Origin: a virus
Lineage: Duplodnaviria; Heunggongvirae; Uroviricota; Caudoviricetes
Virus record (IMG/VR): IMGVR_UViG_3300046513_000108
Span: 1-26,390 of that record
DNA: 26,390 bases
Strand: one strand, 5' to 3'
This document shows positions 1 through 26,390 of this stretch, piece by piece (the first letter of the stretch is position 1; every line of letters begins with the position of its first letter). The position numbers and the translations under genes were made by a program. Under the pieces are notes generated by a model that had not been told where the DNA came from, did not search any database, and was given only the letters and a program-made list of their open reading frames with translations.

Positions 1-2
1 TT

Positions 3-998
3 TTGTATAAGCACTTTAACAAGCTTCAAAAGAAAGCTTTCATCGTTCCTGTGTATCATTTGTATAAATATGTCAATCTGTACAATGGATTCAAAAAAGG
101 TGCAAATATATCCACTATTGCGCAGTTGAATACTAGTAAAGATTTGTTGAATGAAGTGTATAATGACAAGCTGTACAACCTCCTCCCTGTTGTAAATGCT
201 CTTGGCAAGTCTCCCAAAGAGTTGAAAGACATTTACGGTAAGTCTTGGAAGAATGTCACAAAGAACAGTGTGACAAAGAATAAGCTGCTTGTTAATCATT
301 ACAGATATGGCAAGGATGAAAAACGAAAAGAACTTTTTGAAGCTGACATTCCTTCGACACTTCTGAAATACTCTAATGAGTTTCCTATTCAATCTCTTAT
401 TTATTTGAAAGAGCATTTCAAAGGACAGTGGAAAAACTATGATGAAATGAAAAAATGGGTAAACATCTTCACCGACAGTTCTAGGTTGGCTGAGAAGCTG
501 GACAAAAAGTTTAATCCTAAATGGAGTCCTCGTAGGATGAAGGAAGAACACGATAGGATGTCTAAAGAGCTTGCTGCTCGCAGGTATTCCCCCATCCCTT
601 TTGAATGGACTAAAGAGCTTCCTAGAGTGATTGAGCACGAAGGGTATGTTGCGACAATACTTGATTCTCGTTTCCTGATTGCTGAAGAGGGTAATCACAT
701 GGGGCATTGTGTTGCAGGATATGCCGACTGGAGTGCTAATGGAGATTATTTAGTTTACAGTGTCACGAAGGATGGGGAACGTTCTAGTACGATTGGACTA
801 AATATGAGGGCACACACTACTCGTTATTTAAATAATATTTCAAATACGATGCGTGAAGAATTAGCGGGTTGGTCTTTACAACAACACTACGGACGCTTCA
901 ACGCTTCTTTGAAAGTGGAAGCAGAGAAAGAAATTGGAAAGCTTGTTGTAGAAGCCCTCAATAATCGAATGAAAGAGAAACAAGAATGTACGCACTAA
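3..998 (+). CDS. PcfJ-like domain protein (probably 5'-truncated by the window edge)
   Basis: The C-terminal motif LIAEEGNHMGHCVAGY...YSV...RSSTIGL...QQHYGRFN matches the PcfJ pattern (L..EG..M.HCV..Y; Q..G..N). The frame is open from the window start. Confidence 0.7.
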   Translation: MYKHFNKLQKKAFIVPVYHLYKYVNLYNGFKKGANISTIAQLNTSKDLLNEVYNDKLYNLLPVVNALGKSPKELKDIYGKSWKNVTKNSVTKNKLLVNHYRYGKDEKRKELFEADIPSTLLKYSNEFPIQSLIYLKEHFKGQWKNYDEMKKWVNIFTDSSRLAEKLDKKFNPKWSPRRMKEEHDRMSKELAARRYSPIPFEWTKELPRVIEHEGYVATILDSRFLIAEEGNHMGHCVAGYADWSANGDYLVYSVTKDGERSSTIGLNMRAHTTRYLNNISNTMREELAGWSLQQHYGRFNASLKVEAEKEIGKLVVEALNNRMKEKQECTH

Positions 999-1144
999 TC
1001 TCCCTACTCTGTCTCATCCTAGTGGCATGTGGACTTGGCACCTACCATCTTTCCCGTCTAGAAGGATGGCGAGAGCCATCCACCTTGCACTTTTCAATCT
1101 TCTGTGTTATAATCTTACTTTATATAGGGAGTTTGCTGCTATGA
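986..1144 (+). CDS. small 2-TM membrane protein (52 aa, not in ORF track)
   Basis: Hand translation gives MYALISLLCLILVACGLGTYHLSRLEGWREPSTLHFSIFCVIILLYIGSLLL. It overlaps the end of the PcfJ gene, and its TGA overlaps the next ATG (ATGA at 1141-1144). Confidence 0.6.
   Translation: MYALISLLCLILVACGLGTYHLSRLEGWREPSTLHFSIFCVIILLYIGSLLL
1085..1113 (+). promoter_or_regulatory. putative sigma70 promoter with extended -10
   Basis: TTGCAC (1085-1090), 17-nt spacer, TGn-TATAAT (1108-1113). It lies inside the 986-1144 ORF, so it could be coincidental. Confidence 0.45.
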
Positions 1145-1314
1145 CAGGCTTTAGTGTTATTTGTTGTATGTTCATCATATTGGCTGGAGTGGCATTTATT
1201 GCTGACATCTTTGACTGTTCTGAAGGAGACAATGTGAAAGCTGTAAAATACTCTGTGGGGATTCTCGCCACTGTTGCCCTTTGTGTTGCTGTCATCTTGG
1301 GTTATTTTCCTTAG
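1141..1314 (+). CDS. small 2-TM membrane protein (57 aa)
   Basis: The start was moved from 1027 to ATG 1141 (GGGAG upstream, ATGA coupling). It has two hydrophobic segments, FSVICCMFIILAGVAFIA and YSVGILATVALCVAVILGYF. Confidence 0.65.
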   Translation: MTGFSVICCMFIILAGVAFIADIFDCSEGDNVKAVKYSVGILATVALCVAVILGYFP

Positions 1315-1323
1315 GAGTGTAAA

Positions 1324-1515
1324 ATGTATGCATATATTCTTGTGGCATTTCTTCAAACAAACCCTTATCCTGTTGTAGCCTTCCTCGATCAATTCACAAC
1401 AAAGAAAGAGTGTATGGCTGCTGTAGAGGAGTTTAAGCCCAATGTGCCGAAAGAGAAACAAGATGATTTGATGTGTATTCAAATTGTGTTGCAGGACAAG
1501 GTGAGGGATATTTAA
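1324..1515 (+). CDS. hypothetical protein
   Basis: AGGAG SD upstream; part of a tightly packed + strand operon. Confidence 0.65.
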   Translation: MYAYILVAFLQTNPYPVVAFLDQFTTKKECMAAVEEFKPNVPKEKQDDLMCIQIVLQDKVRDI

Positions 1516-1716
1516 GTGGTAACAATTAGAGATAAAATTGAAACATCTCTTGTGCAATATTTAGAAAAGCCTTACAGAACATGGCCGAGCAAAGTGTATT
1601 TAGGCGAGGAAGAGTGTTTGGAATTGGATAAGTTTTACGGTGGAATAATGCAAGAGATATTTCACATTGAAATTATTATGGTGTTGAAGAGAAACTATTT
1701 GGAAATGGGAGATTAA
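1516..1716 (+). CDS. hypothetical protein
   Basis: GTG start directly after the previous stop; GAGGG upstream. Confidence 0.55.
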   Translation: MVTIRDKIETSLVQYLEKPYRTWPSKVYLGEEECLELDKFYGGIMQEIFHIEIIMVLKRNYLEMGD

Positions 1717-1974
1717 ATGAACAAACAACAAATTATTAGTGCTGTACAATCGATGATTGACCAAGGCCGACAGGTCATCAGTGTTCGACATGAAATTGTG
1801 GCAGAATTTAAACGAATTAAAAAGGAAGCAGATGAATGTGGTGCTCTGGAAGCGGAGTATATCTATCACAATCTGAAAGAAAAAGAACGGGAAGCTCTGC
1901 GGACAGCCGTGCGTAATCAGAAAGCTCTGAAGATTATTCTGAAGGAATTGCAAAATTCCGATGTGAGTTTCTGA
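1717..1974 (+). CDS. hypothetical protein (helical/coiled-coil)
   Basis: GGGAG SD; abuts both neighbours. Confidence 0.65.
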   Translation: MNKQQIISAVQSMIDQGRQVISVRHEIVAEFKRIKKEADECGALEAEYIYHNLKEKEREALRTAVRNQKALKIILKELQNSDVSF

Positions 1975-2387
1975 TGAGTAGAGATGGTGATATTGTCTGG
2001 TCAACAGACGGAGAATCTTACAATCACGATACAATGTATGAGGCTCTGGAAGCACAATTTTCATACATTAATGGTGAATATATTCCTGCACAAGTAGGTG
2101 ATACGCTGTATTATGGCACTGCTGTAGCTCTTGACGTAACAAAGCTTGTTGATTCAGGAGACATCATTGAAATGCTCGGTGAGCGTGCTTGGGACTTTGC
2201 GGGGGAATGGGCAGAAGATTTCCCAGATGTTTCTAAAGAAGAACGTAATGAGTTGGATGATTTTCTCAAGAGTTGGTTTGAAAAATATTGCAAACCTACA
2301 TTCTACAGTGTGAAAGATATCAAAGAATACACCATTACTGAGGAAGATATTCGGGAGTTGAACGATGAAAATATTCTTCAAGAGTAA
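1974..2387 (+). CDS. acidic hypothetical phage protein
   Basis: TGATG coupling to the previous gene; 137-aa ORF in operon orientation. Confidence 0.7.
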   Translation: MSRDGDIVWSTDGESYNHDTMYEALEAQFSYINGEYIPAQVGDTLYYGTAVALDVTKLVDSGDIIEMLGERAWDFAGEWAEDFPDVSKEERNELDDFLKSWFEKYCKPTFYSVKDIKEYTITEEDIRELNDENILQE

Positions 2388-2766
2388 AGACGGTGGCTCT
2401 GAGTCTAACGTCACAGGATGGTGGCTCATTGAGGCTAAATCTCTGTTCTCTATTGTGTTGCTGCGATTTGATAAGGGGAGCAGAGAAGCTTTTCACAATC
2501 ATGCGTTTAATGCTGTGTCATGGGTGTTGAGTGGTGGTTTGGTAGAAGTAGTCAAAGATGATATGAATTATGATGTAACAACTTTTAAACCTTCTTTGAA
2601 GCCTGTCTACACCACTCGTGAGCGTATGCACAAAGTGTTTGGTGTAGCGGAGAAAACATGGGTGTTAAGCTTCCGTGGCAGATGGAGCAAGACATGGAAA
2701 GAGTATTTGCCAAACGAAGAGAAAGAAATTACACTGTCGAGTGGAAGGGTTATAATTAATGATTAA
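2365..2766 (+). CDS. cupin-fold (RmlC-like) protein
   Basis: FHNHAFNAVSWVLSGGLVE (HxH...E) plus a later RMHKV His form a cupin metal-binding signature. Confidence 0.55.
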   Translation: MKIFFKSKDGGSESNVTGWWLIEAKSLFSIVLLRFDKGSREAFHNHAFNAVSWVLSGGLVEVVKDDMNYDVTTFKPSLKPVYTTRERMHKVFGVAEKTWVLSFRGRWSKTWKEYLPNEEKEITLSSGRVIIND

Positions 2767-2938
2767 ATCAATTTGGAGCACTCCAGAAGCGGAAGCTTGG
2801 GCGAGGAACTTCCGATATGAGGATTATTTGAGGATTCATGAAACTATGTGTCTAAGTGCTAACCCTGTGAGTGAGCAGATGTACAGGGAATTGTGCTTTG
2901 TGTTTGAACAAGAGATGTGCAGAGATATTGGGGGATAG
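2759..2938 (+). CDS. hypothetical protein (59 aa, not in ORF track)
   Basis: ATG 2759 overlaps the cupin gene end. It reads MIKSIWSTPEAEAWARNFRYEDYLRIHETMCLS... to TAG 2936-2938 and fills the gap before ATG 2941. Confidence 0.55.
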   Translation: MIKSIWSTPEAEAWARNFRYEDYLRIHETMCLSANPVSEQMYRELCFVFEQEMCRDIGG

Positions 2939-2940
2939 TA

Positions 2941-3990
2941 ATGGGAGGCGCAGCACTCAAGAATTGCACAACACGACGATATCAGGCAGAAGAATACCAT
3001 CAGCTTGAGCAGGAAGTGCTTGATATCATCTCAAACAATTTTCCTTTTGATTCTGTATCCACTATCAAAGCATATACCTTGAAAGAGTCATTTGGTGACA
3101 TGGATGTTCTGGCTTGCACTGATAAATATGACCCTTGCAACATTGAGGACAAACTAATCCGATTGTTCAACACAAAGGAAGTTGTCAAAAACGGTAACGT
3201 TGTTTCTTTTGAATACAAACAATTTCAAATTGATCTAATTTTAACTAGGCCAGCGGATTATGTGAGTTCTCAGCAGTATTTTGCCTACAATGACTTGGGC
3301 AACCTCATTGGTCGTGTAGCTCACTCCATGGGACTCAAGTTAGGGCATGACGGCCTGACATACAAATTCTATGCAGACAAGACACAAGTGTTCCGTGAAA
3401 TCACTCTGTTGAAAGATTGGGAGCAGATTCTTCCTGTGCTTGGCTATTCTTGGGAACGTTATCAACAAGGCTTTGATACACTGGAAGATATTTTCAAGTT
3501 TGTTGTTTCAAGCCCGTTCTTCAACAAGAGCATTTATGCTCTGGAGAATCGTAATCATGCTGCTAGGACGAGAGACGCAAAGCGGCTCACTTATACGAGT
3601 TTCTTGGAGTGGCTGGAGAATTACAATGAAACTGAGGTTCAAAAATTCCACAGAGAGTGGTTTGTAAAGAACGACTGTGATAAAATCGTATGGACAGATT
3701 ACTTGTTCGGTATGATTCCTAACTTCTACCCTCAATATGAGCAAGCTGAAAAAGACTTAGCTTTTCATCAGGAGTTCAAAAGGCGTTATAATGGAGAACT
3801 TGTAGCAGGTTGGACAGGTTTACAAGGCAAGGAGCTTGGTGCATTTATGTCTTACGTAAAGCAGGAGAAAACTGAGGAACGTCTTAAGAAAGATATTGTC
3901 ACACTCAATCCTGTGTTAGTGGAAAGGATGGTGAAATATTACTTTGAAAAGTGGAAAGAAACTATCGGAGGGCTGATTGGCAGAATATAA
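2941..3990 (+). CDS. Pol-beta superfamily nucleotidyltransferase (PolX-like)
   Basis: Motifs ESFGDMDVL (G-DxD) and FQIDLIL supply the third Asp, and MGLKLGHDGL resembles the PolX thumb. The start was set at ATG 2941 (MGGAALK) after GGGGA. Confidence 0.7.
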   Translation: MGGAALKNCTTRRYQAEEYHQLEQEVLDIISNNFPFDSVSTIKAYTLKESFGDMDVLACTDKYDPCNIEDKLIRLFNTKEVVKNGNVVSFEYKQFQIDLILTRPADYVSSQQYFAYNDLGNLIGRVAHSMGLKLGHDGLTYKFYADKTQVFREITLLKDWEQILPVLGYSWERYQQGFDTLEDIFKFVVSSPFFNKSIYALENRNHAARTRDAKRLTYTSFLEWLENYNETEVQKFHREWFVKNDCDKIVWTDYLFGMIPNFYPQYEQAEKDLAFHQEFKRRYNGELVAGWTGLQGKELGAFMSYVKQEKTEERLKKDIVTLNPVLVERMVKYYFEKWKETIGGLIGRI

Positions 3991-5713
3991 AAGTGCTTGT
4001 CCTAGATGTGTTAAAAACGGCAGGGATAATTCCGGTGATAACTTAGTTAATTATGGCGAAGGTAACGGTAGCTATTGTTGGAGTTGTGGGTATACCCTCC
4101 TCTCAGATGCTCGTAAAGAAGAATTGGGGATTGATAATGATGAAGAAGAACAGGAGGAAGTGTTGACGAAAGAAAAAATTACTGCTGAAGAGAATGAGAA
4201 GCTAAAAGGGTATACTTCAACTAGGTGTGGAGGTTGGAGAGGTATTAAAGATGAAACAAACACTGCCTACGGTGTTCGATATGAAGCAAGTACCTCCACA
4301 GGGGAAATTGTAAAGCAATACGTACCAACTACCATCAATGGCGAGCTATCTGGTTATAAAGTTCGCACTCTTCCAAAGTCCTTCGATACTCCAATTGGCA
4401 TCACAGGTAAAGATTGCGACCTCATTGGGCAATTTCGTTACAAGAATGGTGGCAAAACCTTGCTCATTGTTGGTGGTGAAGTGGATATGCTGAGTGCAGA
4501 GCAAATGTTGAGAGAGAGTCAAGTGTCACGAGGTTATGGAGACTACGAGACATTTGCCGTTGTTAGCCCGTCTGTTGGTGAGTCCGGTGCACACAAACAA
4601 ATCCAGAACCAATATGAGTGGCTGACAAAGTGGGACAAGATTATTGTGGGGTTAGACTCAGACGAAGCGGGTAAAGAGGCTACGGAGAGGATTATGAAGG
4701 TGCTCCCCCGTGGCAAGGGTTTTATTGCAGAATGGAGTATGAAAGACCCCAATGACATGCTTCAGAAAGGAAAGGCCAAAAAATTTGTTGACGAAGTTTG
4801 GAAGGCGAAGCCTTGGACTCCTTCAGGTATTGTGAGTAGTGATACAATTTATGATGAGATTGTTGAAAGAAGCAAGCAAGAAAAACTCCCATTTCCCCCT
4901 ATGTTGAACAAATTAAACCGCATGCTGGCTGGAGGAATCAACTATGGATATATTGTAAATATTCTTGCTGGCTCTGGTAGCGGCAAAAGCTCTTTAGTGA
5001 ATCAATGTGTAGCTTATTGGATGGAAGAGTGTGATGAACCTGTTCTTGTGGCTTCTTTAGAAGCTGAAGCTGCGGAATTTGGAGAAAATCTTCTGAGTTA
5101 CCGAATGGGGAAAAAGATATCCATGATGCAGGATCAAGAAGAGAAAATTGCTTTTGTGGGTAGTAAAGAGGCTGAAGAAGTGGCAAAGAATCTTTTCACA
5201 CGACCTGACGGCAAACCTAGAATTTATTTACTAGACGACAGGGGGGACTACAGTAAATTACAAGAAAAAATTGAAGAGGTTGTTGTTTCTTGTGGTGTAC
5301 GTATTTGTGTAATTGATGTTATCTCAGATGTTTTTGCTGGTATGTCCATTGAGCAGATTGATTTGTGGATGGCATGGGAAAAGAAATTAGTTAAGCAATA
5401 CAACTGCATTTTGATTCAAGTGGCTCACACTAGGAAAAGTGGCAGTGGCGAAAAGTCAGCAAGCCAAGGTAAATTCTTGACTGAAGAGTCTATTATTGGG
5501 TCTGGTACACAATACCGCAGTGCAGGTATTAACATCGCCCTACAAAGGGATAAGACAGCAGAGGATATCATGGTGAGGAATACTACCATTGTTCACTTGC
5601 TCAAGTCCCGTGCAACCGGCGTTACTGGTGTTGCTTGTGAGTTGTTCTACGATGGGGAGAGTCACGTACTCTATGATAAAGAAGATTGGCTCTTGTCCAA
5701 TCCTATGATATAA
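3977..5713 (+). CDS. DNA primase-helicase (T7 gp4-like)
   Basis: N-terminal Zn finger CPRC...CWSC; TOPRIM motifs GGEVDML and DSDEAG, KDPNDML; Walker A AGSGSGKS; Walker B CVIDVI; DnaB-like QVAHTRK and LKSRATG. TTG start with GGAGG SD. Confidence 0.95.
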   Translation: MAEYKSACPRCVKNGRDNSGDNLVNYGEGNGSYCWSCGYTLLSDARKEELGIDNDEEEQEEVLTKEKITAEENEKLKGYTSTRCGGWRGIKDETNTAYGVRYEASTSTGEIVKQYVPTTINGELSGYKVRTLPKSFDTPIGITGKDCDLIGQFRYKNGGKTLLIVGGEVDMLSAEQMLRESQVSRGYGDYETFAVVSPSVGESGAHKQIQNQYEWLTKWDKIIVGLDSDEAGKEATERIMKVLPRGKGFIAEWSMKDPNDMLQKGKAKKFVDEVWKAKPWTPSGIVSSDTIYDEIVERSKQEKLPFPPMLNKLNRMLAGGINYGYIVNILAGSGSGKSSLVNQCVAYWMEECDEPVLVASLEAEAAEFGENLLSYRMGKKISMMQDQEEKIAFVGSKEAEEVAKNLFTRPDGKPRIYLLDDRGDYSKLQEKIEEVVVSCGVRICVIDVISDVFAGMSIEQIDLWMAWEKKLVKQYNCILIQVAHTRKSGSGEKSASQGKFLTEESIIGSGTQYRSAGINIALQRDKTAEDIMVRNTTIVHLLKSRATGVTGVACELFYDGESHVLYDKEDWLLSNPMI

Positions 5714-5904
5714 TGAGAAAACCTGCTAAACCAATTACAGAAGAACATCTTTCTTATTTTGTGTATGATGAGTCCTCTCCTAGTTGTTTGCGGTGGAAAG
5801 ACACAAGATATGCAACTTTTAAGCTTGCTTGCGAATTCAGGAATAAGAAACTGGAAGAGTTAATTGCGGAAGGTGTTTCATACACTGAACGTCATGGATT
5901 ATAA
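5713..5904 (+). pseudogene. internally deleted HNH-AP2 homing endonuclease remnant (63 aa)
   Basis: An N-terminus typical of phage HNH endonucleases (YFVYDESSPSCLRWK) is joined directly to an AP2-type C-terminus (FKLACEFRNKKLEEL...YTERHG). No HNH core lies between them. TAATG-coupled to the primase. Confidence 0.6.
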
Positions 5905-5912
5905 GGAAACTA

Positions 5913-7844
5913 ATGGGTATTTTTGCTGCTGATATTGAAACGAGTGGGTTGATTGATGATATGATGCGGCAGGAAAACCCTAGACTGCACAACCTCGGCC
6001 TGATTGCTGTAGATACAGAGAAAGAAAAACTCTTTGAAGGTATCCAGAAGAAGGAGATTCAAGAGTTTTTCAACACTGGGCCTACACTCATTATGCACAA
6101 TGGCAAGCTGTTTGATGCGGAAGCTCTTGCCTTTCTAGGATATGATGTAAGTAAGGTGAAGGTGATTGACACTCTCCCCCTTAGCTGGTATTTAGAGCCA
6201 CAACGTTTGAAGCATGGCCTAGCTGAGTGGGGAGAGTTTTTTGGAGTACCTAAGCCAGTTATTGAGGATTGGGAGAATCAAACCCAAGAGGAATACAACC
6301 ATCGTGTGATGGAAGACTGTAAGATTCAAGTGAAACTGTGGCACTATCTCGTAAAGAAATTGCAAGTGTTGTACGGGAAAGAAGAAGGCTCCTATGACAA
6401 GCTGATTGCCTACATGATGTGGAAGATGGATGAGCTTGTTATTCAACAGCGTAATCGCTGGAAGCTGGATGTTCCTGAGGCAGAGAAGCTACAAGCAAAA
6501 CTGGAAGAAGAAGTGGCAGAGAAAACTGTCAAGCTGATTGAAGTGATGCCGCAAGTGCCGGTATATGTTGTAAAGTCTCGCCCTGCAAAGCCATTCAAAA
6601 AGAATGGGGATTTGTCCTCGCACGGAGAGAAGTGGAAAGAATTGACAGAATCTTTAGGATTGCCTTTTGAGCACACTGAGGATATTAAAGTTGTTAAGGA
6701 AATGATTCAGGGCAATCCTGCTTCGCATGTGCAAATGAAAGCGTGGCTTGATTCTCTTGGTTGGGAACCTGAGACATTTAAGTTTGTAAAAGAGGATGAT
6801 GGCAGCATGAGACAAATCCCTCAGATTAATTTGAAGGGAGGGGAGATTTGCCAGAGTGTGAAGGATTTGATTCCTAAGTGTGCTGGTATTGAGCACATTG
6901 CAGGACTAGGTATTTTGAATCATCGTGTGAGCGTTGTTAAGGGGTTCCTGAGGGATGCTGTCAATGGGGAGCTTACGGCCCGTGCTAGCGGCTTTACAAA
7001 CACCCTGCGGCTTACACACAAAGAGTGTGTCAATCTGCCATCCCTTCGTGTAAAATACGGCAAGGAGCTTCGTGGATTGCTGATGGCAAGACCAAAGAAG
7101 GTTTTGTTAGGTTCCGATTTGTCCTCTTTGGAAGATAGACTTAAACACCATTTTCAATGGAAGCTAGACCCTGAATATGTTAAAACACAAATGTCCAAGG
7201 GGTTTGATCCCCACTTGACAATTGCAGTGATTGCAGGGTTGTTGTCTCAGGAGGATGCTGAGTGGTATGTCTGGTACAAGGGTCAAGAGGTACACAATGA
7301 TGTTGATGACACAAGATTTAAGAGGCTTGACGAAATTCGTGCAACAGGTAAATCTACCAACTATGCCTGTCAGTATGGCGCAGGGGTAAAGACTATTGCA
7401 CGTACAGCGAAAGTGAGTGAGAAGATTGCTAAAAAGCTTCATGCTGCATATCACAAGATGAATTGGTCTATTGCTAAAATCGCTTCGATGACTCTTGTAA
7501 AGAAAACTGATTTCGGAATGTGGCAGAAGAACCCTATCAATGGTATGTGGTATTCGCTGCGCGAAGAGAAGGATAGGTTCTCTACATTGATTCAAGGTAC
7601 TGGTGCTTACATTCTAGACATTTGGCTCTATCATGCCAAGAGGCTTGCAGAGAAACGTAATTTAGATTTTAACCTTCTGGGGCAATTCCATGATGAGAAG
7701 ATTCTTGAATTGGATGAAGACCAAAAGGATGCCTACCACAATCTTGTTGCTGATGCCATGCAAGCTGTAAACAATCAATTGAAACTTAACCGAGAGCTTG
7801 CTTGCGATATTAAATTTGGCAAGAAGTATTCGGATATTCACTAA
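5913..7844 (+). CDS. polA: family A DNA polymerase with 3'-5' exonuclease (T7 gp5-like)
   Basis: ExoI DIETSG, ExoII HNGKLFD, ExoIII YNHRVMEDC; motif A GSDLSSLEDR, motif B RATGKSTNYACQYGAG, motif C QFHDEK. AAGGA SD. Confidence 0.97.
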   Translation: MGIFAADIETSGLIDDMMRQENPRLHNLGLIAVDTEKEKLFEGIQKKEIQEFFNTGPTLIMHNGKLFDAEALAFLGYDVSKVKVIDTLPLSWYLEPQRLKHGLAEWGEFFGVPKPVIEDWENQTQEEYNHRVMEDCKIQVKLWHYLVKKLQVLYGKEEGSYDKLIAYMMWKMDELVIQQRNRWKLDVPEAEKLQAKLEEEVAEKTVKLIEVMPQVPVYVVKSRPAKPFKKNGDLSSHGEKWKELTESLGLPFEHTEDIKVVKEMIQGNPASHVQMKAWLDSLGWEPETFKFVKEDDGSMRQIPQINLKGGEICQSVKDLIPKCAGIEHIAGLGILNHRVSVVKGFLRDAVNGELTARASGFTNTLRLTHKECVNLPSLRVKYGKELRGLLMARPKKVLLGSDLSSLEDRLKHHFQWKLDPEYVKTQMSKGFDPHLTIAVIAGLLSQEDAEWYVWYKGQEVHNDVDDTRFKRLDEIRATGKSTNYACQYGAGVKTIARTAKVSEKIAKKLHAAYHKMNWSIAKIASMTLVKKTDFGMWQKNPINGMWYSLREEKDRFSTLIQGTGAYILDIWLYHAKRLAEKRNLDFNLLGQFHDEKILELDEDQKDAYHNLVADAMQAVNNQLKLNRELACDIKFGKKYSDIH

Positions 7845-7853
7845 GGAAACTAA

Positions 7854-8060
7854 ATGAACCAAAACTTATTTGCATACACCGAAACACCATATCTAACTTA
7901 CCCTGCATATATTTCTCTGAACAAACGAAACGGTAAGTATTATCTGTCTGTACGTTCTTCTGACACTTCTGAGACATCTGTTGTAGAGATTCCTTTCTTG
8001 GAACTGTTGAAGCTAGGTACAGCTTGTCGCCGGATTTCTTTTGAAAGTGACGAAGAATGA
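7854..8060 (+). CDS. hypothetical protein
   Basis: AAGGA SD; operon context. Confidence 0.65.
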   Translation: MNQNLFAYTETPYLTYPAYISLNKRNGKYYLSVRSSDTSETSVVEIPFLELLKLGTACRRISFESDEE

Positions 8061-8260
8061 AAGTAAAAGACCTGATTAAAGCATTGAAACAATGTGATCA
8101 AAACCTAGAAGTGTATGCCTTCACCGATCATGGACAGTGGATGGAGCGAGTAATGTCACCGTCTGTTGTTTACTTTGACCCGAGAGAAGCTGATACATAC
8201 TTTACCGATGAAGAAGAGGCACTTGAAAATGGATACAGACAAAAAGCAATTCTACTCTGA
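8057..8260 (+). CDS. hypothetical protein
   Basis: ATGA overlap. The N-terminus MKVKDLIKALKQCDQNLEVY is a common start among small phage proteins. Confidence 0.7.
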   Translation: MKVKDLIKALKQCDQNLEVYAFTDHGQWMERVMSPSVVYFDPREADTYFTDEEEALENGYRQKAILL

Positions 8261-8360
8261 CACAGACGACGACTATGTTTACACAGGGCATGGACGATTC
8301 CCCTTTCAGTACATCCCTCGTAAATTCTTAGAGGAACAAAATGACGAATCCTCCACATAA
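8229..8360 (+). CDS. possible small acidic protein (43 aa)
   Basis: In-frame ATG 8229 of the track ORF 8166-8360. It fills the 8260-8341 gap but overlaps both neighbours. Confidence 0.3.
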   Translation: MDTDKKQFYSDTDDDYVYTGHGRFPFQYIPRKFLEEQNDESST

Positions 8361-8544
8361 CCACACACTAACAGCCTTCGATCAAGCTCTACAACAGTAT
8401 GGTGTAGCTTGTTGGGCATACTACACAGCAGCAAGCGGAGGTAGTTTGTGCCATGCTCTTGAAGAATACAGAGAACAGATGTTGACAGAGCGTGAGAATC
8501 TGCTACAATACGTTATGGACAATTTCATTAGGAAACCACAATGA
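8341..8544 (+). CDS. hypothetical protein
   Basis: GAGGA SD; ATGA overlap with the phosphatase. Confidence 0.6.
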   Translation: MTNPPHNHTLTAFDQALQQYGVACWAYYTAASGGSLCHALEEYREQMLTERENLLQYVMDNFIRKPQ

Positions 8545-9212
8545 GTAAGATGTTACATTTTCAGGAGAACAAACAAGGCAAGGATTACGTTGCAGGAGAT
8601 GTTCATGGTTGCTTCCGTAAACTTGAAAAAGAACTGAAAGAGATTGGCTTTGATGAAGCCGTTGACAGGCTGTTTGTTGTAGGTGACTTGGTAGACCGTG
8701 GCCCGAACAGTGAAGAAGTTCTTTATTGGCTTGCAAAGCCTTGGTTTCACTCTGTACGAGGTAATCATGAACAAATGGCTATCGACTTCATCAAGTACCC
8801 TCGTGACCGATCTATTTACGCCTACAACGGTGGGCAATGGTTCCTTGATATTTGTGATGTAGACGAACGACAAGGACAACACATTGCAGAACAACTAGAC
8901 AAGCTTCCTATTGCCATTGACATCACTGTAGGGGACAAAGTGTATGGCATCATCCATGCAGAAGTACCCGGTGGTGATTGGGCAAAGCTGGAAGCTGGCT
9001 TGAACAGTGACATTGGACATAGGTATGAGAATGTTGCAATGTGGGATAGGAGTCGATATAACAATAAAGACACCTCCTTTGTGCAGAATGTAGAACTTGT
9101 TTATGTTGGACATACGCCTGCAAAGGATCATCCAAAGGCTCTTGGCAATGTTATTTACACTGACTCTGGAGCTTGCTTTGCAGGGCCAATCACTATTTTG
9201 GAGATTTACTGA
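8541..9212 (+). CDS. Ser/Thr protein phosphatase (lambda NinI / PphA-like metallophosphoesterase)
   Basis: PPP-family motifs GDVHG, VGDLVDRG, RGNHE, IIHA, VGHTP and YTDSGA. Confidence 0.92.
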   Translation: MSKMLHFQENKQGKDYVAGDVHGCFRKLEKELKEIGFDEAVDRLFVVGDLVDRGPNSEEVLYWLAKPWFHSVRGNHEQMAIDFIKYPRDRSIYAYNGGQWFLDICDVDERQGQHIAEQLDKLPIAIDITVGDKVYGIIHAEVPGGDWAKLEAGLNSDIGHRYENVAMWDRSRYNNKDTSFVQNVELVYVGHTPAKDHPKALGNVIYTDSGACFAGPITILEIY

Positions 9213-9436
9213 TGGGATATCGAGCAATCACTGTGTTTGAATGTGACGATGGCTGTAGGTTTAGTACCGAAGAAGCCGCTATTGAATATGAAAAACGAGA
9301 AGTGTTTATTTCTGAACTGTCTCAGGCTATGTTGAATGATATTAATTGTGCTGTTGACTATAAATCTGATGCAATTGACCTTGCAGCGTGGTTTGTAGAT
9401 AAATATAATTTTGAGAGGAAAGCACAAAATGTTTGA
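9212..9436 (+). CDS. hypothetical protein
   Basis: ATG 9212 is TGATG-coupled to the phosphatase; GGAG SD; FECDDGCRFSTEEAAIEYE. Confidence 0.65.
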   Translation: MGYRAITVFECDDGCRFSTEEAAIEYEKREVFISELSQAMLNDINCAVDYKSDAIDLAAWFVDKYNFERKAQNV

Positions 9437-9533
9437 ATTCTTCTTCTGGGCAGCAATGATTGTAGTGTTATACATTATAATTAACAGTGTACGTGGACAA
9501 ACAAAGAATAGGAGTAAATATGACGTTGGCTAA
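9429..9533 (+). CDS. single-TM microprotein (34 aa, not in ORF track)
   Basis: MFEFFFWAAMIVVLYIIINSVRGQTKNRSKYDVG; GAGGA SD upstream; hydrophobic N-half with a basic tail. Confidence 0.5.
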   Translation: MFEFFFWAAMIVVLYIIINSVRGQTKNRSKYDVG

Positions 9534-9657
9534 ACTAACCCTTGTAATGGCAGTGATTAATGTCGCTTTAAACATTTTCGCTGGCAATTTCCCTGCTGCT
9601 AGTGGATGGATAGTTGCATCAATTGGCTATATTCAACTTGTATATCGAGATAAATAA
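9520..9657 (+). CDS. 2-TM microprotein (45 aa, not in ORF track)
   Basis: MTLAKLTLVMAVINVALNIFAGNFPAASGWIVASIGYIQLVYRDK; AGGAG SD at 9510-9514; TAATG coupling to the next gene. Confidence 0.6.
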   Translation: MTLAKLTLVMAVINVALNIFAGNFPAASGWIVASIGYIQLVYRDK

Positions 9658-9935
9658 TGCTCTTAGCCCGTAAAACAAATGTAACGATTGGGAATAGCTC
9701 TCTGAAGTGTATGGTGGTGTTTAATGTGTACGAGGGAACTGTAGAGAGGCACAATATATACACATGGGACGAACCTCCTATATATCCCCAAATTGAAATT
9801 GTAGATGTATTTGAAGCAGAAACAGATTTAAAGGTGAGTATTGTAGATCATCTTCTAGATAGTGAAACGGAAGAGTTAGAAGATAAATTGTGGAATATTT
9901 TGGAGGATGAGAAATGTTTGGCATCTTGTATTTGA
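9657..9935 (+). CDS. acidic hypothetical protein
   Basis: TAATG coupling; 92-aa ORF. Confidence 0.65.
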   Translation: MLLARKTNVTIGNSSLKCMVVFNVYEGTVERHNIYTWDEPPIYPQIEIVDVFEAETDLKVSIVDHLLDSETEELEDKLWNILEDEKCLASCI

Positions 9936-10150
9936 TTAGTGTTGTGCTAAGTATATTTGGAACAATAATTGCACAAAAGATTATAGATGGTTCTCTCACT
10001 GCCGGTGGTTTGATGCTGTCAGTTATTGTGGGAATCATTCCTCTTCTGAATTTGTACATTTTGTGCCACGCTACCTTCGATGTGTTTGTAAGTCTTGTGA
10101 ATGGTAATTTCAAATCGTTCAACAGGTTTTGTAACAAGAAACTCTGGTAG
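9914..10150 (+). CDS. membrane protein (2 TM)
   Basis: GGAGG SD; hydrophobic segments GILYLISVVLSIFGTIIA and LMLSVIVGIIPLLNLYILC; basic C-terminus. Confidence 0.65.
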   Translation: MFGILYLISVVLSIFGTIIAQKIIDGSLTAGGLMLSVIVGIIPLLNLYILCHATFDVFVSLVNGNFKSFNRFCNKKLW

Positions 10151-10158
10151 GAAATAAC

Positions 10159-10428
10159 ATGCTTACTCTTGATATTCCCTCTTTCTTTATTGGCTCTGGT
10201 GTAGCTGCACTCACTGTTCTCCTCTACATCATATTCACTCGTAAGCCTCCTAAAAGCTTCCCTGTGCAACGAACAGCAGGGAGTAGGGCAGAGGACAAGG
10301 ATGTTGTAGAGAGGCGTGAGAAGAGGATTAAAGAGTATTGCACAAGTAATAGGGTGTTTCGTAAAGGGGAATATTACAACAGCCCTGAAGAGAGTCCTTT
10401 AAAGAAGCGATATGGAGGTGGTGAATGA
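10159..10428 (+). CDS. N-terminal TM anchor protein with basic soluble tail
   Basis: FFIGSGVAALTVLLYIIF followed by an Arg/Lys-rich domain; AGGA SD. Confidence 0.65.
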   Translation: MLTLDIPSFFIGSGVAALTVLLYIIFTRKPPKSFPVQRTAGSRAEDKDVVERREKRIKEYCTSNRVFRKGEYYNSPEESPLKKRYGGGE

Positions 10429-10667
10429 GTATTTGGATTATTTTGTATGTGATTTGTATACCTATTGCAATGTTCCTGATGGCTTTGGATTTTAAATGTG
10501 ATAAGCGGATTGGCAACGTGGATGTGGCGGATTTGATTATGTTCTTCCTCTTCTCTGCTATTGGAATAGGTATTGGTGTGGCTTTCTGTATTACGGCTGC
10601 AAGGTTCATTGGAGATTTTTTCAGGTGGATTGATAAGAAAGATTTTCTAAAGAAAGTGGTCTGGTGA
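10425..10667 (+). CDS. membrane protein (2 TM)
   Basis: GGAGGT SD; segments IWIILYVICIPIAMFLMAL and LIMFFLFSAIGIGIGVAFCI. Confidence 0.7.
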   Translation: MSIWIILYVICIPIAMFLMALDFKCDKRIGNVDVADLIMFFLFSAIGIGIGVAFCITAARFIGDFFRWIDKKDFLKKVVW

Positions 10668-10876
10668 TTATGGGACATTACGCAAGTGAAATGCAGGATA
10701 ATGTCGAGCATGAAAAAGAAAGACAAAGGGCGATTGTTATTGCTAGTGAGTTGCAATCCATGACTGAAGATTTGATTCACAAGATCAACTTCTACAAATA
10801 CAGCTTACATTTACCTAATCGTTTCAAAGAGTCTTTAGAAGATTTGAACAACTATTTGAAAGTAAATTATGGTTGA
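10664..10876 (+). CDS. hypothetical protein
   Basis: GTGA overlap (alternative start ATG 10670); MGHYASEM-type small phage protein. Confidence 0.6.
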   Translation: MIMGHYASEMQDNVEHEKERQRAIVIASELQSMTEDLIHKINFYKYSLHLPNRFKESLEDLNNYLKVNYG

Positions 10877-11036
10877 GCCGGAAGTGTGGAATGAGAACGC
10901 TCTACGAGATTACATACAATCATACAAGAACTGCTACAGCAAGGGTGATGAATTCTTTAAAAGTTGGGCTTGGAAGGACATCAACAGTCTGATGGATCAA
11001 GTGCTTAGTGGCGAGATTGTTGTAAAAACCTCTTGA
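10869..11036 (+). CDS. hypothetical protein (55 aa, not in ORF track)
   Basis: ATG 10869 reads MVEPEVWNENALRDYIQSYKNCYSKGDEFFKSWAWKDINSLMDQVLSGEIVVKTS. Its stop lies within the -35 box of the next promoter. Confidence 0.5.
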   Translation: MVEPEVWNENALRDYIQSYKNCYSKGDEFFKSWAWKDINSLMDQVLSGEIVVKTS

Positions 11037-11061
11037 CAGGCTGTTTGTTGTAGAGTATAAT
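11033..11061 (+). promoter_or_regulatory. consensus sigma70 promoter driving the tRNA pair
   Basis: Perfect TTGACA (11033-11038), 17 nt, TATAAT (11056-11061), 13 nt upstream of the first tRNA-like element. Confidence 0.9.
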
Positions 11062-11074
11062 GTTGTTTCAATAT

Positions 11075-11162
11075 CTCACTTGCCCCTCCAATGGATTTCT
11101 ACTCCATTGACGTTAAACCGGAGGAAGGAAGTCACGGAGTTCGATTCTTCCAAGTGAGTCCA
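11075..11162 (+). tRNA. non-canonical tRNA-Arg(UCU)-like RNA lacking a D-arm
   Basis: Acceptor stem CTCACTT/AAGTGAG + T + CCA; anticodon hairpin CAATGGA-TTTCTAC-TCCATTG (anticodon TCT, 11098-11100); T-arm GGAG-TTCGATT-CTTC. Only 7 nt separate the acceptor and anticodon stems, and the variable region is about 26 nt. Confidence 0.55.
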
Positions 11163-11167
11163 AATAA

Positions 11168-11244
11168 GGGCCGTTAGCTCAGGGGTAAGCAGCGGGGTGC
11201 TCATAACGCCAAGGTCATTCGTTCAAATCGAATACGGCCCACCA
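11168..11244 (+). tRNA. tRNA with CAU anticodon (Ile2/lysidine-type favoured over Met)
   Basis: Cloverleaf with acceptor GGGCCGT/ACGGCCC, discriminator A and CCA; anticodon loop CTCATAA (CAT 11202-11204); variable loop AGGTC; T-arm ATTCG-TTCAAAT-CGAAT. The paired G1-C72 excludes an initiator tRNA, and C4-G69/C5-G68 are present. Confidence 0.9.
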
Positions 11245-11259
11245 AACACAGAGGAATCA

Positions 11260-11451
11260 ATGATAATTTTATACAAAGAAGTGGTAATAAACCAAAAATC
11301 CCACCTAGCTTTTGCACGAAAAGATGAAAAACCTCTTTTTGCATTCTTCCCTATTAAATCTGTAGAGTCTAAATACGATTTCCTTGCAGGATTGGCTGAA
11401 GGTATTTCTCTTGCGGGAAATTGTGTAGAAAATTTTGAGGAGGTGGAGTAA
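11260..11451 (+). CDS. hypothetical protein (63 aa)
   Basis: The start was moved to ATG 11260 (GAGGA SD) because the track start at 11197 lies inside the tRNA. Confidence 0.65.
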   Translation: MIILYKEVVINQKSHLAFARKDEKPLFAFFPIKSVESKYDFLAGLAEGISLAGNCVENFEEVE

Positions 11452-11783
11452 TGAACAAGAATACAAAAGAAAATCTCTTCGGAATCCTAGCAATCCTCTT
11501 CCTCCTGTCTCTCGTCTTCGGAGCATTTTTCTACGGAGCTTTCACCCTGACAATGTTATGGCATTGGTTTGTTGTGCCAACATTCCATGCTCCAGCGCTT
11601 GGTATTGCACAAGCCATTGGGTTGAGTTTGTTTGTGGGATATTTCAAAGGGAATCTGGTAAAGAAAGACACTAAGAAGGAGGGGCAAGACACATACGAAC
11701 ACATTGGACAGAAGATTGGTGAGATGTATATTCGTCTTACTGCTGTGCTGGCTATTGGATTTGTTGTGTCGATATTTGTTTAA
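11451..11783 (+). CDS. membrane protein (3 TM)
   Basis: GGAG SD and TAATG coupling; three hydrophobic segments (LFGILAILFLLSLVFGAFFYGAFTL; ALGIAQAIGLSLFVGYF; LTAVLAIGFVVSIFV). Confidence 0.75.
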   Translation: MNKNTKENLFGILAILFLLSLVFGAFFYGAFTLTMLWHWFVVPTFHAPALGIAQAIGLSLFVGYFKGNLVKKDTKKEGQDTYEHIGQKIGEMYIRLTAVLAIGFVVSIFV

Positions 11784-11850
11784 ATAATATTTATCGAATA
11801 TCCAAGAGGAGAATCCAAGCGGACAATTTTAATTTTACAAAAGGAAATAT

Positions 11851-12501
11851 ATGACTACTGACAAGAAAAAGACGTTTGGTGTTGTTGAAGGCACTCTGGT
11901 GTATGCAAAGATTGCAGAACCTTCTACTAAGTATCAGAGCAAGGACACTGAATATACAATCTCTGTTATTGTTAATGAAGACACTGCTGACGCTTGGGAT
12001 GAGGAATTCAAAAAACAACCTGCAAAGAAAGTCAAAGCAAGTGAGTTTGAAACAAAATACAAACTGCCTCTGCCTGACAGTCTGAAAGGTGAAAAGAACG
12101 TCTACGAAATTAAACTCAAGCGAGATGCTACGAAGGATGGTGAAGATTTCTATCCTGAGAATCGCCCTAAGGTGTTTGTTGATTATGATAACGGTGATCG
12201 TGTAGACATCACTGAGAGCCGCCTGATTGCTAATGGCTCTTACGGTAAAGTGAGCTATCGTATCAATAGTAATGATTTTGGTACTTTTGCAAAGCTGGCT
12301 AACGTCCTGATGGATGAAGAAGGTTTCAAAGAGTATGTCTCCACTGGTGGTGCGGCTGGTAGTGAATTTGATGGGGTTGTTAAAGAGATTAAAAAAGAGC
12401 CACCTCGTAAAGAAGCTACTCACGCTCGTGCTTCTAAAGAGAAGGTGAAAGAGGAAGCTCCTGAAGCGTCTGATGATGACATGAGTGACGCCCCGTTCTG
12501 A
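11851..12501 (+). CDS. ssb: single-stranded DNA-binding protein (T7 gp2.5-like)
   Basis: N-terminal GTLVYAKIAEP; IANGSYGKV; acidic tail ending DDDMSDAPF. It sits between the polymerase and exonuclease and is followed by a terminator. Confidence 0.75.
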   Translation: MTTDKKKTFGVVEGTLVYAKIAEPSTKYQSKDTEYTISVIVNEDTADAWDEEFKKQPAKKVKASEFETKYKLPLPDSLKGEKNVYEIKLKRDATKDGEDFYPENRPKVFVDYDNGDRVDITESRLIANGSYGKVSYRINSNDFGTFAKLANVLMDEEGFKEYVSTGGAAGSEFDGVVKEIKKEPPRKEATHARASKEKVKEEAPEASDDDMSDAPF

Positions 12502-12517
12502 GTATGATTTAACACAG

Positions 12518-12546
12518 CCCCTGTTCAGAAATGGGCAGGGGTTTTT
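12518..12546 (+). terminator. Rho-independent terminator after SSB
   Basis: CCCCTGTTCA-GAAA-TGGGCAGGGG stem-loop followed by TTTTT. Confidence 0.85.
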
Positions 12547-12550
12547 GATT

Positions 12551-12640
12551 ATGAAGAAACCAAACAATTCAGAATTAATAGGTAAAACATTTGGCAAGCT
12601 TGAAGTTTTAAGTAGGGAGATAAAAATTGGAGAACGCTAG
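12551..12640 (+). pseudogene. 5' stub of a homing endonuclease gene (29 aa)
   Basis: MKKPNNSELIGKTFGKLEVLSREIKIGER*. IGKTFGKLEVL matches the (L/I)G..FG.L.V N-terminal motif of phage HNH homing endonucleases. The stop overlaps the exonuclease start. Confidence 0.5.
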
Positions 12641-13634
12641 CTTAGTAATTGATGGAGATTACATTAAATATATGATATCTTCTGCTGGAGAAAAACGATC
12701 TGTAAATGTTATACACACGCCGACAGGTAAAATTAAAAACTTTGATAACCGAACTGCTTTCTACGGGCATTGGAAGAAAAAAGAAGGTGGTTGGCTGGCA
12801 GAAACTAATTTATCTAGAATGCAGAGCGGTAAACACCCTTTTGACGTTTCTGAGTTTGAGTTTGTAGACAAACAAGAAGCAGAGCCTGTAGAATTTGTCC
12901 TATCTTCAGTAAAAAATCATATTAACAATATTGTAGAACATTTAGATGCAAAAGACTACCAAGTCTACATTGGTAAAGGGGACAGCTTTCGAGTAGACGC
13001 CTCTACAATAGTTCAATACAAAAGTTCCAGGTCAAAATCCCTTAAACCGATCCACTTGGAAGAAGTTGAAAAATATCTGATTACTTATCACGGTGCCAAA
13101 ATCATTCGCGGTATTGAGTGCGATGACCGCTGTGTGATAGATTGTACAGAAGACCCCTCCAAAGTTTTAGTTGGTGTTGAGAAAGATTTCTTCGGCTGCA
13201 ATATCAATTATTATATTCATGGTGAGATGAATGAGCCACAACACATCAGTGGCTTTGGTAAATTATATATCAATGACAAGAACGCTGTCAAAGGGAGCGG
13301 ATATATTTGGTGGTTGTTCCAAGTGTTGTACGGAGATGACAGTGACGAGTATTGGGCCAATTCAGCCTGCCCTGAAAACAAATGGGGCGAAAAATCAGCC
13401 TACAAACTCCTAGCTGATTGTAAGAACGAGAAAGAAGCTTGGGAAGCCGTTATCAAAGGATATAAGAAGCTCTACCCAGAGCCAAAGATGTTTACAGGCT
13501 GGCGTGGAGATGAATTTGAGATTGATTATCGATATGTCCTCAATGAGAATTGTGTGATGTCTCGGATGATGACTAGCGAGGATTATAAATTTAATCTAGA
13601 TGAAGAACTTGATAAATATGGAGTGAAACAATGA
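12627..13634 (+). CDS. 5'-3' exonuclease (T7 gp6 / FEN-like)
   Basis: Acidic motifs LVIDGD, FRVD...YKSSR, IECDD, EKD and GDDSD; TTG start after AGGGAG. Confidence 0.88.
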   Translation: MENASLVIDGDYIKYMISSAGEKRSVNVIHTPTGKIKNFDNRTAFYGHWKKKEGGWLAETNLSRMQSGKHPFDVSEFEFVDKQEAEPVEFVLSSVKNHINNIVEHLDAKDYQVYIGKGDSFRVDASTIVQYKSSRSKSLKPIHLEEVEKYLITYHGAKIIRGIECDDRCVIDCTEDPSKVLVGVEKDFFGCNINYYIHGEMNEPQHISGFGKLYINDKNAVKGSGYIWWLFQVLYGDDSDEYWANSACPENKWGEKSAYKLLADCKNEKEAWEAVIKGYKKLYPEPKMFTGWRGDEFEIDYRYVLNENCVMSRMMTSEDYKFNLDEELDKYGVKQ

Positions 13635-13858
13635 GCTACAAAACACTGAGAGAGTCTTTCCCAGAACACATGATTGAAACAGCCGTGGCAGTGCTCCGCT
13701 CCTGTGCTGAAGAGGATGATGAGCAGCACGATTATATTCCACAAGGGGAGACTATTCAAGATTTCATTCCTCACTCTTGGGCTGTGGCTGCTGTTTGTAT
13801 TGCTATGAAAGAGTCTTATCGTCAAGGGTATGCTGACCGACACAACAAAGGTAATTAA
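13631..13858 (+). CDS. hypothetical protein
   Basis: GGAG SD; ATGA overlap. Confidence 0.65.
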   Translation: MSYKTLRESFPEHMIETAVAVLRSCAEEDDEQHDYIPQGETIQDFIPHSWAVAAVCIAMKESYRQGYADRHNKGN

Positions 13859-14391
13859 TGAGTAAGAAGGATAAAGCTCCTCTTACACGTTGCAATGGCA
13901 CATTAACAGAATCTCAATACCTTGCATGGATTCGTTCAGTCTTGCGCTCTAAAAGCCTCCGTTGGGAACCTCGTAACACTGCCCTACAGCTTGCACGAAC
14001 GCCTTACAGCGGCCCCAACAAGCGTCAGAAATGGCAATATCAATGTGCAATATGTAAGCAGCAATTTACTTTGAAAGAAGTGGTTGTTGACCATTACCCT
14101 GAAGAAGCTGGAAGTATTCTCTCTGTAGAGGACATCGGCCCTTTTGCTGAACGTCTTTATTGTGAAGTTGACAACTTACGTGTTCTCTGTGAGTGGGATC
14201 ATAGGATTCACACTCTACAATCTTCCAAGAACATTTCCAGAGAGGAAGCTATCTTGCAGATTAAAGTGAATGACACAATGAAAGACAAGAAGAAAACTCT
14301 TGCTTTACTACAAGAAAACGGGTATAATAATGCAAGCAATGATGAGAAACGTAAACAAGCATTGAGAGAGATATTTCTAAAGGAGAAATGA
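13858..14391 (+). CDS. HNH-family endonuclease (replication-module type)
   Basis: YQCAICKQQF...VVDH...NLRVLCEWDHRIHT is a Zn-binding HNH-like pattern, located just downstream of the exonuclease. Confidence 0.7.
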   Translation: MSKKDKAPLTRCNGTLTESQYLAWIRSVLRSKSLRWEPRNTALQLARTPYSGPNKRQKWQYQCAICKQQFTLKEVVVDHYPEEAGSILSVEDIGPFAERLYCEVDNLRVLCEWDHRIHTLQSSKNISREEAILQIKVNDTMKDKKKTLALLQENGYNNASNDEKRKQALREIFLKEK

Positions 14392-14681
14392 TGCAACCTG
14401 TATTTAGAGTTAAAGATGTAGGATGGTGGGATGTTTATGAATATCGGGGAGCTTACGTACTAGTACCACAAGGGGAGCCATATAAACATTCCAATCTATA
14501 CTCTTGGTCAATTGACAACAACCCTAGGAATTGGATTAATACAGTGGTGCGACATCCAATTGCACCAAAGAGTGAGAAACAAATTCAACTAGAGCAAGCC
14601 ATCCAATATCACAAACAAGTAATTGAGCACAACGAACGGATGATTGCTAAATACGAAGAGGAATTGAAGAATGAAGGTTGA
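14388..14681 (+). CDS. hypothetical protein with C-terminal coiled coil
   Basis: AAGGAG SD; ATGA overlap. Confidence 0.65.
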   Translation: MMQPVFRVKDVGWWDVYEYRGAYVLVPQGEPYKHSNLYSWSIDNNPRNWINTVVRHPIAPKSEKQIQLEQAIQYHKQVIEHNERMIAKYEEELKNEG

Positions 14682-14823
14682 TTATCTTGAGGAATGCGGC
14701 TACACAGTGATGTCAGATGCAGGGTGCGAGTGTAACACATTTCCTTCTGTAGATGCTCTTGAAAACCATATCAAGCTCATGCTGATTGCTGTGCAACAAT
14801 ATAAGGAGAAACAGATTGGTTGA
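14671..14823 (+). CDS. hypothetical protein (50 aa, not in ORF track)
   Basis: GAGGA SD; reads MKVDYLEECGYTVMSDAGCECNTFPSVDALENHIKLMLIAVQQYKEKQIG; fills the gap. Confidence 0.55.
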   Translation: MKVDYLEECGYTVMSDAGCECNTFPSVDALENHIKLMLIAVQQYKEKQIG

Positions 14824-15658
14824 ACTTAAAGAATGGCAATCTCAAGCAGTGGCACTTCTGGAAACTGGTACAATGTCTCGTAGAGCTATTGCGGAAACTC
14901 TAGGTGTAGCACGGAGCACTTGTCTAGATTTCTTGAGAGCGTATGATAATTTTAAGCAGGAAGTTGTGGAAGAAGATAAAGAAGAACACGACAACTCACG
15001 TATTCTTGTCATCAGTGACATCCACGCACCTTATCATCATGCCGACACGATCCCTTTCTTGAAGATGCTGAAGGACAAGTACAAACCTACACGTATTGTA
15101 TCTGTTGGGGATGAGCAAGACCTTCATGCCAGTTCTTTTCATACACATGATCCTGACCTGCTTTCTCCGGGTGATGAACTAAAGGCTGCACGCAAGTTCA
15201 TGAAGGAACTGGAAGAAGTGTTTCCAAAAATGGATATCATGAGTAGTAATCATGGAGACTTGTATTACAGGAAAGCAAAGCATCATGGTATTCCTCTGCA
15301 TGTCATTCGGGATTATAATGAAGTGTTGGGCGTAGGTGACGGCTGGCGATGGCATTCCGACCTCACCGTTGATCTTCCTAATGGACAGAAGGTTTATTTC
15401 TGTCACGGTAAATCTGCCAATGGTTTGAAGCTGTCGCAGTCAATGGGTATGAACTGTGTACAGGGGCATTACCATAATTCTTTCAATGTGCAATATTGGA
15501 GTAGTCCTTTGGAACTTCATTGGAGTATGCAAGTGGGGTGCTTAATTGATGATAAGAGTTTGTCTATGGCGTATAATAAACTCACAGTCCATCGTCCGAT
15601 TATTGGATGTGGGTTGATTATTGATGGTAAACCTGTGTTGGAGGCAATGGAACTGTGA
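14816..15658 (+). CDS. HTH-fused calcineurin-like metallophosphoesterase
   Basis: N-terminal HTH (MSRRAIAETLGVARSTCLDFLR); MPE motifs SDIH, VGDEQD, SNHG, FCHG and QGHYH. TTG 14816 follows an AAGGAG SD. Confidence 0.8.
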   Translation: MVELKEWQSQAVALLETGTMSRRAIAETLGVARSTCLDFLRAYDNFKQEVVEEDKEEHDNSRILVISDIHAPYHHADTIPFLKMLKDKYKPTRIVSVGDEQDLHASSFHTHDPDLLSPGDELKAARKFMKELEEVFPKMDIMSSNHGDLYYRKAKHHGIPLHVIRDYNEVLGVGDGWRWHSDLTVDLPNGQKVYFCHGKSANGLKLSQSMGMNCVQGHYHNSFNVQYWSSPLELHWSMQVGCLIDDKSLSMAYNKLTVHRPIIGCGLIIDGKPVLEAMEL

Positions 15659-15683
15659 TAGATCAAGTGGAGATTACAGACTA

Positions 15684-16067
15684 ATGAAAATCAATGGCTT
15701 CGTAGAACTTGACAGTAAATGGGTTGAGGAAGAAACTGATAAATACCTTGCTCGTATTAAACAGTGGCGTATTCAGGATAGGCAAGCTGCGTTAGAAAAG
15801 TTCAAAAAGAAATATAATGAACGTACTAGTTTCTTTAGTAAGAAAAAGCCAGAGCTTGTAGATGACAATGTTGCAGAAGAAATAATGGACAAAGAGGGTG
15901 CTAAAGGTAATATGTTCTACATCCCACTAAGTCATTGGGTTGCGCACAGTTATTCAGATATTTATTCTGAAATGAATGAACTGAATTCAGCTTGCAAACT
16001 TACTGATAAAATTCTTGTCAACACTAACTTGGCAGGAATCCTACAACGATGGAAAGGGAAAGAATGA
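15684..16067 (+). CDS. hypothetical protein
   Basis: The start was moved to ATG 15684 (GGAG upstream) to avoid overlapping the MPE gene. Confidence 0.65.
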   Translation: MKINGFVELDSKWVEEETDKYLARIKQWRIQDRQAALEKFKKKYNERTSFFSKKKPELVDDNVAEEIMDKEGAKGNMFYIPLSHWVAHSYSDIYSEMNELNSACKLTDKILVNTNLAGILQRWKGKE

Positions 16068-16531
16068 ATCAAAAACAATTAGGCAAAGCTTACACAGCAA
16101 TTCGAAAATTTAACGATATTGCAGGACAACTAGAAAACGTAACAAAAGACTCAATTGCACTTCAGCTTGATCTTATTCAGGAAGAATATCTCGAAACTGT
16201 AGATGAATATGACCTAGAGAATCCTGTAGGTATTCTTGATGGTGCAATCGATATGTTTGTTGTTGTCAGTGGATTGCTGCTGAAACTAGATGCTTCTGGA
16301 TATGATGTAGCCACAGCGATGAAACGTATCACTGATAATAATCTTTCTAAATACCCTAGTGCTGTCAATCCAACAATCCCCGTTCCTGTTGAATGGAATA
16401 GTGAGTGGACACTAACACACAATAAGGAACATGAAGTTCTTGTGTGGCGAGATGGTAACAACAAAATCAGGAAGCCACATGGATTTCGACCTGTAGAGAT
16501 TGGAGATTGCATTGGAGAGTGGTTTAAATAA
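16064..16531 (+). CDS. MazG-like NTP pyrophosphohydrolase (PRA-PH type)
   Basis: LDLIQEEYLETVDEY...ILDGAIDMFVVVSG (EE..E...D..D) followed by NLSK and KIRKP; ATGA overlap at 16064. Confidence 0.75.
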   Translation: MNQKQLGKAYTAIRKFNDIAGQLENVTKDSIALQLDLIQEEYLETVDEYDLENPVGILDGAIDMFVVVSGLLLKLDASGYDVATAMKRITDNNLSKYPSAVNPTIPVPVEWNSEWTLTHNKEHEVLVWRDGNNKIRKPHGFRPVEIGDCIGEWFK

Positions 16532-17099
16532 GACTGTCTTAGGGATAGGCTACAAAGGAGTTGGGAAACATTTATCTTGTAAGAATGGGAAGAAAACAAA
16601 AGAGTATGTTTTATGGAAAAATATGCTGCATAGGTGTTACAGCGGAAAGTATAAAGCATATAAAATGACTTCTGTTTGCGAGGAGTGGTATAATTTCCAG
16701 AATTTTGCGGAATGGTGCAATTTGCAACCAGAGTTTTTCAACGAAAAATCTTGTCTAGACAAGGACATACTGAAAAAAGGAAATAGAGTCTATTGTCCAG
16801 AGTTTTGTTGCTTCGTACCAAATGAAATCAATATCGCATTAGCAAGCAGAAGGTCGCTACGCGGGGGTTGTCCATTGGGTGTATGCTTTGATAAGAGTAG
16901 AGGTAAGTATCACAGTTGCCTAAATAAGTTTAAAGTGCAGATCAATTTAGGTAGATTTAACACACCAGAAGAGGCATTCAATGTGTACAAAATAGCAAAA
17001 GAAGAGTACTTGAAAGAACTAGCTGTGTCATTCAAAAAATCTATTTCAGACAGAGTGTACGAAGCTCTTTTGAAATATGAAGTAGAAGTAACAGACTAA
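16500..17099 (+). CDS. free-standing HNH-AP2 homing endonuclease
   Basis: Motifs LWKNMLHRCY, VCEEWYNFQNFAEW, LDKDIL, CCFVPNEIN; AP2-like GVCFDKSRGKY...LGRFNTPEEAFNVY. The exact start (TTG 16500 or 16512) is uncertain. Confidence 0.8.
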   Translation: MEIALESGLNKTVLGIGYKGVGKHLSCKNGKKTKEYVLWKNMLHRCYSGKYKAYKMTSVCEEWYNFQNFAEWCNLQPEFFNEKSCLDKDILKKGNRVYCPEFCCFVPNEINIALASRRSLRGGCPLGVCFDKSRGKYHSCLNKFKVQINLGRFNTPEEAFNVYKIAKEEYLKELAVSFKKSISDRVYEALLKYEVEVTD

Positions 17100-17101
17100 A
17101 G

Positions 17102-17130
17102 TTGACTGAATACAAGAAAAGTGCTATAAT
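17102..17130 (+). promoter_or_regulatory. sigma70 promoter for nrdAB (extended -10)
   Basis: TTGACT (17102-17107), 17 nt, TGc-TATAAT (17125-17130). Confidence 0.8.
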
Positions 17131-17162
17131 GGATGCTTTCTTCAAATGAACAAAGGGTGGAA

Positions 17163-19001
17163 ATGACAAAAGAAAAGTATCTTGAAATTGAAATTAATAA
17201 AGAAGACCCTGCTTATATCACTGAGTTTTCCCGAACACTGTTAGACGGATTCTACAAGCGTGATGATGAAACAATCTCTGAAGCACTGGCACGACCTGCT
17301 GTTGCTTATTGCTACGGAGACTATGAACTAGCACAACGTATTTATGATTATGTACACAATGGATGGTTCATGTATGCTAGTCCTGTTCTCAGTAATGCGC
17401 AAAAAGGTGAATGGAAGAATTGGTCAAAAGGTATTGAATGGAACAAACTACACACATTCTTCCCTACAGAGAAATATAACGGTCAACCTATCTCTTGCTT
17501 CGCCTTTGATGTTCCAGACACAACTAAAGGTCAAGTGGAAGTGATGCAAGAGCTTGCTGATTTGTCTCTTGCTGGAGGTGGTACAGGTGCTCATATGAGT
17601 ATTCGTGCTGTAGGGGGTAAAGCCCCCGGCCCGATTCCTTATATGAAAGTGATGGACAGTGCAATTGGATATTATCGTCAAGGTAAGACACGAAAAGGTG
17701 CAATCGCTGCTTATCAACGTGTAGATCATCCAGATATTATTGAGCATATTCGTTTCCGTAAGCCCGGTGGTGACAGTAAGCGTAGGAGTGATAATCGGCA
17801 ACAGTTTCACAATGCTGTAAATCTGACAGACAAGTTTATTGAAGCTGTTTTGAAAGATACATGGTATGATTTGAAATGCCCTCACACTGGCGAAATTAGG
17901 GAGACACTGGCAGCACGTAAAGTGTGGGAAGAGATTCTTGAAACTCGTGCTCTGACAGGTGAGCCATATTTGATGAAGATTGACTTGGCTAATCGTCTGA
18001 TGCCACAATCCCAAAAGGATTTAGGATTAGAGATTAAAGGTAGTAATCTGTGTTCTGAAATTACTCTGCCCACAAATGAAGAACGTACCTTCGTCTGCTG
18101 CCTGTCTAGTTTGAATATTGAGAAATATGAAGAGTGGAAAGATACGAGGATTGTTGAAGATTTGATTCGTTTCTTGGACAATGTTCTTCAGAGCTTTATT
18201 GACACAGCACCAGATAATCTCAGGAAAGCTAAATATTCTGCTGAACGAGAGCGTGCTATTGGGCTTGGTACTCTAGGTTGGCATGGATACTTGCAAAGCA
18301 AGAGCATTCCGTTTGAGGGTGGTGGATTCAACAGTGCTATTCAACATACACATCAGATTTATGGTATGATTGCAAAGCGCGCTGAAGCCTCTAGCAGAGA
18401 ACTAGCAATTGAACGTGGTGAGCCAGAAGATATGAAAGGTACAGGACTTCGTAATAGCCGTGTAACAGCTATTGCACCAAATGCAAACAGTGCTGACCTG
18501 CTAGACACTTCTCCTTGCATTGAGCCATACTTCCGTAATGTGTTCCTGAAGTCTACTCGTGCTGGTAACTTCCGTGTAAAGAATCGTCATCTACAAAGGG
18601 TGCTACAGAGCTACGGACAAGATGATGATGCAACGTGGGATTACATTCTCTCTAAAGATGGTAGTGTTGCTGATTTGACTTTCCTGTCTGAGCATGAACG
18701 TAAAGTGTTTGCTACAGCAATGGAATTAGATATGCATTGGGTAATCGAACAAGCTGATGCTCGTGCAAGTGCTCTTGGTGCAGGATTCCAAAGTCAAAGT
18801 TTGAATGTGTATTTCCCATTTGGTAGCAGTAGGCAATATGTTAATTCTGTCCACTTGAAATTCCTGAAGAGTGAGAACGTGACGACAATGTATTATTATA
18901 GAGGGGAGCGAGAGGGCGTGTCCGATAATGCCAAAGCTATTGAACGTCGTGCATTAGTTGATTGGTCTGGTGAAGATGTTTGTGTTTCGTGTCAAGGATA
19001 A
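17163..19001 (+). CDS. nrdA: ribonucleoside-diphosphate reductase class I alpha subunit (no ATP cone)
   Basis: ASPVLSNA, PISCF, GSNLCSEI (N-C-E finger loop), VCCLSSLN, AIAPNA, TMYYY and C-terminal CVSC. The start was set at ATG 17163 because ATG 17133 is only 2 nt after the -10 box. Confidence 0.95.
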   Translation: MTKEKYLEIEINKEDPAYITEFSRTLLDGFYKRDDETISEALARPAVAYCYGDYELAQRIYDYVHNGWFMYASPVLSNAQKGEWKNWSKGIEWNKLHTFFPTEKYNGQPISCFAFDVPDTTKGQVEVMQELADLSLAGGGTGAHMSIRAVGGKAPGPIPYMKVMDSAIGYYRQGKTRKGAIAAYQRVDHPDIIEHIRFRKPGGDSKRRSDNRQQFHNAVNLTDKFIEAVLKDTWYDLKCPHTGEIRETLAARKVWEEILETRALTGEPYLMKIDLANRLMPQSQKDLGLEIKGSNLCSEITLPTNEERTFVCCLSSLNIEKYEEWKDTRIVEDLIRFLDNVLQSFIDTAPDNLRKAKYSAERERAIGLGTLGWHGYLQSKSIPFEGGGFNSAIQHTHQIYGMIAKRAEASSRELAIERGEPEDMKGTGLRNSRVTAIAPNANSADLLDTSPCIEPYFRNVFLKSTRAGNFRVKNRHLQRVLQSYGQDDDATWDYILSKDGSVADLTFLSEHERKVFATAMELDMHWVIEQADARASALGAGFQSQSLNVYFPFGSSRQYVNSVHLKFLKSENVTTMYYYRGEREGVSDNAKAIERRALVDWSGEDVCVSCQG

Positions 19002-19004
19002 ACA

Positions 19005-19961
19005 ATGAGTAAAATTACAGAAACTACCGAAATCTTCGTACCACGTTATCATAAACTGCAAGAGATTTACGCCAAGCATGAACGTGCGCACTGGTATCCT
19101 GAAGAAGCTGATATGTCTGTAGACGTTGTGCAGTGGAAGGATGGCACAATTTCAGAAGGAGAGAAGGCTTACACAAAGATGATTCTCCGCCTATTCACAC
19201 AAGCTGATACAGATGTTTGTGCAGGATATGTTGAGAAACTTCTCCCTGTATTCAAGAACGCTGACGCTAGGATTATGCTGCTGTCGTTTGCCTGTCGTGA
19301 AACAACACACATGCTTGGATACAAACGTCTGAATGACACTCTCGGGTATGACAGTGAAGAATTTATGTCTGAATTCTTACAGTATAAAGAGATGAAGGAT
19401 AAGCATGATTTTATGGTTGAAGCTACAGACCTTCGCTCTAATAAAGGGAAGGCTGAATACCTAGCCAAACAAATTCTGATGGAAGGTGTTAATCTGTTTG
19501 CATCCTTCGCTATGCTGCTTGACTACTCTCGTGTGAATAAACTTCCGGGGATGGTGAGTGTCAATCAATGGAGCATTATTGAAGAATCTTATCATGTAGA
19601 AGGTTTGTCTGAACTGTTTAAAATTTTTGTTGAAGAGAATCCTTCAGTTGTTACAGAAGAACTTAAGCGCAACATTTATGAAACAGCACGGGAGGTTGTG
19701 AAGTTGGAAGATGATTTCATTGATTTGTGTTACTCTGTACATCAACCAAAACTGCTTGACAAACAAGATTTAAAAGACTATATTCGTCTTGTGTGTGATT
19801 ACCGTATGCAACAAATGGGCTTCAAGGCACAATTCGGCATTCAGAAAAATCCTCTTCCGTTTGTTGAGGAAATAACAGGGGATGGTATTCTTGGTAACTT
19901 CTTTGAGACTACCATTACAGCTTACAGTAAAGATTCTCTACAAGGTGAATGGGTTTACTAA
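19005..19961 (+). CDS. nrdB: ribonucleoside-diphosphate reductase class I beta subunit
   Basis: HWYPEE, FTQAD, ETTHMLGY (ExxH plus radical Tyr), MEGVNLF, EESYH and C-terminal NFFE...Y. Confidence 0.95.
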   Translation: MSKITETTEIFVPRYHKLQEIYAKHERAHWYPEEADMSVDVVQWKDGTISEGEKAYTKMILRLFTQADTDVCAGYVEKLLPVFKNADARIMLLSFACRETTHMLGYKRLNDTLGYDSEEFMSEFLQYKEMKDKHDFMVEATDLRSNKGKAEYLAKQILMEGVNLFASFAMLLDYSRVNKLPGMVSVNQWSIIEESYHVEGLSELFKIFVEENPSVVTEELKRNIYETAREVVKLEDDFIDLCYSVHQPKLLDKQDLKDYIRLVCDYRMQQMGFKAQFGIQKNPLPFVEEITGDGILGNFFETTITAYSKDSLQGEWVY

Positions 19962-19973
19962 GGAGACAGTAGT

Positions 19974-20189
19974 ATGGACAATAAAGTTAAAGTACCAATC
20001 AACGAGAAACTAGCAGCAAAGCTTGTAGAAGAGAATGAAGGCAATCTCACAGGATTTATGACAGAGATTCGCACAGTGTTTAAAACTCCAGATGGAGAAC
20101 CTATTTTTGAGTTACACAAGCAAGTAAAAAACGAACAAGAGTATATAAGTTATTTTGCATACTTTACTAAATACGGACAGGAGAATTGA
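19974..20189 (+). CDS. hypothetical protein
   Basis: AAGGAG SD; 71 aa. Confidence 0.65.
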   Translation: MDNKVKVPINEKLAAKLVEENEGNLTGFMTEIRTVFKTPDGEPIFELHKQVKNEQEYISYFAYFTKYGQEN

Positions 20190-20773
20190 TGAAAGTAGTG
20201 AGCACTCATGATTTGAAACTTATTCCCGAGCTTGCTCACTTCTCTTTGTTTGACTTGATAAACCCTGACAACGATGCTGTTGTAAATGAATTTCTTTGGA
20301 CAATGGGCCTTGACATTGACAGGCCGTTAGAGTACGATGTGTCCTATCACAGAACACTAACAAAGAAGTCTGTAGTAGGGTTTGTCATAATTGGGGAAGT
20401 AAGGACTGACAGACAATTTAGATTGTCCCCTTGGTGTACAGCAGAAGACAGGATGATTGCTGCTGGCAAGAAAGATGTCTCTCTAGCAAGGGAGCTTGCA
20501 GCGATGATGAATATTCAAAACGGTTATGGAAGTGAACAATCATTGGAAGATGAAGAGGTGGGAGAATTGTTTCAAGATCAGTCAGAGATTGAACGTATTG
20601 AAGACGAACTAACAGCGATGAAAGTTGTCCTAGACAATATTCGCGGCAACCAATACAAACGAAACGGAACAAGAAAACTTGCACATGAATATCATGAACA
20701 AGAACCTTATCAACGTGAACGGCGTAAAAAGAAGAACCGAACTACTTTGAAACATCGTTTCATCGAAGATTGA
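20186..20773 (+). CDS. hypothetical protein with acidic coiled-coil and basic C-terminal tail
   Basis: AGGAG SD (start TTG 20186 or ATG 20189); C-terminus RERRKKKNRTTLKHRF. Confidence 0.7.
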   Translation: MMKVVSTHDLKLIPELAHFSLFDLINPDNDAVVNEFLWTMGLDIDRPLEYDVSYHRTLTKKSVVGFVIIGEVRTDRQFRLSPWCTAEDRMIAAGKKDVSLARELAAMMNIQNGYGSEQSLEDEEVGELFQDQSEIERIEDELTAMKVVLDNIRGNQYKRNGTRKLAHEYHEQEPYQRERRKKKNRTTLKHRFIED

Positions 20774-20781
20774 GAAAAAGC

Positions 20782-20810
20782 TTGACAGGTAACATGAACA
20801 TCTCTACAAT
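20782..20810 (+). promoter_or_regulatory. sigma70 promoter
   Basis: TTGACA (20782-20787), 17 nt, TACAAT (20805-20810). It shares CTTGACAGG with the tRNA promoter. Confidence 0.8.
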
Positions 20811-20843
20811 GGAGTCTGTCAACAAACAAACAGGAGAGAATGT

Positions 20844-21029
20844 ATGAATCAATTTGAACAAGCAGCACAACGAGCTATCAACATCTTTCGTGTGAGCCAC
20901 GATAAAGAAAAAGCAGCACGTTTCATTTCAGCAGAATTTGACCTTGTTGCCTATGTCAGCCGTGGCAAGGTTTGGGCATCTGGTAATAATGAACAAGGTA
21001 AATACGAGTCTCGTGTAATTTTTAACTGA
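20844..21029 (+). CDS. hypothetical protein
   Basis: CAGGAG SD after an AACAAACAAAC leader; first gene after the promoter. Confidence 0.7.
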   Translation: MNQFEQAAQRAINIFRVSHDKEKAARFISAEFDLVAYVSRGKVWASGNNEQGKYESRVIFN

Positions 21030-21038
21030 GGAGAAGTT

Positions 21039-21197
21039 ATGTATAACAAAGAACAACTAGTAGAAGCAATGACGAAATACTATCAAGAATTTCTCGACAA
21101 TCCGCAGGATTACGAAGAAGATTTCTCTAATCTGATTCCTGAGGTAGATGCTGTACGTGTTGTAGATATTCTGGTAAATTATATGGAGAGCAAATGA
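21039..21197 (+). CDS. acidic hypothetical protein (52 aa, not in ORF track)
   Basis: GAGGAG SD; reads MYNKEQLVEAMTKYYQEFLDNPQDYEEDF...; ATGA overlap with the next gene. Confidence 0.65.
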   Translation: MYNKEQLVEAMTKYYQEFLDNPQDYEEDFSNLIPEVDAVRVVDILVNYMESK

Positions 21198-21577
21198 ACG
21201 AAACTAATCTGATTGAATATAGCCGTGAAGTGATGCCGCTGGTGCGTGCGCTGCAAAAGAAGAAAGAACTTATCAAAGATTGTAAAGACTCCGATGAAAA
21301 TGTGACAACGTTGCAGGAAAACGTCAAATGCTTGCAGAAAAAACTTGACGAAATTCTTGCTGACAACGATGATTACAACCAACTTGTAAGTGAGATGAAA
21401 GAAGTCAGTGTGGAATTGAAGCAGGCTATCAAATCAGCTTCAAGAGCCTCTGGATTCAAAGCCCAAGAGTTAAAAGAATACTTCTTCGCTCGTGCAAAGC
21501 AAGAAGCTGTAGAGAAGACTGTCAAGAAGGCTGAACGCTTCCAAGCGTTTGAAAAACTAATTGATCAAAATGCGTAA
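21194..21577 (+). CDS. coiled-coil hypothetical protein
   Basis: GGAG SD; helical, Lys/Glu-rich 127 aa. Confidence 0.75.
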   Translation: MNETNLIEYSREVMPLVRALQKKKELIKDCKDSDENVTTLQENVKCLQKKLDEILADNDDYNQLVSEMKEVSVELKQAIKSASRASGFKAQELKEYFFARAKQEAVEKTVKKAERFQAFEKLIDQNA

Positions 21578-21599
21578 CTAACTAAGAAGGAATAAAATC

Positions 21600-21872
21600 G
21601 TGTCTATCTTCACCGTCGCAAAAACTCTCATTACTCTGCTGCCTGTCATCACCGATGTTCTGGTTTCTGTTGAAGAAATGAACAAAGAGGGCGGCAACGG
21701 CTCCTATAAAAAGGAACTGGCTTTGTCCCTGATTAAAACGATTTATAACGCTTCTGAACCTGCCGTATCTTACGATACCTTGTATAATAACATCTCTGCC
21801 ACTGTTGACGCTGTAGTATCTTTCCTAAACTCCACTGGCAAGTTTGTCAAGGCTTTGAAGCAAGCTGCATAA
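21600..21872 (+). CDS. amphipathic helical hypothetical protein
   Basis: AAGGA SD, GTG start; last + strand gene before the terminators. Confidence 0.7.
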   Translation: MSIFTVAKTLITLLPVITDVLVSVEEMNKEGGNGSYKKELALSLIKTIYNASEPAVSYDTLYNNISATVDAVVSFLNSTGKFVKALKQAA

Positions 21873-21903
21873 AAAGAAAGCTTACCACATTTCTGTAGTA
21901 AGC
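21871..21903 (-). terminator. Rho-independent terminator of the late (minus-strand) operon
   Basis: The minus strand reads GCTTACTACA-GAAA-TGTGGTAAGC-TTTCTTTT: a GNRA loop with a G-U wobble that pairs only on the minus strand. Confidence 0.75.
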
Positions 21904-21950
21904 CTAAAAAGTACAACACACATTATACTTGAAGTATCAAAGTAGCACAT

Positions 21951-21984
21951 GGGGGAGGTTTCCGCAAGGGAGCTTCCTCCTTTT
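21951..21984 (+). terminator. Rho-independent terminator of the plus-strand operon
   Basis: GGGGGAGGTTTCC-GCAA-GGGAGCTTCCTCC followed by TTTT; the G-U wobbles pair on the plus strand. Confidence 0.85.
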
Positions 21985-22357
21985 AATTTCTGCAAGAGTA
22001 TGTTAAAATAATCTTTCCGTCACGGAAGGCTTCTTCAGCCCATTGTGTTGAAAGGATTATTCTGCCCCTCTGGAACAGGTTTCCCATCGATCCCTTGTCG
22101 TTCAGCCCATTCTCTAGCTCGCCTAACAGTCTCGTCGTCAAATCGACTGGTACTTGTGGCTTGATGCTCAGATTGCACTGTCGTACTTGCTTCAAAGCCT
22201 CCTGCTGGCGTAGGATTGCTTGGCATAGCCTGTTGGGCTTCTCCCACGGCTCCCGGTTGCATTCCTCCAATACCGGCATGTTTCGACGTAATGAAGGTGA
22301 GGCAAGAGTTGATGAGCATGTAAAGGCTACCAGCAATATAATAAATAGTAGTTTCAT
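21983..22357 (-). CDS. putative exported/periplasmic protein (124 aa) overlapping the holin-like gene in the +1 frame
   Basis: SD GAGGT 8 nt before ATG 22357; signal peptide MKLLFIILLVAFTCSSTLA; four further Cys. It fills the otherwise empty 21985-22034 gap and stops at the terminator edge. Confidence 0.6.
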   Translation of the reverse strand: MKLLFIILLVAFTCSSTLASPSLRRNMPVLEECNREPWEKPNRLCQAILRQQEALKQVRQCNLSIKPQVPVDLTTRLLGELENGLNDKGSMGNLFQRGRIILSTQWAEEAFRDGKIILTYSCRN

Positions 22358-22523
22358 CAAGCCCAACCTCGATACCGAAGGATTTGAGAAGATTAAGTAC
22401 AACCACAATACCACCCACAACAGCAGGTAAGACTGTTGATTGTGCTTGCTTCCAGAATAGTTTGTTTCCAACTTCTTTCCCGAATTGAAAGAGTTGAAAG
22501 AACAACTTAAGTTTGGCGAACAT
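22035..22523 (-). CDS. putative holin-like 2-TM protein with long hydrophilic C-tail
   Basis: TAATG-coupled to the endolysin; TMs TVLPAVVGGIVVVLNLL and IYYIAGSLYMLINSCLTFI; polar low-complexity tail. Confidence 0.55.
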   Translation of the reverse strand: MFAKLKLFFQLFQFGKEVGNKLFWKQAQSTVLPAVVGGIVVVLNLLKSFGIEVGLDETTIYYIAGSLYMLINSCLTFITSKHAGIGGMQPGAVGEAQQAMPSNPTPAGGFEASTTVQSEHQATSTSRFDDETVRRAREWAERQGIDGKPVPEGQNNPFNTMG

Positions 22524-22936
22524 TATTTCACTCCGTATTCTTTCCGCAAAGCACCCATGTCAAGGTCTTTTTCTTGGAAATGTACATACTCTTTAAAGGA
22601 TTTCCAAGAACCGGCCCAATCTAATCCACACTTCTCTCCAATTTCTCCACATTGCTTATAAAGGTCAAGGTCATCCCACACAGCCTTGCCATTTACCACG
22701 ATGCAGATGTCAAACGCTCTACGGAAGTTGTGCGCAGAATATCCAGCTTTTGCATTGGTGACAATCCTGCCCGGAGTTGTTCTACCTTGTGCGTACAAGG
22801 CATTTTGTGATTCAAGGTCACGATATGTGGATGTCACAATAACATCAATTCCAGCATCCTTGCACATGGCAATAAACTTCTGGCAGCGATGTTGCATGTC
22901 ACCTGTTAGGTCGTTGACGTTTCTACTGTTAATCAT
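22523..22936 (-). CDS. endolysin, M15 family (CwlK/Ply500-like L-Ala-D-Glu peptidase)
   Basis: TYRDLESQNALYAQGRT...TNAKAGYSAHNFRRAFD (R; SxH...D) and EYVHFQ (E..H); LDWAGSW. Confidence 0.9.
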   Translation of the reverse strand: MINSRNVNDLTGDMQHRCQKFIAMCKDAGIDVIVTSTYRDLESQNALYAQGRTTPGRIVTNAKAGYSAHNFRRAFDICIVVNGKAVWDDLDLYKQCGEIGEKCGLDWAGSWKSFKEYVHFQEKDLDMGALRKEYGVK

Positions 22937-22947
22937 TATTTGTTCCT

Positions 22948-23226
22948 TTACTGTTTACTTCTAACTTCATCTAGCTTATCCTCAATACGATTAAGACGTT
23001 GATCCATCTTTGTTTCGTAATCTCGGAACATTTCTTTAATATCCCCAAGTGTGTCTTTTAAAGCTGTGTGGCTAACGTACACTTGAGCTACTATTGTTTT
23101 GAATTCTGCGAGGTCATTAGTTGCCTTCTCTGCTTTTGATTTTACATCTTGAAAGAGGAACCACAACACTGCTGCAAACGCGCCTAAAACAGCTTGTGCA
23201 ATCCACAATAAAACACTAGCTTCCAT
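22948..23226 (-). CDS. lysis-cassette protein, single N-terminal TM + coiled coil (holin/antiholin candidate)
   Basis: LLWIAQAVLGAFAAVLWFLF followed by a heptad-like tail RLNRIEDKLDEV; directly upstream of the endolysin. Confidence 0.55.
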   Translation of the reverse strand: MEASVLLWIAQAVLGAFAAVLWFLFQDVKSKAEKATNDLAEFKTIVAQVYVSHTALKDTLGDIKEMFRDYETKMDQRLNRIEDKLDEVRSKQ

Positions 23227-23227
23227 A

Positions 23228-23731
23228 TTAATCCTTCACGTAATTCAAAGTGTTTCCTTGAGAGAGTGCAGCTTGTATCACAGCGCTAGGTGTAGCTGTA
23301 TCTCCTAAAAATACTCCAGAGATGTTTCTACAGGCTATGACGAATTCACTACATTGCCATTCGTGGTTAGCACCAATCCTTAGTGTTTTGAGAAAGCCTT
23401 TGATTGCTTCTAGTTTAGAATATCCTCCTACACCTACTTCTGACAATGCATATTCTAATTCCTGAGAAGACATTGGTTTCTTCATCGGGACGTGATAGAA
23501 CCCATCTTTAGCATATTGAGACAGAGGTACAATGCGAATGAAAGGTGTGACAGCCTCTATTACAAATAATCTACCACTAACTTTCCAAATAAGTCCAACG
23601 TGGCTGTACTCACTCTCGGTGAAAAGCCTTACGGCTTGAATCTGTAAGTCTCTCCAAGAAGCCCATTCATAATGAGAGAGCGCAATTATGTCACCACTTT
23701 TAACATTCTTTCTGTATTCTGCGTATTTCAT
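23228..23731 (-). CDS. permuted papain-like NlpC/P60 (YiiX/YebB-type) protein
   Basis: KSGDIIAL, YSHVG (His before Cys), YSKL, QCSEFV and ATPSA. Confidence 0.8.
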   Translation of the reverse strand: MKYAEYRKNVKSGDIIALSHYEWASWRDLQIQAVRLFTESEYSHVGLIWKVSGRLFVIEAVTPFIRIVPLSQYAKDGFYHVPMKKPMSSQELEYALSEVGVGGYSKLEAIKGFLKTLRIGANHEWQCSEFVIACRNISGVFLGDTATPSAVIQAALSQGNTLNYVKD

Positions 23732-24120
23732 AATGTAGCAGCCTGTATAAATAGGTTGTCAAGGTCTTCCTCTGTCAATCCTAACAATGGCCCTAGGGCT
23801 TGCACAAGAGGGCGATTACGCTCTACAGAGGAGGAATAATCCCACTCTATTTGTGCTTGTTCTTTCGTAGGACTAGGTAGTGAGTTAATTGCTGGCCCTA
23901 CAGCATCCAGTTTCCCATTTGCAAATAGTGCTAGACGTGCCTGTCTCATTGTCACTAAGGCTGGAACGACAGGAGGAACAGGGGCAGGAGGTGTGAAGCT
24001 TGTTCCGTCCCACGTTGATCCGAGAACGGAATCTAGAGGGTCTACGAATTCAACTCCGTCAAAACCTCCTACAAGTGCATAGTTAATTACTACGTTATTT
24101 TCTAGTTGTGCTGCACGCAT
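23728..24120 (-). CDS. tail fibre-associated/assembly protein
   Basis: VTMRQARLAL...QIEWDYSSSVER...LGLTEEDLDNLFIQAATL is a pattern typical of genes directly after tail fibres. Confidence 0.6.
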   Translation of the reverse strand: MRAAQLENNVVINYALVGGFDGVEFVDPLDSVLGSTWDGTSFTPPAPVPPVVPALVTMRQARLALFANGKLDAVGPAINSLPSPTKEQAQIEWDYSSSVERNRPLVQALGPLLGLTEEDLDNLFIQAATL

Positions 24121-24154
24121 ATTGTTTTCCTTTTATCCAAATTTTAGTGAATAT

Positions 24155-25009
24155 TTACCACCAATAAATACGGGCAACGCCATTACCACCGGCACCAGAG
24201 AGAGCACCAGTAAGACCAGCACCACCACCGCCACCGGGAAATCCTCCATCACCACCATTACCTATAGAACCGCTACTAGAACCACCACCACCACCACTGC
24301 CACAGAGGTTAGAATTAGCGGGTACTGACTGTCCCGGAGAGCCATTACCAGTACCACTATTCGGGCCTCCAGTACCACCCCCGCCAGTACCCCAAAGTCC
24401 GTGAGCACCACCAGCACCACCAACATTGCTGGAACCCATGCCGCCTCCACCCCCTGCCCCGTAGAAAGAACCACCACCAGCACCACCGGCACCACCGGAA
24501 CCGGCTTGCCCGCCAGCACCACCACCGTATTCCGCCGTTCCTCCACTTGCGCCCGACGCCCCCTGCCCCGCCGCACCACCGTTTGTTGAAGAAGAACTGG
24601 TGTTAGAAGGAGCACCACCAACACCAGAATTACTTCCCGGCCCTAACGTCCCGCCACCACCACCGGGAGTTCCTGAGTTAACACCCCCACCACCACCATA
24701 AGCAGACATCAAAGACCCGAATGACGTTGTTCCACCAACGTTGCCATTGGCCCCCGCCGTCACTGCTGCACCACCCGCAGCGACAGTCACACTAACAACT
24801 CCAGTCACAAAGTTTGCTGGAATTATCCTAATATTTCTAGCACCACCTCCCCCTCCATTTGACGTTCCACTACTACCCCCACTACCACCACCCCCAACCA
24901 AATCAATGACGTAGAAACTTGCATCTGGCTTAGGATAAAATTTACCAGATGTTGTAAAAATTTGAGACTTAGCTTGAGGGGGAAGTGCAAAACTGTTTGG
25001 AAAAGTCAT
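24155..25009 (-). CDS. glycine-rich tail/virion protein
   Basis: IDLVGGGGSGG...VSVTVAAGG...TTSFG...many GGGGG runs...GAGGNGVARIYWW: phage Gly-rich domain architecture. Confidence 0.75.
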   Translation of the reverse strand: MTFPNSFALPPQAKSQIFTTSGKFYPKPDASFYVIDLVGGGGSGGSSGTSNGGGGGARNIRIIPANFVTGVVSVTVAAGGAAVTAGANGNVGGTTSFGSLMSAYGGGGGVNSGTPGGGGGTLGPGSNSGVGGAPSNTSSSSTNGGAAGQGASGASGGTAEYGGGAGGQAGSGGAGGAGGGSFYGAGGGGGMGSSNVGGAGGAHGLWGTGGGGTGGPNSGTGNGSPGQSVPANSNLCGSGGGGGSSSGSIGNGGDGGFPGGGGGAGLTGALSGAGGNGVARIYWW

Positions 25010-25011
25010 GA

Positions 25012-25413
25012 TTAGTAATCTCCACCATTAGCATACACATTTACATCTGTTTGAACTGTCTGAGAGATATAAAGTTGATAAGTAGGGGGGAGTATTAAAT
25101 CACTGTAAGTTTTTCTCACAGAGAATGAATCTACTGTGGTGCTTGCTGTCACTGCTGTTACGTCAATCTCGTCATAGAGGAAAGAAGTAGTGCCGTTATA
25201 AATCCAAATACTGATAATACTAGCTACAGATGTGGCTTTAGACTTAACTATAATGCTGTCTACTCGTTTACCGTTTGTTGATGTAGGAGTAAGCTGCACC
25301 AAACCTGTTGTACCTGTAATATTGGCACGAGAAGTAATTGCTGTAGCCGAAGTAAGGGTAGCAATACCGATCACAGGGGATGCGGGAAAGATTGGTTGAA
25401 TATTTGCTGCCAT
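25012..25413 (-). CDS. hypothetical tail-region protein
   Basis: Beta-rich Thr/Ser-rich 133 aa ending ANGGDY; GGAGG SD; late-operon context. Confidence 0.65.
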   Translation of the reverse strand: MAANIQPIFPASPVIGIATLTSATAITSRANITGTTGLVQLTPTSTNGKRVDSIIVKSKATSVASIISIWIYNGTTSFLYDEIDVTAVTASTTVDSFSVRKTYSDLILPPTYQLYISQTVQTDVNVYANGGDY

Positions 25414-25416
25414 AGT

Positions 25417-25851
25417 TTAAAAACCTCCGAAATTATTATTTGCGTAAAGAGTGCCAACTGGTGATCCCCCGATGGGGAGCCAATTCACAGTGTCATTGGA
25501 TGGGTCTGTAGTAGAACTGCTTGATGGTGTTTTCTTCCTAAATGCAAGAGAGTTGGCAGGACTAATCACTGTTACACCCTGCGCGTAGGTGTTCCCGCTT
25601 ACCCAAAGGGTCACTCCTGCACTGGACAAAGCAGCTTCAGCAGCATTGGCCGCGATTAATGCCTGTGCCGTAGCTGTGTTCGCATCTACATCAGCAGACA
25701 CGGCATTAGCACTCACTTCAGATGCTACTGTGTTAATTTCTGTACCAAATGTAGGAAGCGCGCCTAGAAAACTGTCCGCTGTAGAAGTGAATGTTGAGCT
25801 ATCCATACTCCTATTTGGAGGAGTTGGTAGCGGAGTTACTTGTGCAACCAT
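25417..25851 (-). CDS. tail-region protein with carbohydrate-binding-like C-terminal motif
   Basis: N-terminal PTPPNRSMDSSTFTSTADSFL, an Ala-rich helix, and WVSGNTYAQG...DPSNDTVNW (CBM5/12-like W...Y..G...W). Confidence 0.55.
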   Translation of the reverse strand: MVAQVTPLPTPPNRSMDSSTFTSTADSFLGALPTFGTEINTVASEVSANAVSADVDANTATAQALIAANAAEAALSSAGVTLWVSGNTYAQGVTVISPANSLAFRKKTPSSSSTTDPSNDTVNWLPIGGSPVGTLYANNNFGGF

Positions 25852-25852
25852 A

Positions 25853-26389
25853 TTATGTGAGTCCTTCTAATGTAATTGAAACTACAGAACAATCGTAATA
25901 AGAAATATCAATACTAAAATCTTTATAGAATCCGTAAACAAGTGTTGAACCGAATCTAGAACTTCCAATATATAATGTTGGTATAGCCCTTCTTTCAGAC
26001 AACAAATTGTAAACATAGTCTAAATCTGTGTTATTGATGAAAATATTAAAATCTGTTCTTCTGTTAAAAGCTCTCTGGACAATGTTAAAATTACCAAAGT
26101 CATCAGTGCTCTTAATCGAATAATCTTGAATACCTAGTTTAGCGCCATGCTCTACGCCCAACCCTTCACTAGAAATGTCGGTAGTTTGCCCAAATATACA
26201 ACCGCCGCAACCTGCTGTACCTCCTGTATTACTTACAATCACTTCAATTTGGACATTGGAATATTTAGGTAAATCATAAAATACAATATCTGTCTTCCGT
26301 CTGATTGGGGTAAAGAAATAAGTGTACCAATCAGTAATACCAGAACTGGATGTTAGTGTTTGTGTTTGGTCATACAATATCCCATCTAC
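25853..26389 (-). CDS. tail tip/distal tail protein (truncated by the window edge)
   Basis: The frame is open to the window edge (VDGILYDQ...). DWYTYFFTPI...DLP...GIQDYSIKSTDDFGN...RRAF...GFYKDFSIDISY is typical of siphovirus-like tail-tip genes. Confidence 0.6.
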   Translation of the reverse strand, partial: VDGILYDQTQTLTSSSGITDWYTYFFTPIRRKTDIVFYDLPKYSNVQIEVIVSNTGGTAGCGGCIFGQTTDISSEGLGVEHGAKLGIQDYSIKSTDDFGNFNIVQRAFNRRTDFNIFINNTDLDYVYNLLSERRAIPTLYIGSSRFGSTLVYGFYKDFSIDISYYDCSVVSITLEGLT

Positions 26390-26390
26390 A

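Follow-up and report, generated by a model that had tools for sequence, protein, structure and literature searches.

The lysis cassettes of phages lambda and P2 each carry a gene, Rz1 and lysC, respectively, that is read in the +1 frame and starts inside the last membrane-protein gene of the cassette, downstream of the endolysin gene. Both products are exported, bear periplasmic cysteines and an outer-membrane lipid anchor, and have a mature part of ~40 to 80 residues described as a Pro-rich coil; the genes in which they are embedded encode type II coiled-coil i-spanins, and P2 lysC extends beyond the stop codon of its host gene. T4 RI, the product of a separate gene, is small and holin-linked; a hydrophobic signal at its N terminus takes it to the periplasm, where it binds holin T, a class III holin, at the latter's large periplasmic domain. 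The PhiKT gp28 disruptin is a cassette-encoded candidate solution to the outer-membrane step in a spanin-less phage, and is a short cationic amphipathic peptide without a signal peptide. A second product can also come from holin-gene DNA, as with lambda S107/S105 and other holin-embedded antiholins, which use in-frame alternative starts and share the holin sequence; the literature that we found on genes "within the holin gene" concerned in-frame antiholins only. Among spanins, the overlapped architecture is the commonest (228 of 677 phages), o-spanins carry a lipobox of the form [LVI][ASTVI][GAS]C and up to four periplasmic cysteines, and unusual lipoboxes such as AWAC exist, while 91 of 677 phages of Gram-negative hosts, ~1 in 7, have no identifiable spanin (PMC6139136).

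We analyzed a 26,390-nucleotide stretch of DNA from an uncultured soil phage (the window), in which an initial annotation had reported a second open reading frame (ORF) in the +1 frame of a holin-like gene; relatives of this phage share the overlapping-gene arrangement. Like Rz1 and lysC, the nested gene starts inside the last membrane-protein gene of the cassette, downstream of the endolysin gene, its product has periplasmic cysteines and is predicted to be exported, and it runs past the stop of its host gene as P2 lysC does. It differs from both in lacking a lipobox, and hence an outer-membrane lipid anchor, in having a mature part of ~105 residues that is predicted to be alpha/beta, and in being hosted by a holin-like gene with two transmembrane (TM) helices, and it has no sequence similarity to either. 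With T4 RI it has in common a small size, an N-terminal hydrophobic signal leading to a predicted periplasmic location, and a link to a holin-like gene; however, it overlaps that gene, it has no sequence or fold match to RI, and the holin-like protein has almost no periplasmic domain. The likeness to PhiKT gp28 is one of role only, the nested protein being predicted to be Sec-exported, Cys-rich, and near neutral. As with S107/S105, a second product comes from holin-gene DNA, but here it lies in another frame and is unrelated to the holin-like protein.

The lysis cassette and its nested gene

The features of the cassette and its surroundings are as follows (positions in the window, except for the last line).

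23228-23731, minus strand: papain-like protein of 167 aa, a member of the late lysis cassette
22948-23226, minus strand: protein of 92 aa, encoded ahead of the endolysin gene, with a TM helix at its N terminus and a coiled coil
22523-22936, minus strand: endolysin of the peptidase M15/VanY type, 137 aa (Pfam PF13539/PF02557 and PHROG endolysin families)
22035-22523, minus strand: host gene, 162-aa 2-TM holin-like protein in frame 0, its ATG overlapping the endolysin stop
22366-22370, minus strand: Shine-Dalgarno (SD)-like GAGGT, read directly, 8 nt before ATG 22357
21983-22357, minus strand: nested gene in the +1 frame, encoding 124 aa with the signal peptide counted and ending in TAA (21983-21985)
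22301-22357, minus strand: Sec signal peptide predicted by a heuristic, manual call (residues 1-19; cleavage at TLA/SP)
21983-22034, minus strand: non-overlapping 52-nt tail of the nested gene, encoding ..EEAFRDGKIILTYSCRN and then the stop
21951-21990, plus strand: terminator of the convergent plus-strand genes, a hairpin (21951-21980) with a T-tract
21878-21905, minus strand: terminator-like hairpin and T-run of the minus-strand lysis transcript, ~80 nt beyond the nested stop
G000:C1:77649-78020, minus strand, outside the window: the sole canonical lipobox ORF of the genome (LSAC), 120-123 aa

The nested ORF reads as the initial annotation had described it, with three corrections. Its ATG at 22357 on the minus strand and the GAGGT at 22370-22366, 8 nt upstream, are both present; it encodes 124 aa, ends at 21983, and shares 323 of its 375 nt with 22035-22523 in the +1 frame. 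The N terminus (MKLLFIILLVAFTCSSTLA/SP) and the C terminus (GKIILTYSCRN) are as claimed, and what had been called a textbook signal peptide is, by heuristic call, a signal-peptide-like N terminus with a conserved small-x-small cleavage motif. We also agree that AFTC is not a lipobox, the -1 residue being T instead of G/A/S. Cysteines 33, 45, 61, and 122 are present, as is a fifth, C14, in the hydrophobic region. The part of the ORF beyond the host gene does end at a hairpin, but that hairpin reads as the convergent plus-strand terminator, and a terminator-like site for the minus strand lies at 21905-21878. The T-tract of the convergent terminator overlaps the last two codons and the stop of the nested ORF. 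The +1 frame is open not merely from the ATG but across the entire host gene, from just past the endolysin stop, and the DNA that encodes the second TM helix of the host protein in frame 0 is the DNA that encodes the signal peptide in frame +1. At its C terminus, the nested protein has a 9-residue amphipathic strand rather than a TM domain (TMD). No promoter of its own was detected for the nested gene at this locus.

The host protein has hydrophobic segments at ~30-47 and 59-79, a strongly basic N terminus (K4, K6, K16, K21, and K25), an acidic loop of ~12 residues between the TM helices, and a disordered linker rich in P/A/S/T/E/Q in place of a periplasmic coiled coil. These traits bear out the earlier view of a 2-TM protein that is not Rz-like, and we rejected an Rz-type i-spanin on the grounds of the two TM helices and the missing periplasmic coiled coil. 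By the positive-inside rule, the C-terminal tail is predicted to be cytoplasmic, with only ~12 residues of loop in the periplasm. This topology speaks against the physical pairing of the nested protein with its host protein that had been proposed. The suggestion that the nested ORF accounts for the polar C-terminal tail of the host protein fared unevenly: a frame-0 GEAQQAMP forms a conserved island within the variable linker and corresponds to EKPNRLCQ of the nested frame, but the helix SRFDxxTxxRAxEW is conserved also in the absence of the nested gene. The host protein matched no Pfam or PHROG family, holin families included, and no homologs were found in cultured phages. By sequence and position, class II holin traits (two TMDs, a charged C-terminal tail, and an endolysin-adjacent gene) fit it in all loci.

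The M15 endolysin of the window has neither a signal nor a SAR sequence, and a cytoplasmic endolysin needs a holin; either the 2-TM protein or the 92-aa protein could fill that role. The latter is a weak match to phrog_739 (Rz-like spanin; E 0.005), its gene is kept at the equivalent position in four relatives (L141, L007, L009, and L010), and it is a candidate second holin or lysis-accessory protein. Upstream of it, two relatives encode an extra protein of 112-131 aa with ~4 TM helices (L007:1778-2116 and L009:1869-2264), which is absent from the window and is a candidate for a further holin.

Conservation of the nested frame among relatives

An exhaustive profile search for the host-protein family gave 281 cluster representatives, and DNA was compared for the window and ten further lineages (L001, L007-L010, and L140-L144). 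In 11/11 loci, the 2-TM gene directly follows an endolysin gene and precedes a convergent gene block. The endolysin upstream of the 2-TM/nested pair is swapped among three unrelated enzyme families, with the pair and the convergent terminator staying in place: it is of the GH108 type in L007, L143, L140, L008, and L001, of the M15 type in the window, L009, L010, L141, and L142, and a T4-type lysozyme in L144 (L144:2045-2488). In L001, the GH108 endolysin gene is split from the 2-TM gene by an oppositely oriented HNH endonuclease gene (L001:373-939), which looks like a homing-type insertion. The hairpin core CCCTTGCGG, with its A-rich and T-rich flanks, is kept in L007-L010 and L143 and, standing between convergent gene blocks, has the layout of a bidirectional terminator.

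The initial annotation had asked whether homologs keep the +1 frame open, and nine of the 11 diverged loci do contain the nested ORF (the window, L001, L007, L008, L009, L010, L141, L142, and L144). The frame-0 identity of these lineages to the window ranges from 29 to 62% and their GC content from 39 to 56%; the ORF persists where the frame-0 identity drops to 29-34% and across M15, GH108, and T4-lysozyme endolysins. In all nine, the start codon precedes a signal-peptide-like hydrophobic stretch and falls in the DNA for the loop between the host TM helices, at positions that are non-homologous among loci, often arising from a frame-0 Tyr-Glu/Asp/Gly codon pair. A good SD is present in 3/9 loci and weak or lacking in the remainder, and several starts would be TTG or GTG, with GGAG 6 nt before the TTG start in L001 and L141. 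By manual call, every N terminus (9/9) has a positive n-region, a hydrophobic core of 10-14 residues, and small residues at -3/-1, the small-x-small sites including TLA/S, AFS/R, TRA/S, SLA/T, and LQA/S. Four cysteines are invariant in the nine proteins, as is a motif xPN[RK]LCQ (E[KR]PN[RK]LCQ), and ELxNGLND is frequent.

The ORF runs 34-94 nt past the host stop in each of the nine loci, and this tail offers the cleanest evidence because it has no overlap with frame 0. Its pattern, hydrophobic-x-hydrophobic-x-hydrophobic-x-Cys-x-x-stop, is kept across loci despite differing codons: the Cys codon is TGC in three and TGT in five of eight loci, the ninth (L144) also having TGC, the stop is TAA, TGA, or TAG, and the window and L001 differ by an in-frame indel of 12 nt. 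In the two loci without the nested ORF, L140 and L143, the host stop abuts the terminator and there is no tail. The +1 frame of L143:643-1089 holds a shorter ORF (MMFFFLWLGCCSLL..TCQQC..RCWKLC) with a hydrophobic start and a CxxC...CxxxC arrangement, which ends before the host stop and could be either a remnant or an overprinted peptide of another kind. Upstream of the nested start, +1 stops occur in L010, L141, L142, and L144, up to host codons 38-46, and the start still lies directly before the hydrophobic stretch. In the window (22358-22490, minus strand) and in L001, L007, L008, and L009, the +1 frame is open for ~55 codons upstream of the nested start, a length for which the expectation is ~2-3 stops; this region of the five lineages yielded no conserved start, and independent initiation at the loop gives no explanation for its openness.

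Alone among the 26 long genes of the window, the host gene has no +1 stop, the other 25 having 6 to 48. The phage codon usage predicts 6.4 for it, with none of 3000 resamplings stop-free, and its frame +2 contains 12-13 stops. Within the overlap, the eight ORF-bearing loci tested are all free of +1 stops, although 2.5-5.6 would be expected in each. The probability of no stop per locus is 0.0005-0.034 when codons follow genome usage and 0.006-0.44 when they are those of the gene itself. Since the value of 0.44 is that of the window, this sequence by itself does not settle the matter, and the argument depends on the comparison among loci: the product of the own-codon probabilities over the eight loci is ~4e-11, if the loci are independent. 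L140 and L143, which lack the full ORF, have one +1 stop each, so few that the stop depletion may be partly compositional, or the loss recent. Together, these counts indicate that the alternate frame has been held open across diverged relatives beyond chance.

Identity in the two frames points in the same direction. For the overlap in the five closest lineages, +1 identity equals frame-0 identity (ratio ~1), as against a ratio of ~0.5 in the controls (the M15 endolysin and the host N terminus). The +1 frame is ahead between the window and L007 (0.47 versus 0.38 over the overlap) and in the PNRLC motif region (0.77 versus 0.70). When codons were redrawn wherever frame-0 residues differ, the observed +1 identity exceeded this null in 10/10 core pairs (z 2.9-4.8), with z of -1.4 to 0.4 for the identical pairs in the endolysin control. 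Frame-0 alternation among M, V, and L (ATG/GTG/CTG) is silent for the nested Leu and keeps the nested Cys of PNRLC. Closely related variants from the rhizosphere show four single-nucleotide polymorphisms in the overlap; three leave the nested protein unchanged and cause conservative missense changes in the host protein (V133I, F110V, and I85V), and one is the reverse. The suppression of frame-0 synonymous variation that had been anticipated was not seen, synonymous identity being 0.47 in the overlap, 0.45 upstream of it, and 0.42 in the endolysin gene. There was also no clear +1 periodicity of codon-position divergence in the linker, where divergence shows little periodicity in either frame, and a within-class codon-pair permutation null barely moved. 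The comparison as a whole points to purifying selection on the alternate frame, and the nested ORF is very probably a real translated gene.

Spanin hallmarks, homologs, and fold

A cysteine ends the hydrophobic region in seven of the nine nested proteins; in the other two, L001 and L141, the residues preceding the mature part include no Cys. Its context is AFTC in the window, LFTC in L009, LVLC in L007, LVVC in L010, VVLC in L144, STAC in L142, and LLC or LVC in L008. In place of G/A/S, position -1 is therefore occupied by T, L, or V in five of the seven (the window, L009, L007, L010, and L144) and by L or V in L008, and L142 has A at -1 but S instead of L/V/I at -3. With the lipobox absent or non-canonical, the nested protein is predicted not to be a lipoprotein and therefore not to be an Rz1-type o-spanin, a candidate that we rejected also for its host gene, which is not i-spanin-like. 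A unimolecular spanin of the T1 gp11 type was rejected for want of a lipobox and a C-terminal TMD.

The cassette contains no canonical Rz/Rz1 pair, as had been stated earlier, and neither does the whole 90-kb genome. The lone canonical lipoprotein ORF (77649-78020) has a glycine-zipper-like mature part, sits amid small early-type genes, and may encode an envelope or exclusion factor. Given its distance from the cassette and the lack of an adjacent i-spanin gene, the phage appears to be without a canonical spanin. The host bacterium is probably Gram-negative, judging from this phage lipoprotein ORF and from the GH108 endolysins in relatives.

Neither the nested ORF by itself nor a profile of eight nested sequences matched any of the called proteins in a 15-billion-protein collection. 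There was likewise no match in Pfam, PHROG, or cultured phages and no usable match in the ESM Atlas. Scans of IMG/VR and GTDB with a protein pattern or DNA motif returned chance matches only (hmmsearch check), a metagenome scan returned the L001 contig only, and no RNA run containing the locus was listed. AF2 modeled the full and mature proteins with low confidence (pLDDT 62-64, pTM < 0.3) as helix-strand-helix-helix-strand, the strands carrying C61 and C122, and Foldseek against AFDB clusters and the PDB gave nothing better than E ~2. As to a link with the outer membrane, we found no lipobox, no known outer-membrane-binding domain, and no homolog of known function.

Possible roles of the nested protein

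The position of the gene and its export signal make a function in lysis the most likely one. The nested protein is the only product of the cassette predicted to be exported, and, taken with the cytoplasmic endolysin and the lack of a canonical spanin, this favors an envelope-side role, as does the place of its gene in a +1 overlapped arrangement, which the o-spanin fills in known phages. We tentatively prefer, at somewhat short of an even chance, to see the locus as an overprinted gene for a Sec-exported envelope-side lysis protein, a spanin substitute that is not a lipoprotein. The nested gene would be transcribed with the late lysis cassette (92-aa protein, M15 endolysin, and 2-TM protein) and its translation would begin at an internal start of its own, in the DNA for the loop that joins the host TM helices. 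The product would be exported via Sec and cut by signal peptidase I, leaving a mature protein of ~105 aa, soluble or peripherally bound in the periplasm, with the four invariant cysteines probably forming two disulfides and an amphipathic beta-strand at the C terminus. It would then perform the envelope-side lysis step, replacing spanin-type outer-membrane disruption. In the C-terminal strand, hydrophobic residues occupy positions -1/-3/-5/-7/-9, up to the last residue, a pattern that we take to resemble the beta-signal of outer-membrane proteins and that suggests how the protein might engage the outer membrane; beta-augmentation onto the BAM machinery or an outer-membrane protein would be one such route. 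That the protein represents a new class of lysis proteins that replace spanins, Sec-secreted, disulfide-locked, and attaching to or destabilizing the outer membrane through this strand without a lipid anchor, is an unlikely outcome but one that the locus brings into view.

Two alternatives concern translation itself. If the nested ORF were not translated, its open +1 frame and the conservation of that frame would be by-products of composition and of the neighboring terminator. The own-codon probability in the window and the few +1 stops in L140 and L143 would fit, as would the unraised synonymous-codon identity; moreover, a +1 stop requires an NTN codon in the host frame, and the polar tail has few of these, and the T-tract of the convergent terminator extends over the last two codons of the ORF. 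We nevertheless regard this as quite improbable, since it leaves unexplained the four invariant cysteines and a tail strand that is encoded by different codons outside the host gene. Starts also recur at non-homologous positions just before a hydrophobic stretch, the excess of +1 identity is missing from the controls, and the tail is lost exactly where the ORF is broken. Programmed ribosomal frameshifting, by which the ribosome would reach the +1 frame from the host start and make a fusion of the first TM helix with the nested protein, would suit the five loci in which the +1 frame is open back to that start. It is extremely unlikely given the +1 stops upstream in four loci, the presence of a start codon of its own at every locus, and the lack of a slippery motif in the loop region, and the fusion would place the Cys-rich domain in the cytoplasm.

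The remaining alternatives accept an exported product and differ as to its role. A divergent Rz/Rz1 pair, with the 2-TM protein as i-spanin and the nested protein as a lipoylated o-spanin with an odd lipobox, would match the lambda S-R-Rz/Rz1 order (TM protein, endolysin, and overlapped +1 pair last) and the Cys that ends the hydrophobic region in 7/9 proteins. Against this stand the two proteins without that Cys, the departure from the canonical lipobox at -1 or -3 in the other seven, and a host protein whose two TM helices, basic N terminus, and disordered linker should put its tail in the cytoplasm, which makes such a pair very unlikely. A lysis-timing regulator, either a periplasmic antiholin or sensor acting by the logic of T4 RI or a modulator of the endolysin, is easier to entertain: in known lysis cassettes, a holin is often accompanied by a regulator, as with phiKZ gp143, which binds a holin domain (PMC12894885), encoding the nested protein together with the holin-like gene would fix co-expression, and its N terminus could stay uncleaved or act as a SAR-type anchor contacting the holin TM helices. 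We rejected an RI-type antiholin by similarity, with no Pfam, PHROG, or fold match to RI or another regulator, and a periplasmic loop of only ~12 residues would leave little to bind. A regulator would also leave the phage without an outer-membrane step, and we think it rather unlikely; from genomic context, we favor the envelope-side spanin substitute over it. Finally, the protein could act outside lysis, in superinfection exclusion, envelope protection, or receptor masking, having been overprinted at this site only since the DNA for the second TM helix already supplied a signal peptide. There are small, disulfide-bonded periplasmic phage proteins that do work of this kind, such as T4 Spackle, and position alone ties the nested sequence to lysis. 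Yet a gene at the distal end of a late operon with no detected promoter would be expressed late, by which time exclusion brings little benefit, and the nested gene co-occurs only with this holin-like family, across three endolysin types, so that a role of this kind appears improbable.

An overlapping gene in a lysis cassette is a known theme, and what appears to be new here is the protein family. Outer-membrane breach by spanin-less phages is mostly unexplained, and this locus provides a conserved, previously uncalled candidate; as the nested gene can be disrupted without touching the host frame, the question is directly testable. The locus also bears on gene birth by overprinting, in that the +1 reading of DNA encoding a TM helix yields a ready-made signal peptide, and it indicates that lysis cassettes can hide overlapping genes besides Rz1.
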